Assembly (NCBI GenBank): GCA_963793425.1
Contig: CAWCAG010000009.1
Coordinates: forward strand, 640,001 to 704,000
Source: an uncultured cyanobacterium
Lineage (GTDB): Bacteria > Cyanobacteriota > Cyanobacteriia > Cyanobacteriales > CAWCAG01
Reading direction: 5' to 3'
DNA length: 64,000 nt
How positions within the stretch are numbered: position 1 is the first letter of the stretch; each line of letters begins with the position of its first letter. The notes below the pieces were generated by a model. That model searched no databases, had not been told where the DNA came from, and was given only the letters and a program-made list of their open reading frames with translations. A program made the translations under genes and the position numbers. This document shows positions 1-64,000 of the stretch, piece after piece.

Positions 1-294
1 CAATCTCAAGGTTTTGTTTATTTAGTTAGTGTCACCGGAGTAACAGGGGTACGTTCGGAATTAGCAACTAGGGTTAAAGATTTGTTACAAAGTCTTCACA
101 AAGTTACCGATAAACCCATCGGTGTCGGTTTTGGTATTTCTCAACCTGAACAAGCTAAGCAAGTGAAAGAATGGGGGGCAGATGCAGCTATTGTTGGTAG
201 TGCTATAGTTAAGCGTTTAGCTACCGGAACCCCAGAGGAGGGTTTACAAGCTGTAGAAGAGTTTTGTTCTAGTCTTAAAGCAGCAATTCAGTGA
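1..294 (+). CDS. trpA: Tryptophan synthase alpha chain, 3' part (5' end outside window)
   Basis: Frame 1 from base 1 reads [16 protein letters not shown]...PIGVGFGIS...[12 protein letters not shown], all TrpA motifs. Confidence 0.96.
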
Positions 295-300
295 TCTTGC

Positions 301-320
301 TAATGGCTAATTAGCCATTA
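301..320. terminator. Perfect 20-bp palindrome TAATGGCTAATTAGCCATTA between convergent genes; possible bidirectional terminator
   Basis: Self-complementary; lies between the trpA stop (294) and the helicase stop (329). Confidence 0.5.
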
Positions 321-328
321 ACGAAACT

Positions 329-3028
329 TCAATCAACAATTTCTGACACCGGAAATCTCTCCATTAATTGGATAGCCCTACGAGCATTTTTCTTTAAATC
401 TCCGGATATGTCAGGAATATGAGGAATTTGCGAGAGAAAATCGACGGTTCGTCGTAAAAGCCTAACAATATCTCCTTCATCAAGACTGGTATGTTCGCAA
501 AGTTCAACCCATTCAATGCCCAAAGCCCATTGTTCGACAATGCCAATTAGTTTATATTCCCTCCAAACCGGGAGAGCAACTTTATAACGATTTTGGAGTT
601 TATTTAACTCTTGCCCCAAGGGACGCAAGTTATCCAAAACTTCAATTACTTGTTGAGGAGGATTATATTTCACCCAACTATCAGGACGGGGAGGTTCGCT
701 GATTAAAGCACAAGCTGCTGCGGCTAAATGTTGAGGTTGCAATGGTTCACATTCCCCTGATGTTAAAGCCAAAGCTAACCACAACTCATTATCTCCTCGA
801 ATGGCTGCTGCCGCTTTACCAAGAGGAGTTGGCTTGTAACCTTTGAGGGCATCGAAAGCTTGGAGAACTTCAATTAAGTTGAGAAATTCTTGCCAATGGT
901 GGGTTTGATGTTCCCGATATTTGGTTTGTCGGTCACGTATTTCTTCTTTGAGGCTAAGGCGGCGGTTGTGGCGTTTGATGATGGTTCCTGGACGGCCCCA
1001 ATTGCTGAGAGAATGATTATCAATTTGGGTTTGGGTGGCTACCATTTTTTCCTTTTGAGCCAACACTTCCGGGGCTTCAGGAATTTCTGGTAAGGGTGAG
1101 GGAGAGGGTGAAGGACTCCCTGCCCCTACTTTCTGGGCTAGTAATTGGGCGATTTCTGCACTAACTTCATCTCCCGGACAAGATTTGCCTAATTTGATGC
1201 CCAGGTTATCGGGAGGAATCAACCATTCTATTTGAGAAGAAGGTAAAGATTGTTTGTCTATGGCAATTACATCGACGTTACTAACTATATACCAGTAGTT
1301 ATCTATGCCCAAACAAACTAGGTAAGGTGCTTGACCTCCGCCTATAGCTTTAGCGATTAAAATTGCTGTTACAGGCTTGGTTACTTTGAGGTGTTTGCCT
1401 TTTAAATAAACTATTTGTCCTGGTTCTAATTTGGAGGCAACGAAGGTAACTCCTTTTAAGCGTTCTACCTCTGCTTGCTGTTTTAGGGTTTTGAGGAGGC
1501 GACGTTCTTCTTTGAGTCTGGCTTTGAGTTTTTCATAGCTGCTAATTAAATTAACTTCTACCGGGGCCAACTCCACATCCAACCTCGCTAATTCTGTGGC
1601 TATATCTGCGATCGCCTTTTGTTGTGGGGTTAACCTCAAAGTGGCAATATATTGGGCAAAACTTCTTTCTAAGAGGTTTTGTACTTGGTCTATGGTGTGG
1701 GTTTGGAGTAGATTCAAAACCATGCCATAGGTAGGAGTAAACTGGCTTACCAACGGATCTGCTTTTCTGGTGGCTAAGTAGGCTGATTCTTTAGCCCCTT
1801 CAAAGGGGGTTTGACAAGTCACCACATAACCGACATTATCCATACCCCTACGTCCTGCCCTACCAGCCATTTGCAGGAATTCAGAAGCTGTTAAGAGGCG
1901 ATGCCCCCTATCAGTTCGCTTAGAAATAGAAGAAATTACAGTGGTGCGGGCAGGCATATTAATCCCCGCAGCGAGGGTTTCTGTGGCGAAGACAGCCTTA
2001 ACTAAGCCGGCTTGGAACAATTCCTCAACTAATCCTTTCCAAGCAGGTAGAATGCCCGCATGGTGGGCGGCAATTCCTCGGTATAAAGCATCTACTTGAC
2101 CTTTTCTGCCTGCATCAGGGTTTTTGTTGAGAAACTCGTCAATGCGAACTTTGAGGCGAGAGGCTTCTTCTTGGTTAACCAAACTCACTTCACGAAAATC
2201 TTCTACGGAGCGATCGCAACCTCGACGGCTGAAGATAAAATAAATGGCTGGGAGCATTTCCCGTTTGTAAAGCTGGGAAACTATTTGGAAAACACTAGGA
2301 CAGTCCTCTCTTCTTAAGCGTTTTTGTCCTCCTTTCTTCTTCGATTTGAGGCGAGGGTTCAAAGACTTTTGTTGTTTATCTAACAGATCAAACAAGCCCT
2401 TTTGGCTACTGAAATAAAATTTGAGGGGTACGGGGCGAAAGTCGGAGTTAATTAGTTCTGTGGGGCCATGAACTTGAGCAATCCATTCCGTTAATTCTGC
2501 TCCATTAGCAATGGTAGCCGACAAAGCCACTAATTGAATTTCTGGAGGACAATAAATAATTGACTCTTCCCAAACTGTACCCCGTTGGCGGTCATTCATG
2601 TAGTGGCATTCATCCAAAACCACCGCTTCGACATCTTCTAAGGAAGTACCAACTTGGCCAATGGGGGTTCCATAAAGCATATTACGGAAAATTTCTGTGG
2701 TCATCACTAAAACTGATGCTTCCCGGTTGCTGGAAACATCCCCAGTCAACAAACCAACTTCCCTTTCCCCAAATTGTTTCCTAAAGTCCCTTAATTTTTG
2801 ATTAGAAAGAGCTTTGAGAGGAGTTGTGTAGAGAACTCGTTTACCGCTAGACAAAGCGCGATAGATTGCATACTCTCCAATCAAAGTTTTCCCGGAACCA
2901 GTGGGGGCGCAAACTACCACAGACTTATTCTCATTGAGAGCTGTGATCGCTCTTTTTTGAAAGTCATCTAGTTCAAAAGGAAATAGTGTTTTTAGATCAA
3001 GGGCTGAGTTATTTGCAGAAGAATTCAC
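329..3028 (-). CDS. Ski2/HelY-like DEAD/DEAH-box RNA helicase with C-terminal DSHCT-type domain
   Basis: APTGSGKT, DECH, SAT, ATETLAAGINMPA and QMAGRAGRRG motifs; C-terminal DEGDIVR. Confidence 0.93.
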   Translation of the reverse strand: MNSSANNSALDLKTLFPFELDDFQKRAITALNENKSVVVCAPTGSGKTLIGEYAIYRALSSGKRVLYTTPLKALSNQKLRDFRKQFGEREVGLLTGDVSSNREASVLVMTTEIFRNMLYGTPIGQVGTSLEDVEAVVLDECHYMNDRQRGTVWEESIIYCPPEIQLVALSATIANGAELTEWIAQVHGPTELINSDFRPVPLKFYFSSQKGLFDLLDKQQKSLNPRLKSKKKGGQKRLRREDCPSVFQIVSQLYKREMLPAIYFIFSRRGCDRSVEDFREVSLVNQEEASRLKVRIDEFLNKNPDAGRKGQVDALYRGIAAHHAGILPAWKGLVEELFQAGLVKAVFATETLAAGINMPARTTVISSISKRTDRGHRLLTASEFLQMAGRAGRRGMDNVGYVVTCQTPFEGAKESAYLATRKADPLVSQFTPTYGMVLNLLQTHTIDQVQNLLERSFAQYIATLRLTPQQKAIADIATELARLDVELAPVEVNLISSYEKLKARLKEERRLLKTLKQQAEVERLKGVTFVASKLEPGQIVYLKGKHLKVTKPVTAILIAKAIGGGQAPYLVCLGIDNYWYIVSNVDVIAIDKQSLPSSQIEWLIPPDNLGIKLGKSCPGDEVSAEIAQLLAQKVGAGSPSPSPSPLPEIPEAPEVLAQKEKMVATQTQIDNHSLSNWGRPGTIIKRHNRRLSLKEEIRDRQTKYREHQTHHWQEFLNLIEVLQAFDALKGYKPTPLGKAAAAIRGDNELWLALALTSGECEPLQPQHLAAAACALISEPPRPDSWVKYNPPQQVIEVLDNLRPLGQELNKLQNRYKVALPVWREYKLIGIVEQWALGIEWVELCEHTSLDEGDIVRLLRRTVDFLSQIPHIPDISGDLKKNARRAIQLMERFPVSEIVD

Positions 3029-3129
3029 ACGGAGTCTTTACCATTCTTAATTAATATTTGACGAGAGCAAAAAGTTTTGCTTTAATTCCAGTCTATTTGA
3101 ATGATACCTATTTCAGGGGTGTAATTGGT

Positions 3130-3804
3130 ATGTTATCTAAATCAGAGTCATTAGTAATTAGGGAATCTTCCCTCAAATTTGGTCGTAGCTATAGAGTCCT
3201 AACAGCTTTGCTAGGGGGGATTCCTCTATTTTTGGGCATGAGGCTACGGAGCTTAGTTTATCAACTAGTTTTTGATAAAATTGGCCAAGGGGTACAAGTT
3301 GAAGTAAATGTTAACTTTACCCGTACTTATTTAATTAGTTTAGGCAATCGGGCTTACATTCGGTCGGGAGCAAATTTAGAAGTTTTAGCAGAAAATAGTG
3401 CCATCGTTATTGGAGAAAAAGCCACAATCGAACGAGGCGCTGATATTCGTGCTTATGCAGGAGGTAGTATTAGGATTGGCGATCGCACGTTTATCGGCCC
3501 CTATACTTGTCTTAATGGCCGTAATGTCAGGATTGGTCAAGATTGTTTAATTGGTCATCATTGCGGTATTTTCGCCGGCAATCATATTTTTAAGGATGCC
3601 CAACGCAAAATTAATCAACAAGGCTCTTCTTTCCAAGGTATTGTTATTGAAGATGATTGTTGGTTAGGTAGCGGAGTAAAGATTTTAGATGGAGTTACCG
3701 TTGGTAAAGGAAGTGTAATTGGTGCAGGTACTGTGGTGACGAAAAATGTTGCTCCTTATTCTGTGGCTGTAGGAGTTCCTGCCGAGGTTGTAGCTCATCG
3801 CTAG
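3130..3804 (+). CDS. Hexapeptide-repeat acyltransferase (maltose/galactoside O-acetyltransferase-like)
   Basis: Left-handed beta-helix repeats, IEDDCWLG...VIGAGTVVTK...VGVPA; ATG at 3130 preferred over TTG at 3058. Confidence 0.88.
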   Translation: MLSKSESLVIRESSLKFGRSYRVLTALLGGIPLFLGMRLRSLVYQLVFDKIGQGVQVEVNVNFTRTYLISLGNRAYIRSGANLEVLAENSAIVIGEKATIERGADIRAYAGGSIRIGDRTFIGPYTCLNGRNVRIGQDCLIGHHCGIFAGNHIFKDAQRKINQQGSSFQGIVIEDDCWLGSGVKILDGVTVGKGSVIGAGTVVTKNVAPYSVAVGVPAEVVAHR

Positions 3805-3821
3805 TATTAAGTAAATAGCTA

Positions 3822-3880
3822 TTGACATCGAATCCGTCCTAAAAGGACGAGGCTTGAAACCTTTTGTTATTTTCGGTCAA
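3822..3880. mobile_element. Miniature IS200/IS605-like (PATE-type) element or remnant
   Basis: TTGAC, then hairpin CGTCCT-AAA-AGGACG (3835-3849), GGCTTGAAACC and TTTTCGGTCAA; resembles cyanobacterial IS605-family ends as recalled. Confidence 0.5.
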
Positions 3881-4210
3881 TGGAACATATAGATTTTTCG
3901 AGTTGCGATCGCTGAAATCTTAGTGAAGAGAATGCCAAAATAAAAAATAACTACGACACCATTAGCTAATAGGTATGAGGAAAAGCGTAGCCAATCCTCT
4001 TTTAGAGAGCATATATGAAAATATCGCTTAAAAATGATGTTGTTGTCTCAGTCGGACATTAAATTCGAGAAGAAATAGAGGTATTAGCTGCTTTAATGTT
4101 ATGGAAGGTATCAAAATCTTCTTAAATGAAGCTAGCGCTATAATTAATTATTTGACATTTTATCCCCTAACAAAAAAAGCAGATAATTAAAAGTACTCTC
4201 TTACTTGGCA

Positions 4211-6067
4211 ATGAGAATTTTATTAATTGATAATGATAAAACTTTAATTAACTTACTTCAAAGAATTCTTACAGAACAAAATTATGTTATTGATGCAGTT
4301 ACTGACGGAGAACAAGGTTGGATATATGGTTCAACCTATAGTTATGATCTAATTATTCTAGATTGGTCTTTACCCAAACTAGATGGAGTGAGTTTGTGTA
4401 AGCGCTTTCGTGCTTCTGATTACGACACCCCTATTCTCCTCTTAACAGCATCTAATAGTAGTCAAGATAAGGTTCAAGGGCTTGATGCAGGGGCAGATGA
4501 TTGTCTATGTAAACCTTTTGATCTCGAAGAATTCTCAGCACGTATTCGTGCTTTGTTGCGTCGTCTAAATGCTGATTTCCTTTCTGTATTGGGTTGGGGA
4601 GATTTGAAACTAGATCCTTGTCGTGGTGAGGTTACTTATAAAGACCAATTGTTGTCTTTAACGGCCAAAGAGTATGGGTTATTGGAATTATTTTTACGTC
4701 ACCCCCAAGAAGTTTTAAGCATTGAAGAGATTATTGAAAGTTTGTGGTCTTCAACAGAATACCCGGCTGAGGCGACAGTTCGTTCTCACCTTAGACACTT
4801 ACGAAAAAAACTCAGACTAGCTGGCTTAGTAGAAAATCCGATTACAACGTTACCAGGACGAGGATATTGCTTAAAATATTTGCCAAGAGGGAGTGATGTT
4901 GATGAGGCCGTCTCGTCAACGCAGCTAGAAAACCGAAAGAGTAGGCGATCTAAGCATTTAGCAACCCTGACTACGACTTGGGAAAGATATCAGCATAAGA
5001 GTAGTCAACAGTTAGTCAGTTTAGATGCCGCTATAAAAGCTTTGCAACAAGGCAATCTTGATAAAAGCGCTCACCTAAATGCAATTGTAACAGCTCATAG
5101 TTTAGCAGGGAATTTGGAACTATTTGGTTTTGAGCGAGGTTGCCAATTGACTCAAGAAATAGAACAACTACTACAAAGGGATTTGGGTAGAGATTCTCAG
5201 CAAATTGTTCAGCTACAAACTACCTTCAATACTTTACGTCAAGAGTTAGTTACTGAAGATAATATTTCAGAGCAAATATCTAACCAACTAGAAGCAAATT
5301 CTCCTTTGTTATTGATTATTGATAACAATACAACATTTACTGAAAACTTAAGCCAAGAAGCAACTAGTTTGGGGATCAGAACTGCTATTGCCCCAACAAC
5401 GGAATTGGCTAAAAATTATCTAGAAGGAGAGCTTCCTGATGTAGTTCTTTTGCAAATTTCTTTTGAAGAATCAACATCTAATTCTAGATTGCGATGGGAA
5501 CGTTTATCTTTGATTGCTGAATTTAAGTTAATGGAACCGTCAATACCTGTAATTGTAATTGCTGATTGTGATCACCCTGAAGATCGTTTGCAAATAGTGC
5601 GACATGGGGGTTCTTTTTTCTTAAAACAACCCATAACTGCTGCCCAAACCCTCTCTTTTTGTCAGCAAGTTTTAGAGCATTCTTGCCAAAATAAAAAAGT
5701 AATGATTGTTGATAGTGATGTAGAGTTACTCCGAGCTTTGCCTTCTATGTTACAACCTTGGGGTTTCAAATTAACCACCTTAGATGATCCTCGGCAGTTT
5801 TGGGATGTTATTCAATCGGTACTTCCTGATATTTTGGTACTAGAGATAGAAATGCCTCACTTCAGCGGTATTGAATTGTGTAAAACTCTACGAACTTATG
5901 CCTATTGGCGTAGGACACCTATTTTATTCCTCACAGCCCATACAGATATAGCAATGCAAAATTTGGTTTTTTCTAGTGGTGGTGATGATTTTATCACTAA
6001 ACCCATTGACGGCAAAAAATTAGCAGAACGTATTCTTAATCGTTTTGAGAGAATACGGGAAAGTTAA
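4211..6067 (+). CDS. Multi-domain response regulator (REC-wHTH-Hpt-REC-REC)
   Basis: OmpR-type REC and winged helix (LTAKEYGLLELF, GRGY), Hpt (AHSLAGNL), two C-terminal receiver-like domains. Confidence 0.9.
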   Translation: MRILLIDNDKTLINLLQRILTEQNYVIDAVTDGEQGWIYGSTYSYDLIILDWSLPKLDGVSLCKRFRASDYDTPILLLTASNSSQDKVQGLDAGADDCLCKPFDLEEFSARIRALLRRLNADFLSVLGWGDLKLDPCRGEVTYKDQLLSLTAKEYGLLELFLRHPQEVLSIEEIIESLWSSTEYPAEATVRSHLRHLRKKLRLAGLVENPITTLPGRGYCLKYLPRGSDVDEAVSSTQLENRKSRRSKHLATLTTTWERYQHKSSQQLVSLDAAIKALQQGNLDKSAHLNAIVTAHSLAGNLELFGFERGCQLTQEIEQLLQRDLGRDSQQIVQLQTTFNTLRQELVTEDNISEQISNQLEANSPLLLIIDNNTTFTENLSQEATSLGIRTAIAPTTELAKNYLEGELPDVVLLQISFEESTSNSRLRWERLSLIAEFKLMEPSIPVIVIADCDHPEDRLQIVRHGGSFFLKQPITAAQTLSFCQQVLEHSCQNKKVMIVDSDVELLRALPSMLQPWGFKLTTLDDPRQFWDVIQSVLPDILVLEIEMPHFSGIELCKTLRTYAYWRRTPILFLTAHTDIAMQNLVFSSGGDDFITKPIDGKKLAERILNRFERIRES

Positions 6068-6093
6068 GGGATTAATGATCATAAATCCTTGAT

Positions 6094-7056
6094 TTACCTA
6101 AACTGCTCTTCTAATCTACTTCTCCAAATATGAAGAGGACTAATTAAAATACTTAGTAATAGTGCGTTTTCACAAGCAGCAACCGTGTCAGTTTTAAGCT
6201 TAGTCCAATTGCTAGCAAGGTGTAAAATAAGTTTGCGTAAATCGTTCCCTAAATAAGCAAAAAAGGCGAAGGGTCTTTGCCATGATTTTAGCCTTAGCAT
6301 TCTGATATAATGTCTAGTTAATCCTGAATTGCGGCTTAGAGAGATTAAATAGCTACGTTCCATTCTCCAAGCAGGAATATGATGATAGATGTGCATTTCA
6401 GGGTTATACCAAATCTCCCAGCCACCATTCTGAATGTAAGACAAGATTTCTAAATCTTCTCCTTTAGTTAATAAGGATGCTTTGCTAGGACCTAAAAGCA
6501 CTAAGTTATCAGGTACAGTTTCTAACCAAGCTTGTTTAGCAATAACAATACCTGCCCCTGGAGGAAGGACTTTTTGTTTATGTTTGTTGTAACAAAATGG
6601 TTTTTTTCCTCTTTCAATTATGGCTAAATAAACGGCTATTCTCTGGAAGTTTTGAGGTGTTACTGTTTCAAATTCTCCGTGAATTTGACCACCATACGCG
6701 CCAACATTGGGGTGTAGTTTTCCGAAGGAATATGCTTGAAATACCCAGTCGCTATCAGGTAAGTTATCGTCATCGAGAAAACCAATTAGGGAACCTTGAG
6801 CTTCATGAATGGCTCTTTGCCTAGCAATTGAGGCTCCTTGTTTAGGCTCGAAGTAATATTTAAGAGGATAGGAGTAGTGCCAATTAGATTGGTATTGGGC
6901 AACAACCTTAGCAGTGCCATCGTTACTATTGTTGTCAATAACAATGATTTCCCAGTTAATTTCCTCTGTACGAACCTGGGAGCGTAGTTTATCTAAAACA
7001 TTGGGTAGCAAACGTTCCCCATTGTAGGTGCGGATAGCAACTGTAAAATCCACCAT
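6094..7056 (-). CDS. GT2 glycosyltransferase, HpsE-like (hormogonium polysaccharide)
   Basis: DFTVAIRTYNG, IDNNSND, FLDDDNLP, LPPGAG, GEDLE, IWYNP. Confidence 0.88.
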   Translation of the reverse strand: MVDFTVAIRTYNGERLLPNVLDKLRSQVRTEEINWEIIVIDNNSNDGTAKVVAQYQSNWHYSYPLKYYFEPKQGASIARQRAIHEAQGSLIGFLDDDNLPDSDWVFQAYSFGKLHPNVGAYGGQIHGEFETVTPQNFQRIAVYLAIIERGKKPFCYNKHKQKVLPPGAGIVIAKQAWLETVPDNLVLLGPSKASLLTKGEDLEILSYIQNGGWEIWYNPEMHIYHHIPAWRMERSYLISLSRNSGLTRHYIRMLRLKSWQRPFAFFAYLGNDLRKLILHLASNWTKLKTDTVAACENALLLSILISPLHIWRSRLEEQFR

Positions 7057-7231
7057 GATTTAGCCCTGAAAATTGCTTATTGGACAATACTAACTTTCCC
7101 ATATTGTAATCAAATGTTCAGATCGTGAATCACTTTTATAAAGTTTTACTCCTATTCAAGAAACTCCTTGCTTTTTCTCTGAGTGCAATTGTTAAAGAGA
7201 TTTTCTGCTAGTTTTATGGGAATAATAACTA

Positions 7232-7270
7232 AAGTTACTAGAAATCACCTAAAGTAATTTCTAGTAACTT
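7232..7270. terminator. 14-bp perfect inverted repeat (AAGTTACTAGAAAT-N11-ATTTCTAGTAACTT); putative terminator or regulatory hairpin
   Basis: Directly visible; downstream of gdhA and upstream of the HpsE-like gene. Confidence 0.45.
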
Positions 7271-7411
7271 CAAACTATCTAAATATTCTCTAGCTAATTT
7301 TGAATTTCTAAAGAAATGAAGCGTTATCCTCGTTTTAACTACTTTTTTCTGGTATCTGTATTTATACTACTAGCCATTAGTTGAGTATTAGACATAGTAG
7401 TGAATCCTTAA

Positions 7412-8734
7412 CTACTTTCCATTTACATAATAGTCCCTAGTTCCCTTAGCATCTAAAGCCTCTCCTAGACGATTTAAAGCATGAATATAAGCAGCAGTAC
7501 GCATAGAAACATTTAATTCTTGAGCAATTGACCAAGTTTTTTGGGTTTCTTCGATTATCTTCTCTTTTAATCGTTGACTAACTTCCTCTAAGTTCCAATA
7601 TAGTCCACTACGATTTTGTACCCACTCAAAATAACTGACTGTTACTCCTCCAGCATTAACTAAAATATCAGGAAATACCTTGATTTGTTTACTTTCTAAA
7701 ATAGCATCAGCAGAGGAAGTTATGGGGCCATTAGCAACTTCAAAAATAAATTTAGCTTGAATATCAGCAGCATTGGCTTGAGTAATTTGTTTTTCTAAAG
7801 CGGCAGGAATTAAGACATCAACATCTAAAGTTAATAAGTCTTCGTTGCTAATTACTTGATGTTCAACAATATTACAAACACTATCTTGACAATAAACAGC
7901 TTTGATGCCAAGACGTTCATTTTTATATTTACGAATGCTGGGAATATCTAATCCTCCGGGGGCATAAATTCCTCCTTGAGAGTCACTTACGGCCACAACT
8001 TGATAACCAGCATCAAAAAGCAATTCTGCTAGTTTTCCTCCCACTTTCCCGAAGCCTTGAACAGCGATAGTAGTTTCTTGAGGCTTTTGCTCAAATTTAG
8101 GCAGAATAGTATTAATAACCTCAAAAGCCCCCGTAGCCGTAGCCACATCTCTACCTTGGCTTCCTCCCATCGTTAAAGGCTTCCCTGTCACCACAGCAGG
8201 ACTAATTTTACGTCGGATGATACTATATTGATCCATCATCCAACCCATAATTGTAGCGTTGGTATAAACATCAGGAGCAAGAATATCTACATCAGGGCCA
8301 ATAAAATCGGCGATCGCATCAATATAACCCCGGCTTAAGCGTTCTAATTCTGATTTAGATAATTCTTTAGGGTTGAGGGTTATACCACCTTTCCCCCCTC
8401 CAAAAGGCAAGTTGAGTAAAGCACATTTAAAAGTCATCCAAAAAGCTAGAGATTGTACCTCATCTAAGGAAACTCCGGGATGATAGCGTACTCCACCTTT
8501 AGCAGGGCCTCTAGTATCGTCGTAGCGTACTCGATATCCAGGAAAAACTTGCAAAGAACCATCATCCATTCTCACAGGAATAGATACCCTCAAGCTAGCC
8601 TTGGGGTGCTTTAGGCGTTGGATAGCATCTTCAGAAATTGCCACATACTTTAAGGCTTTTTCCAATCTTTTACTAGCATCGGCAAAAAGAGTATCTGAGT
8701 CTTTTTCTTCCCAAGAAGTAATAGCTTTAGTCAT
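7412..8734 (-). CDS. gdhA: Glutamate dehydrogenase (Glu/Leu/Phe/Val dehydrogenase family)
   Basis: RGPAKGGVRYHP, GGGKGG, APDV, QGFGKVG, NAGGVTVSYFEWVQN. Confidence 0.95.
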   Translation of the reverse strand: MTKAITSWEEKDSDTLFADASKRLEKALKYVAISEDAIQRLKHPKASLRVSIPVRMDDGSLQVFPGYRVRYDDTRGPAKGGVRYHPGVSLDEVQSLAFWMTFKCALLNLPFGGGKGGITLNPKELSKSELERLSRGYIDAIADFIGPDVDILAPDVYTNATIMGWMMDQYSIIRRKISPAVVTGKPLTMGGSQGRDVATATGAFEVINTILPKFEQKPQETTIAVQGFGKVGGKLAELLFDAGYQVVAVSDSQGGIYAPGGLDIPSIRKYKNERLGIKAVYCQDSVCNIVEHQVISNEDLLTLDVDVLIPAALEKQITQANAADIQAKFIFEVANGPITSSADAILESKQIKVFPDILVNAGGVTVSYFEWVQNRSGLYWNLEEVSQRLKEKIIEETQKTWSIAQELNVSMRTAAYIHALNRLGEALDAKGTRDYYVNGK

Positions 8735-8891
8735 AACCAATACCTTTAAAAAAAATAATTTACTAGGTTTTTCTGGTTGATCCTCCAGTTATTTAATTGT
8801 CCCAGACAAAGAATATAAAAGGTTTCTATACTGTAGAAAGGTTGTATTTATTATTATTATTTATTGTGAACTTTTCCTAAGCGCAACCTTT

Positions 8892-9446
8892 ATGATTGTC
8901 GCCTTATTAGCAGCCCTTTCTGCTTCTGCCGCAGCAGGTATGCGTATCGCTTTACCTTTGTTGATTATCGGCTTGTTACAAACAGACAGTTTGTGGGCTA
9001 ACATTCCCTTGCTCTGGCGGATTCCTCCTCCAGTTTTGCTGTCTATACTTACTAGTTGGTCAATTTTCGAACTTTTTGGTTCTAAGGGGTTACTAGGACA
9101 AAGGATTCTTCAGGTAGTTGGGTTAGTCTTGAGTCCTATAGTAGGGGCTTTATTGAGTGTTGCGGTGATTAAAACCACAGGGATTGTTATAGAATCACTT
9201 TGGTTAATTGCTATTATTGGGGGCTTACTGGCTTTAGTACTGCAACTAGTACAAATAGGTTGGTTTTTTCGTCTGCGAGGTTTACCTATTTGGTTAGTTT
9301 TGTTAGAAGATGCCCTTTGTATCTGCTTAGTAGTTTTTGCTTTCAATGCACCTCAACAAGGTGGTTTAATTGCCATGCTAATGCTTTGGATCGCTGCCCG
9401 TAGTTCCAAGGAATGGCATCAGTGGTATAAAGGGAATAGTCGATGA
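8892..9446 (+). CDS. DUF4126-type membrane protein
   Basis: SAAAGMRIALPLL start, several TM segments, LLED motif. Confidence 0.75.
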   Translation: MIVALLAALSASAAAGMRIALPLLIIGLLQTDSLWANIPLLWRIPPPVLLSILTSWSIFELFGSKGLLGQRILQVVGLVLSPIVGALLSVAVIKTTGIVIESLWLIAIIGGLLALVLQLVQIGWFFRLRGLPIWLVLLEDALCICLVVFAFNAPQQGGLIAMLMLWIAARSSKEWHQWYKGNSR

Positions 9447-9541
9447 TCAATGATCAATAATGCTAGTTGCTAGTTGCTAATAGTTTTATTCTTAATGCCC
9501 TAATTCCCTAGCTCCCTAACTCTCCAGCTCTCCAGCTTCCC
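9444..9541. repeat. Mixed short tandem repeats (TGATCAA, GCTAGTT, C-rich units) between convergent genes
   Basis: Visible 7-8 nt tandem units typical of cyanobacterial STRRs. Confidence 0.6.
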
Positions 9542-9542
9542 A

Positions 9543-10631
9543 TCAAACATCAACGGGTATCTCCACAGGTTGATAGGGCATTCTGAAAAATCCTCTTACT
9601 GCTTTTTCTCTTTGGCTTGAAGTACGCTTTTGCTTGCAGCGTAAACCCATAACTGTCTTTAATCTTGGGGAATCTCCGGGAACTCTGGTTTTACCCACCG
9701 GAACTCTTTGGGCAGCGATAAAAACATCATCTTGATTAGGATGGTTGGGGTCATAAATATAGAGTTTAAGGTCATTACCAGATTCTTCATAACTGTAAGC
9801 AAGAACTTGGTGATTTTCCCAAATTTGGACACTACTTCCCCCCACATAAACTAAACCGATAACAACTAAATTACCGTCATCTAAATCAGCACTAATCTCT
9901 TCAAACTGGTCGTATGTACGTTTTTGTGTACCGAAAACTGTATCTTCCGGTAGTATCATCCACTGGGCAAACTTGGCAATATAGGTTCCGAATGCACCGA
10001 AAGAATCTGTTTGTCTGCGATAAAGATATTTATAGAAAGGAGTTCCCTTCGCCGGAGGTTCTTTTAATTCCGGTATCGGTTTTTGTGCCAAGAAAAAGTC
10101 ACAAGTTGCCGCAGACATTCCCCCGCATAAACCATAGGTGGATTCAATCTCTGTTAAGTTGGGCAGTTTGGGGACAGAAAAAGGCAAAGGATAGCCGGGG
10201 AAGCGATTGAGAAAGTTAAACCCATGTTGGGAAGGAGTAAAGGTGACATCAGGAGTGAAAATTTCTGGTAAACGGAATTCCCGAACAAAGGGAATCATCG
10301 CTGCGGTCTGGCGTTTGCTTCTCCCTTTGTAGCTATAGCGAAATTCTAAGTAAGGTAGATAAATATCCTTGAGATCCGGGAGGCGATGGCTACGACTAAC
10401 CCGATTCCAGTTTAATAGGCTTTGGGGCAACTTTGTGGTGATGGTTTTATAGTCGAGGTAGCGGGAAGATTCGTAGGTTAAAGTGAATTTACCTCTTGAA
10501 TCTGATAAACCAGCTTTGACGGTAAGATTGTCATCTTTGTCCCCTTCATCTTTATCAAAGATGCGAACCTGCACGTTTTCTGCGGCTACGCCATTTGTAA
10601 AGAAGATTTTGCCAGAGAATGTTTCTATCAT
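9543..10631 (-). CDS. Hypothetical protein: transthyretin-like N-terminal domain plus putative papain-fold cysteine-peptidase domain
   Basis: VRIFDKD..DD...GLSDSRGKF N-terminus; GLCGGMS, HQVLAY and IYDPN as candidate Cys-His-Asp triad. Confidence 0.6.
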   Translation of the reverse strand: MIETFSGKIFFTNGVAAENVQVRIFDKDEGDKDDNLTVKAGLSDSRGKFTLTYESSRYLDYKTITTKLPQSLLNWNRVSRSHRLPDLKDIYLPYLEFRYSYKGRSKRQTAAMIPFVREFRLPEIFTPDVTFTPSQHGFNFLNRFPGYPLPFSVPKLPNLTEIESTYGLCGGMSAATCDFFLAQKPIPELKEPPAKGTPFYKYLYRRQTDSFGAFGTYIAKFAQWMILPEDTVFGTQKRTYDQFEEISADLDDGNLVVIGLVYVGGSSVQIWENHQVLAYSYEESGNDLKLYIYDPNHPNQDDVFIAAQRVPVGKTRVPGDSPRLKTVMGLRCKQKRTSSQREKAVRGFFRMPYQPVEIPVDV

Positions 10632-11000
10632 GGGGAAACGGGGAGATGGTTTATAAAAATAGTATTTTGTCAATAGGCGATTTTGTTACAGCTAAAAAAG
10701 AAGTTTTTGTATTATGGTCGTAGCGTCATATTTTTTTTCTTCCTAAGCTATTCAAATTAGGGGAAAGCTCGATATATAGCTATTTTGCTTAATTGGAGTA
10801 TTTTTAAGCACATAAATACCCAAGTTACCATTTTTAGTTATTTTTCAAAATTCTATTACAAAAAGAACCCCTCTCAATGCCTTATGAAACCGTTCTTGAT
10901 ATAACTTTACAAATACACTGGGAATTTGCTTGAGTTTAAATGATTAAAAGCTTAATTAGGAGAAAGACAAGTTTTACTTATTAATTATTCAAACCGTGCA

Positions 11001-11393
11001 TTAAAGTTGCTCAATTAACTTAGCAACTCGCTCTTTAATTTCATCCCTGACACGGTGAAACGTTGCAACGGGTTGTCCGTCAGGATCATCTAGTTCCCAA
11101 TCTGCAAACACCTCTTGCCCTGCCCATTCAGGGGGTAAACTCGTTCCGCAACCACACATAGAAATGACCGCATCGTAATCTTGGGCATGAAAATTACTCA
11201 AAGGGTCAGAGGTTTGCTGACTAATATCAATACCAATTTCTGACATCACTTCAATGGCTGTAGGATGTACCCGACTAGCTTCTAAGCCAGAAGAAGTAAC
11301 CTCAATCTTACCTTCTCCTAATGTTTTGGCAAAACCTTCTGCCATTTGGGAACGGCAGGAGTTTCTTTTGCAAACAAACATAACTTTTTTCAT
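11001..11393 (-). CDS. arsC: Arsenate reductase (LMW-PTPase fold, glutathione/glutaredoxin type)
   Basis: CKRNSCRSQMAEG, MCGCG, DWELDDP. Confidence 0.95.
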   Translation of the reverse strand: MKKVMFVCKRNSCRSQMAEGFAKTLGEGKIEVTSSGLEASRVHPTAIEVMSEIGIDISQQTSDPLSNFHAQDYDAVISMCGCGTSLPPEWAGQEVFADWELDDPDGQPVATFHRVRDEIKERVAKLIEQL

Positions 11394-11405
11394 TTAACTA
11401 TTACT

Positions 11406-12575
11406 CTATTGGGCTTTTTGTTCACTATAAGGACTAGCACAACGAGGATCAAGCAAGGTTGCTTTTTCGGGATGTCTAGGAAACCAATTGGCAGTATGTT
11501 TACAAAATTCCACCAACATCAACATTGCTGGTACTTCAATCAACACCCCTACTACTGTTGCTAAAGCTGCACCTGAATTTAGTCCGAATAGAATGACTGC
11601 GGTGGCGATCGCAACTTCAAAATGGTTACTCGCACCAATTAAGGCGGCGGGGGCTGCATCTTCATAGTCTAAACCCAGCTTCAGGGCTGCGACATAGGTG
11701 ATGAAGAAGATGAAGTTGGTTTGTAAAAATAAGGGAACAGCAATTAATAAGATGTGTAGGGGGTTACTGACTATTAATTCTCCTTTGAAGGCAAACAGCA
11801 GCACTAAGGTAAAAAGTAAAGCTGCGATCGCAACAGGGGAAAGATAGTGGAGAAACTTTGCTTCAAACCATTGTCTCCCTTTGTATCTAAAAATCCAGTA
11901 ACGACTAAAAACCCCGGCTATTAAAGGCAAACCGACATAAATTAACACTGAAAGGGCAATGGTTTCCCAAGGTACGGTAAGGTTATTGACTGATAGTAAC
12001 CATTTTCCTAACGGTGCATAAAGAAATAACATCGCCAAGGAATTAACCGCTACCATCACCAAAGTATGTCCTTGGTTACTGTAGGATAAGTAGCCCCACA
12101 TCAATACCATAGCCGTACAAGGAGCAATCCCCAGTAAAATTGCCCCAGCAATATAAGAATTAGCTAAACTGACTTCAACACCCCGCACCATCTCTGTTGC
12201 TGATAACCAAGACTTAAACAGTCCACCAAGGAAAAACTGGGCAAACACCACCATGGTAAAAGGTTTAACCAGCCAGTTTATGACTAGAGTTAATAATACT
12301 GGTTTGGGGGTTCGTGCTGCTTTGGCTGCCTGAGAAAAGTCAATTTTAACCATGATGGGGTACATCATGAAAAACAGACAAATAGCAATAGGAATCGAAA
12401 CGTTGTAAATGCTCAGCGAATCAAGGGATTGAGCCACCCCAGGAAAGATTTTTCCCAGGGCTATACCAGCAACAATGCAGAGAGCAACCCACAGAGTCAG
12501 GTATTTTTCAAAAAAGCTCAGTTGGCTGCCAGCTTTGATGGCTTGGGCATTAATTTGGGAACTTTTTGAGTTCAT
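11406..12575 (-). CDS. acr3: ACR3-family arsenite efflux transporter
   Basis: [42 protein letters not shown]. Confidence 0.95.
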
Positions 12576-12610
12576 CTTTCCGCTCAAGTTTGTGGGAGTG
12601 GTTTAATCTT

Positions 12611-12647
12611 ATATCAAATAAACTTGATATATCAAGTTCGCTTAAAA
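12611..12647 (-). promoter_or_regulatory. ArsR-type operator: ATATCAA-ATAAAC-TTGATAT palindrome plus a degenerate second ATCAA-N6 unit
   Basis: Matches the ATCAA(N6)TTGAT ArsR box known from the Synechocystis ars promoter; lies just upstream of acr3. Confidence 0.75.
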
Positions 12648-12760
12648 TTACCTCAATCTGAGTGTTAGAGCTATCAAGCTTAAGATATTAGGATTAAGGT
12701 GCAGTTAAAATCTTGATTCGGTCGGTTTTATCAAGGCACTTTAGGAAGCCGATTGTAGGA

Positions 12761-13240
12761 TTAAATAGCTAAACCCAACTTCAAACCCAACAAAGCATGA
12801 ACAAAAAGTAAACCAAGGGCGACAGTTCCTATATAAGCATGAACTGTACGTAAGCCAGGTTTGTTGCCACCAAATTTAGTTGCTGAAAGTACTCCGTTAA
12901 CAGTAAGTAAGCCAATTACCACTGAACCTGTCCAAAAATGAGGACTTTCTAAGATGGGTTGCTTTTGCATCACTAAAGATAACACTCCTCCGGTGTAACC
13001 AGAAGCGAGGAATAAAAACAACCAGGGGGCAAGTTTGCGATGATCTTGCTTACTTTTAATAGCAACTTCACCCTCTTCAGCAGTACGTCCCCGCCATCCT
13101 GCTAAACCCACGAAAGTTCCCATGACAAAGACGACAATTCCCATCATTAAAGGATGTCCCCAATGAACAATGGGTTCCGGTATACCTAAACTACGAAACC
13201 AAGCAGCAACAGGTTCTAAAATATTACTCAAATTATTCAT
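12761..13240 (-). CDS. DUF4079 membrane protein (cytochrome b561-like histidines)
   Basis: HWGHPLMM, DHRKL, SPHFWTG, VHAYIG. Confidence 0.85.
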   Translation of the reverse strand: MNNLSNILEPVAAWFRSLGIPEPIVHWGHPLMMGIVVFVMGTFVGLAGWRGRTAEEGEVAIKSKQDHRKLAPWLFLFLASGYTGGVLSLVMQKQPILESPHFWTGSVVIGLLTVNGVLSATKFGGNKPGLRTVHAYIGTVALGLLFVHALLGLKLGLAI

Positions 13241-13276
13241 CTAGCTTTTATAGTAAACAAAAATGGTTTTGAACGA

Positions 13277-14155
13277 TTAACCATTAACCAGCAAAGGATA
13301 CCCCAAATCTTCCCTTTGTTGTAAATATAAATGAGCTACCTTGCGGGCTAAGTTACGAATCATACCGATATAACGGGTTCTTTCTGTCACGGCGATCGCA
13401 CCTCTAGCATCTAGTAAATTAAAGGTATGGGAACATTTTAAAACATAATCAAGGCTAGGCAAAACTAGACCTTTCTCAATTAATTGCTGGGCTTCTTGTT
13501 CATATAAACTAAAAAGTTTGAACAGTAAATCAGGGTCAGAAGCAGTAAAGTTGTAGGTACATTGTTCAATCTCCCCTTGTAAATGCACATCGCCATAGCT
13601 GAGGTGATTATTCCAGCTAATTTTCACCATGGCATCTACATCTTGAAGATACATAGCCAGCCTTTCTAAACCATAAGTGATCTCAATGGAAACAGGACGA
13701 CAATCAATACCGCCACATTGTTGAAAATAAGTAAATTGAGTGACTTCCATCCCATCTAACCAAACTTCCCAACCAACACCCCAAGCCCCCAAGGTGGGAG
13801 ACTCCCAATTATCTTCTACAAAGCGAATATCATGGTCTTCCGGCAGAATTCCCAAGGCTTTGAGAGAATCTAAATAAACCTCTTGAATCTGATCAGGAGA
13901 AGGTTTAATTAAGACTTGGTATTGATAATAATGCTGAAAACGATTAGGATTTTCTCCATAACGTCCATCCGTTGGTCTTCTGCAAGGTTCAACATAGGCA
14001 ACTGACCAAGGTTCAGGACCTATAGCCCGTAAAAAAGTGTGGTGGTTCATAGTTCCCGCACCCTTTTCTGTATCATAGGGTTGAGCGATGAGACAGCCGC
14101 GATCGCTCCAGAACTGATTTAATTTGGCAATAATACCTTGAAAACTGATGGACAC
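13277..14155 (-). CDS. glyQ: Glycine--tRNA ligase alpha subunit
   Basis: [45 protein letters not shown]. Confidence 0.98.
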
Positions 14156-14297
14156 AGGTTTTGATCGTAAATATTCTTTCCTATTATCCCTGGAATGGTG
14201 ACTCTTGTACTCAATTAACGTAATCTTTTTAAGGAATTCTTGAAGCCAAGTTGAAGTAAGCTAGAGACTCAGCTTTCCCTGTTGTCATCCTCAAGCC

Positions 14298-15347
14298 ATG
14301 TCCCAAAAGAACGAAACCCTACCTCTAGTTTTGGCCCTCGTTGTAACTGCTGCTTTATTGGGTGGTGGTGGTTGGTGGCTGTTACGTCAGTTCGGTGACT
14401 CTTCAGCCAATGATTCTTCTGCTACTGATAGCAATAGCAATCGGGTTACTCAGTCTTCTCAAGTAGCCAACTTTGCCCAACTAGAAGGAGTTCCCAACGG
14501 TTTATTTAACTATGGTGGCAGTACAACTTGGGCCCCCATTCGCAAGGAAGTAGACTCCGCCATCCAAACTGTTTGGCCAGAATTTAACCTACGTTATACA
14601 GATCATCCCACCAAAGCACCGGGTTCTAGTACAGGAATTGAGATGTTATTAAAAGGGCAGTTAGCTTTCTCTCAATCCTCTCGTTCTCTTAAAGATGAAG
14701 AATATGAACAAGCAGCCCAAAGAGGATTTACCATTGAAGAAATTCCTGTAGCCATTGACGGTATTGCCATTGCCGCTAACCCTGATTTAGATGTTTCTGG
14801 TTTGAGCATCAAGCAAATTCGAGATATTTACACAGGCAAGATAACTAATTGGAACGAAATAGGTGGTCCTAATTTGCCCATTACTCCTTACAGTCGCCGT
14901 TTAGAGGATGGGGGAACTGTAGAATTTTTTGTAGATAATATTTTAGCAGAAGAAGAGTTTGGTGATAATGTCAAATTTATTCCTACCACCACTGAAGCAA
15001 TTAGGGCAGTAGCAGTAGAACCAGGGGGTCTTTACTATGCCTCTGCCCCAGAAATAGTTCCCCAATGTACCATCAAATCTTTACCTTTAGCTTCAAGTTC
15101 CTCACAAGAATTTGTTTCTCCTTATCAAGAACCCTTTGTTCCCCTCAGCCAATGTCCTAACCAACGTAATGAACTTAATAGCAAAGCTTTCCAAACAGGT
15201 ACTTATCCCATTACACGCCGCCTGTTTGTCATTGTGAAAAAAAATGGTCAAGATGATGAACAAGCAGGAGTAGCATACGCCAACCTTTTACTTAGCGATC
15301 AAGGACAAAAATTAGTTCGCGAAGCTGGTTTTGTAAATATCCGCTAA
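14298..15347 (+). CDS. PstS-like (PBP2) substrate-binding protein, N-terminally membrane-anchored
   Basis: GGSTTW, PGSSTGI, SQSSR, VAIDGIAI, YPITRRLFV. Confidence 0.85.
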   Translation: MSQKNETLPLVLALVVTAALLGGGGWWLLRQFGDSSANDSSATDSNSNRVTQSSQVANFAQLEGVPNGLFNYGGSTTWAPIRKEVDSAIQTVWPEFNLRYTDHPTKAPGSSTGIEMLLKGQLAFSQSSRSLKDEEYEQAAQRGFTIEEIPVAIDGIAIAANPDLDVSGLSIKQIRDIYTGKITNWNEIGGPNLPITPYSRRLEDGGTVEFFVDNILAEEEFGDNVKFIPTTTEAIRAVAVEPGGLYYASAPEIVPQCTIKSLPLASSSSQEFVSPYQEPFVPLSQCPNQRNELNSKAFQTGTYPITRRLFVIVKKNGQDDEQAGVAYANLLLSDQGQKLVREAGFVNIR

Positions 15348-15394
15348 TTTCAGAATACTCTAAGTCCTTAAATTAATAATTTTTAGTTATTATT

Positions 15395-16309
15395 ATGTCT
15401 CAAAAAAACGAAACTTTAACTTTAGTTTTAGCTTTATTAGTCACTGCTGCTTTATTAGGTGGGGGCTGGTTTTTCTTCCGCAATAAGTTGGGTGGAGGAG
15501 AGGAGAATTATGCTAATCAAAGCCCTCAAGCTGGTAATACTGGTAACAATAATAGTAATAACAACTCCTTTTCTCCTCCTAGTAATGTCCCGGATGGCAC
15601 AACAGTAAGCATTGCTGGTTCTACCAGTATGGTACAAATTAATCAAGCCTTAAAAAATAGTTTCGAGCAGCAATTTCCTAATACTAGAGTTGAAACCCAA
15701 CCAGGAGGTACAGATAAAGGGATTGAATTGCTTGCGGGGGGCAACATCGATTTAGCCGCAGTTTCTCGCCCTTTAACCCAAGAAGAAACCAGTCAAGGTT
15801 TAGTACCAGTAGCTGTTGCCGCAGACGCGATCGCTGTGGTAGTTAGCAAAGAAAATGTTTTCTCTAAAAGTTTGACAGAGCAACAAGTTAGGGATATTTT
15901 CCAAGGTAAGATTAGTAACTGGTCGGAATTAGGAGGAGGACAGGGAAATATCAAAGCAATTAATCGTCCTCCCGTTAGTGGAACTCGCCAATTTTTCCAA
16001 GAAGTAGTTTTACAGGGAGGAGATTTTGGTAACGGCGCTAATTTTGAAATTATGCAAAGGGATGCAACAACTCCTATTTTGCAAAAGCTAGGTGGCAATG
16101 GCATTAGTTATGCAACCTATGCCCAGGTTGCTAATCAAGGAACTGTTCGGGTTTTGCAAATAAATGGTCTTAATCCTAATAGCGGTAATTACCCTTTTCA
16201 AAGGGAGTTATATTACGTTTATAAAGAACCTGCTAGTGAGGCAGTGAAAGCTTTTTTAGGTTATGTTGGTTCTCCTGAAGGGCAAAGTGCGATCGCCGGA
16301 GGAAGTTAA
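15395..16309 (+). CDS. PstS-like (PBP2) substrate-binding protein, paralog
   Basis: GSTSM, GTDKGI, AVSR, DAIAVVV, RPPVSGT, YPFQRELYY. Confidence 0.85.
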   Translation: MSQKNETLTLVLALLVTAALLGGGWFFFRNKLGGGEENYANQSPQAGNTGNNNSNNNSFSPPSNVPDGTTVSIAGSTSMVQINQALKNSFEQQFPNTRVETQPGGTDKGIELLAGGNIDLAAVSRPLTQEETSQGLVPVAVAADAIAVVVSKENVFSKSLTEQQVRDIFQGKISNWSELGGGQGNIKAINRPPVSGTRQFFQEVVLQGGDFGNGANFEIMQRDATTPILQKLGGNGISYATYAQVANQGTVRVLQINGLNPNSGNYPFQRELYYVYKEPASEAVKAFLGYVGSPEGQSAIAGGS

Positions 16310-16312
16310 TGA

Positions 16313-17002
16313 TTAACTTTTGCGAGTCGCTTCGATCAGACGAGAATAATAGAAACTTGTACTAGTCATGCCATTACCGTTGGGGGTAAAACCAAGGTTA
16401 TGCAAGATTTCAATAATATCTGCTTCGCGATGTTGATAGGCACGGGTAGCTTTACTAGGGCCAGGAAAAAAATCTCCTACTTTTTTTAAAACCGTTAAAC
16501 CTAAAGTCTTTGGGGCAAAGCTGAGAATGAGGCGAGATGCAGCGAGGGAAGCAAGATGACTAATCATTTGTGCGGCTTTAGCTTGGGGATAGTGAATTAA
16601 GACATCTAAGCAGATAACTGTGTGGTATTTACCTGTTAATGCTTCTAAGTCTTTGACAGCAAAGGTCGGATTGTTTTTCTGCCCTAGAGTCGCTTCTGCC
16701 CGTTGCTGGGCTTCTCCAACCATTTTCTTAGAGATATCACTAGAAAAAACCTTAGCACCTGCTTGAGCAAGGGGAATACTAAGACTGCCCACACCACAAC
16801 CAGCATCGCAGATGGTTATTTGGTTTAAGTTATCATCTGCTTTCAACCAAGACAAAACGGTATCAACGGTTTGTTGATGTCCGGTGCGAATATCCTGCTG
16901 AACTTTATTAACTTCTCCATTGCCATATATTCTACGCCAACGGTCAAACCCAGTAGCATTAAAGTATTCTGTAACAATGGCTTTATCGTCAACTACATTC
17001 AT
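16313..17002 (-). CDS. chlM: Magnesium-protoporphyrin IX methyltransferase
   Basis: YFNATGFDRWRRIYG, DAGCGVGSL, CLDVLIHYP, FPGPSKATRAY. Confidence 0.96.
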   Translation of the reverse strand: MNVVDDKAIVTEYFNATGFDRWRRIYGNGEVNKVQQDIRTGHQQTVDTVLSWLKADDNLNQITICDAGCGVGSLSIPLAQAGAKVFSSDISKKMVGEAQQRAEATLGQKNNPTFAVKDLEALTGKYHTVICLDVLIHYPQAKAAQMISHLASLAASRLILSFAPKTLGLTVLKKVGDFFPGPSKATRAYQHREADIIEILHNLGFTPNGNGMTSTSFYYSRLIEATRKS

Positions 17003-17071
17003 AAAAATTAAATCTTAAAGTTTAGTTTGGCTCTAAGGTTAATACTTTATCAGCTATTGGCTCTAAAGCAA

Positions 17072-18814
17072 TTAATCAAAAGCTAAACTTTGCTCACTCA
17101 TGAGTAGTTCTTCAAATTCCCCGGCAGTGAGGGGATGACTAAATAAAAATCCTTGCATTTCATCACAGTTATTTTGGCGAAGGAAGTTAAGTTCGGCATT
17201 AGTTTCTACCCCTTCAGCAATAACTTTAAAACTTAAACTATGAGCCATTTGTAAAATAGCATTGGTGATGGCGGCATTTTTGGTATTGTGCTGAATATTG
17301 TGGATAAAACAGCGGTCTATTTTGAGAATATCAAAGGGGAATTGTTGCAAATAACTTAAAGAAGAATAGCCAGTTCCAAAGTCATCAATGGCGATTTTAA
17401 TACCTAACATCTTGAGAGCATTTAATTTGTTTCTGGCTAAAGTGACATTTTGTACTAGGATACTTTCAGTTAACTCTAGTTCTAAATATTGGGGATCTAG
17501 TCCTGTATCTACTAGTATTTTTACTAAACTTTGACGTAACTCTGGTTGAGAAAATTGACGACCTGATAAATTAACAGCAATTAATAAAGGTGCTGTTTTT
17601 CTCAAAGAATGCCAGATTTTACCTTGGCGACAAGCTGTACTTAACACCCATTCTCCAATGGGTATAATTAAGCCTGTTTCTTCTGCTAAAGGAATAAACT
17701 TATTAGGAGAAATTAGACCTTTGCCCGGACTATCCCACCTTACCAATGCCTCTACTCCCGTTATTTTACCAGTTCTCAAGCTGATGCGAGGTTGATAATA
17801 AAGCTGTAATTCCTCTTTTTCTAATGCTTGCCTTAAGCTAGTTTCTAAGGATAAAATATTTGCTTGAGAATCATTCAAATTTCCTTGGAAAAATTGATAT
17901 TGATTGCCTCCTTGCACAACAGCATAATCCATAGCTAGTTGTGAGTGTTGCAGCAAATCTTCTAAGCTAGTTTGGCAGCGAAAAGAAAAAGCAATACCAA
18001 TACTAGCAGTAACAAAAACTTCTTGACTATTAAGTATAAAAGATTGATTAATAATGGCTAAAACTTTCCTGGCTACTTCTGCAACAACTTCTTTTTCTGT
18101 TGTCGCCCCCAACATAATAATGAATCGATTAGGGTTTAGATAAGTGACAGCATCATCATCTCCTTTGAAGTGTAACTTCAAACGTTTAGCAATGGATTTA
18201 AGCAGTAAATCTCCATAATCATGACCTAAAGTTTCATTAATTCTATTAAGGCGATCTAGGCGCAAACAAATTACTGAAATAACTTGCTTATTTTCTTGGA
18301 CTGAAGCATTATTATGGGTCAGTGTAGTGAATCTTTCTCTCAGAGATAAACGGTTAGGTAATCCGGTCAGGCTATCATGATAAACTAAATAATCGAGCTT
18401 TTCTTCTATTTCTTTTAATTGAGAACCATAGCGTTCTTCAACTAAAGCTAATTTTTCCAGTTGGGTTTGAATTGCCCCTAATAACTCTGCTCTGGTAAAA
18501 GGTTTGGTTAGGTAATCGTAAGCCCCTAATTGCATTCCTTTACGGAAGTCTGCTTTGGTTGCTTTGGCACTGAGAAAAATAAAAGGTACTGTAGCTGTTT
18601 GTAAGTTTTTTCTTAATAAATGGAGAACTTGATAACCATCAAGTTGCGGCATCATCACATCACAAATGATTAAGTTCGGTAATTCTTTTTGAGCAAGTTC
18701 AATACCCTGACGACCATCAGCAGCACAAACAGTCTGGAAATCTTCTGCCTCTAATAGTTCCAGGATATTATCTCTAACTAACTTTTCGTCTTCAATTACA
18801 AGAATCTTGGTCAT
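17072..18814 (-). CDS. REC-GGDEF(degenerate)-EAL response regulator; probable c-di-GMP phosphodiesterase
   Basis: CDVMMP receiver; HDSLTGLPNR; GGDEF replaced by NPNRF; EAL, DDFGTGYSS and EGVE intact. Confidence 0.92.
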   Translation of the reverse strand: MTKILVIEDEKLVRDNILELLEAEDFQTVCAADGRQGIELAQKELPNLIICDVMMPQLDGYQVLHLLRKNLQTATVPFIFLSAKATKADFRKGMQLGAYDYLTKPFTRAELLGAIQTQLEKLALVEERYGSQLKEIEEKLDYLVYHDSLTGLPNRLSLRERFTTLTHNNASVQENKQVISVICLRLDRLNRINETLGHDYGDLLLKSIAKRLKLHFKGDDDAVTYLNPNRFIIMLGATTEKEVVAEVARKVLAIINQSFILNSQEVFVTASIGIAFSFRCQTSLEDLLQHSQLAMDYAVVQGGNQYQFFQGNLNDSQANILSLETSLRQALEKEELQLYYQPRISLRTGKITGVEALVRWDSPGKGLISPNKFIPLAEETGLIIPIGEWVLSTACRQGKIWHSLRKTAPLLIAVNLSGRQFSQPELRQSLVKILVDTGLDPQYLELELTESILVQNVTLARNKLNALKMLGIKIAIDDFGTGYSSLSYLQQFPFDILKIDRCFIHNIQHNTKNAAITNAILQMAHSLSFKVIAEGVETNAELNFLRQNNCDEMQGFLFSHPLTAGEFEELLMSEQSLAFD

Positions 18815-18838
18815 TAGCGATTCCAGCTCAATAAGTTG

Positions 18839-21800
18839 TTAATAATAACTCCGGGGTAAAAGTGTTGTGAAAGTTGTCCCCTTACCAACTTCGCTAACAA
18901 ATTTTATTTCGCCCCCGTAAGCTTCTACGCACCTTTTCACAATAGCTAATCCTAAACCTGTACCGGGAATATTGCCAACATTATTACCGCGATGGAAAGA
19001 TTCAAATAAATGTACTTGGTCTGCTGGAGGAATGCCAATACCAGCATCTTGAACTTGCAAAGCGATCAAGTCTCCTAAAGAAGCTAAAGAAAATTTGATG
19101 GTACTATATTCTGGAGAGTATTTAATGGCATTGGAAAGGAGATTAGTGAGAATATGTCGTAGTAGCTTTTTATCTAAATAAGGATGCTCTTCTGGCCATT
19201 GATTAGTAAAATCAATTTTGTACTTATGAAGATGATTAAGTTGAAGTTCTTCAACAATTTCTTGGCAAAAACCAACTAAATCAACAATTTCTGGGTTGAA
19301 ATCCAATTTCTCTGCTTCCGCTTTACCAATAATGAGAATATCATTTAATAATTCTGTGATCTGTTGTACAGAAGTTTGAATACGATAATAATGAGTAAGT
19401 TGTCTTTCTTGTGACCATTTATGGTGATAATGTTCTAATAATTCAGCAGAAGAAAGAATCGTACTTAAAGGGGTACGAAATTCATGGGAAGCCATGGAAA
19501 TGAAGCGTGATTTCAACTCTACTAATTCTCTTTCTTTTGCTAAAGCTTGATGCAATTCTCCTTCTGCCCTTTTCCGTTCAGTAATGTCACGATACATCCA
19601 AAGATGACCTTCATAATTGTCATCAATAAAAATTGGTACATAGTCTCTTTCTAAAGTTCTGCCATCTTTTAATGATAACTCTTCATTAGTTACTACTTGT
19701 TTGGTTTTGGTAATTTTCTGGTAGTTTTTTAAGAAGGTTTGAGGATTTTGAAATAAATGCTGATGCTCTTGAGAAAATCCGGCAAAGTCTTCTCCGGCTA
19801 GTAATTGAGGAGCATGGGAAATGTTAAATAATTGGCAAAAAAGCTGATTGGTTAAAATAACTTTGCCATCGCGGTCTTTAAATAAAACACCAAACTGTAA
19901 ATTGCTAATTAAAGCAGTCAATCGAGAAGTTGTTGCCCTTAGTTTCTCCTCTGCTTGTTTGCGTTTGGTGATATTTTCCACCATAGCTAAACCATAACGC
20001 CACTGATTGTTACTATCGCCAATATAACCGCAAGTTTGTTTAACCCAAATCGTTTCTCCACTTTTATTAATGTAGCGTTTTTCTAATTGATAGTTATTAA
20101 TTTCTCTGCTTTGAAATTTAGCTAAGTAAGGTGTCTCTTCAGCCACATCTTCAGGATGATTAATTATCAAAAAAGTAAATTGTTCCAATTCCTCTGGGGT
20201 ATAACCAACTAAACTACAAAAAGAAGGATTAACTTGGACAAATTTGCCCTCAAAATCATAAAGAGCCATACCAATAGGCGCATCTTGAAAAACCCGGCGA
20301 AACTTTTCTTCACTTTTCGCTAATTCTTTAGTCAAGGCTTGCTTCGCTTCTGTTTCTGCTTGAAGCTTTTCTAAAGATTGTCTTAAAGCTCTAGTTCTTT
20401 CTTCAACTCTTATTTCCAAAACCTCATAACTTTCCCGCAAGGCTTCTTCAGCTTTTTTACGCTGGGTAATATCAGTAGCAACACAAATCACTTGGTTAAC
20501 CTGACCATGAGGAGAAAATAAAGGTCTTTTGATAGTTTGCAAATAAACCTTTTCTCCTTGAGAATTTGTCACTATCTCTTCAGGAATAAATTTAGCTTTT
20601 AAACTAGAAATAACCTCTCGGTCAGCCGCAATAAAACCTGCAACTTCTTGAACATCGCTATTAAAATCGGCATCAGTTTTACCAACTAAATCATCTACTG
20701 TTGTACCATAAACTTCTGCTAAAGCTTGGTTCGCCAGCGTAAATCTCCCTTCCCAATCTTTGACAAAAATTAAGTTAGGATTAGTATTAACAATACTATG
20801 GAGAAACTCTTTTTGCCCCCGTAACTCAGCTTCTGCTTGCTTACGTTTAGTAATGTCAATACCGACAGATACCACAGCTCGGTTGTGATTATATTTTTGA
20901 GCAGCAATTACATAACTTCTCGTATCATCACCAACCTCTGCTTTAACAACTTCGCTAATAGTTTGCTCCTTAGTTTGGAGAAAATTGTGCATAAACTGCA
21001 CAAATTCTGGACTATTTCTTAAAAAACCTAATTCCTGCCCCACAAAGTCATCGGGATTTAAGTTTAAAGTTTGAGCAAGATGGCAATTAACCCCCAAATA
21101 ATGCCCTTGGGCATCCATCCAAGATACAAAACCTGGTACAGTATCAATAATAGCTCTGAGTCTATCTTTAGCTTCTTGGAGGTCATTGAGAGCTTGTTTG
21201 CGCTTAGTGATATCGTTGAAGCTGCTAATAAAACAAGTTTCCCCAGCAAATTCAATGGTTTCTACACAAAGGGATACTTCACGAATTTCTCCACTTTTGG
21301 TACGTAACTGAGTTTCTAAATTTTCAATAAAACCACAGGAGTGAAGCTGAGATTGCATATTTTGGTATTGCTTGTTATCAAACCAAATTCCTAATTCTTC
21401 TGCACTAAAACCAATAACTTCCTGTCTTTGATAACCTAGTAATTTGAGGAAACTAGCATTAACTTCCCCAAAAGAATCTTCCTGGCTAGAACTAATACTA
21501 ATAGCTACAGGAGCAGTTAAGAAAGCTTGGCGAAATCGGATTTCAGTTGGTATTAATTGAGAAATTTCTTCTAAGGTAACAATCCCTAGCAATTCACCTT
21601 GATTATCTTTCACAGGTAAGCAGTTGAGGCGATGCTGCTGTAGTAAAGACAGAGCAGAAAAGATATCTTCATGACCAAATAAAGACAAGGTAACAAATGC
21701 TGTATTCATAGCCTCAGCAACTAAAATCTCTTGGCAATTTTTACTAGCAGCTATCAGCGGTAAAAGTTCCCGCTCACTAAACAATCCTACTACTGTATTA

Positions 21801-21934
21801 TTTTCTATAACCAAAGCAAAACGAGCCAGCAGTTTTTCTGTTTGCCCAGCCATCAAACTCAGTACCTCACTAACTGATGCTTGGGGTGCAACAGTAACAA
21901 AGTTTCGGTTAATTACTGAATCTAAGTTTGCCAT
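18839..21934 (-). CDS. CBS-multi-PAS sensor histidine kinase
   Basis: N-terminal CBS pair, about five PAS/PAC units, SHEFRTPL H-box, N/G boxes; ATG at 21934 avoids overlap with chrA. Confidence 0.92.
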   Translation of the reverse strand: MANLDSVINRNFVTVAPQASVSEVLSLMAGQTEKLLARFALVIENNTVVGLFSERELLPLIAASKNCQEILVAEAMNTAFVTLSLFGHEDIFSALSLLQQHRLNCLPVKDNQGELLGIVTLEEISQLIPTEIRFRQAFLTAPVAISISSSQEDSFGEVNASFLKLLGYQRQEVIGFSAEELGIWFDNKQYQNMQSQLHSCGFIENLETQLRTKSGEIREVSLCVETIEFAGETCFISSFNDITKRKQALNDLQEAKDRLRAIIDTVPGFVSWMDAQGHYLGVNCHLAQTLNLNPDDFVGQELGFLRNSPEFVQFMHNFLQTKEQTISEVVKAEVGDDTRSYVIAAQKYNHNRAVVSVGIDITKRKQAEAELRGQKEFLHSIVNTNPNLIFVKDWEGRFTLANQALAEVYGTTVDDLVGKTDADFNSDVQEVAGFIAADREVISSLKAKFIPEEIVTNSQGEKVYLQTIKRPLFSPHGQVNQVICVATDITQRKKAEEALRESYEVLEIRVEERTRALRQSLEKLQAETEAKQALTKELAKSEEKFRRVFQDAPIGMALYDFEGKFVQVNPSFCSLVGYTPEELEQFTFLIINHPEDVAEETPYLAKFQSREINNYQLEKRYINKSGETIWVKQTCGYIGDSNNQWRYGLAMVENITKRKQAEEKLRATTSRLTALISNLQFGVLFKDRDGKVILTNQLFCQLFNISHAPQLLAGEDFAGFSQEHQHLFQNPQTFLKNYQKITKTKQVVTNEELSLKDGRTLERDYVPIFIDDNYEGHLWMYRDITERKRAEGELHQALAKERELVELKSRFISMASHEFRTPLSTILSSAELLEHYHHKWSQERQLTHYYRIQTSVQQITELLNDILIIGKAEAEKLDFNPEIVDLVGFCQEIVEELQLNHLHKYKIDFTNQWPEEHPYLDKKLLRHILTNLLSNAIKYSPEYSTIKFSLASLGDLIALQVQDAGIGIPPADQVHLFESFHRGNNVGNIPGTGLGLAIVKRCVEAYGGEIKFVSEVGKGTTFTTLLPRSYY

Positions 21935-22020
21935 GATTAAAAAAAAGGAATTTGAGAGTAGGGCAAGTTCAGCCACTAAAGTTTTATACAGACTTACTTC
22001 AGGTGTTTCTGTAAATTTTT

Positions 22021-23202
22021 CTAAATATTGAAAAGATAACCAATCACTGCTCCCCCCAAAACCAGCCAAGCAGCATTTAATTTAAAGCGTAGTAAAACAA
22101 TAGTTGCAATAGCTGCGATTCCAACTGCAACAAGATCAATAGGAAAGTTAGCTGTAGGTTGAATTAGGGTAGCTTGAATTAATTTTAGGGTGACAACTAC
22201 CATTAATGCCACAGAGCTTACATTCACCGCATCCAAAAAAGCAGATGTCCAGGGAGACTGGCGTAATTTGGTAATCAGTGGGTTGAGAATAATAACAAAA
22301 ATAAAGGAAGGTAAAAAGATCCCTAAAGTAGCGACAATTGCCCCAGGAACCCCTAAAATCAAATAACCAATAAAGGTTGAGGTAGAAAGTACCGGTCCGG
22401 GAGTAAACTGGCCAATAGCGATGGCATCTAAGAGTTGTTGCCCAGAAAGCCAATGATATTTGTTAACTACTTCTCCTTCCAAAAAGGCTATTAAGACATA
22501 ACCGCTACCAAATAAAACACTTCCCACCTTGAGGAAAAACAAACCTAATTGCCAAAGAGGGGGAGTAACTAAAGAATCTACTTGGGCTGCAACGGCTTTG
22601 ATTATAGTACCCGTAGTTAAACTACCAATCACGATCTCAACTGTAGAGTTAGGAGGTTGTTTTTTACCGGCTGTTAATTGTAGCCAAATACCCCCAACTA
22701 CTCCCCCAATTAATAAAGCAACTATTTCATTAAGTCCTAAAAGTAATAAAGGTACAACTCCCAAACCAATAAGTAAAAGTTGGTAACTCTTCACAGCTTT
22801 ATTGCCTAAACGCCACAAAGCCCCCAGAATTACGGCTAATACCGCAGGTTTAATACCATAAAGTAAAGGAGCAAGTTGAGGTAAAGTACCAAATTCTTGG
22901 TATAACCAAGCTAAAATCGCCGTAATAGTTACCGCCGGGAAAATAAAGCAGATTCCTGCTACAACTAACCCTGATAAACCGGCGTAAAGATAACCCACAT
23001 GAATAGCCATTTCTGTGGAATTAGGGCCGGGAATTAAATTAGTTGCCCCCACTAAATCTAAAAACTGGGATCGCGTCAACCACTGACGACGGCTAACCAC
23101 CTCCTCTTCCATCATCGCTATATGGGCAGCCGGTCCTCCGAAACCAATAATACCTAACTTCAAGAATAATGTTGCTAATTCTCTGAGGCGAGGGTTGGAC
23201 AT
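22021..23202 (-). CDS. chrA: Chromate efflux transporter (long-chain CHR)
   Basis: GFGGPAAH, IPGPNSTE, FGSGY, QFTPGP. Confidence 0.94.
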   Translation of the reverse strand: MSNPRLRELATLFLKLGIIGFGGPAAHIAMMEEEVVSRRQWLTRSQFLDLVGATNLIPGPNSTEMAIHVGYLYAGLSGLVVAGICFIFPAVTITAILAWLYQEFGTLPQLAPLLYGIKPAVLAVILGALWRLGNKAVKSYQLLLIGLGVVPLLLLGLNEIVALLIGGVVGGIWLQLTAGKKQPPNSTVEIVIGSLTTGTIIKAVAAQVDSLVTPPLWQLGLFFLKVGSVLFGSGYVLIAFLEGEVVNKYHWLSGQQLLDAIAIGQFTPGPVLSTSTFIGYLILGVPGAIVATLGIFLPSFIFVIILNPLITKLRQSPWTSAFLDAVNVSSVALMVVVTLKLIQATLIQPTANFPIDLVAVGIAAIATIVLLRFKLNAAWLVLGGAVIGYLFNI

Positions 23203-23549
23203 AGTTTTTATTATTAGTGATGCTAAGGATTAATTATTGCATTTTCAGTTTGCAACATTAAGTAGTAGTTAATAGCTAATCCCAAACCAGCAAATCTTTC
23301 TCTTTGTTACGTATTTGTAGACGATCTCACGTGAGAATGTTATAAATGACCCGAAGTCTGACATAATTAATATCCATTTTTAGGGAACACCCATCTCCAA
23401 GATTGATACTCAATTGCCAACACCTTCAAGGTGAAATTGCTGAGGATATTAATCGATTTGTCAAGATATCTCAAGTCATTAAAATACAATTTCAGGGAAT
23501 CAATTGCATCTAATTTGCCATTAGTTATTTTCTAGAGGTTAGTTCTATT

Positions 23550-24539
23550 ATGGCAGCATTTACTGTAGCTATTCGCGCTTGTAACGGAGAAAAGTACTTA
23601 CCACTTATCTTAGATAAACTAAAAGAGCAGGTAAACATAGAGAATATTGATTGGGAAATAGTTATTGTTGATAATAATAGTACAGACAATACAGCCAAAA
23701 TTATTAAAAAATATCAGTCAGACTGGCCAAAACCCTATCCCCTTAAATATTACTTTGAAGCTGAACAAAGTGCCTTTCTAGCCAGAAAGCGAGCCATAAA
23801 AGAAGCTAGAGGAGATTTAATTGGTTTCCTTGATGATGATAATATACCTGCCTCCAACTGGGTAGAAGAAGCTTATTCTTTTGGTCAATCCCATCCCCAA
23901 GTAGCCGCTTATGGTAGTCAAATTCATGGTGAATATGAAGTTGAACCACCACCAAATTTTGAGAGAATTGCTGGTTTTATACCAATCATAGAACGCCCGA
24001 AAGCAATTTGCTTCAATCACTATTTATACGGCAAAAAAGGATTATTGCCACCAGGAGCGGGACTAGTTATCAGGAAAAAAGTATGGCTAGAAAATGTGCC
24101 AGAAAAACTTCATTTTCAAGGTCCGGTTGGCAAATCTTTAGGTGCAAAAGGAGAAGATATTGAAGCCTTAATACACATAAAGAAAGCAGGAAAAGAAATT
24201 TGGTATAACCCAAAAATGGCAATATTCCATCAAATACCTAAAACTCGATTTGACAGGGAATACCTGCGGCGCTTTTTTCGAGGAATTGGTTCGGGGCGTT
24301 ATCGTCTGAGAATGGCAAGATACAAGAGTTGGCAACGCCCTTTTATGACTCTTTTATATATAGTTAACGACTTGCGTAAAGTTATTTTTCACTTTTTCAA
24401 GTATCGAACAGTTTTAGCTACTGATGTTGTAGCAGCAGGGGAAATGGAGTTATATTTGAGTACCTTAGCAAGCCCATTTTTAGGTTGGCAAAAAAGAATT
24501 ACTGCGATAGGGAAAGCCAAAATAAAAGGGAAAGCTTAA
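23550..24539 (+). CDS. GT2 glycosyltransferase, HpsE-like (second paralog)
   Basis: FTVAIR..NG, VDNNSTD, FLDDDNIP, LPPGAG, GEDIE, IWYNP. Confidence 0.88.
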   Translation: MAAFTVAIRACNGEKYLPLILDKLKEQVNIENIDWEIVIVDNNSTDNTAKIIKKYQSDWPKPYPLKYYFEAEQSAFLARKRAIKEARGDLIGFLDDDNIPASNWVEEAYSFGQSHPQVAAYGSQIHGEYEVEPPPNFERIAGFIPIIERPKAICFNHYLYGKKGLLPPGAGLVIRKKVWLENVPEKLHFQGPVGKSLGAKGEDIEALIHIKKAGKEIWYNPKMAIFHQIPKTRFDREYLRRFFRGIGSGRYRLRMARYKSWQRPFMTLLYIVNDLRKVIFHFFKYRTVLATDVVAAGEMELYLSTLASPFLGWQKRITAIGKAKIKGKA

Positions 24540-24581
24540 TATTTTTCTCATCCACTTCCTAATTCAAAAAAAATAAAAGTT

Positions 24582-26102
24582 ATGACAGTAAAAAAAGTTT
24601 TATTCCTTGGCTTAGATTCTGCTGAACCAAAACTTCTTAAGCAGTGGAGTGAAGATGGTAGTCTTCCTAATTTACAAAAGATTGGGCAAAGTAGTACTTG
24701 GGGAAATATGAAAATTCCTAAAGGTTTTAGTAATGGTGCAATGTGGCCTTCTCTATTTACTGGAGTCAATTTGGGTAAACATGGTAGATATAATTACCTT
24801 CATATTAAGCCTGGTACTTATGATGTTAGAAATCATTTTTATGAAGATACCGACTATCAAGTGTTACCTTTTTGGGTTGATTTAAGTAACCAGGGAAAAC
24901 GAGTAGGAATTGTTGATGTACCTAGAGCGCCTCTAACTCAAAACATCAACGGAGTTCAAATAGCTGATTGGTTAACCCATGACCGACGAGATGCGATCGC
25001 AAGAAGTTATCCAGAAAGTTTAGCTCAAAATATAATTGCAACTTTTGGTGATGATGAAATAGGAGAAAGACCAGAATTATATCTGAAAAATCACAGTTAT
25101 CAAGCTTTTATTGAACTACTGAAAGAAAGAATAGACATAAGGGCTGAACAAACCATTCAACTAGCCAAACAAGCAGACTATAACTTTTTTATGACAGTGT
25201 TTGGTGAACCACACGATATTGGTCATATGTGTTGGCATTTACACGATTCTACTCGTCAAGATTATAATAGCAACTTTGGTAATCCCGTTAAAGACATTTA
25301 TGTTGCTTTAGATAAAGCCCTTGGCAAAATCATTGATAATCTTGACTACACTGACATAATTGTCTTTGCTGGCCCAGGAATAACCAACAACTATGGTATT
25401 AACGAAGGCTTTGATCCTGTCTTACAAAAGATTGAACAAAACTTTTTAAAACAATCTAAATCAACAAAAAAAAGAAAACAATCTCTCATTCCTAAAATCC
25501 GAAGTCTAGTTAGACAATATCTACCCAAAAAAATGAGAGGTAAAATTTATAATAAAATACCTGATGCTGTAAAAAAACAGGAAAAAACATTACTAACAAG
25601 TAAGCAGAGATGGTTTATTTTGCCTTTTGGAGACACTGGCTGTGCTATTAGGCTAAATGTTGTTGGTAGAGAACCTAACGGTTTAATAAAATCAGGGCAA
25701 GAATACGATGAAATATGTAACTTTATTCGCGACTCTCTTTCTACCTTAAATAATTTGGAAACAGGAACTCCTTTAGTAGAAGAAGTTATTCAAATAAATC
25801 AGTTCTATCATGGGCAAGCTGTAGAACAATTACCTGATCTTGTAGTCAATTGGAACAGGAAAGATCCCATCAGACTAATTGGTTCAGAAGAATTAGGAGA
25901 ATTTGAAGTTAAATGCTATACCCGTAGAACTGGAGAACACAATGATGATGCCATATTTTGGCTAAATAGTTTATCTTTAAACCCTCAAAAATTAGAAAAG
26001 ACTCTCAAAGTAGAAGACTTAGCACCGACAATTGCCACATTATTAAATATTAAATTGAGCGAGACAGATGGTTCACCTATTCAAGAAATGGTAGGTAATT
26101 AA
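24582..26102 (+). CDS. Alkaline-phosphatase-superfamily (type I phosphodiesterase/sulfatase-like) protein
   Basis: LGLDSA, WPSLFTGVN.GKHG, HDIGH..WH, LNVVGREPNG, TGEH. Confidence 0.85.
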   Translation: MTVKKVLFLGLDSAEPKLLKQWSEDGSLPNLQKIGQSSTWGNMKIPKGFSNGAMWPSLFTGVNLGKHGRYNYLHIKPGTYDVRNHFYEDTDYQVLPFWVDLSNQGKRVGIVDVPRAPLTQNINGVQIADWLTHDRRDAIARSYPESLAQNIIATFGDDEIGERPELYLKNHSYQAFIELLKERIDIRAEQTIQLAKQADYNFFMTVFGEPHDIGHMCWHLHDSTRQDYNSNFGNPVKDIYVALDKALGKIIDNLDYTDIIVFAGPGITNNYGINEGFDPVLQKIEQNFLKQSKSTKKRKQSLIPKIRSLVRQYLPKKMRGKIYNKIPDAVKKQEKTLLTSKQRWFILPFGDTGCAIRLNVVGREPNGLIKSGQEYDEICNFIRDSLSTLNNLETGTPLVEEVIQINQFYHGQAVEQLPDLVVNWNRKDPIRLIGSEELGEFEVKCYTRRTGEHNDDAIFWLNSLSLNPQKLEKTLKVEDLAPTIATLLNIKLSETDGSPIQEMVGN

Positions 26103-26201
26103 CAAGCTAAATGAATAGAAGACAACAAATTCGTTTTTACCTATCTTTATTAATTACTTTAATAGAATGTATCTTTCCTAGATAAGCTAACTTAAAATAT
26201 T

Positions 26202-27368
26202 ATGAGTAACAAATCCAAACAAAAACCTCTTAAACTCGGTATTGTTTGTAACGAATTTTTCGCTCTTTCTCAAGGCAGAATGGGGGGGTTTGGTTGGGCT
26301 GCTAGTCAAGTAGCCAAATGCCTTAATCCAGACCCAAATGTAGAAGTAGTTTTTTTAGCTGGGGAAGGCTATGGTAAGGAAGGAAAACCAGATCCCATCG
26401 TTCACGATACTCCCCTTATTCTCCGCCAGCGCAATAAATTTGCCTACGCAAAGCGTATATGGGACGAGAAAATAGATTTAATCCTCTCCATCGACTACCG
26501 CCCCAATTATCGCCCTTTATTTTGGCTTTTACCTTTCACTCCTATTATCGTTTGGGTGCGTGATCCTAGACCTCCAGAGGATATAGAAAAAATTGACACT
26601 GCCCGCATTCCTGGGGCAGAAGATGTTTATCCCCAAGGGTTAAGTTGTTTTGATTGCACTTCTTTAGGAGGAGTAGTAAAGGTTTCCAACTGGTTACGTC
26701 GTCCAGTTTTATTTGGAACTCCCGCTAATTTTCTCAAGGACAAAGTACCAGGGACTTATGGAGTAAAACCGCCAGAAGTTAAATTATTACCTAATATTAT
26801 TGACTTTGAACCGGGAGAAATTGTTAAGAGTGAAAAACCCTCCGTAGTCTTTCTTGCCCGTTTAGACCCCTACAAACGTCCTTGGTTAATTGTAGAAATT
26901 GCCCGTCATTTTCCGGAGGTTGATTTTATTTTAATGGGTAAATCTCATTTTGAAGGTAAAGGGTCTTGGCAACCAGATAATTTACCGAGTAACGTGAAGT
27001 TAAGGGGTCATGTTGGTGGAGAAGAAAAAATCCGTATTTTATCTTCAGCTTGGGTTTTAGTTAATACTTCTATTCATGAAGGATTAGCGGTTAGTTTCCA
27101 AGAAGCCTTGAAGTGTGAAACGCCAATTCTGAGTTGTTTAGACCCAGAAAATGTAGTATCTCGCTTTGGTGTTTATGTGGGGCGTTGGGATGGTACAGGT
27201 ATGGAAGGAATGCCTAAGTTGGTTGAGGGTTTAAATTGTCTTTTAGAAGATGAAGAGTTACGGACTCGTTTAGGTAACGAAGGTAGGAAATGGGTGAGTG
27301 AAACTCATAACAAGCCACGTTTTTTAGAAGTATTTTATGCTTTGTGTAATCAGGCTGGTGTAGTGTAA
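26202..27368 (+). CDS. GT4 glycosyltransferase
   Basis: GGFG, LARLDPYKRP, NTSIHEGLAVSFQEAL. Confidence 0.9.
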   Translation: MSNKSKQKPLKLGIVCNEFFALSQGRMGGFGWAASQVAKCLNPDPNVEVVFLAGEGYGKEGKPDPIVHDTPLILRQRNKFAYAKRIWDEKIDLILSIDYRPNYRPLFWLLPFTPIIVWVRDPRPPEDIEKIDTARIPGAEDVYPQGLSCFDCTSLGGVVKVSNWLRRPVLFGTPANFLKDKVPGTYGVKPPEVKLLPNIIDFEPGEIVKSEKPSVVFLARLDPYKRPWLIVEIARHFPEVDFILMGKSHFEGKGSWQPDNLPSNVKLRGHVGGEEKIRILSSAWVLVNTSIHEGLAVSFQEALKCETPILSCLDPENVVSRFGVYVGRWDGTGMEGMPKLVEGLNCLLEDEELRTRLGNEGRKWVSETHNKPRFLEVFYALCNQAGVV

Positions 27369-27447
27369 TTGAAATCAACTATTCTCTGCAAATTATTGTT
27401 AAATAAAATTTTACATTGCTAAATAACAAGAGGAGATAATAGAGCAG

Positions 27448-28359
27448 ATGACAATGCCAAATTTTTTGATTATCGGTGCGCCTAAAGCTGGGACTACTGC
27501 ACTTTACCGCTATTTAAAAGAGCATCCACAGATTTATATGAGTCCTTTAAAAGAAACTCAGTTTTTTGTATTTGTCGATGAAGAAGATTTGAGTTTTAGT
27601 AGCAATGAGCCTTTTTTAAAACAATACAAGCAAACTAAAGATATTGAATCTTACTATACTTTGTTTAAAGGTATTTCACAAGAAATAGCAATCGGTGAAG
27701 TATCTCCTTGGTACATTTATCTACCGAAGGTTGCTAGTAAAATTAGAAAATATATTCCTGATGTCAAAATAATCGCGATTTTGCGAGATCCAGTTGAAAG
27801 AGCTTATTCAAATTTTTTGCATTCAGTTCGTGACGATATAGAACCAATTAATGTTAACTTTGTTCAGGCAATGGAGTTAGAAGCAGAACGAATTAGAAAT
27901 AATTGGTCTCCACGCTTTCATTACAAGCAAAAGGGCTTTTACTATACACAAATGAAACGTTACTTTGATTTGTTTAAACCAGAGCAAATTAAAGTATATA
28001 TATACGAGGAATTTCAGGAAAAACAGATTGATATTTTACGAGATATATTTATATTTCTAGGAGTAGATAATACATTCGTTCCTGATATTTCTAAAAAATA
28101 TAATGATTCACGTATTCCAAGAAGCAGAGTTTACAACAAAATCATGCTTAGAGCTAATCCTGTAGATTCTATTAGTTCAATATTGCCATCAAGTTTAAGG
28201 AATAAGATTAAAAATAGGCTAGTTAAAATTAATCTCTCTGAACAAAAACCAAATTTACCAAAGGCAGTTCGCGAAAAATTTATTAAAGAATATAGAGAAG
28301 ATATTTTAAAACTTCAAGATTTAATTCAAAAAGATTTGTCTCACTGGCTAAAAGTTTAG
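27448..28359 (+). CDS. Sulfotransferase
   Basis: PNFLIIGAPKAGTT 5'-PSB; LRDPVERAYS 3'-PB. Confidence 0.93.
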   Translation: MTMPNFLIIGAPKAGTTALYRYLKEHPQIYMSPLKETQFFVFVDEEDLSFSSNEPFLKQYKQTKDIESYYTLFKGISQEIAIGEVSPWYIYLPKVASKIRKYIPDVKIIAILRDPVERAYSNFLHSVRDDIEPINVNFVQAMELEAERIRNNWSPRFHYKQKGFYYTQMKRYFDLFKPEQIKVYIYEEFQEKQIDILRDIFIFLGVDNTFVPDISKKYNDSRIPRSRVYNKIMLRANPVDSISSILPSSLRNKIKNRLVKINLSEQKPNLPKAVREKFIKEYREDILKLQDLIQKDLSHWLKV

Positions 28360-28369
28360 GATAAAAATT

Positions 28370-29278
28370 ATGCAGCAGCCATTAGTGTCTGTAGTCATTA
28401 CAACGTACAACAGATTGAATTTTCTCAAGGAAGCAGTCAGTAGTGTCCAAGCTCAAACATTCCAAAATTGGGAATTAGTCGTTATTGATGATGCTTCCCC
28501 TGACGATACATGGGATTGGCTTACAGAATTACAAAATGAACATATACGAGTCTTTCGTCAGGAGAAAAATAGTGAACGCTCTGCTGCCCGAAACAGAGGT
28601 TTAAAGGAGGCGAAGGGAGAATTTATTATGTTTCTAGATGATGATGATAAACTCCGAAATAATGCCCTAGCTGATTTAGTTAAACCGTTGATTAATGACT
28701 CTCAAGTTGTAGCAACAGTAGGTGCTAGATGGAAATATAAAGAGGGAGTTTATGCAGTTAAAATTGACCATCCAATTATTAAGTTTAAACGAGTAATTTG
28801 GCCTGAACTTTTGGCTGGTTGGTCTTCTATTTCTGGTCAAAACTTGTATCGTAAAACCATTGTTGAAGAGCTTGGAGGGTACAGACTAGATATGAACATT
28901 GCAGAAGATCGGCAGTTATGGCTTCGTGTTGCCAAGTTAGGTAAAGTAGCCATTATTCCCTCAATTGTTCTAGAGTATCGCGCCCACGGGGAACAGTGGA
29001 GACCAAAAAATATTGTTGAGATAAGGGAACAAGTTTTTCGAGAATTTATTAAAAGTATTCCTACTGAAGAACAACCTAGAGGAAGAAAGATTCGAGAAAG
29101 CGCCCGTAGCTCAGAAAAAGGTGAAGAAGAATATAGAAAAGGCAACTATAAACTTGCTCTTAATTGCTACCTTAAAGCTTGTCAAACTGCACCAGACCTT
29201 GTTGTATCACCTCTTACAGGTAAACCTATGATTCGTGGTGTTGCTAAATCTTTAGTTCGTTCCCTGTTACCAAAATAA
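28370..29278 (+). CDS. GT2 glycosyltransferase with C-terminal TPR-like helices
   Basis: VSVVITTYNR, IDDASPD, ARNRG, FLDDDD, AED. Confidence 0.92.
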   Translation: MQQPLVSVVITTYNRLNFLKEAVSSVQAQTFQNWELVVIDDASPDDTWDWLTELQNEHIRVFRQEKNSERSAARNRGLKEAKGEFIMFLDDDDKLRNNALADLVKPLINDSQVVATVGARWKYKEGVYAVKIDHPIIKFKRVIWPELLAGWSSISGQNLYRKTIVEELGGYRLDMNIAEDRQLWLRVAKLGKVAIIPSIVLEYRAHGEQWRPKNIVEIREQVFREFIKSIPTEEQPRGRKIRESARSSEKGEEEYRKGNYKLALNCYLKACQTAPDLVVSPLTGKPMIRGVAKSLVRSLLPK

Positions 29279-29281
29279 CCA

Positions 29282-30235
29282 ATGGAATCAGAAGCAATCT
29301 TAGTTAGCATAATTATTAATAACTACAATTACGCCCAGTTTTTGCCAGAAGCAATAGAAAGCGCCTTAACTCAAAATTATCCTCATACTGAAATTATTGT
29401 AGTTGATGATGGTTCTACCGATAACTCACGAGAGATTATTAGTAATTACGAAGAAAAAGTTATTCCTGCACTAAAAGAAAATGGAGGACAAGCCTCAGCA
29501 TTCAATGCCGGATTTGCAGCTAGTAAAGGGGAAATAATTTGCTTTCTTGATGCCGATGATTATTACTTACCACAAAAGGTAATTCAAGTTATTAAACTTT
29601 TTGAGCAACATCCCCAAATAGGTTGGATTTTTCACGATTTAGAAGATGTAGATATTAATGGTTCAATCTTAAAAAAACAACGAAAACGTCGTATTTCTGA
29701 ATTTAACTTAGTTGATCTACGGGAAATTATCTTGAAGGGAAAAAAGCTAACTTACTGGTTTACAGCAACAAGTGGCTTGTGTTTTAAACGTAATATTCTT
29801 GAGGAAATATTACCGATGCCAGAGCAGTTTAAGATTTCCAGTGATTCTTTTGTGAGATTAGCAGCAGTTCATCTTTCTCCAGGTATCCTGTCTCCGGAAA
29901 GACTTGCTACTCATCGTAGCCACGGTAATAATTTATATGCTTTTAGAAAAGATGTAGGGATTGAAAGAGCGAAGTTAGGTATTAAAGCAGCCTATTATCT
30001 AAGAGAAAAATTTCCCAACACTAAAAAGTTCACTGATAATTACTTTGCTTCTTCATTAGTTCAGCTTATTCGTTTAACCAATGTAAGCCAATCTTTAGAG
30101 CTATTTGAGGCTCAAAACTACCTAAAATCTGATCCAGAGTTAATTGCTAGGATTGGACTCATTCTTCAGGTAGCTTTTGTTTACATGAAACATCAAGCTA
30201 GACAGGTATTAAATACTGTTTCTAGAAAAACCTAG
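29282..30235 (+). CDS. GT2 glycosyltransferase
   Basis: IIINNYNY, VDDGSTD, NGGQASAFN, FLDADD. Confidence 0.92.
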   Translation: MESEAILVSIIINNYNYAQFLPEAIESALTQNYPHTEIIVVDDGSTDNSREIISNYEEKVIPALKENGGQASAFNAGFAASKGEIICFLDADDYYLPQKVIQVIKLFEQHPQIGWIFHDLEDVDINGSILKKQRKRRISEFNLVDLREIILKGKKLTYWFTATSGLCFKRNILEEILPMPEQFKISSDSFVRLAAVHLSPGILSPERLATHRSHGNNLYAFRKDVGIERAKLGIKAAYYLREKFPNTKKFTDNYFASSLVQLIRLTNVSQSLELFEAQNYLKSDPELIARIGLILQVAFVYMKHQARQVLNTVSRKT

Positions 30236-30244
30236 TTATTTTTA

Positions 30245-31222
30245 GTGAAAATAATGTTCACAAATTTAAAATTACTATCTCGTATCAAACTTAAAAATAT
30301 ACCCCCTAATTTTGCTCAATATTTAGTTAACAACAACTTTTTAGAGCAAAGTTTTTTTCATCCTAAGTATTCTAAGTATAAAAAATGTTGTCAAGACAAA
30401 TTACCTGATATTAGCTCAAATGATGCAGAAATTGTCAATAAGTTAAACAAAAATGGTATTTATATCACTTCTTTATCCTCTCTAAATATAGATAACACAA
30501 CTGAGTTCGTAAATGCAGTGAACAAACTCATGGAAGAACTCACAGAGAGAACTAAAAAAGACAAAGTTAGCTTCGCAGTTAAATCTAACTTAGAACAACT
30601 TATTAAATATCCAGAAATATTTCGCTGGGGTCTTGAAGATAGATTAATAAGTATTGCTTCAAATTATATAGGTCTACCCGTTGCTTACGATACTTTTATG
30701 CCCCATTTAAGTATCAATAATGGTAAAGAAACAGCTACAAGACGTTGGCATATAGATAATGAAGATAGGAAAATGCTCAAAGTCATTATTTACTTTAATG
30801 ATGTGGATGATGAGGATGGCCCTTTTCAATATATGCACCCCGAAATTAGTTCATCACTTTTGCAAAAAGTTAAAAATAAATATAAATTTTTCTACCATCA
30901 AGAAATTAAAGAATTAATACCTGCTTCTCGACAAGACTGGTTAAAAACTTATACTGGAAAAGCTGGAACTGTAATTATTGTAGATACTGCTCACTCCTAT
31001 CATCGTGGTAAACCTCCTACTAAATCTCCACGGCGTGCAGTTAGTTTTGGGTACTTAAGTCGTCGTCCTCATCAACCTTTTCGGGCCGGTAGAAATCTTT
31101 TGTCTCAAGATGAATTATCTCGTCTAGCAGCAGAACTTTCCTTAGAAAAACAGGCTTGCGTTTATTGGCAAGATTCACTTCCTCCTATAGCTAAATGGAT
31201 TCCTAAATATTCATATTTTTGA
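30245..31222 (+). CDS. 2OG-Fe(II) dioxygenase (PhyH-like)
   Basis: WHID (HxD), GPFQY, GKAGTVIIVDT, YHRG, distal Arg. Confidence 0.8.
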   Translation: MKIMFTNLKLLSRIKLKNIPPNFAQYLVNNNFLEQSFFHPKYSKYKKCCQDKLPDISSNDAEIVNKLNKNGIYITSLSSLNIDNTTEFVNAVNKLMEELTERTKKDKVSFAVKSNLEQLIKYPEIFRWGLEDRLISIASNYIGLPVAYDTFMPHLSINNGKETATRRWHIDNEDRKMLKVIIYFNDVDDEDGPFQYMHPEISSSLLQKVKNKYKFFYHQEIKELIPASRQDWLKTYTGKAGTVIIVDTAHSYHRGKPPTKSPRRAVSFGYLSRRPHQPFRAGRNLLSQDELSRLAAELSLEKQACVYWQDSLPPIAKWIPKYSYF

Positions 31223-31246
31223 ATATTTATAAAAAGGAGAATAACT

Positions 31247-31759
31247 ATGTCTGTTATGCGTGATTTAGCAACTTCAATTTTTTCACAGATGTATACTCGT
31301 AGTCTGAGAAAGCAACATCTGTATAAGTCAAAAAAAGACCAAATTAGAAACGATGTTGTTCATTTTGAAATTGCGGAAAATGTGGGTCTAGAAGTTTATT
31401 GGAAAATTCTTAAAGTAGCAGAAGGGCCTTCCCTAATATTTTATGCTCTCGGCTACGAAATTCTTAGATTTGATACTTATATTAATGGGCAAGGTCATTG
31501 TCATATTCAACTTGTAGAATGTCAAAAAAAGCCTAGATCACGTTTATTTTTGCCAGAAAAGACTGTTAAAGAACAAATTGGAAGGAGCATATTTGAACTA
31601 CAAAATAATCTCTATTATTGGCTGCAACGTCATCCTGACAGTCAAGTTCGTAGACTTAAAGTTGATAAAAGTAAACTGCAAATAGCGACAGAAAAAGCTA
31701 AAGGAAAAATGTTGGAATATGCGGAGAAGATTAAAAATACGGCGCAAATAACTAATTAA
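31247..31759 (+). CDS. Hypothetical protein
   Basis: Strong RBS (AAGGAG); 170-aa ORF within the operon; EILRFD...GHCH motif. Confidence 0.7.
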   Translation: MSVMRDLATSIFSQMYTRSLRKQHLYKSKKDQIRNDVVHFEIAENVGLEVYWKILKVAEGPSLIFYALGYEILRFDTYINGQGHCHIQLVECQKKPRSRLFLPEKTVKEQIGRSIFELQNNLYYWLQRHPDSQVRRLKVDKSKLQIATEKAKGKMLEYAEKIKNTAQITN

Positions 31760-31762
31760 AAA

Positions 31763-32644
31763 GTGGATACAACAATGTCAGTAATTACTGAATTAAACAA
31801 AAAGACTATCCAAACTTATCAAAGAATTTTCACAAGATCAAAACGAGAATGGTACAAAAAAACAGCAAGGCTAAATCCTCAAACTATTTTCTTACTTGGA
31901 CATCCTAAAGCGGGTACTACGGTTATTGCAGCTTTGCTAAGTAAAATATCAGGAAAAACATTAATTAGTGACCCAATTTTTCGCATTAACAAAAGTGTAA
32001 AAATTCGTCAGCAGTTACACACCAATAAGCTTGGCTTTGACCGTTTTCTTCAGAACCATCAATATTGTTTCGCTGCTGATATTGTCAAAGACCCCTATTT
32101 AATTTTTTTCTTTGATGAATTAAAGAGAAACTTTCCTGAAGCTAAATTTGTGTTTATTAATCGTGACCCCCGTGACAACATTCGTAGTATTCTCAATCGT
32201 TTAGAGATTCCAGGTAATCTGCAAAAATTAGAAGCTAATTATCGAGAAAAATTACCAAATTTACCAAGAGGTAGTGATTGGCCAGAAATCATAGAAGGAT
32301 TATTACCTCCTGTAGCTGGCAATAATTATATTGAAAGGTTAGCTCATCGCTGGAACCTTGCTGTAGATATATACCAAGCAAATCGAGACTATTTAGTTTA
32401 TATTCGTTACGAAGATTTTTTAATTAATAAAGAAAGTTTTATTAAAGAGTTAGCAGAAAAAATGGGGCTAAAGCCTATTAATGATATTTCAACTCTGGTA
32501 AACGTACAATATCAGCCTCGTGGCAATCATAATCTTACCTGGGTAGATTTTTTTAGCCAAGAAAATCTTAGTCGTATTGAAGCTATTTGTGAAGAGCGTA
32601 TGAAGTTATTTAATTATCAAGTATTGAAAAATAATTCATCTTAA
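31763..32644 (+). CDS. Sulfotransferase family protein
   Basis: LLGHPKAGTT, NRDPRDNIRS, IRYEDF. Confidence 0.85.
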   Translation: MDTTMSVITELNKKTIQTYQRIFTRSKREWYKKTARLNPQTIFLLGHPKAGTTVIAALLSKISGKTLISDPIFRINKSVKIRQQLHTNKLGFDRFLQNHQYCFAADIVKDPYLIFFFDELKRNFPEAKFVFINRDPRDNIRSILNRLEIPGNLQKLEANYREKLPNLPRGSDWPEIIEGLLPPVAGNNYIERLAHRWNLAVDIYQANRDYLVYIRYEDFLINKESFIKELAEKMGLKPINDISTLVNVQYQPRGNHNLTWVDFFSQENLSRIEAICEERMKLFNYQVLKNNSS

Positions 32645-32737
32645 ATAGTGGCATCAATATAAAAAATAGACTAATAGTAGTAAATAAAAACGGTTCTTAT
32701 ATTGAACAGTTTTGTAACAACGTTGACTTAAGTAATC

Positions 32738-33832
32738 ATGGTATCAATTACACAAACACTAGAAAACTGGACACTACCTCATAGATTATGGAAAACAGGC
32801 GCACCTCTTCCCACTCCCCTCTTAGAAAGTGCGACAACGGTTATTGATAATCAGCTATATGTCTTTGGTGGTTTTACATTTAGATGGCAAGCAACCAAAG
32901 ATATATATGCCTACAATCTCGAAGCAGATCAATGGACTAAATTAGGTGAAATGCCTACTCCCGTAACCCATGTCAATGCAGTCCTTGATGAGTCGCGGGT
33001 GTGGTTTGCTGGTGGCTTTGTGGGGAATCATCCTGGTGCGACAACGGAACAAGTTTGGCGATATGATAGCAAGGATAATTCTTGGACAGAGGGTATCCCT
33101 CTACCTCAACCTCGTGCAGGGGGTGGTCTTCAGATTATTAATGGTGAACTTCATTATTTTGGTGGCTTTGCAGCAGACAGAGATACTACTTGTGGAGAAC
33201 ATTGGGCGCTGCCACTAGAAGGAGGAACAGAATGGGTGGAAAAAGCGCCTCTACCAAATCCAAAGGGTCATGTTTCAAGTATTACTGTTGGTGAAAAAAT
33301 CTATGCCATTGGTGGCCAACAGCGCCATGATACTAATCCTATTGATGTGAATTCAGTTCATGTTTATGATTCGGTAAAAGATACTTGGTTAGAATTGGCT
33401 AGTTTGCCCGAACCTAGATCGCATTTTGAGCCATCCACTTTTGCGCTAGATGATTACATCGTTATTATTGGTGGACGTAATAATCAAAATCGCCATTTAT
33501 TGAGTGAAAAGCTAACAGATATATTTGATCATAAAAATGACAAATTAATTGATGATTTTCCCCTACAGGTTTTTCTGGCGCTGAAATATTCAATTAAAGG
33601 TTCTAAGTACTATACAAATTTACTTCCCAAAATTACTATTTATGACATCAAACTAGACACTTGGAGTGAACTAGCATCTTTACCAACTCATCTTTATGCC
33701 CCTGTGGCTAATGTGATTAGTAAATGGTTGGTTATTAGCGGAGGAGGTAGAATTAGGCATATTAATGTGCAATCTAGAACTCTACTTAATCAGAGCTTGA
33801 TAGATATTATTAAAACTAAAAGCAGAGAGTAA
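32738..33832 (+). CDS. Kelch-repeat beta-propeller protein
   Basis: Repeated YVFGG/FAGG/YFGG/AIGG...W..P.P units. Confidence 0.88.
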   Translation: MVSITQTLENWTLPHRLWKTGAPLPTPLLESATTVIDNQLYVFGGFTFRWQATKDIYAYNLEADQWTKLGEMPTPVTHVNAVLDESRVWFAGGFVGNHPGATTEQVWRYDSKDNSWTEGIPLPQPRAGGGLQIINGELHYFGGFAADRDTTCGEHWALPLEGGTEWVEKAPLPNPKGHVSSITVGEKIYAIGGQQRHDTNPIDVNSVHVYDSVKDTWLELASLPEPRSHFEPSTFALDDYIVIIGGRNNQNRHLLSEKLTDIFDHKNDKLIDDFPLQVFLALKYSIKGSKYYTNLLPKITIYDIKLDTWSELASLPTHLYAPVANVISKWLVISGGGRIRHINVQSRTLLNQSLIDIIKTKSRE

Positions 33833-33883
33833 AAAGATAAACAATTTATCTGGATGTTTGGGATAGAAAATTGCTGAAAAAAA

Positions 33884-34418
33884 ATGAATAAAAAACACTC
33901 TTATTTAGTCTCGGATAGCAATATAATTAATTACCAATTATACAATTTTGAGGATTTGGAACTCCGTAGACCTAAATCTGAAAAATCTTGAGGGAATGAT
34001 TTCTTTGTTAAAAAAAATCAAGACTCCCAAAATACTTTTCTGGTTTTCTGTCCGTCATCCTAAATATCAGGAAAACTACAATCCTAACGCCAGATACAAA
34101 GAGTTCATAAGGTCTAAAATTAGTAACGTTTTGGAAACTGTTTCTCAAAATAGGATTGGCTTTTTCCTGGGATATGCTCCCGAAAAGTATATATATGAAA
34201 ACTTCCCCCATCTGATTAATGAGCAAATGATGGAAGTCCTCAAGCCCCATAGTGATGCCTATGTAGAGTGTGTTACTCAAGTTGGTTTACCTCAAACTCT
34301 GATTAATTTTCAAGGAGAAAAAGTTGGCACAGATAACTACTATCCTTCTCCTAAAATGCACCAAGAAGCTGCTAAGTTACTTTATCCAGTTTGCCAAAAT
34401 ATACTGGAGAATAAATGA
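33884..34418 (+). pseudogene. DUF6473-like gene with internal deletion and frameshift
   Basis: ATG 33884 MNKKHSYLVSDSNIINYQLY...LRRPK stops at 33991; C-terminal part (LFWFSVR.P, FPHLIN, YVECVT..GLPQ, NYYPSP.MH) is in another frame. Confidence 0.6.
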
Positions 34419-34995
34419 AAAATTCTGAGATTATTCCTAAAATTCAAAGATTTAAAGTTCGGCTAGATGATTGGCTTTTAGCAAAGAAACTTCTCCCAGA
34501 CCAAGACAAATATCAAAAATTTATTGTTCTCACCCGTGCCAGAACCGGATCAAATTTTTTAATGAGCTTATTGCAATCCCATCCCGGCATTCGTGCCTTT
34601 GAAGAAATCTTCCCGAAAAAAGAAACCAAGCTCCATTGGGGTTATGCAAACTATCCCCGCTCTCCAGAAGTTATCAAACTGAGGAAAGAACAGCCCATAC
34701 AATTTATAAATGAAATTGCCTGAAACTATTTGTAGAAACAAAAAAATGGGAAGAGGAGTACGATGCTTTTTTTGAAGAGCATCAAAAGCTTGAGTTGATT
34801 TATGAAAACTTAGTGCAAAATACTAAGGAAGAAACTAAGGGAGTGCAGCAGTTTTTAGAAGTAAAACCACAAAACTTATATTCATTAACCTTGAAGCAAA
34901 ATAAAGGTAAACTGTCTGAAAGAATTGCCAACTACTATGAATTAAAAGAAAAGTTTCAAGATTCTGCATGGAGCAGGTTTTTTACTGATGATTAA
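34415..34995 (+). pseudogene. Stf0-like sulfotransferase with internal deletion and frameshift
   Basis: FIVLTRARTGSNFLMSLLQSHP N-terminus stops at 34723; C-terminus (LIYENLV...VQQFL...IANYYELK) continues in another frame; central part absent. Confidence 0.72.
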
Positions 34996-36043
34996 GAAAC
35001 GCATCAAAAGCTTCCTAAAATCAATAGGTGATTTGGGGAAACAACCGCCGCAACAAAGCGATGAATTAGTTGCTCAAATTAATCAAACAACGATGGAATA
35101 TACAACTCTAGGTCGAACTGGACTTAGGGTCAGTGTGATGGGTTTAGGTACTGGAGGATATAGTAAAATTGGTCAAAATACGGGCAAGAGTCAAGCAGAA
35201 TCTATAGCTTTAGTTTGTAACGCATTTGATTTTGGTATTAACTTTTTTGATACGGCAGAAGGTTATAATACTGAAGTAATTATCGGCAAAGCCCTTAAGC
35301 AAATTAAGCGGGAAAATGTAGTTTTATCTACTAAGAAGAAGATGCGTCCTCAAGGGGCATTGATTACTGGTAAAGAATTGGTCAAGGGATTAGAAAAAAG
35401 CCTGAGAAAACTTAAAACTGATTATGTAGATATCTACAATTTGCATGGTGTAGCCATAGATGAATATGACTATGTTTTAACCGAACTTATGCCAGTTTTA
35501 TTGAAGATGCGCGATGCTGGTAAAATTCGCTTTCTTGGCATCACAGAAGCATTTACAAAAGACCCAAACCATAAAATGTTAGAGCGTGCAGTTGAAGATA
35601 ATTGTTGGGATACTATTATGGTAGGTTTTAATATTCTCAATCAATCTGCCCAAAAACTAGTACTCCCCCAAGCTGCTGCTAAAAATATAGGTGTACTGGC
35701 AATGTTTGCTGTTAGACGAGCATTAAAGAACAGGAATAGATTAGAAAAAGCCATACTAAAGTTGAAACAAATGGGATATTCTGAACTAGAAACTTTAAAT
35801 GCAGAACATCCTTTAGATTTTCTTTTTTATGAAGGTGGGGCTAAAAATATTACAGATGCAGCTTATCGCTTTTGTCGCCATCAATCAGGAGTTGATTTAG
35901 TGTTGTTTGGTACAGGAAATGTTGAGCATCTTGCAGCTAATGTTGCTTCTTTATTAAGCCCTCCCCTACCTGATGCAGATTTATTGAGGCTAAAAGAGTT
36001 GTTTGCCAAAGTCAATAATTTTACAGGCAGTGAAAAGTTATGA
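34988..36043 (+). CDS. Aldo/keto reductase
   Basis: LGRTGLRVS, GINFFDTAEGY, SLRKLKTDYVDIY.LH, GKIRFLG. Confidence 0.92.
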   Translation: MIKKRIKSFLKSIGDLGKQPPQQSDELVAQINQTTMEYTTLGRTGLRVSVMGLGTGGYSKIGQNTGKSQAESIALVCNAFDFGINFFDTAEGYNTEVIIGKALKQIKRENVVLSTKKKMRPQGALITGKELVKGLEKSLRKLKTDYVDIYNLHGVAIDEYDYVLTELMPVLLKMRDAGKIRFLGITEAFTKDPNHKMLERAVEDNCWDTIMVGFNILNQSAQKLVLPQAAAKNIGVLAMFAVRRALKNRNRLEKAILKLKQMGYSELETLNAEHPLDFLFYEGGAKNITDAAYRFCRHQSGVDLVLFGTGNVEHLAANVASLLSPPLPDADLLRLKELFAKVNNFTGSEKL

Positions 36044-36071
36044 TACTGTTATTTCTGGCAAAAAATAAGTG

Positions 36072-37253
36072 ATGAAGCCAACAGTAATTATTTATCGTGA
36101 CCAATTAATTCCCTACTCAGAAACATTCATCCCCGCACAGGTTGAAAACTTATCTGAATACACTGGTTTTTATGTTGGTAGTACTTCCTTTTCTAATGCA
36201 GGAGCAATGATTCCTTCAGAAAGAAGTATTGTCTTGGGTAATGTGGTTTCTTCTCCTGGAATCTGGAAAACCATCTATAAATTAACTGGCTTTCCCCACC
36301 CTAACTGGCTCAAAAGTTTAAAAAAATTATCCCCTACTCTAATGCACGCCCACTTTGGCTTAGATGGCTTATTAGCCCTACCTTTAGCACAGACATTAGA
36401 CATACCTTTAATAGTTACTTTTCATGGCTATTATGCCACAGCAAAAATAGAAGAGAAATCCGGTAAAAATCTTTTTTCCTACACCTCAGATTATCTGAAT
36501 AGGCGTGGTCAATTTTTTCGAGAATTCTACGGTAGAAATCGTCACCGCCTCTTTCAAGAAGCAGATAGTTTTATTGCTGTTTCTGAATTTATTCGGAGTA
36601 AATTAATTGCAACGGGATGTCCTGAATCTAAAATTAGAGTTCATTATATTGGCATTGATACGGAAAAATTCGCACCACAACCAGAGATTCAAAAAGAACC
36701 AATTGTTTTATTTGTGGGACGTTTTGTAGAAAAGAAAGGGTGCGAATATTTAATTAAAGCAATGGCTCAGATTCAAACAACTTTTCCTGAAGTGGAGTTA
36801 GTCTTAATTGGAGATGGGCCTCTGCGTTTAGAGTTAGAAGAATTAGCTAAAAAATCACTTCGTCGCTACCGCTTTTTAGGAGTGCAACCATCACCTACTG
36901 TTAAAAAATGGATGGCGCGATCGCAGCTTCTCTGCGCCCCCAGTGTTACTACAGCACAGGGAGAGTCAGAAGGTTTGCCCATTGTTATTTTAGAAGCAAT
37001 GGCTATGGGTTTACCTGTAGTTAGTTCTTTTCACGCGGGTATCCCGGAAGCAGTGGTTTCTGGGGAAACAGGATTTTTAACCCCAGAAAGAGATTGGCAA
37101 GGAATTGCTGAAAATATATCTACCTTACTTCAAAATAAACAACTGAGAGAAGATTTTGCTTCTGCCGGACGCAAGTTGGCAACAAGCAAATTTAATCTCC
37201 AGTCTAATAGTAGGCAGTTAGCAGAAATATATAATGAGGTTGTTGCTAAATAG
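36072..37253 (+). CDS. GT4 glycosyltransferase (WcaL/AmsK-like)
   Basis: SETFI, HAHFG, TFHG, VGRFVEKKG, SEGLPIVILEAMA. Confidence 0.93.
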   Translation: MKPTVIIYRDQLIPYSETFIPAQVENLSEYTGFYVGSTSFSNAGAMIPSERSIVLGNVVSSPGIWKTIYKLTGFPHPNWLKSLKKLSPTLMHAHFGLDGLLALPLAQTLDIPLIVTFHGYYATAKIEEKSGKNLFSYTSDYLNRRGQFFREFYGRNRHRLFQEADSFIAVSEFIRSKLIATGCPESKIRVHYIGIDTEKFAPQPEIQKEPIVLFVGRFVEKKGCEYLIKAMAQIQTTFPEVELVLIGDGPLRLELEELAKKSLRRYRFLGVQPSPTVKKWMARSQLLCAPSVTTAQGESEGLPIVILEAMAMGLPVVSSFHAGIPEAVVSGETGFLTPERDWQGIAENISTLLQNKQLREDFASAGRKLATSKFNLQSNSRQLAEIYNEVVAK

Positions 37254-37454
37254 CGAGGATAAAATCATACCAGAAAAGCAACTGGATGAGTATTGTCGTC
37301 CTGTTGTTGATGACTGTAGTATTAGACTAAACAAAGAGTAAACAGAGAGAATGAAGTGCAAATAGGGAGAAAATGATTTGTAGCAATTAAATACGTAATC
37401 TCCCTACCATGAAATATGAACGATTAAAAAAGTTTCGTCCCATTTCTTAGTCTA

Positions 37455-37570
37455 AACTACAGTAAACATGGAAGTGGGCTTAACATTGCCGAATGTGAGT
37501 TGAGTGTCCTCACCCGCCAATGTTTAAGAGGGCGACGCTTTGAAGATATTGAGATGCTTGTTCGGGAACT
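37455..37570 (+). mobile_element. IS630-family transposase C-terminal fragment
   Basis: Translates SKHGSGLNIAECELSVLTRQCL.GRRFEDIEMLVREL, close to the IS630 motif PKH(G/A)SWLN.AE.E.SVL.RQCL. Confidence 0.78.
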
Positions 37571-37894
37571 CTTTTTTACTCTTCTTGAATTTTTAGACAA
37601 GTTCATATAAGAAGCGATCACACTTTTTAAGTTCTTGACTTGGTGCGATCGCTTGATTAGTTTCCATTCTGTTAGTTTTTCCCAAAGGGAAAAGGCTGCC
37701 CTCTGAAACCCTTGCCCTGAATGCCCTCCACAGCGAATTTTCGCGGGATAGCACGAAAGAATACGGGTTTCAGCGTTTGACAACTTCCCACGAAAGAGGA
37801 AGTTATAACAGGCTATAGTTAGTATAGCCCAGTTTTATAGCCTTTAAACAACTTTTCATCGCCAAATTTGCTCAATTAAGGAATTAGGGAAATT

Positions 37895-37936
37895 TAGCAA
37901 CTAGCAACTAGCAATTAGCAACTAGCAATTAGCAAT
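37895..37936. repeat. Heptamer tandem repeat TAGCAA(C/T) x6 (STRR)
   Basis: Directly visible. Confidence 0.85.
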
Positions 37937-37993
37937 TGTTGAACTAGAATAGTTACATAGCTTCCAACAGATATTCTGAGGATAGTGGGTGAT

Positions 37994-38359
37994 ATGAAAA
38001 GATTAAGTGTCGGGATTTTATTCTTACTAGGATTAAGCTTGAGTAGTTCTACTGCAATTGCTCAAGAATTAGAACCAGATTTGCCTCCTAACTCTACAAC
38101 TTTGGGAAACGAACCTGTAAAAATTGAGCCAAGTTCTTTGTCTCCAATTCAGTTTCCTCCACAACTAAATACAGTATCTTTACAAGATGGTATTTATTAC
38201 GAAACTAATCCTGTTTTCGGGGGTGTTCAATATGAAGTTACCTTAGAAGAAGTGACTCTCGAAGATGAAAACTGGAGTCATGGTGTATTTCTTGATGAAA
38301 ATTACCTACAACAAGATATACAAGATCGTAATGGGGTGTTTATTAAAAATAAATTTTAG
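37994..38359 (+). CDS. Hypothetical secreted protein
   Basis: Signal peptide MKRLSVGILFLLGLSLSSSTAIA; acidic mature part ending in Phe. Confidence 0.7.
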   Translation: MKRLSVGILFLLGLSLSSSTAIAQELEPDLPPNSTTLGNEPVKIEPSSLSPIQFPPQLNTVSLQDGIYYETNPVFGGVQYEVTLEEVTLEDENWSHGVFLDENYLQQDIQDRNGVFIKNKF

Positions 38360-38400
38360 CTTAATGGCCAATGGCTAATAGTTTTCTCCCTGTCACCTCG

Positions 38401-39837
38401 TCACCCCCTCACCTCCTCCATTGGTAAGAAAACGCTAAAGGTTGTCTTTCCTGGCTGACTTTCTACTGAGATTTTGCCTTGGTGTTTATCAATAATCTTG
38501 CGAACGATACTTAATCCTAAGCCGCTACCTTCTCCTGGACTTTTAGTAGTAAAGAAAGGTTGGAAAATTTTCTCTTTTGTTTCTGCTGGAATGCCACAAC
38601 CTGAGTCAGTAATTTTGATTGCTACATAATTATTTTGTGGTCTAATTTCTATACCTAAATTGCCCTTATTTTTCATAGCTTGGATAGCATTGTAAATTAA
38701 ATTAAGCCACATTTGCTTAATTTCATCAGGACAACAAGAAATTTTAGGAATGCTTTGGTAGCTTTTACTAACTTCTATACCTTGTTTGAAACGAGTTTGT
38801 TGCGATTCTAAAACTGCTTCTATGCCTTCTGTTAAATCAACCAAAAGCTTCTCGCTAGAACGTTCGTAATCAGCATAGGTTTTTAAAACAAACACGATCT
38901 TATTGGTTAGTTCTGTTGCTTTGACGATGGTTTTTGTATTGCGGTATAAAGAGGTAAGATCATAAATCGTGTTCAAAATTTTTTGGCAGTTGTCATCTTT
39001 TAAAATGGGTAAAGTAAATTCCCATTCGTCATAAATTCCTATACCAATTAAGATATTAGCCTTTGAGCTTGCATCACTAATCTTATGTTCTTTTAGTTGT
39101 TTAACTAACTCTCTTTTTAAAGAGCGTTTTTCCCTAGAAGACAAGGAAAAAATATTGTTTTGTTGAGTAGCAATTTTTAATAAACTTAGAACTACGAAAT
39201 GATATTGGGGAGGAAGTTCTTGAAAAAAATCTGGTAATTGGCTAAGAATTTCTCGAAAAAAGTAGAGGCTGTTATCTGCTGAAGAACGGATTGCCGCAAG
39301 GGGGCTGTTCATTTCATGGGCAACTCCTGCTACTAATTGAGTTAAGTGGCTCTCACTTTCTTTTAACTGTTTAATTAGTTTAGCTTGGTCATGATTTAAT
39401 TGTTGTAATTGGGCATTTTGCTTTTCAAGTTGTTGAGATTGTAAATAGCTTTTAACTGCTTCTTTGATAGTTAAACTAAGGTCTTCAGTTTCCCAAGGCT
39501 TAGCAATATAACGATATAGTTTGGCTGAATTAATCGCGTTGGTTATTCCTTCTATTTTTGCTTGGCCAGTGAGCATTATTTTGAGGGTTTGGGGCGAAAC
39601 TTGATGAATTTTTCTTAAAACCTCATCCCCTTTCAAATCTGGCATGATATAGTCGGAAATCACTACAGCAATTTCACAATTTTCTTCTAATAACTCAGCA
39701 ACTAAATCTAATGCTTCTCCCCCACTAATAGCGGTTTCAATATCAAAATCATCTTCTAGTTCTTCTGATAACTGTCTTCTTAAACTATCGAGAACAGTTT
39801 CTTCATCATCAACACACATAATAATAGGTTTATTCAT
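38401..39837 (-). CDS. Hybrid receiver-histidine kinase (NtrB-type transmitter)
   Basis: [29 protein letters not shown] box, DSGCGI, FFTTK, GSGLGL. Confidence 0.92.
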
Positions 39838-39861
39838 AAAACATCTCCGGAAAAGAGGGTT

Positions 39862-39916
39862 GGCGCACTTCCTTGCCGTAGGCTACAGGAAACAGGGAGC
39901 AGGGAGCAGGGAACAG
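39862..39916. repeat. 24-nt SDR-like unit (GCCGTAGGC core) abutting CAGGGA(G/A) heptamer repeats
   Basis: GGCGCACTTCCTTGCCGTAGGCTA followed by CAGGAAA CAGGGAG CAGGGAG CAGGGAA. Confidence 0.55.
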
Positions 39917-39975
39917 TGGTAAGAATTGATAATTTCAGTATGATAATTGATTTGTTTTTTGATTCTCGGAAATGT

Positions 39976-40371
39976 CTATAGTTGTTCTAATCCTGATTTA
40001 ATACATTTAATTAATTCTGCTTCGCTCCAAGGTTTGTTTAAGTAAGCATGAATATGACCTTCTGTTTTAGCTCGTTCAATGGCTTCGGCATCAGCTTGTC
40101 CTGTTAAGAGTATTTTGACTACTTGAGGGAATTTATTTTGTACTGCCACCAAAAACTCATCTCCTTTCATTCCTGGCATCAACCAATCAGAAACTATGAC
40201 AATAATTTGGCTTCCTTCTACTTGCAATTCTTCAATAATTTCTAGGGCTTCTTCTGCGCTTTCCGAGGTTTCATAAACATAGCGATCGCTAAATGCTGCT
40301 TGCAGTTGTCGCAGGAGGCTATTTAAGATAATTACTTCATCGTCGATACATAAAATAGCTAGTTCAGACAT
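39976..40371 (-). CDS. Single-domain response regulator
   Basis: CIDDE, SDWLMP, LTGQ, KPW. Confidence 0.93.
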   Translation of the reverse strand: MSELAILCIDDEVIILNSLLRQLQAAFSDRYVYETSESAEEALEIIEELQVEGSQIIVIVSDWLMPGMKGDEFLVAVQNKFPQVVKILLTGQADAEAIERAKTEGHIHAYLNKPWSEAELIKCIKSGLEQL

Positions 40372-40385
40372 GAGTTATTTACAGG

Positions 40386-43300
40386 TTAAATTGGTAGGGA
40401 AACGGTGAAACTGGTTTCTCCTGGTTTAGAAGTGAATTTGATTTCTCCTTGATGCTTTTTAATAATCTTTTTAACAATATCTAAGCCCAAACCACTTCCT
40501 TCTCCTGGAGGCTTTGTCGTAAAGAAAGGTTGAAAAATTTTGCTTTGTATTTCTGTAGGTATACCTCCACCACAATCTGTAATGCTTACCTTAATTTGTC
40601 TCTCCTCCTGCCAAGTATTTATTGTCAAAGTGCCTCGATTATTCATTGCTTGGAGAGCATTATGAATTAAATTTGTCCAAACTTGATTGAGTTCATCAAA
40701 ATAGCATTTAATGGAGGGTAAATCTTGATAATTACGAACCAGCTTTACCCCTTGTTTTAACTGGCTTTGATAAAGGGTTAAAATCGCTTCAATACCATCA
40801 AGAATATTAATTTCTCTCCTTTCTCCAGTTTGGTCATAACGGGCATAGGTTTTTAAGGCGAAGACGACTTTTGCTGCCCGATCAGAGGCTAAATGAATAT
40901 CTCTAGTACTTTGTTGCAAGCGGGTAAACTGTCGAACAATCTTCAAAAAACTTTCGCTGTCTGGTTGTTGTAAAATAGGAAAGAAATGTTCTATATCTGT
41001 ATAAATTCCTAAGTCAATAAACAAGTTGGCTAAATTAGTCGCTTTAGCAACTTTTTGGGTTTCTAAAACGCTAGTTAAAGCCTTTCTTAACTTCCTTCTT
41101 TCTCTACCGGAAACTATTAAAGTATTTTCTTGAGAACGTTGCAACAGAACGAGAAAAGCTTCCTGTTGTTGCTCAGAAAGATTTTGAAAAAATCCTGGAA
41201 GTTGGGCTAGTTGTTCTGCCATGAAATCGCCAATATATTGCACTGAAGAACGAATTGCCCCCAGAGGAGTATTAATTTCGTGGGCAACTCCCGCCACAAG
41301 CTGCCCCAAGGCTGCCATTTTCTCAGCTTGGATTAATTCATCCTGAGTACTTTCCAATTCCCTTAAAGTGGTGGAAAGTTCTGCGGTGCGTTCAGTAACT
41401 TTCTGTTCTAAGTTATTATAAAGTCGGGCATTATCAATAGCGATCGCAGCTTCACCAGAGAGAAGTTGCAATACCTGCAATCTTTCCGGGGTAAAAGCGC
41501 CTGTGGTAAGATTATTTTCTAGGTAAAGGATGCCGCTAAGTTGACCTTGGTTAATTAAAGGAGTGCAAAGGATTGATTTAGGTTGCTGCTTTTTGATATA
41601 AGGGTCGTTGCTAAATTGTGTTTGTCCTGTAGCATTTTCTAAAACCACATCTTTGCGAGTTCGCCAAACATAGTTGACGATGTTCCGGGCTAGATTGGGG
41701 TTATGTTTTAAGGAAATGGATTCAAGTACACTAACTTGTGCTTCTTCAATTCCCTTTGCAGCTTCAATGAATAATTTTCCCTTGGTTTCCAAGATTAAAT
41801 AACCAATTTGCGCCCCAGCATTAGCAATGAGAATTGCCATTAATTTTTCTAGCAACCTCGGCAAGACAATTTCTCCAGAAATAGCTTGGGAAGCCTTAAG
41901 TACAGACCCTAAATCCAATTGAGTGGTGAGTGTTTGGCTAGTGGTTGTGATGGTAGTGTTGCTGAGTTGAGTAGGGGCAGAAGGTTTGGTTTGAAGTTGA
42001 GGATATTGTTTTTGCAAAGCTTTGACTTTGGCTGTTGCCCCCCAATTAAGATAGCAATGGTAAGCTTCTTTGAGATAAAAGAGTGCTAGTTGGGGTTTGC
42101 CCCAATTAAAGTAGAATTTAGCTGCTAATTCGTTAGCTAAGGCTTCTTCATTAAGATAATTATTTTCTTGGGCTTGGGCAATGGCAAGATCATAACTATC
42201 GATGGCAGCAGCCTTGTTTCCCTCAACCTGATACCTTTCGGCTTCTACTAAAGTTAATTTAGGCAAAAAGTTACTGGGGCAGCGATTAGCCCATTGCTGC
42301 ATCTTCTCCTGATTCACTTTAACTTGCAACAACAGCTCTTCTGATTGCGATTGTGCCAACTGAATTAAACTATCGTAGAAGTAAAACAAAGGAATGCTGA
42401 GGGTTGCTGTCACTCCATCTAAATACTGCCTTGCTTTAGCAATATTTTCTGCTGCTTGGAGATACTCTGCAAAAAGATAATGCAGGAAAGCTTTGTTGAA
42501 ATATAAATAATAAAGGGCGGTTTTATCATTGGCTTGTTGATGCAAAGGTAACATTTTAACTTCATCATAAGCCTCTCCCTGTAACAAATAAGGCTGTTGA
42601 GATTCCCCCTGTAAATTTAAAACCACCTGGTGACAAACCTGATGATAATTCAAAGCTGTTTCTTGCTTAAGTTGCGCGATCGCTTCACTATATTGAGCCA
42701 TACCCGTTGCTAATGCCCCTAATTCTTCACCTAAAAAGAATTTATGTAACCAGTACACAGCCGCGCAATAAGCACCATATTCAACATCTCCCGTTTCCCA
42801 AGCACTTTTATAGGCTTCCTGTAAAGGCTGCAAGGTATCAATAACTGGTTCTTGCCAATGACAAAGAAAGCTGTAAACTATTTGCATAGTTCTTGTCTTC
42901 ACTTTTGTCCCCTTATCCCGCTCCAATAATCCTAAAGCAAGTTGACCAAATTGATACCCAGACTCAAAATCCTCCTTAATACCACACAAAATTAATCCGT
43001 AGGTAGCATAGGCAAAAGCTGACACTGTGGCATTACCATATTGTATAGACAAGCTAACCTGGCGACAAACAATTAAGGGAAACATAGCAGGGACTGCTTG
43101 AAATGCCGCAGAAAAAACATTGCTGAGAATTTGCATGGCTGCTAGCTTTTGAGCATCTTTCATCCCAGGCAAATGTAGTAATTCCAGAGGTTGCTTACCT
43201 TTTAAATCTAATTCCACTTCTGCAAAAGCTTGTTGCAAATCAGCTTTGCCAGGTTGCTGAGGAAACTCAACCCCCAACTGCTTGAGAAAAATCAGGGCTG

Positions 43301-45854
43301 TCTGCCATGCTTCTAGCTGTTTATTACGGGACATAGCAGCTTGTAGCTGAACTTGCTGCACTTTCACCTTGTCTGCTAAAGTTTTTCCCTGTTGCTGGAC
43401 AATTTGGCACAAAGTAGCTTGCTGTTGCCAATCTCCCTTTAAACTAGCGGCTTCAGCTCCAAGGGAATGTAGGTCTAAGGTCAAATCATAATGACTTTGC
43501 CAACTTTGCGCTGTCAAAAGTGCTAACCCATGGTGGAAATACTCAAAAGCAGCCTCATATGCTGTTGCAGCTTCTGCTTTTTTTCCGGCTAGTAAATTCA
43601 GCTGAGCAATCTCATCTCGTTCCTTTGTTTCACTCACTAAGGTAATGCCAATATTGAGGTGATCAACAATCTCAAACAACCTTTCTCTATTAGTATTTTG
43701 CCACAACTGCCGACCAATTTTTAAATGGACAGCTTGTTTCTCCCCTTCCTTGATCAAAGCATAGGCTGCTTGTTGAATGCGATCATGGGCGAATTTATAA
43801 TCTGATTGCCCTAGAGGATAAATCAAGTTTGCTTGAACAGCAACCGTTAAGTCTTCTCTAACTTGTAATACTGAATGATCACAGATCAAAACCAAAGTGT
43901 TCAAGTCAAAATTCGCCCCCACACAAGCTGCCAAACATAGGACTTGTTGGCTTGATTGCCTTAACTTATGGATCTTAGCGATGGTTAACTCAACCACATT
44001 GTCAGTGATGTTTCTCTCTTCAATTTCAGCCAAATTCCATTGCCAACCTCCCTCAACAGTTTCACTATCATTGAGGGCAGATCGAGTATTGCAAAAGGTA
44101 ATTAATTCTTCTTCGTAAAGGGCTTTGAGAAACTCCCTCACAAAAAAAGGATTGCCTGCTGTTTTACCCAGTACCAACTCTGCTAGGGGTTGCACAGTAG
44201 CTAAATTATGGTGTAGGGTAGCAGCAATTAATTGTTGAATCTGCTCTAAAGTTAAAGGGGTTAAGGTAATTTGTTTAACTATGCTCCCTTCCTTGCCAAC
44301 TGCTTCTAGAGTTAGCATTAAAGGATGGGTAGGAGTAACTTCATTATCGCGATAAGCACCGATTAAAAGTAACCCTTCTTGTACCTCAGCCATCATAATT
44401 TGGATTAGCTTCAAACTTGCTGCATCTGCCCATTGCAAATCATCAAGGAAGATAATCAAGGGCTGTTGCCAACAACAAAAGGCTTTGATAAATTTACTAA
44501 AAACAAAATTGAAGCGATTTTGAGACTCTGTAGCCCCTAACTTAGTGATAGAAGGCTGAGAACCAATAATTAGTTCAACTTCCGGTATCACCTCAGTAAT
44601 AACCCTTCCCAAAGTACCTAAAGCTTGCAAAAGCTTAGTTCGCCATTGCTGAAGCTGTTCTTCACTTTCACTTAAAAGTTGCTCAACCAATACCTTCAAA
44701 GCCTTGACTACGGCGGAATAAGGGACGTTGCGTTGAAATTGGTCAAACTTACCAGAGATGAAGTAATGTTGCTTAAAAGCAATGGAGTTACGAAACTGAT
44801 TAATTAAGGAAGACTTACCGATGCCAGAGTATCCGGCAATGAGGAGAAGTTCGATTCCTCCTCTACCTGTCTTACTAAGGGAGGAGGTGGTTACGCGAAC
44901 AAACGCTGCTGATAACTGGGCAATTTCTGCTTCTCTACCATAAAGTTTATCTGGGAGCATGAAGCGTAGGCAAAGCCAGCCGTAGGCATCGCTAATATCC
45001 TTCTCACCTAATGTAAAAGCCTCAACTTCCCCTGTTTCCTGCCATTGCTGCCAACACTTTTGCAGATCATACTTCAACCCCAAAGCACTTTGATAGCGAT
45101 CCTCCGGATTCTTCGCCATCAACTTGATGACAATCTCAGACAACATCTGAGGAATCTCTCCCTCACTCCCAAAAGGCTTTGCCCTTTTTGCCAAATGACA
45201 ATGTATCAACTCCATAGCATCTTGGCTTGCAAAAGGTAACTTACCTGTTAGCAGTTCGTAAAATGTTACTCCCACTGAATAGAAATCAGTACGGTAATCT
45301 AAAACCGAATTTGTTCTACCGGTTTGTTCTGGAGATACATAAGCTAAAGTCCCCTCAAGCACATCGGGATCGCGGGAAAGAGGATTTTCTCGGCTAAAAG
45401 TTGTCGAAATGCCAAAGTCAATAATCTTAACCTGCCCCGTTTCCGAGTTGAGGAGGATATTACTTGGATTAATGTCCTTATGAATAATCTTATGATGATG
45501 AATTTCCCCTAAAATCTGCGTTATTTCTATGGCAAGGGGCAGGAATTTTGCTAAAGGTAAAGGAGATTCTCTCAGTTGCTTCAGAGATTGCCCACCAAAA
45601 TCTTCTAAAACCGTCCCTAAAATTCCCCGTTGAGATTCTTGGCTATAGGCGGCAATGACACCAGGAATTTGCAGCTTACGAGTAATTTCGTATTCCTTCT
45701 GGTAGCGACTCAATTCCTGGGGGCTAGGATATTCCTTTTTAAGAACTTTAAGGATCACGCAAAGACCGTCTTTTTCGCGAATACCGCGAAAAACAAGGGA
45801 ATTGGTACTTTCATAGAGTTGTTCAGTTAAGCAATAACCAGCAAGATTTAACAT
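40386..45854 (-). CDS. Ser/Thr kinase-AAA ATPase-GAF-histidine kinase (HstK-type trifunctional sensor)
   Basis: HKDINPSN, DFG, SPEQTGR; GYSGIGKS, DDLQWAD; GAF (YLENN); AHEINTPL and G boxes. Confidence 0.95.
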   Translation of the reverse strand: MLNLAGYCLTEQLYESTNSLVFRGIREKDGLCVILKVLKKEYPSPQELSRYQKEYEITRKLQIPGVIAAYSQESQRGILGTVLEDFGGQSLKQLRESPLPLAKFLPLAIEITQILGEIHHHKIIHKDINPSNILLNSETGQVKIIDFGISTTFSRENPLSRDPDVLEGTLAYVSPEQTGRTNSVLDYRTDFYSVGVTFYELLTGKLPFASQDAMELIHCHLAKRAKPFGSEGEIPQMLSEIVIKLMAKNPEDRYQSALGLKYDLQKCWQQWQETGEVEAFTLGEKDISDAYGWLCLRFMLPDKLYGREAEIAQLSAAFVRVTTSSLSKTGRGGIELLLIAGYSGIGKSSLINQFRNSIAFKQHYFISGKFDQFQRNVPYSAVVKALKVLVEQLLSESEEQLQQWRTKLLQALGTLGRVITEVIPEVELIIGSQPSITKLGATESQNRFNFVFSKFIKAFCCWQQPLIIFLDDLQWADAASLKLIQIMMAEVQEGLLLIGAYRDNEVTPTHPLMLTLEAVGKEGSIVKQITLTPLTLEQIQQLIAATLHHNLATVQPLAELVLGKTAGNPFFVREFLKALYEEELITFCNTRSALNDSETVEGGWQWNLAEIEERNITDNVVELTIAKIHKLRQSSQQVLCLAACVGANFDLNTLVLICDHSVLQVREDLTVAVQANLIYPLGQSDYKFAHDRIQQAAYALIKEGEKQAVHLKIGRQLWQNTNRERLFEIVDHLNIGITLVSETKERDEIAQLNLLAGKKAEAATAYEAAFEYFHHGLALLTAQSWQSHYDLTLDLHSLGAEAASLKGDWQQQATLCQIVQQQGKTLADKVKVQQVQLQAAMSRNKQLEAWQTALIFLKQLGVEFPQQPGKADLQQAFAEVELDLKGKQPLELLHLPGMKDAQKLAAMQILSNVFSAAFQAVPAMFPLIVCRQVSLSIQYGNATVSAFAYATYGLILCGIKEDFESGYQFGQLALGLLERDKGTKVKTRTMQIVYSFLCHWQEPVIDTLQPLQEAYKSAWETGDVEYGAYCAAVYWLHKFFLGEELGALATGMAQYSEAIAQLKQETALNYHQVCHQVVLNLQGESQQPYLLQGEAYDEVKMLPLHQQANDKTALYYLYFNKAFLHYLFAEYLQAAENIAKARQYLDGVTATLSIPLFYFYDSLIQLAQSQSEELLLQVKVNQEKMQQWANRCPSNFLPKLTLVEAERYQVEGNKAAAIDSYDLAIAQAQENNYLNEEALANELAAKFYFNWGKPQLALFYLKEAYHCYLNWGATAKVKALQKQYPQLQTKPSAPTQLSNTTITTTSQTLTTQLDLGSVLKASQAISGEIVLPRLLEKLMAILIANAGAQIGYLILETKGKLFIEAAKGIEEAQVSVLESISLKHNPNLARNIVNYVWRTRKDVVLENATGQTQFSNDPYIKKQQPKSILCTPLINQGQLSGILYLENNLTTGAFTPERLQVLQLLSGEAAIAIDNARLYNNLEQKVTERTAELSTTLRELESTQDELIQAEKMAALGQLVAGVAHEINTPLGAIRSSVQYIGDFMAEQLAQLPGFFQNLSEQQQEAFLVLLQRSQENTLIVSGRERRKLRKALTSVLETQKVAKATNLANLFIDLGIYTDIEHFFPILQQPDSESFLKIVRQFTRLQQSTRDIHLASDRAAKVVFALKTYARYDQTGERREINILDGIEAILTLYQSQLKQGVKLVRNYQDLPSIKCYFDELNQVWTNLIHNALQAMNNRGTLTINTWQEERQIKVSITDCGGGIPTEIQSKIFQPFFTTKPPGEGSGLGLDIVKKIIKKHQGEIKFTSKPGETSFTVSLPI
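44967..44987. mobile_element. 21-nt SDR5-like element inserted into a HIP1 octamer inside the kinase gene
   Basis: GCG[TAGGCAAAGCCAGCCGTAGGC]ATCGC; removal restores GCGATCGC and the family motif DISDRF..P.KLYGRE. Confidence 0.85.
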
Positions 45855-46177
45855 GATTTTTTGTTGGTTTAGCCATTTTCTTGAGAGAACTAGAAACGCA
45901 ACCCTGAAAAAATTCGCTTCTTTGCTAGTTTTTACTAAGCATAATCGATTGAAACTTATTTTTGTGATTTTATGTTAATTTTTCTGTAAATATTTTTACT
46001 TGATTACCTGTCACACCTTTAATATTGCTTAATTCTTATTCCTGTGTTGCTGATGGCAACCATAAAGACAAATACTGTAAAAAAACACAACACATTTTCT
46101 TTTGCTAAGCTCTCAATATGAGACAATTATATGCTTGCTAATTTAATTTTTAAGTTGCAACTGAAGAGTCAAATATA

Positions 46178-47353
46178 ATGCTAAATCCCAACTTAGAAGA
46201 AATCGAACTCAGTAAAGATGAATACGAACGCTATTCTCGCCACATTATTCTGCCAGAAGTTGGCTTAGAAGGGCAAAAACGTCTCAAAGCGGCTAGTGTC
46301 CTTTGTATTGGTACGGGAGGATTGGGTTCACCCTTGCTACTATATTTAGCTGCTGCTGGTATTGGTAACATCGGTATTGTGGACTTTGATGTTGTTGACA
46401 GTTCCAACTTACAAAGACAAGTTATTCACGGTACATCCTGGGTGGGTAAACCAAAAATCGAGTCTGCGAAGAGTCGTATTTTGGAAATCAACCCCTACTG
46501 CCAGGTAGATTTATACAATACTCTGCTTAGTTCTGCTAATGCTTTAGATATTGTGGCTAAATATGATGTTGTGGTAGATGGAACTGACAACTTCCCCACC
46601 CGTTATTTAGTTAATGATGCTTGTGTATTGTTAGATAAACCCAATGTTTACGGTTCCATTTTCCGTTTTGAAGGACAAGCTAGCGTCTTCAACTATCAAG
46701 ATGGCCCCAACTACCGGGATTTATTTCCTGAACCCCCACCACCGGGAATGGTTCCTTCCTGTGCTGAAGGTGGTGTTTTAGGGGTATTATGTGGCATCAT
46801 CGGCTCTATCCAAGCCACAGAAACAATTAAAATTATTTTAGGTGCAGGCAATACCCTTAGCGGCAGATTATTATTATACAATGCCCTAGAGATGAAGTTT
46901 AGAGAACTCAAACTACGTCCTAACCCAGAACGTCCGGTAATTGAAAAATTAATTGATTACCAAGAGTTCTGCGGTATTCCCCAAGCCAAAGCCGAAGAAG
47001 AGAAACAAAAAACAGCTATGGATGAAATGACAGTACAGGAGTTGAAAGAACTTCTTGATAGTGGCAAAGATGATTACCTACTCATTGATGTACGCAACCC
47101 CAACGAGTACGAAATTGCCCAAATTCCTGGGGCAGTGTTGATTCCTCTGCCGGAAATTGAAGAAGGGCCAGGTATTGAAAAAGTACAAGGAATGCTTAAT
47201 GGGCATCGTCTCATTGCCCATTGTAAAATGGGAGGACGTTCTGCTAGGGCATTAGCTATTCTTAACCAAACTGTGGGTTTAGAAGGAACTAATGTTGTGG
47301 GAGGCATTAGGGCTTGGAGTCAGGAAATTGACCCTTCTGTTCCAGAATACTAA
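46178..47353 (+). CDS. moeB: Molybdopterin-synthase adenylyltransferase with C-terminal rhodanese domain
   Basis: RYSRH, GTGGLGS, SNLQRQ, DGTDNF, SCAEGGVLG, HCKMGGRS. Confidence 0.96.
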   Translation: MLNPNLEEIELSKDEYERYSRHIILPEVGLEGQKRLKAASVLCIGTGGLGSPLLLYLAAAGIGNIGIVDFDVVDSSNLQRQVIHGTSWVGKPKIESAKSRILEINPYCQVDLYNTLLSSANALDIVAKYDVVVDGTDNFPTRYLVNDACVLLDKPNVYGSIFRFEGQASVFNYQDGPNYRDLFPEPPPPGMVPSCAEGGVLGVLCGIIGSIQATETIKIILGAGNTLSGRLLLYNALEMKFRELKLRPNPERPVIEKLIDYQEFCGIPQAKAEEEKQKTAMDEMTVQELKELLDSGKDDYLLIDVRNPNEYEIAQIPGAVLIPLPEIEEGPGIEKVQGMLNGHRLIAHCKMGGRSARALAILNQTVGLEGTNVVGGIRAWSQEIDPSVPEY

Positions 47354-47417
47354 GGTATTTGCTAATGGCTAATGGTTAATAGGTTAAATAATCAATCAGT
47401 TTGATGATCTTGTATCA

Positions 47418-47474
47418 GGGCGGGTTTACTGATAGGTTTGATGATCCCATAGATTTACCCAAACCCGCCCCTAC
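47418..47474. repeat. REP-like inverted repeat GGGCGGGTTT...AAACCCGCCC-CTAC
   Basis: 10-bp perfect arms; terminal CTAC (GTAG on the minus strand); second copy near 56746. Confidence 0.7.
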
Positions 47475-47516
47475 ATCCCGCACCTATATTCCTAATTCCC
47501 TACCTTCCTACAACAG

Positions 47517-48050
47517 ATGACTAACATTCGTTTTAAATTCCCTATTTTTCTCAGGCGTACCGTTAGTTTCACCGCAGCTACTTCCTTACCAATATTAGGA
47601 GTGGCAGCACTTTCTGCCCCTGGTTATAGCCTGGAAGCAGATAGTTGGAATCCTTTTCAAGTTTGTGCTATAGAATTAATCAATAGTAATATCTCTCATG
47701 AACAAGCTGCGGCGGCTTGTGGTTCAGCCATAGAACCCAAGGATCTCTCCTTTTGTACCATGAAAATTCATTCCCTAACTCCGGTGGATAGCAATATTGC
47801 CCTTGCTGCTTGCATTCGGGTGAGAAGACCTTTAGAATTGGCTAGCTGTGTTGTGGATATTAACGAAGACACAGATAACCCCATACCTTTGGCTGTGGTA
47901 GATTATTGTCGCCGTAGTTTGTTACCGATCCGTTATGCAGAATGTGTAATTGGCTTAGATCGCGAAATTAACTTTTCTACTAGTCAAGCCTTAGCAACTT
48001 GTATCAATGCCGAAGATTTTCCTCGCGTTTTATATCGTATTGGCAAGTGA
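47517..48050 (+). CDS. Conserved cyanobacterial Cys-rich exported hypothetical protein
   Basis: Signal peptide; repeated AC...P..L..CV units (CRRSLLP). Confidence 0.75.
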   Translation: MTNIRFKFPIFLRRTVSFTAATSLPILGVAALSAPGYSLEADSWNPFQVCAIELINSNISHEQAAAACGSAIEPKDLSFCTMKIHSLTPVDSNIALAACIRVRRPLELASCVVDINEDTDNPIPLAVVDYCRRSLLPIRYAECVIGLDREINFSTSQALATCINAEDFPRVLYRIGK

Positions 48051-48058
48051 TATTCATC

Positions 48059-49108
48059 ATGAAGTTTAGTGAAATTCTCAAGCACATAACTACTTCTCGT
48101 GACAATAATAGCCTGAGTCAACACCAAGAACTAGACCCAGAAATTAACGCTGTTGCGGCGGTGGATGAGGCACAAAGGGGAACCCTTAGTTATATAGAAG
48201 GGAAGGGATTTTCTAAGTTTCTGGAAAAAACTGCTGCAAGCGCTTTGATTTTACCCTTGGATGTTGAACTGCAACAACAAGCTAATGAAAAAGGTATTGC
48301 TTGGGTAGCTACACCCCAACCCCGACTAGCATTTGCTAAGGCGATCGCACTTTTTTATCAACCTTGGCAACCTACTCCTGGTATACACCCTTCGGCGGTT
48401 ATTGATCCTGGTGCAACCATTGGCAAAGAAGTTTATATTGCCCCTAATGTCGTAATTTCAGCCGGGGTGATCATCGGCGCTCACGTCTCCATATATGCCA
48501 ACGTAGTTATCTATCCTCAAGTAGAAATTGGTGCTGGCACAACCCTACACGCCAATTGTACCATTCACGAACGCAGCAAAATTGGTGCTAATTGTTTTAT
48601 AAATAGTGGGGCGGTAATTGGGGCGGAGGGTTTCGGTTTTGTTCACACTCCAGAAGGGCTTTATAAAATGCCCCAGTCTGGTTATGTTGTCTTAGAAGAC
48701 GATGTAGAAGTTGCTTGTAACACTGCCATAGATCGTCCCGCTCTAGGGGAAACTCGCATTGGCAAAAATACCAAAATTGATAACCTTGTACAAATAGCCC
48801 ACGGTTGCCAAATAGGTTCAAACTGTGCCATCTCAGGGCAATCAGGTATGTCTGGAGGAGTCGAACTTGGTAATAGAGTCATCCTCGCCGGACAAGTTGG
48901 GATTTCCAACAAAGCAAAATTAGGTGATGGTGCGATCGCCACTGCTAAAGCAGGCATCCATAAAAATGTGGAATCAGGGCAAATCATCTCAGGGACTCCT
49001 GCCATTCCTCACCAAGTATTCCTGAAAGCAGCAGCTATTTATCAGCGTTTACCAGAGATGTATAAAACCTTAAAACATCTCAAAAAGTACTTGAATGAAG
49101 ATTCTTAA
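48059..49108 (+). CDS. lpxD: UDP-3-O-(3-hydroxyacyl)glucosamine N-acyltransferase
   Basis: GIHPSAVI, IGAEGFGF, IDR, TKIDNLVQIAHG; ATG at 48059. Confidence 0.96.
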   Translation: MKFSEILKHITTSRDNNSLSQHQELDPEINAVAAVDEAQRGTLSYIEGKGFSKFLEKTAASALILPLDVELQQQANEKGIAWVATPQPRLAFAKAIALFYQPWQPTPGIHPSAVIDPGATIGKEVYIAPNVVISAGVIIGAHVSIYANVVIYPQVEIGAGTTLHANCTIHERSKIGANCFINSGAVIGAEGFGFVHTPEGLYKMPQSGYVVLEDDVEVACNTAIDRPALGETRIGKNTKIDNLVQIAHGCQIGSNCAISGQSGMSGGVELGNRVILAGQVGISNKAKLGDGAIATAKAGIHKNVESGQIISGTPAIPHQVFLKAAAIYQRLPEMYKTLKHLKKYLNEDS

Positions 49109-49119
49109 CTTATTACCTA

Positions 49120-49674
49120 ATGCTTAATTCTCTGTTAGGATTGGATGCTTCCCAACTCAACCTTTGGCAAATGGCACTCCGGGCAGCCATAGTTTATATT
49201 TTGGCCCTAATTATCTTACGTTTAGGGGATGAACGTCGCTTCAGTGGTAAATATGCAGCTTTTGATGTGATTTTGGGTATTATTTTAGGAGCAACTCTAA
49301 GTAATGCAATTACAGGAACAGCCCCGTTTTTTCCTACCTTAACAGCAGGCATAGTTTTGGTTATTGTACATTGGCTGGTTGCTGAACTTGGTTTTCGTTT
49401 TGAAGCTTTTGATCGCTTCATTAAAGGTACTCCTCACATCGTAATCAAAGATGGCGAAACTAAACGTAAAGCGATGGCAACCACTCGCCTTAGTAAACAA
49501 GATTTAGAAGCAATTGTTAGAACTGAAGGTAAATTAAGTGATCTTAGCCAAGTTTATCTAGCCTGTGTTGAAAAAAGTGGTGATGTCAGCGTAATTCCCG
49601 AAAAAACGCCCCCTCAAATTATTGAAGTTACTGTAGAATCAGGAGTTCAGACTATTAAAATTCAGCTTGATTAA
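49120..49674 (+). CDS. DUF421/YetF membrane protein
   Basis: AFDVILGIILG, IKGTP..VIKDG, VEKSGDVSVI. Confidence 0.85.
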   Translation: MLNSLLGLDASQLNLWQMALRAAIVYILALIILRLGDERRFSGKYAAFDVILGIILGATLSNAITGTAPFFPTLTAGIVLVIVHWLVAELGFRFEAFDRFIKGTPHIVIKDGETKRKAMATTRLSKQDLEAIVRTEGKLSDLSQVYLACVEKSGDVSVIPEKTPPQIIEVTVESGVQTIKIQLD

Positions 49675-49743
49675 ATTAAAATAAACTTTTTGTTAAATGT
49701 TCCATACAAAACATTTATTTTCTCAAAAGATGCCATAGAATAA

Positions 49744-49785
49744 AAGCCTAATGGAGTAGAAATGGCCACTCTACTGCTTAGGCTT
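49744..49785 (+). terminator. Imperfect hairpin downstream of the DUF421 gene
   Basis: AAGCCTAA...AGTAGA...TCTACT..TTAGGCTT arms. Confidence 0.4.
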
Positions 49786-49868
49786 AGGCAATCAACTCTT
49801 AATATTTCTCCCTCACACCACTACCTTAATGTGCTTAATTTTTCATAAGGGGAAAGGAGATCGCAAAA

Positions 49869-51245
49869 ATGAGCAACTACCCAGATTTTTCTGCCTACGG
49901 CTATCAAGTCGAAGAGGAAGTTAAACAAAACTACGCCCCCGGTTGCACTATATATCAGGCAACGGAAATAGCAACGCAGAAACCTGTATTAATTGAACAA
50001 TTTTCTCTGGCTGAAGCTGATAAAAACTACCAGTTAGTTGTTGAAGTATTGCCACAACTAAATTGTTCTGGAGTACCTGAATATCTTGACTCCTTTAGTG
50101 ATTCTGAAGCTTTTTGCTTAATTCGCCCAGAAATAGCAACTCCTTCTTTAGCTAGTCAAAATGACTTAACTTATCAAGAAGTCAAACAAATCGCTACAGG
50201 AGTTTTACAGATATTAGTGAAACTGCAAAAGCAACCTCTTCCTCTTATTCATCGTCAGATTCAACCGGAGAATATTCTTTGGGGAGATTCTCCGGTTTAC
50301 TTAGTGAATTTTAGTTCAGCTGTAGTAATAAAAGAAGGTTATAAAATCGACGAGATTAATCAAGGAACTTGGGGTTTTATGCCTCCAGAACAAATTCTTC
50401 ATCAACCTTTAAATCTCGCTTCGGATCTCTACAGTTTAGGGGTAACAATTATCTGCTTATTAGCAGGGAAAAAATCTACAGAAATTGCCGATATTATTGA
50501 CGATACCCAAAGCATTAATTTTGATTTTCTTGTTCCTAGCTTAAATCCTCGCTTCGTTGATTGGTTAGATCGGATGGTATCTCCTAGTACCAGAGAACGC
50601 TACAAAAATGCAACTGAGGCTTTAGCAGCTTTGCAAACTATTGACTCTATTGCTTATCAAGAAACAACTACCAAAAAGAGAAAAAGCTTACCTCTGATCC
50701 CCTTAGCTGCTGCGGTTTTTATTGTGTTATTAGGTTTCATTCCTGCAAGTATTTATAGCCAAAAAAGCATTTTTGCTAATGGTAAACAATTAGGGGTAAA
50801 CAAAACTACTAATTTAATTAAAAAAGAAACTTCTTCTCTTCCCCAAGGAGAAGAAGCAAGAAAACAATTATTAGCAACAGGAGAATGTCGGGATTGTAAT
50901 TTAGCCTGGGCTAATTTAGGGGGTGCAAACCTAGCAGGAGTTGATTTAAAAGGAGCAAATTTAGAAGGGGCAAGTTTAGTAGGTGCAAACCTAGAAGAGG
51001 CTAACTTAGTCAACTGTAATTTAAAGTCAGCCCGCTTAGAAAATGCCAACCTAATTAATGCTAATCTTCGGGGTGCAAACCTAGAGATTGCTAGCCTTTT
51101 TAGTACCAACTTAGCTGGTGCAAACCTAAGCTATGCAAACCTACAAAGAGCAAATCTCATGGCTGCAAACCTCAAGTATGCTAAATTATGGCAAGCAGAT
51201 GTTCAAGGGGCAATGATGCCGAATGGAGTTAATGTTAGTTATTAG
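49869..51245 (+). CDS. Degenerate Ser/Thr kinase domain + TM + pentapeptide repeats
   Basis: IHRQIQPENIL, GTWGFMPPEQ, SDLYSLG; TM segment; C..C.L plus A(N/D)L repeats. Confidence 0.88.
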   Translation: MSNYPDFSAYGYQVEEEVKQNYAPGCTIYQATEIATQKPVLIEQFSLAEADKNYQLVVEVLPQLNCSGVPEYLDSFSDSEAFCLIRPEIATPSLASQNDLTYQEVKQIATGVLQILVKLQKQPLPLIHRQIQPENILWGDSPVYLVNFSSAVVIKEGYKIDEINQGTWGFMPPEQILHQPLNLASDLYSLGVTIICLLAGKKSTEIADIIDDTQSINFDFLVPSLNPRFVDWLDRMVSPSTRERYKNATEALAALQTIDSIAYQETTTKKRKSLPLIPLAAAVFIVLLGFIPASIYSQKSIFANGKQLGVNKTTNLIKKETSSLPQGEEARKQLLATGECRDCNLAWANLGGANLAGVDLKGANLEGASLVGANLEEANLVNCNLKSARLENANLINANLRGANLEIASLFSTNLAGANLSYANLQRANLMAANLKYAKLWQADVQGAMMPNGVNVSY

Positions 51246-51277
51246 CTAAGGAGTAGGGAGTAGGGAGTCGCAGATCA

Positions 51278-52501
51278 TCAAGGCTGATTAGCAATTACTT
51301 TGACAATGACACTGCTGCCTATTAAAGCTAAAGCAGGTGGAATTAGGGGTAACCAACCTCCTGATTGAAAAATGCTATAGCAGATTCCCCAGAGAAGGGC
51401 GATCGCCACTCCATCTATAATTAAGATTAGCCAAGGTTTAGTTTTTAGTGAAGCGACAATACCTCCCACAGTTGCCCAGGCTAGTATCCATAACCATTCT
51501 CCAAATTCAGGGGCGTACCAAATCAAAGGACGATCATCCAAAGCTGCACCTAAAAGTTGGCTGACAATTTGCCCATGAACTATTACCCCAGGCATGAGAG
51601 GATTAGTATCAGAGGTTGCGCTGAAGGGAGTTTCAAAGATGTCTTGAACACTTTGGGCAGTATAACCAATTAAGACAGCGCGATCGCGAATTAATTTTGA
51701 ATCTACTTTCCCGGCGACAACATCCCCTAAACTAACTAAATCCTTGGGTTTTGCCCCCAAAGGATAGTCAATTAAAATCTGGAAGCCATCAGCATAGGCA
51801 TCAACATAACCCCCTGCATTATCTGTTAAAGGTTCTATGGTTGCTGAACCCAGTTTAATTTTATCATCTTCAGTAAACTCAGGTTCAATCTCTTCTTCCT
51901 CTAAATATAAAGTAGCTGTTGCAAAGGCAAGGGAATAAAGATCCGCATTAGGATCATTACATAAGTGTTCATTCTCATATTCAGTTTCAGCCAAAGCCGG
52001 AATAGCGAACAAAAAACCGCGACGTTGTATATTATCAATATCTATAGGTAAATCGGCAAAACCAACTTGTTCTTCCGAAAGATCAGGAGGCGGGGCAACA
52101 CCAGGGCTTTCTGCCTCATTCATTTGACAAGCAACAACCACATTAGACTCAGCAAACTCTTCTAATAATTCTTCCCTTCCTTCCCCCACAGGAATATCCC
52201 GCAACACATCCAATGCAATAACCCTAGCATCATTAGCTTGCAGTTCCTCAATCGCCTCTGCCATCACTCCATCGGGTACACTAGAAGCATTTAAAGTGGT
52301 AAGATCATCTTCGGTAATACCTACAACTAAAATCCGATCTTCTTCCTCTTCTGTTGGTTGCCAACGCAAAAAATGGTCAAAAGCTTGCAACTCAAAACCT
52401 TCTAAAAATCCCAATTGACGCAGCAAAATCACTGCTGCGGTTGCAGCTAAAGTTGCGATCGCTACTTTACCAATTCTGAGTATTAAGGGGTTATTAGTCA
52501 T
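51278..52501 (-). CDS. Stand-alone CHASE2 domain membrane protein
   Basis: ELQAFD, ILVVGITEDD, VIALDVLRD, VLIGYTA, MPGVIVHGQIVSQ, three C-terminal TMs, no output domain. Confidence 0.9.
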   Translation of the reverse strand: MTNNPLILRIGKVAIATLAATAAVILLRQLGFLEGFELQAFDHFLRWQPTEEEEDRILVVGITEDDLTTLNASSVPDGVMAEAIEELQANDARVIALDVLRDIPVGEGREELLEEFAESNVVVACQMNEAESPGVAPPPDLSEEQVGFADLPIDIDNIQRRGFLFAIPALAETEYENEHLCNDPNADLYSLAFATATLYLEEEEIEPEFTEDDKIKLGSATIEPLTDNAGGYVDAYADGFQILIDYPLGAKPKDLVSLGDVVAGKVDSKLIRDRAVLIGYTAQSVQDIFETPFSATSDTNPLMPGVIVHGQIVSQLLGAALDDRPLIWYAPEFGEWLWILAWATVGGIVASLKTKPWLILIIDGVAIALLWGICYSIFQSGGWLPLIPPALALIGSSVIVKVIANQP

Positions 52502-52733
52502 TGAGCATCAGGATGAGAAGTAAAGTATTATATCCTTTGCTCTACTTTATATTGTGAGTCTCAACAAGTAAATAAAAAATCACCTAAACGTATAGAATAT
52601 TTATCATGGCGAGGAGTGCGATTGCCAGAAAATACAGAGATAATATTTTTTTAGTGCAATTTTAAAGCTTGATATCTTTAAAGTAATGAGCTTCTGCAAA
52701 ATAGATCAAGTAATAATTTTGTTATCAAACAAA

Positions 52734-54835
52734 TCAAACTCTTAACCTTAATTCCCAACTATCCAAAGTACCTTGATCCTCTGCCACATAATCAATAACT
52801 TTTAACTGCCAAGTACCTTTAGCTGGTTGTTCAAGCATTTGTTTAAGCACAGGAGCAGTTTCTAAATTATAGATTTTTTGTAACTTCGTCTTAGCCCCTA
52901 AAGTACGACTTTGAAGCAAAATGGTTTGCCCAGTAGGAGAAACTAAATTAACTTCTAAATCTCCTAAAAACTGATGAGTTATATTCACGGTTACTTGAAT
53001 ATCTTTAACAATTCCCGCCTCACCAATCCGCAAATTACTATTTATACCCCGCCAACTATTATCAGGAATGGCGATGGGGGAACTATTACTTTTTTGTAGA
53101 GTACGAGAAGCCGATTGAGTTTTTAAAGTAACTTGAGCAGCCTTTACTGCTTTGAAAGCATTCACCTTACCATAACCAAACCACTGACAAAAACCATTGT
53201 TATCATAGGTTCCCATACGCAAACCTAATTGCGGGTCAGGGTTAGTATCAACTATTTTATCAGCACTTTGTTGGAGAATTTTCCTAACTTGCTGGGCCGT
53301 AAGATGAGGATTAACCGAAAGTACTAAAGCTGCAACCCCAGCCACCACAGGACAAGCACTAGATGTACCCCCAAAAGTATGGGTGAAGTCACTGCCGTGA
53401 TAACCGAGCTGTCCTAATAAATCAGTAGTAAAAACTCCTAGTCCTGGCAATGAGGAAGTCACCTTTGGCCCTGTACTGATATAACCCGTCTTTTGAAACC
53501 ACATTCCTGGTGGTGCATTATTGCTGGGGGCGCAAACGGAAATATTCGTTCCCCAATTACTATAAGCAGACTTCTGCCCTAAACTTGTACAAGCAGAAAC
53601 AGCAATCACATCAGGATGTGCCGCAAAACCACTTAACCATTCCGTCGGTCCGTTTAAAAGATTTTCCTGCCAGTTACGTTCATAAATAGTGCCATTTACC
53701 GGGCGATTAGCATTTCCAGCGGCAAAAACCACCACACAACCCTTACCATCCCTGCCCCTCACAGCCGCACGGTTAATAGCCGCTTTTTGGCGCAAAGAAA
53801 GGGGAAAACGCACTGCGGCTGCCCCCCAGCTACAGGAAATAACGCTAGCCCCGTTATCCACTGCCCAACTAAAAAGTTTTTCAATAGAATTATCATCTAA
53901 AAAGCCTGTAGTACGCAGAGGCATCAAAGCACAACCAGGGGCCGCCCCTACCACGCCATCTCCCGTTTCCTCCGCCACAGCCACCCCTGCACAGGAAGTA
54001 CCATGACTTTCTTGGGAAGACTCCGGTAGAGGAATAAAATCTTGATCCTTAAAATCTCTGGGAGCAACTATTTTTCCTGCCCCTGGAAATCAGGATGGTT
54101 AATATCAATAGCATCATCAGTAATCGCCACCACAATAGAACGTTCTCCTTTAGTGATTTCCCAAGCTTTTTCCGCATCAATATGGGAATTCGCCGCTAAA
54201 AAAGAACCACCATTATGGTTAAGATACCACTGCTGCCCATAATAAGTATCTTGGGGGCGGTAGTAAGAATCTTGTTGAATAAGAATATTCGCTTCTGCGG
54301 TTAAAACTTGAGGATTTCCCAGCAAGCGATTAGTGATTTTAACCGGATTTTCTGTAGCTGCGGCAGTAACTCGATAAACGAACCCATGATCAAGTTCTTC
54401 TATTTGCTTCACAAATTCCAAACCATAAGCAGAAGTAATCCCTTCCCTTGCTTGGGGAGATAAGTTGGAACCAAACTGGACAGTTAATTCGTCTGTAAGG
54501 TAAATCAGGGCTTCAGGGTTATTCTCTAGCTGGTAAACATGACTAGCATAAGCAACGGTTTCCAAATCCCTAGCTGTTTCCATAGCCTCTTCTATAGCCC
54601 CAGATTCTACTCTGATTTCGTCAAGAGAATTAAGGGGAAGGGTATATTGGGCAATAGCAGCCATCTCCTGTGTTAAATCAACCTTGGAGTTGAGGGCGAC
54701 GGTGAAACGATCTTCAGCTTTGAAGAGATTTAGTTCTTCACCCCCTCGTTGTAAAATTAACCCTACACTTTCTTCAGGGACTGCATTTGGCTGTTTAGTC
54801 CCCTCAGAAGCAGCAGCATCAGGATTGTAGATCAT
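52734..54835 (-). pseudogene. S8 subtilisin/kexin-like peptidase with P-domain, split by a single-base frameshift near 54075
   Basis: Asp motif (VAITDDAIDINHPD) in ORF 54068-54835; HGTSCAG, AAGN, GTSSACP and P-domain in the downstream frame; one extra base restores QGKIVAPRDF. Confidence 0.85.
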
Positions 54836-54976
54836 GATCTTTACTCTCCTTTTGTTCTAAATTACAGGTTGTTGCTGTGCCTTTGTCGTAAGACATCATT
54901 GATAACTAATCATTGATAAGATACCTGAAGCCTAAATAAATTGTATTCCTTGCCATTAACTTCTAAAAAATATTCA

Positions 54977-56008
54977 ATGTTAATTCCCTTAAATTTTCGA
55001 CGCTTGTCCCTAATTTGCCTTTGTTCAGTACCTTTTTCTCTTTATTTAGGGGGAATACCTTCTGGATTAGCTCAAAACACCCTAGACTCTCCTGGAGAAG
55101 ACTTGAGTGATCCTAGCAATGTTCGCCCCTTAACTGAGTCTGATAGTTTACTCAGCTTACAAGGAGGAGAAAGATTAATGGCAGAATCTATTACAGCCAT
55201 CGATAACCAAGATTATAGTCTAGCGGCGAAAAAGCTCCAGGAAGCTCGCCAAATATTTAACCAGCTTACTAACTTTTATCAGCAGCTATCGAATAGCTTC
55301 TCTGGTATCTATCAGCCAGTTTCTGAGTCACAAAAAAGTAGCGCCTTAGCTGCGGCACAAAAACGAGATGAAGCAACCTATAAACTAGCTTTGGTACATC
55401 GTGCCAATAACCAACCAGAATTAGCTGTACCTTTACTCGCCCAGGTTATCCGTTCCCAAAATCCTACTACAGAATTAGGCTCTAAAGCCTACCGACAACT
55501 ATATGAATTAGGTTTTGTAGATATCGCTTTTCCTCCGGGTGATCCTAGTTTTAATAATGAACTCCGTCCCCTCAAACAATCTGATAGCTTCTTAAGTTTA
55601 TTGGGAGGCGATCGCTTAATGTCTGAAGCAATCAACGCTTCCAATAGCCAAAACTATAGCCTTGCCACAAAAAAATTCCAAGAATCTCGCCAAGTATTCA
55701 ACCAACTTACAAATTTCTATCAGCAGCTATCCAGTGGCTTCACTGGCATTGATACAGAAGTTTCTGATAGTTTAAGGGTTAAAGCTCTCCGGGCAGCCCA
55801 AAAACGGGACGACGCTACCTATAGATTAGCTTTAGCACACAAAAGCAACCAGCAACCAGAATTAGCTGTTCCTTTATTTATACAAATTGTCCGCTCTCAA
55901 AATCCTACATCCCAATTAGGACAAGAAGCTTATCAGCAGTTATTGGAGTTGGGCTTTGTTGAGTCTCCTTACCCGCCTGTTGAGGAATCAGTGATCAACG
56001 ATCAATGA
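54977..56008 (+). CDS. Exported cyanobacterial hypothetical protein with an internally duplicated helical domain
   Basis: Signal peptide; two copies of RPL..SDS.LSL.GG.RLM...FNQLTNFYQQLS...QPELAVPL..Q..RSQNPT..LG..AY.QL.ELGFV. Confidence 0.82.
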   Translation: MLIPLNFRRLSLICLCSVPFSLYLGGIPSGLAQNTLDSPGEDLSDPSNVRPLTESDSLLSLQGGERLMAESITAIDNQDYSLAAKKLQEARQIFNQLTNFYQQLSNSFSGIYQPVSESQKSSALAAAQKRDEATYKLALVHRANNQPELAVPLLAQVIRSQNPTTELGSKAYRQLYELGFVDIAFPPGDPSFNNELRPLKQSDSFLSLLGGDRLMSEAINASNSQNYSLATKKFQESRQVFNQLTNFYQQLSSGFTGIDTEVSDSLRVKALRAAQKRDDATYRLALAHKSNQQPELAVPLFIQIVRSQNPTSQLGQEAYQQLLELGFVESPYPPVEESVINDQ

Positions 56009-56066
56009 TGCCTAACGGCAACGGCAAGCCGTACAATGTTTAATGTTTAATGTTCAATGATCAATG
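55990..56066. repeat. CAATGAT/TAATGTT heptamer array interrupted by a 24-nt SDR-like insert (56010-56033)
   Basis: caatgat[GCCTAACGGCAACGGCAAGCCGTA]caatgtt. Confidence 0.65.
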
Positions 56067-56122
56067 AATAAGAGGCCTTATTATTGAGAGTGAGATAAAG
56101 TGCGAATATTGGGGAAGCTTTC

Positions 56123-56374
56123 ATGGTTAGCCAAGAGCAAGTTAAAGCAATGATTAAAGCGAAGATACCTGATGCTCAGGTAATGGTTGAAGATTTAACA
56201 GGAGGCGGCGATCATCTCCAAGCTACTGTAGTATCTTCTGAGTTCGCCGGTAAAAATAGAGTGAAGCAGCATCAGCTTGTTTATGGCGCTTTAAAAGAGG
56301 CAATGGCTTCAGAAGCAATTCATGCCTTGGCACTGAAAACTTATACTCCTGAAGCTTGGGAAACTCAAACATAG
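56123..56374 (+). CDS. bolA: BolA family protein
   Basis: [27 protein letters not shown]. Confidence 0.93.
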
Positions 56375-56408
56375 TCAACAAATTAGCAAAACCCTAGGAG
56401 AATTAATT

Positions 56409-56732
56409 ATGAGTACAGAAGCTAAAAAACGAATTGAAGAATTAGTTAATAGCAGCAAAATTTTTATCTTTATGAAGGGAAACAAACTGATGCCTCAGTG
56501 TGGTTTTTCTAATAATGTTGTGCAAATTATCAACACTTTAGGGGTTCCTTACGAAACTTTTGATGTACTTTCTGATCCAGAAATCCGTCAAGGAGTTAAG
56601 GAATATTCTGATTGGCCAACTATTCCCCAAGTTTATATTGATGGTGAATTTTTAGGTGGTTCTGATATTCTCATCGAAATGTATCAAAGTGGAGAATTAC
56701 AAGAAAAAGTACAAATAGCTTTAGCCTCATAA
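56409..56732 (+). CDS. grxD: Monothiol glutaredoxin (Grx4 family)
   Basis: FMKG, PQCGFS, WPTIPQ, GGSDI. Confidence 0.96.
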   Translation: MSTEAKKRIEELVNSSKIFIFMKGNKLMPQCGFSNNVVQIINTLGVPYETFDVLSDPEIRQGVKEYSDWPTIPQVYIDGEFLGGSDILIEMYQSGELQEKVQIALAS

Positions 56733-56745
56733 AGGACTTACTTGC

Positions 56746-56799
56746 GGGCGGGTTTTACTTAGTCTGCATTATTGTCCAAAATCTCTATTAACCCGCCCC
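56746..56799. repeat. REP-like inverted repeat GGGCGGGTT...AACCCGCCC
   Basis: Same arms as the 47418 copy; downstream of grxD. Confidence 0.65.
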
Positions 56800-56854
56800 T
56801 TCTTTTGAACTGATTAGGCTAAGATATAGTAGATACCTTGTCTTAGTTGACCAA

Positions 56855-57238
56855 ATGACTAGAGCTGAACCTTTTACTAGCAAAAATGTCCGTAGACAAA
56901 CTAAACAGCATTCAGAAGAATCTTCAGGGTTAAGAGAATCTTCCCCTCAAACCCATGCTCATAAACACGTTCATAGCGAAGAGTCTCTCCGCAAAATCGT
57001 TAATCGACTCTCTCGTATTGAAGGGCATATTCGTGGGGTGAAAACTATGGTGAGTGCAAGCAGCCCTTGTCCGGAAGTACTGATCCAAATTGCTGCGGTG
57101 AGAGGTGCTTTGGATCGGGTGGCGAGAATAATTTTTGATGAACATTTATCAGAATGTATCACTCGCGCCGTAGAAGATGGCAATATTGATACGGAAATTG
57201 AAGAGTTAAAAGCGGCCCTAGACCGCTTTTTGCCTTAA
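56855..57238 (+). CDS. CsoR/RcnR-family metal-sensing repressor (InrS-like, His-rich N-terminus)
   Basis: HAHKHVH, RLSRIEGH, CPEVLIQIAAVRGAL, EHLSEC. Confidence 0.92.
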   Translation: MTRAEPFTSKNVRRQTKQHSEESSGLRESSPQTHAHKHVHSEESLRKIVNRLSRIEGHIRGVKTMVSASSPCPEVLIQIAAVRGALDRVARIIFDEHLSECITRAVEDGNIDTEIEELKAALDRFLP

Positions 57239-57248
57239 GACTTTAAGG

Positions 57249-57836
57249 TTAATTATCCTTAACAGCCGAGGCTAAATGTTTTTCAATTAGTTCAGGAACT
57301 TTTTTGGCATTCACCTTACTGTAGCGGACTTTATCTGGCATCAAGACTAAGTTAGGGCCTTTCTTGCATTCTTTGAGACAGCCCACTGATTTGATCGTTA
57401 CTTCTTCTTCTATGCCGCGATCGCGCAAATTCTTTTCTAGGGCTTCGTAAACTTTTTTTGCCCCTCTTTTTGTACAGCTTGATTTTTGACAAATTAAAAC
57501 TTTGGCTTTGCTTTTACTTTTCCCTTTCTTAGCTTGGGAAGGAGCAACAACTTCTGGAAGAGTCTCAGTTTCCGTTTTTAAGATAACTGAATCTGCTTTA
57601 TATTTAACCTTGCCATTTTTACGATTAACTTCTTTCGTCCCTTCTATCTCCAGCCAGCAACCAGGAATGATACGCGGATCAAGACTGCGGCGAATTTCTT
57701 TGGATAATTTAACCCAATATTCTACCTCGTTAACAATCATCCGCAGATATTTGACTTTATAACCATCTTTAATTACAAAACCAAGTAATTGTCCGGCAAG
57801 ATTAAAATCTTCGACTCGGTGCTTGGATTTTGACAT
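57249..57836 (-). CDS. Thioredoxin-like [2Fe-2S] ferredoxin domain protein with N-terminal extension
   Basis: ICQKSSC, GCLKECKKGPN. Confidence 0.85.
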   Translation of the reverse strand: MSKSKHRVEDFNLAGQLLGFVIKDGYKVKYLRMIVNEVEYWVKLSKEIRRSLDPRIIPGCWLEIEGTKEVNRKNGKVKYKADSVILKTETETLPEVVAPSQAKKGKSKSKAKVLICQKSSCTKRGAKKVYEALEKNLRDRGIEEEVTIKSVGCLKECKKGPNLVLMPDKVRYSKVNAKKVPELIEKHLASAVKDN

Positions 57837-57861
57837 TATCAATTTTTCCTATATTTACTAT

Positions 57862-58125
57862 TTAATTTTCTTGGGAACAGTTCTTTATTCGCCAACAGCA
57901 TTCTAACCAATTAAGAGATTCTGGGCGAGAAGCGGTTAATCTTCTCAAAATACTCCATAGTTGCATCGTCGCTAGCGGAGTATTTATTTCTACCTGCAAA
58001 GGTTGATTGGCTAGGCATTGGCAGGGAACTTGAAGTTCTTGTAAGCGATGATAAACTTGCCAGCGATCTGCCCAGTTTACCTCTACAACGGTGCTTGTTT
58101 TTGTTTCTTGATTTAAGGGATTCAT
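57862..58125 (-). CDS. Asr1405/Asl0597 family protein
   Basis: DRWQVYHRLQELQVPC.C, QLWS, WLECCW. Confidence 0.85.
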   Translation of the reverse strand: MNPLNQETKTSTVVEVNWADRWQVYHRLQELQVPCQCLANQPLQVEINTPLATMQLWSILRRLTASRPESLNWLECCWRIKNCSQEN

Positions 58126-58447
58126 CCACTCACACAAACAAAAAAGAGTTTCAATTATTATCGGAAAAGCTAATTTTCCTCGTTAATAAGCAATTCCCAA
58201 ACCTTGTAAGGTTTAGCTGCTCATTCTATAATCATTAGTATACACTCTAAACGCTAAAGATTCTCAACTAACCATGATTTGAAAAGCTATAATTATCCAA
58301 CAAGAAAATGCTAAAACCTAGAACCTATAAGGGATAAGAGGATTGGGACTTTTTGAAAAATTTATCATAAAACTTGGTTCAAATCAGTTAATTTCTGCTA
58401 AGTTAGTATTATCAATAAGACTTCTTTAATGAAAGGAGATACACTAG

Positions 58448-59002
58448 ATGTCTATTACTCAGGGTTTGCTAAGGTCTTTCGGTGAAGTTGAAGATAATCC
58501 TATCTTGCTTGACAAAAGCGTAACTGAGCCAGTTTGTGAAGGAATTAATGTACTGTTAGCAAGTTTCCAGGGTTTATACTTGCAGTACCAAAAGCATCAC
58601 TTTGTAGTTGAGGGTTCAGAATTTTACTCTTTGCACCAATTCTTTCAAGAAAGCTACGACGAAGTGCAAGGACACGTCCACGATTTAGGAGAGCGTTTAA
58701 ACGGCATAGGTGGAATTCCGGCGGCTGGTTTTGCTAAATTAGCTGAGTTGTGTTGCTTTGAACCAGAATCAGAAGGTGTTTTTGATTCTCGCACTATGGT
58801 AAAACACGATTTAGCATCAGAGCAAGAAGTAATTAAAGTATTGCGTCGTCAAGCTACCCAAGCAGAAAGTTTAGGCGATCGCGCTACTCGTTATCTTTAT
58901 GAGCAAATTTTACTAAAAACCGAAGAAAGAGCTTACCATCTTCAACACTTCTTAGTTGCAGATAGTTTAACTCTCGGTTTTGTGCAAAACGGTTCTAAAT
59001 AA
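58448..59002 (+). CDS. dps: Dps family ferritin-like protein
   Basis: [40 protein letters not shown]. Confidence 0.94.
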
Positions 59003-59003
59003 T

Positions 59004-59099
59004 TAGGTAATAGGTAATAGGTAATAGGTTAAGACATCTTTAACACTGGGTTTTCATAAATTAGCTGAATCTAAATCGATTCCTTCCCTATTACCTATT
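59004..59099. repeat. TAGGTAA heptamer array with an inverted copy (CCTATTACCTATT) about 55 bp downstream
   Basis: Directly visible downstream of dps; could fold as a 3' hairpin. Confidence 0.6.
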
Positions 59100-59174
59100 T
59101 CTTGTTTCTTAACAGTACAGAAATACTATACTAAAATAAGTAGTAGCTTCTTACCAACAACTCGGTAAAGTCTC

Positions 59175-60851
59175 ATGGAATTTAACTACGCCTATCAAGG
59201 TAGCACCGCAGTACAGGAGAAAGGGAATAACACCCAGATGTCTTTTTCTCCTGATACCAAGCGTCAACCTACTTATTTTATTGGCGATCTGCGTAAACAC
59301 GTTGCTTTTCGCGAAGCCATTAGTGCCTTACATGATGTCGTCGTTTCTGACTTACGTTTCCAGCCGAAAGATAAAACCGAATATAAAGAATGGGCTGCTA
59401 AACAGTTAGATATTGACTGGCAAATGGTCGCTGCACAAAAACAGGAAGTGGCCGCGAAAATGCAACAATTACAGAAAGAACTTCAAGCCCTCGACCATGA
59501 TAGTTATCAACGTCGTCGCCCTTTTTATGAGGCGCAACGTCGCTATTTCAATTATTTGTATAAAAAGAACTATGATCTTTGGTTTGTTCTTGATCCGGTG
59601 ATTACTGTTCATCCTGACGAAGTATTCTTTGAATGTTTTAGCCAAGATGAATCGAGTTATGGCAGGCTAGGGGCAAGTTATGAAGTCTTTGCCAATATTA
59701 ACGAATTTTCTTGCGGCACAACCAACATTGATTATTCTGCTTCCCTTTACAACGAATTTCAAAAAATCCGTAGTTACAAAACCACGCAATTTCAAATTGA
59801 TCCTTCCGGCTTTGAAGTAGAAACTAGCAACGAAGAAGTTTATAAAGAAGTTAAAATTGATCTTCCTGATAGTTGGGTAAGGGGCTTTTTACAAGTTAGT
59901 TCGGCGATGTCCCTTCCTGCAACCCGGTTTGAATTGCATCCTGTCGATATTCAAAACATCTGCTTCATCCTCCGTCGCCGCAAGGAAAAGAAAGGGCCAA
60001 GGGGAATGCGTTATCATCTCAAACCAGGGGAACCAATTAAGGTAGTATTTGAACCATGGGAACAAGAACTTATTTGTCCCCGTTCTCTTTATACAGGTTC
60101 AACAGCAGAAGTGATTAGGGTTTGGGGTCGTCGCCGCCTCCATATTCTCGAACGCCTTATTCCCGTCGCCAAGAAATTTACTGTTCATCTTTTAGGTACA
60201 GGAATGCCTTCTTTTTATGTGGCAGACTTAGGAGATATGTCTTTTACCCTTGGTTTATCTGGTTGGACAGCCAATGATTGGTCACAATCTGGTAACTTCG
60301 ATTTAATGGCCCCCCGTGCAGAAATTGACCGTTGGACGAAGCGTCATATTTTTGATGAACTAAAGAAAAACTGGGCAGAAACTCCCGATGCCTTGGCACA
60401 ACGTCTCAATCTTGACCGGGCTGTGGTGTTAGGGGCTTTAAGCGCTTATACCCAAGCAGGAAGGGCAATTTATGACTTAAACAAGCAGGTTTATCGGGTT
60501 AGGGAATTAACTCAAGAACCCTTACCTTTGGAAAGATTACGCTTTGCCAATGCTAGGGAGGAACAAGCAAATCGTTTCTTAACTGACAATGGGGTGAAGA
60601 TAACCTCTGTTACCGAAGATGCGAAGGGAAGTTATCTTCTGCAAGGTAATGTTGCAGATGGAGATAAAACCTACAACCCTTCTTTAACTATCGATGGTGA
60701 TGAACGTTTAGTACAAGCAGAATGTGGTTGCAACTGGTATCAACAAAACAAACTTTACAAAGGACCTTGTGAACATATGTTGGCATTGCGGTTGCAACAT
60801 GGGCGTTTATCAATGATGCCTAGCAGCAACAGCAAGGTAAACAACGATTAA
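59175..60851 (+). CDS. SWIM zinc-finger family protein
   Basis: LDPVITVHPD..FFECFSQDESSY, IDLPDSWVRGFLQV, C-terminal CGC...GPCEH. Confidence 0.9.
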   Translation: MEFNYAYQGSTAVQEKGNNTQMSFSPDTKRQPTYFIGDLRKHVAFREAISALHDVVVSDLRFQPKDKTEYKEWAAKQLDIDWQMVAAQKQEVAAKMQQLQKELQALDHDSYQRRRPFYEAQRRYFNYLYKKNYDLWFVLDPVITVHPDEVFFECFSQDESSYGRLGASYEVFANINEFSCGTTNIDYSASLYNEFQKIRSYKTTQFQIDPSGFEVETSNEEVYKEVKIDLPDSWVRGFLQVSSAMSLPATRFELHPVDIQNICFILRRRKEKKGPRGMRYHLKPGEPIKVVFEPWEQELICPRSLYTGSTAEVIRVWGRRRLHILERLIPVAKKFTVHLLGTGMPSFYVADLGDMSFTLGLSGWTANDWSQSGNFDLMAPRAEIDRWTKRHIFDELKKNWAETPDALAQRLNLDRAVVLGALSAYTQAGRAIYDLNKQVYRVRELTQEPLPLERLRFANAREEQANRFLTDNGVKITSVTEDAKGSYLLQGNVADGDKTYNPSLTIDGDERLVQAECGCNWYQQNKLYKGPCEHMLALRLQHGRLSMMPSSNSKVNND

Positions 60852-60912
60852 TAAACATCTGAAACCGCTTGAATAGTCACCGTCTATTTTTTGAAGTAAG
60901 AAAACTATTACT

Positions 60913-61236
60913 ATGCAAATTGAAGATTATTTTGACTTTTTGAGTCCTAATGATATTAGAATCAAAAACTCTCGCATTGGTATAGAAACCATATTGTATG
61001 AGTACCTTTATAATCGCCAAACTTTAGAAGGAATTTCTCAGCTTTATTCCAACCTTACTTTAGAGCAAATTCATGCCACAATTCTTTATTATTTACATAA
61101 CCCAGAAACTATAACTCAATACATGGCAGATTGGCTTAAACATTGTCAAGAAGGAGCTAAAAAACAAGATACAAATCCGCCAGAATATGTACTGATATTG
61201 CGACGCTTGAAAGCTGAAAAAGGTAAGTTAGGATGA
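60913..61236 (+). CDS. DUF433 family protein (antitoxin-like)
   Basis: IRIKNSRIGIETIL, LTLEQIHATILYY. Confidence 0.88.
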   Translation: MQIEDYFDFLSPNDIRIKNSRIGIETILYEYLYNRQTLEGISQLYSNLTLEQIHATILYYLHNPETITQYMADWLKHCQEGAKKQDTNPPEYVLILRRLKAEKGKLG

Positions 61237-61260
61237 GTATCCAATACCTAATTAATGTTT

Positions 61261-61893
61261 CTAAAATAAACCACAGCCATTTTCAGCAAATTCAGTTACC
61301 GTTTGTTCTGATAGTTCATGAGTGGTTAAAGACTGTAAAATGGGTAAAGGAAGAGTAAGGTGGTGGGCCCCTGCTTGTAAGGCAGCAACGGCTTCTTCTG
61401 GGGACTTAATGCTGGCCGCCAAAATCTCTGTTTTGCTACCCTGCAACACCTTAGCCATTCCTTCAACTAAAGCCAAACCATCACCCAATAATCGTGTCGC
61501 CCGATTAACATAGGCGATTCCATATTTCACTCCTGCTTCCCTAGCAACAGCAGCTTGGGCAGGGCTATAAATAGCAGTGATCGAACAGCTAATTTCTGAG
61601 GCTAAATAAGCGGCAACGCGAAAACCAACTTCTGTGGCAGGAATTTTTAAAACCGTTTTCTCGCCAATAATCTCAACAGCTTTTTTCCCTTCTGTCACCA
61701 TGTGGGCAAAGTCTGAAGCAGTAAGTTGATAATAAAGTTCCCCAGGACTAATTTTTGCTAATTTAGTAAGGGTTTCTGCCACTCCTAAACTGCTTTTAGC
61801 CAAAAGAGTGGGATTTGTGGTAATCCCTTTTACCCAACCCATTTCTGTAGCTGTCTTCGCTTCTTCAATTAGTGCGGAATCGAGATAAAGCAT
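61261..61893 (-). CDS. Transaldolase family protein (short TalC/FSA type)
   Basis: LYLDSA, GITTNPTL, LKIPAT, YVNR, LAASIK. Confidence 0.9.
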   Translation of the reverse strand: MLYLDSALIEEAKTATEMGWVKGITTNPTLLAKSSLGVAETLTKLAKISPGELYYQLTASDFAHMVTEGKKAVEIIGEKTVLKIPATEVGFRVAAYLASEISCSITAIYSPAQAAVAREAGVKYGIAYVNRATRLLGDGLALVEGMAKVLQGSKTEILAASIKSPEEAVAALQAGAHHLTLPLPILQSLTTHELSEQTVTEFAENGCGLF

Positions 61894-61965
61894 ATGGTTG
61901 TTAGAAAGTAGGGTGAGCGGTTAGTTAAGTCATATAATAACTTGAAATAGAGAGGGAAAGGCATC

Positions 61966-62733
61966 ATGGCGATAATCGCTTTGAAAGCTTGGTATATTGA
62001 AGACTACGAACCAATTAAACAGGTAATTCAACGACCTCATGATTTGCGCTTGAGTAGGAATAGCTTGCTTAAATCAGGGCTACGGGCAGACTTTTTGAAC
62101 GATACTCAAGAAGTGCGAAATTCTGATTGGTTTGAGCGCTATTTAGAAGGAGAAGAGATAGAATTTTATGTTGAAGGTAGTGGCGGCTATGCTATTTCTA
62201 ATATTGATCTTATTTCCCAAGAAATCTATTTTACTAAACAAGACCTCAGCGCTACTTTAGAACCAATTATTTATTTTAGCTGCCAAAAAGAATACCCTGA
62301 TTCTAGCACTATGCTGCGAGAAAACTTGATTGCTGCCTTAGATGATTTTAATGAGCGATCGCGCCTTCCCCTTACCTTAGAAGAGTCTCTATTTCCTACA
62401 GAAGGCCCTGTACGCTTAAGTAGTCGTCAATTACGAAAAATTCGTAAAAGCTTACTTTTTGTTGCTGACGGAACCATTGTTACAAAAGGGGGAGAAGACA
62501 AGCAACAATTAATTCCTAGCCCTAATGTTTGTGTAGAAATTGGTTATGCAATTCATAGTAAAAAATCTGGTCAAGTTCTTTTAACTCGACAGAAACGCCC
62601 AGAATTCTCTGGTAATTATCCTTTTGATTTACCTAATCGCCAACAATTAACTTTCCAAGATAGTCAAGAATTAAGCAAAACTTTACCAACTACTTTAGAA
62701 AGTTTGCTGAAAAGATTTAATTTATTTAACTAA
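61966..62733 (+). CDS. Conserved cyanobacterial hypothetical protein with C-terminal NDT/TIR-like motif
   Basis: RBS present; KIRKSLLFVADGT...PSPNVCVEIGYA. Confidence 0.75.
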   Translation: MAIIALKAWYIEDYEPIKQVIQRPHDLRLSRNSLLKSGLRADFLNDTQEVRNSDWFERYLEGEEIEFYVEGSGGYAISNIDLISQEIYFTKQDLSATLEPIIYFSCQKEYPDSSTMLRENLIAALDDFNERSRLPLTLEESLFPTEGPVRLSSRQLRKIRKSLLFVADGTIVTKGGEDKQQLIPSPNVCVEIGYAIHSKKSGQVLLTRQKRPEFSGNYPFDLPNRQQLTFQDSQELSKTLPTTLESLLKRFNLFN

Positions 62734-62965
62734 CTGAATAAGGGCCATATTCTTGTTGATATGCAGTTTCGTTAATAGTCGTTTTACAAGTAAGTTGCTT
62801 TTGCTCATCTACTTTAATGGTAACTGTTATTTGTAACACTCCTTGTCCATAAGTTGGCAAATCTTTAATCACAACAGCAGTAATGATTTCTGTGCCATAA
62901 CTATGCTGTTGTACAAGTTTGATTTCTACAGAGTTTTGCTGATCAAGAGCAGTAGAAAGTACTTC
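62726..62965 (-). pseudogene. Start-less fragment resembling an Hsp70 substrate-binding beta domain
   Basis: EVLSTALDQQNSVEIKLVQ...KDLPTYGQGVLQITVTIKVD resembles DnaK FSTAADNQ.SV.I.V.Q...G.PQIEVTFDID. Confidence 0.5.
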
Positions 62966-63190
62966 TTACTGATCATTGATAGTAATATACTGAAGTTGAT
63001 TAGCAACTCTCTCTAACCATGCTTGCACAGCCGGAAAGAAGTTTAATTCAAAACCGCCTTCTTCGGCCACATGGGTATAAGCGAATAAAGAAATATCAGC
63101 GATAGTGTAGCGATTTTCGACAAAAAACTCTTGCTTTTGTAAATGATTTTCCATCACCTTCAAAGCAGCATAACCTAATGCTTGCTTTTA
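62966..63190 (-). pseudogene. Glutathione S-transferase, C-terminal fragment (5' truncated)
   Basis: GYAALKVMENHL...YTIADISLFAYTHVAEEGGF.L..FPAVQAWL.RV; no N-terminal domain upstream. Confidence 0.82.
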
Positions 63191-63350
63191 TTGTCTCACT
63201 GTGCAAGTCCTAAGATTGTTAAAACTTATTTAGAGAGCTTTCTTAAATCATTGGTTCTCAAAAAGTATTTGATGATATTACTTTAGATGTCCTGGAGCAA
63301 AGAGATTAAATTATTCTCAATTCTCCTACTAGAGTAGAGTTTCCCGTCTT

Positions 63351-63413
63351 TTTCCTCATACTCTTGACAGTTTTGTAGTATTTGTGTAATATAAAACTGT
63401 AGTGATGAGGAAA
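63351..63413 (+). promoter_or_regulatory. Sigma70-type promoter of the tRNA array inside a long imperfect palindrome
   Basis: TTGACA 63364-63369, 17-nt spacer, TAATAT 63387-63392; arms TTTCCTCAT/ATGAGGAAA and ACAGTTTT/AAAACTGT; repeated TGTA(G/A)T motifs. Confidence 0.7.
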
Positions 63414-63424
63414 TTTATAAAACT

Positions 63425-63436
63425 GCACCTTGAAAA
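63425..63436 (+). promoter_or_regulatory. boxA-like antitermination element GCACCTTGAAAA
   Basis: Resembles cyanobacterial rrn boxA (GAACCTTGAAAA); lies between the promoter and the first tRNA. Confidence 0.55.
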
Positions 63437-63526
63437 TTAAATATATAATACATCTTTTCAATTTTGATGCACTAATACAACAGTTGCGGGGATGCAGTAT
63501 CTTGCATTCCTATCAACACAGTAAAA

Positions 63527-63598
63527 GCATCGGTAGCCAAGTAGCAAGGCGTTGGTCTGCAAAACCAATCATCGTGGGTGCAATTCCCACCCGATGCT
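63527..63598 (+). tRNA. tRNA-Cys(GCA)
   Basis: Acceptor GCATCGG/CCGATGC, anticodon arm TTGGT-CTGCAAA-ACCAA, T arm GTGGG-TGCAATT-CCCAC, U73. Confidence 0.9.
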
Positions 63599-63620
63599 TT
63601 TACTGTGTTACATAAAATTT

Positions 63621-63705
63621 GGGTCGGCTCGCCTATAAGGGTGGGTAGCGGTCTGTAAAACCGTCACCTAGAGTGTTGTAGGTGCGAATCCTACCCGACC
63701 CACCA
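63621..63705 (+). tRNA. tRNA-Tyr(GTA), atypical D arm, CCA encoded
   Basis: GGGTCGG/CCGACCC, GCGGT-CTGTAAA-ACCGT, long variable region, GTAGG-TGCGAAT-CCTAC, ACCA. Confidence 0.85.
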
Positions 63706-63712
63706 ATGTTAA

Positions 63713-63799
63713 GGAGAGGTGGCCGAGTGGCTTAAGGCGCGGTCTTGGAAAGGCTGATCGGAGTTTACACCGACGGGGGTTCAAATCCCTCCCTCTCCG
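63713..63799 (+). tRNA. tRNA-Ser(GGA)
   Basis: GGAGAGG/CCTCTCC, CGGTC-TTGGAAA-GGCTG, long variable arm, GGGGG-TTCAAAT-CCCTC, G73. Confidence 0.9.
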
Positions 63800-63844
63800 C
63801 CTATTTGTTGGAGTAGTCCATCGAAACCGCAGCATTGCATTATA

Positions 63845-63875
63845 GCTCTGTGGTGTCACTGGCAACATCTCGCAC
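63845..63875 (+). pseudogene. Probable truncated tRNA 5' half
   Basis: GCTCTG-TG-GTGT-CACTGGCA-ACAT resembles acceptor strand plus D arm (compare the Thr gene); no anticodon or T arm follows. Confidence 0.35.
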
Positions 63876-63877
63876 AT

Positions 63878-63955
63878 CGCAGGGATGGAGCAACAGTTGG
63901 CTCACCAGGCTCATGCCCTGGAAATCTGTGAGTGCAATTCTCACCCCTGCTACCA
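63878..63955 (+). tRNA. tRNA-Met(CAT), initiator-like but atypical, CCA encoded
   Basis: CGCAGGG/CCCTGCT with C1:U72 mismatch, CCAGG-CTCATGC-CCTGG, GTGAG-TGCAATT-CTCAC, ACCA. Confidence 0.85.
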
Positions 63956-63962
63956 ATACTTT

Positions 63963-64000
63963 GCAGGTATAATGTCAATTAGCAACATGAGGCTTTTGTA
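63963..64000 (+). tRNA. tRNA, probably Thr(TGT), cut by the window edge
   Basis: GCAGGTA-TA-ATGT...ACAT-G-AGGCT-TT-TGT-A. Confidence 0.6.

Follow-up and report, generated by a model that had tools for sequence, protein, structure and literature searches.

The L-arrays of cyanobacteria, for which the trn operon of Anabaena/Nostoc PCC 7120 serves as the model, are the closest described relatives of the locus reported here. In the portions of the survey available to us they are presented as the only known inducible second set of tRNAs in bacteria, with the way in which they help the cell under translational stress left open, and their neighbourhoods are reported to be linked to RNA-processing genes (PMC8421152). 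Their spare tRNA genes are co-oriented, and the octamer TGTAGTAT, a TrcR-type box, lies at the -10 element of the promoter (PMC8421152, consulted in part; PMC10272220). Published L-arrays hold 26–43 genes, the plasmid-borne Anabaena operon accounting for 26, and an HNH endonuclease gene is found upstream in most L-array species.

We examined a window of 64,000 nt from an uncultured cyanobacterium, in which ARAGORN places four tRNA genes, every one on the + strand and at the window end. The initial annotation had described five tightly packed, co-oriented tRNA genes running off the window at this point and had placed them in one class with the Anabaena trn operon. Four of the five are indeed recognized by both ARAGORN and the Rfam tRNA model (gathering score 29 bits); the fifth, a Thr-UGU-like gene that extends 36 nt beyond the window end, falls below this threshold and is not called by ARAGORN. 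The cluster forms the leading section of a ~4.95 kb unit, measured from promoter through terminator, that contains 7 spare tRNAs, a further tRNA bearing an insert, one tRNA fragment, four protein genes (Macro, aspartyl-protease, tRNA-binding RNA-ligase and NADAR) and a structured RNA of 206 nt (Table 1). As judged from its sequence, the unit belongs in reduced form to the L-array class, which has spread horizontally. This placement is made because of its TrcR octamer, its L-array-like tRNAs, which follow a collinear order, and their full redundancy. The cluster is probably chromosomal, as the initial annotation had proposed, since its contig, of 1.14 Mb, also holds both rRNA operons; in this respect it differs from the Anabaena operon, as it does in having 7 tRNAs plus remnants, four embedded protein genes and the 206 nt RNA. 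This RNA, within an L-array-type unit, is the main new result. We consider it likely that the tRNA cluster is the promoter-proximal part of a repressed stress kit that combines spare tRNAs, RNA repair and a ribosome-mimic RNA.

Table 1. Features of the unit. L001 corresponds to C9:703001–712000, and a window position equals the L001 position + 63000.
Feature	Window position	L001 position	Strand	Remarks
Promoter TTGACA-N17-TAATAT	63364–63405		+	Best + strand promoter-like site in L001 150–5450; 10/12 positions
TrcR-type boxes	TGTAGTAT at 63374; TGTAATAT at 63385; TGTAGTGA at about 63398
tRNA-Cys-GCA	63526–63599		+	ARAGORN; Rfam 63.4 bits; T loop UGCAAUU; D loop AG replacing GG
tRNA-Tyr-GTA	63621–63705		+	ARAGORN; Rfam 30.7 bits; T loop UGCGAAU; CCA encoded
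tRNA-Ser-GGA	63713–63801		+	ARAGORN; Rfam 53.5 bits; canonical T loop
tRNA-Met-CAT, initiator-like	63878–63955		+	ARAGORN; Rfam 38.4 bits; anticodon loop CUCAUGC; T loop UGCAAUU; CCA encoded
Thr-UGU-like tRNA	63963–64000 (5′ part)	963–1036 (whole)	+	28.8 bits, sub-threshold; T loop UGCAAAU
Macro gene		1098–1616		PF01661, 166.3 bits, above curated cut-off
Aspartyl-protease gene		1718–2161
tRNA-Gly-TCC		2196–2266		Beyond window
tRNA-Arg-TCT		2295–2367		Beyond window
SRL+GAC RNA, 206 nt		2449–2654		SRL 2480–2491; helices 42–44 replica 2535–2611
tRNA-binding/RNA-ligase gene		2803–4092		PF09414, 47.2 bits (cut-off 27)
NADAR gene		4206–4685		PF08719, 146.8 bits, above curated cut-off
Ser-like tRNA 3′ fragment		about 4905–4999		Fragment
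tRNA-Lys-UUU		5042–5140		32 nt T loop
Terminator		5254–5312		Hairpin + U8

The tandem boxes TGTAGTAT and TGTAATAT overlap the TAATAT -10 box and constitute, by sequence, a putative TrcR operator. The first of these octamers reproduces exactly the TrcR site in the trn promoter of Anabaena (PMC10272220) and has 100 occurrences on both strands of the 5.28 Mb genome; the tandem pattern, which was of our own construction, occurs just once, at this promoter. Exactly one copy of the 18 nt trcR auto-operator is present in the genome, ahead of a 111 aa ORF whose N-terminal stretch we read as ribbon-helix-helix-like. For this TrcR candidate, located at C5:612248–612583, neither the curated families nor the phage records yielded a match. 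We infer that a TrcR-type repressor would keep the unit off, and that impaired translation would cause the whole unit to be transcribed from the one promoter. A 255 aa ORF upstream of the unit has no family match, and a tblastn search of L001 with the HNH protein of a Microcoleus array found no HNH endonuclease gene. At the left border of the unit lies a truncated GST gene; apparent synteny of this gene with the Microcoleus array was dropped, as identity is just 19% over 47 residues.

The five genes at the front, which begin at 63526 and reach 36 nt beyond the window end, are separated by gaps of 7–76 nt. Further tRNAs follow downstream, as had been expected (Gly-TCC, Arg-TCT, Lys-UUU and the Ser-like fragment), in a short array that is interrupted by protein genes, such that the tRNAs of the unit (seven of them at or near threshold) are scattered across 4.6 kb between the four ORFs. 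Matches to tmRNA and YrlA at L001 4905–5083 were discarded: they are far under threshold (YrlA model RF02553 scores 24.3 bits at 4950–5083 against a gathering score of 69, and rests on tRNA-like pieces) and are explained by the tRNA 3′ fragment and the Lys tRNA. The cluster does not hold the only copies of its tRNAs, because each of its anticodons is represented elsewhere among the 50 tRNAs that ARAGORN finds genome-wide. Set against tRNAs of matching isoacceptor type from other arrays, its tRNAs show identities of 0.78–0.89, compared with 0.63–0.72 for the best housekeeping tRNA. The Thr-like gene can be aligned from end to end with the ‘second Thr’ gene that other arrays possess, and reaches an identity of 0.82–0.83 with the Thr tRNAs of arrays. 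The order Cys..Tyr..Ser..Met-Thr-Gly..Arg-[RNA] corresponds collinearly to part of the order common to the arrays, and some encoded CCA ends are likewise shared with the L-arrays.

Several oddities of these tRNAs had been pointed out in the initial annotation, and its descriptions of the T loops and CCA ends were accurate: the T loop is TGCAATT in Cys and Met and TGCGAAT in Tyr, and CCA is encoded by the Tyr and Met genes. The D stem of the Tyr tRNA, whose D arm had been called irregular, has 3 pairs, one of them G-U. In the Cys tRNA, in addition, flanking complementary bases lengthen the acceptor stem. The same annotation had taken the array to be in decay, a view that has to be divided. Among other arrays, GG is present in the D loop of 0/13 tRNAs with a TGC loop versus 533/535 with a TTC loop, and in the Cys, Met and Thr tRNAs of the cluster A18 accompanies G55, a pairing that recurs in other arrays, including the Glu-CUC gene of Nostoc 7120. 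Because the change of U55 to G is accompanied by a change of D-loop GG to AG, the odd T loops form a compensated alternative elbow (A18/G55) and are not products of decay. Genuine signs of decay are the tRNA fragment, the T-loop insert of the Lys tRNA and the reduced number of genes. Upon induction, the unit would supply spare tRNAs, four of them with the alternative elbow.

All four ORFs are intact, with strong family scores, and for the NADAR and Macro genes the NCBIfam models TIGR02464 and NF001664 also exceed their cut-offs. The translation of the ligase gene contains KLDGTNGG (KxDG lysine motif) and is a predicted ATP-dependent RNA ligase; in a comparison with solved structures, the sole match was that of its tRNA-binding N-terminus to the B2 domain of PheT. 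Relatives of the ligase, NADAR and protease are also found among other arrays (7/52, 16/52 and 6/52 loci, respectively, with the present locus counted). In the proposed stress kit, the ligase with its tRNA-binding domain would reseal cut RNA, while the Macro and NADAR proteins may handle ADP-ribose adducts or by-products.

The 206 nt RNA joins replicas of the sarcin-ricin loop (SRL) and of the L11/thiostrepton (GTPase-associated, GAC) domain of 23S rRNA, and is termed here SRL+GAC RNA. Its SRL 12-mer is identical to that of the 23S rRNA of the same genome (positions 2592–2603), and 35/37 positions of the GAC core agree with the corresponding segment (1091–1127). In a search with Rfam 15, the only family found over the RNA was LSU_rRNA_bacteria, which matched at positions 1080–1157 of 2925; no other family reached its gathering threshold. 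The replicas are surrounded by new covarying helices, namely P1, a hairpin and an H42-like stem. When the structure, which was homology-guided, was evaluated on the alignment, 94.2% of cells were paired and 17 pairs exhibited compensatory changes, compared with 33–47% of cells and 6–11 compensatory pairs when the partners were slid; 0/500 shuffles reached the observed values. Covariation therefore supports this fold. An RNAalifold model in which the two invariant strands, those of the SRL and of the GAC part, paired with each other was dropped, as it lacked covariation and conflicted with the rRNA folds. The copy in this genome scores 214 bits and possesses all helices. That neither the SRL nor the junction varies in alignment A2 is partly imposed by the pattern used in the search; among matches that were found by the model rather than by the pattern, 14/14 have an intact SRL.

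Such close agreement with the genome's own 23S rRNA is also what speaks for an origin as a chance or recombinational 23S fragment, or as an assembly artefact, with no role. We regard this explanation as exceedingly improbable, and it is already contradicted by conservation and covariation. The RNA is not collinear with 23S rRNA, in that the two segments, about 1.5 kb apart there, occur here in inverted order with the SRL 43 nt upstream of the GAC part; the helices around the replicas are new; and full-length copies are present in 47/151 sampled genomes of the order, as established with the covariance model, and in 46 metagenome stretches. Assembly artefact is further countered by a search of sequencing runs, which returned four DNA runs from a single sediment study; these contain 94–98% of the words sampled from the locus, and this DNA may itself derive from one of the four. 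There was no RNA run among the matches.

Full-length copies also occur in 7 genomes of other orders. Carriers beyond the cyanobacteria are hinted at by the GC-rich contigs L014, L020 and L027. An exact pattern had recovered the RNA from 4/401 genomes of the phylum, which the covariance model reveals to be an undercount. Among plasmid records, at least 80% of the RNA is covered in one, Kovacikia minuta pA; the other 638 plasmid matches are confined to the GAC-like portion of the query and are taken, by coverage alone, to be 23S rRNA genes. In Kovacikia minuta CCNUW1 the RNA lies at about 1063.9 kb of NZ_CP083583.1. Model R1 found no copy on pCC7120delta, the plasmid of the Anabaena model operon, and the RNA may have been overlooked because that operon is without it. 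Our literature search, which covered sources other than subscription journals, returned no publication describing a mimic of rRNA within such arrays of tRNA genes. The term ‘23S’ does not appear in the main text of PMC8421152, and in the supplementary material available to us it forms part of a methyltransferase name only. The RNA is thus apparently undescribed. It must also be dispensable, because a genome of the same genus (G415) has 23S-type matches only.

This absence is one of several observations that could be explained if the unit were the residue of an L-array gained by horizontal transfer, now functionless and decaying, and its odd tRNAs were pseudogenes. The presence of 7 tRNAs where other arrays have >20, the Ser-like 3′ fragment, the 32 nt T loop of the Lys tRNA, the sub-threshold Thr-like gene and the truncated GST gene at the border point the same way. 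However, a remnant would not be expected to retain four intact ORFs, an intact promoter with its operator, an intact terminator and an RNA with no helix missing, and the pairing of G55 with A18 in three of the tRNAs, recurrent in other arrays, also speaks against it. We judge this explanation distinctly unlikely and favour the repressed stress kit.

Most copies of the RNA are located inside tRNA arrays or adjoin Tpt1, NADAR or AAA genes. tRNAs are found at 41/52 loci, all on the same strand as the RNA, and likewise on its strand in 11/11 genome loci examined. Among 13 loci without a nearby tRNA, tandem TGTAGTAT boxes stand directly upstream of the RNA in two, and four more have, as judged by eye, a related TGTATTAT-like sequence. 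In the 11 tRNA-less loci whose ORFs were scanned, the genes downstream on the same strand encode Tpt1 (4 loci), AAA ATPase (6 loci), NADAR and NUDIX proteins. This arrangement of a promoter with TrcR-like boxes, the RNA at once, and then same-strand Tpt1, AAA and NADAR genes is the one expected of a cis-acting 5′ leader that senses a protein binding the rRNA site, or damage to it, and controls the downstream NADAR, ligase, Tpt1 and AAA genes; within arrays, too, NADAR or the ligase is often directly downstream (16/52 and 7/52 loci). In many arrays, however, the next gene is a tRNA (e.g. Arg-TCT or Ala), about 100 nt downstream, and the two ends of the RNA meet in a covarying terminal stem, as they do in free-standing RNAs. 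A leader function is therefore unlikely in our estimation, and a free-standing mimic is preferred.

Leaders that mimic rRNA do exist in ribosomal-protein operons, the L10 and L1/L11 leaders being examples. SRL+GAC RNA resembles them in copying a ribosomal-protein binding site of 23S rRNA; unlike them, it has no ribosomal-protein genes downstream, copies two distant rRNA sites, has a terminal stem of its own and resides in tRNA arrays or before RNA-repair genes. GOLLD and ROOL are large RNAs that adjoin tRNA genes in phages and prophages. As ornate non-coding RNAs among tRNA genes they are comparable, whereas SRL+GAC RNA is much smaller, is recognizably derived from rRNA and has no Rfam match to either; two exact patterns for it, searched in viral contigs with a phage origin in mind, gave no match. 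The Rsr (Ro60)/Y-RNA-RtcB operons bring together a structured non-coding RNA with tRNA-like modules, an RNA ligase and stress affecting translation. The linkage of a structured RNA to an RNA ligase and to translation stress is shared, but there is no Ro60 gene in the unit and its RNA imitates rRNA, not tRNA. These operons are cited as ref. 85 in PMC8421152. NAD+/ADP-ribose-linked RNA repair sets have in common with the present unit the Macro, NADAR and ligase genes, and with other loci of the RNA the Tpt1, NADAR, NUDIX and ligase genes (PMC9503650, consulted in part). The main text of that report does not use the word ‘rRNA’ and hence describes no rRNA-like RNA partner, whereas here such genes share a unit with tRNAs and a mimic RNA.

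The 206 nt RNA would present copies of both elements that rRNA contributes to the ribosomal GTPase centre. In the proposed stress kit it may act as a mimic that is bound or attacked by the agents of those sites, such as toxins, ADP-ribosyltransferases, ribosomal proteins or factors. The toxin Tre23 ADP-ribosylates helix 44 of the GAC rRNA domain (PMC8661411), and VapC toxins cleave the sarcin-ricin loop, according to the sections of PMC5175351 available to us. A strict reading as a decoy for factors or thiopeptides is weakened by the variation, among SRL+GAC RNAs, of the equivalents of A1067 and A1095. In the ribosome, these nucleotides are contact points for thiostrepton and for factors.

Three features, then, extend the picture of these arrays. 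Besides tRNAs they often contain another conserved RNA, which reproduces two rRNA elements touched by translational GTPases and targeted by ribotoxins; this RNA travels with NAD+/ADP-ribose-linked RNA-repair genes even at tRNA-less loci; and some array tRNAs have a compensated elbow change. Together they lead to the idea that the response may defend or repair not only tRNAs but also the ribosomal site at which factors bind. A bolder proposal, which we hold tentatively and at less than even odds, is that many cyanobacteria under translation attack make a free-standing replica of the GTPase centre, along with spare tRNAs of altered elbow, and that the replica has a role off the ribosome, as a bait or in a small RNP. 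As a bait, it would absorb or report SRL-cleaving RNases and rRNA ADP-ribosyltransferases, and NADAR, Macro, Tpt1 and ligase proteins would reset it. As an RNP with uL11, uL10 and a bL12 paralogue, it would engage translational GTPases. Either role, if true, would represent a new kind of RNA-based ribosome protection or control.

PADLOC assigned the unit to none of its listed systems. In the same analysis, the NADAR protein scored 58 bits against the candidate family PDC-M42C, and the AAA proteins encoded at loci of the RNA matched TRIP13 and IetA weakly.

At the extreme end of the 64-kb window, where the initial annotation had placed a run of co-oriented tRNA genes, ARAGORN calls the only four tRNA genes of the stretch, all on the + strand, and the Rfam tRNA model accepts each of them. 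A fifth, Thr-UGU-like gene, which is not called by ARAGORN, crosses the border. The unusual traits listed in that annotation can all be read in the sequence: T loops are UGCAAUU in Cys and Met, UGCGAAU in Tyr and UGCAAAU in the Thr-like gene, CCA is encoded in the Tyr and Met genes, and the D stem of tRNA-Tyr is weak. As had been expected, tRNA genes continue downstream of the window (Gly-TCC, Arg-TCT, Lys-UUU and a Ser-like fragment). Because the most promoter-like + strand site in the region lies upstream of tRNA-Cys, the genes share one strand and a terminal hairpin is followed by U8, we infer a single co-transcribed unit of approximately 4.95 kb. The proposal that it is chromosomal is probably correct, since the 1.14-Mb contig bears both rRNA operons.

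Features of the unit. L001 denotes contig positions 703001-712000; window position = L001 position + 63000. The threshold of the Rfam tRNA model is 29 bits.
Feature	Position	Strand	Remarks
Promoter-like TTGACA-N17-TAATAT	window 63364-63392	+	upstream of tRNA-Cys
tRNA-Cys-GCA	window end	+	ARAGORN; Rfam 63.4 bits
tRNA-Tyr-GTA	window end	+	ARAGORN; Rfam 30.7 bits
tRNA-Ser-GGA	window end	+	ARAGORN; Rfam 53.5 bits
tRNA-Met-CAT	window end	+	ARAGORN; Rfam 38.4 bits
Thr-UGU-like gene	L001 963-1036	+	straddles window end; Rfam 28.8 bits
Macro-domain gene	L001 1098-1616	+	downstream of Thr-like gene
Clan AA aspartyl-protease gene	L001 1718-2161	+	
tRNA-Gly-TCC	L001 2196-2266	+	
tRNA-Arg-TCT	L001 2295-2367	+	
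23S-rRNA-like RNA (SRL+GAC RNA)	L001 2449-2654	+	between tRNA-Arg and ligase gene
Fusion gene, tRNA-binding OB domain and ATP-dependent RNA ligase	L001 2803-4092	+	motif KLDGTNGG
NADAR gene	L001 4206-4685	+	
Ser-like tRNA, 3′ fragment	L001 about 4905-4999	+	
Lys-UUU tRNA	L001 5042-5140	+	T loop 32 nt
Long hairpin, then U8	L001 5254-5312	+	fold z-score -4.44

Several smaller features accompany these genes. The flanks of tRNA-Cys are complementary (ACAGTAAAA ... TTTTACTGT, window 63516-63609) and would lengthen the acceptor stem of the precursor by approximately 9 pairs, an uncommon feature in substrates of RNase P. At L001 1067-1090, 67-90 nt past the window end, is a mini-ORF of seven codons with a strong Shine-Dalgarno sequence. 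It stops 7 nt short of the Macro start codon, and that codon lacks a Shine-Dalgarno; the mini-ORF may serve as a leader peptide or in translational coupling. Directly upstream of the unit is a 255-aa ORF (window 61966-62733, +) that matches no Pfam, NCBIfam or PADLOC family. At this left border a glutathione S-transferase gene looks truncated, its C-terminal part forming a 65-aa ORF (window 62966-63163, -) with only 19% identity to the transferase adjoining a Microcoleus array. On the opposite strand beyond the unit, and outside it, L001 5352-8999 encodes a CHAT-domain protein that also has a cadherin-like domain, together with a large, repeat-rich one resembling, by eye, filamentous haemagglutinin.

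The tRNA cluster is a new, reduced member of the L-array class, which includes the trn operon of Anabaena (Nostoc) PCC 7120. L-arrays are silent until translation inhibitors induce them, by way of repeats at the -10 box; they help cells to survive, and RNA-processing genes are enriched around them (PMC8421152). Their repressor, TrcR, has its site in the Anabaena trn promoter at TGTAGTAT, which overlaps the -10 box, and the conserved auto-operator of trcR is ATACTACACTTGTATTAC (PMC10272220). In the promoter of the unit, the space between the -35 and -10 boxes holds TGTAGTAT; next comes TGTAATAT, overlapping the -10 box. In the 5.28-Mb genome the octamer is present at 100 places, both strands counted; the tandem-box pattern, written after the site had been seen, occurs once, at this promoter. 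The 18-mer ATACTACACTTGTATTAC is likewise present exactly once, in a promoter-like context before a 111-aa ORF whose N-terminal stretch reads as ribbon-helix-helix-like. This ORF, a candidate for TrcR, matches neither curated families nor phage records. Among arrays beginning with tRNA-Asp, 10 of 13 have a TrcR-type box no more than 260 nt upstream; the contigs concerned are in many cases near-identical.

The genes themselves point to the same class. ARAGORN finds 50 tRNAs genome-wide, and each cluster anticodon has another copy elsewhere. Cluster Cys, Met, Thr, Gly and Arg show 0.78-0.89 identity to the same isoacceptors of other arrays, versus 0.63-0.72 for the best housekeeping matches, which are often of a different isoacceptor. 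Tyr and Ser have no isoacceptor-specific best match by this crude measure; the kinship of Tyr to array Tyr genes is visible in alignment. The cluster runs Cys..Tyr..Ser..Met-Thr-Gly..Arg, collinear with a subset of the long-array order. The original assignment to the Anabaena trn-operon class is thus borne out by operator, homology, order and redundancy, and fits less well in two respects: the array is shorter than described L-arrays, and L001 yielded no HNH gene.

The odd T loops had been taken for decay. A tertiary pair between G18 and U55 is part of the tRNA elbow. In Cys, Met and the Thr-like gene, compared with homologues in arrays, U55 has become G (TTC to TGC) and, together with this, D-loop GG has become AG. 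At other loci GG is found in the D-loop region of 533 of 535 TTC-loop tRNAs and of none of 13 TGC-loop tRNAs (6 distinct sequences, the Glu-CUC gene of Nostoc 7120 pCC7120delta among them). Given that pairing, these linked changes, which recur in other arrays, argue against decay and show A18/G55 as a compensated elbow variant that arose or spread repeatedly in array tRNAs. G55 loops occur in 4 of 7 tRNAs of the unit versus 13 of 596 in other arrays. Candidate roles are escape from an elbow-reading enzyme or toxin, or changed ribosome contacts.

Between tRNA-Arg and the ligase gene, the sequence matches the bacterial LSU model at its positions 1080-1157 (61 bits). BLAST against the genome's own 23S rRNA found AGUACGAGAGGA identical to the sarcin-ricin loop (SRL; 2592-2603) and, 43 nt downstream, a 35/37 match to the helix 43/44 core (1091-1127) of the L11/thiostrepton GTPase-associated domain (GAC). 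The pieces are in reversed order compared with rRNA and approximately 1.5 kb between them is missing; the 206-nt SRL+GAC RNA is a composite rather than a 23S gene fragment.

An alignment of 46 distinct copies was examined with a structure guided by rRNA folds: closing stem P1, stem P2, SRL hairpin, variable hairpin, GCG/CGC stem, H42-like stem, a stem closing the GAC domain, and helices 43 and 44. Paired cells amount to 94.2%, versus 33-47% with partners slid, and 17 pairs show compensatory changes, versus 6-11; none of 500 shuffles attains any observed pairing measure. Invariance of the SRL and of CCUUUAAAGAGUG in this alignment was imposed by the search pattern; the SRL 12-mer is also intact in 14 of 14 copies found with a model instead. 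Positions that we take, from mapping by eye, to be equivalent to A1067 and A1095 vary among copies. As Rfam 15 holds no such family and no description was found in the freely available literature searched, including the text of both trn papers, the RNA is probably an undescribed family, and we treat the unit as an L-array variant not described before.

The strict pattern joining both pieces matched 4 of 401 genomes of the phylum and 46 metagenome stretches, and no viral contigs. With the covariance model, R1, 47 genomes of the 151 from the order, this one included, gave full-length copies (103-266 bits), 8 genomes having two. Another 62 genomes among the matches listed align only at about positions 97-179 of R1 (about 60-69 bits), as do this genome's two 23S genes. 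In a class-level sample of 151 genomes, 9 contain the full-length RNA, 7 of them in other orders. R1 found none in a genome of the same genus and no match anywhere on the Nostoc 7120 delta plasmid, where tRNA-Arg-TCT abuts tRNA-Ala-TGC at the place that holds the RNA in other arrays. Three GC-rich metagenome contigs (L014, L020, L027) carry the RNA with no tRNAs nearby, one with a ThiF-family gene downstream, and may derive from non-cyanobacterial phyla.

Of 52 loci (three of which are duplicates in the RNA region), 41 contain tRNAs according to ARAGORN, all sharing the strand of the RNA, typically as ...Thr Gly Gly Val Arg [RNA] Arg Ala Ala His Ser..., and the RNA lies among co-oriented tRNAs in 11 of 11 further genome loci. 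Across the 52, NADAR (16) or ligase (7) genes lie downstream, and protease (6) or a second Macro type (8) upstream. ORFs were scanned in 11 of the 13 loci without nearby tRNAs: genes after the RNA on its strand encode Tpt1/KptA (4 loci), an AAA ATPase of approximately 400 aa (6 loci), NADAR, NUDIX or a methyltransferase, and one locus has another RNA ligase. In 2 of these 13 loci TGTAGTATAA-TGTAGTATAA, exact or nearly so, immediately precedes the start of the RNA, and a TGTATTAT-like sequence, judged by eye, occupies this place in 4 more; the background for a TrcR-type box is 0.05 per 100 nt. With such boxes before it and repair genes after it even where tRNAs are lacking, the RNA goes with a TrcR-type promoter and NAD+/ADP-ribose-linked RNA-repair genes, whether tRNAs are present or not. 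This gene set corresponds to a known repair network (PMC9503650), in the main text of which the word 'rRNA' does not occur. In the arrays L025/L030, L044, L067-L069 and L071 the tRNA directly upstream of the RNA has anticodon CTA (ARAGORN 'Pyl') and 0.89 identity to Arg-TCT of the unit; it may have arisen from tRNA-Arg as an amber suppressor.

The SRL and thiostrepton loop together constitute the GTPase-associated centre. Enzymes that cleave the SRL include VapC toxins (PMC5175351) and an RNase described recently, and the toxin Tre23 ADP-ribosylates helix 44 (PMC8661411). Under translational stress the unit would supply spare tRNAs, its products would reseal cut RNA and remove ADP-ribose adducts or by-products, and the SRL+GAC RNA would mimic the ribosomal factor-binding site. 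That this mimic is a bait or decoy is a tentative reading. For an RNA so often followed by protein genes on its strand, action in cis as a leader is the rival, which we consider unlikely; some other role accounts for the remaining probability.

A second locus (G000:C5:852700-855500; L063 about 700-3501) has a TTGACA promoter with tandem TrcR-type boxes, TGTAGTAC-tcg-TGTAGTAT. Besides a 66-aa ORF it contains tRNA-like or YrlA-like modules, three or four in number, with AAGCTTACATAC in front of each; one module, a tRNA-like gene of 73 nt, has anticodon CAA and an A18/G55 elbow. These are followed by a bL12 paralogue (PF00542, 78.7 bits), bL12 being another part of the ribosomal region copied by the SRL+GAC RNA, and a vWA-containing protein of more than 431 aa. 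The locus may represent a system akin to Ro60/Y-RNA that shares the regulon of the unit.
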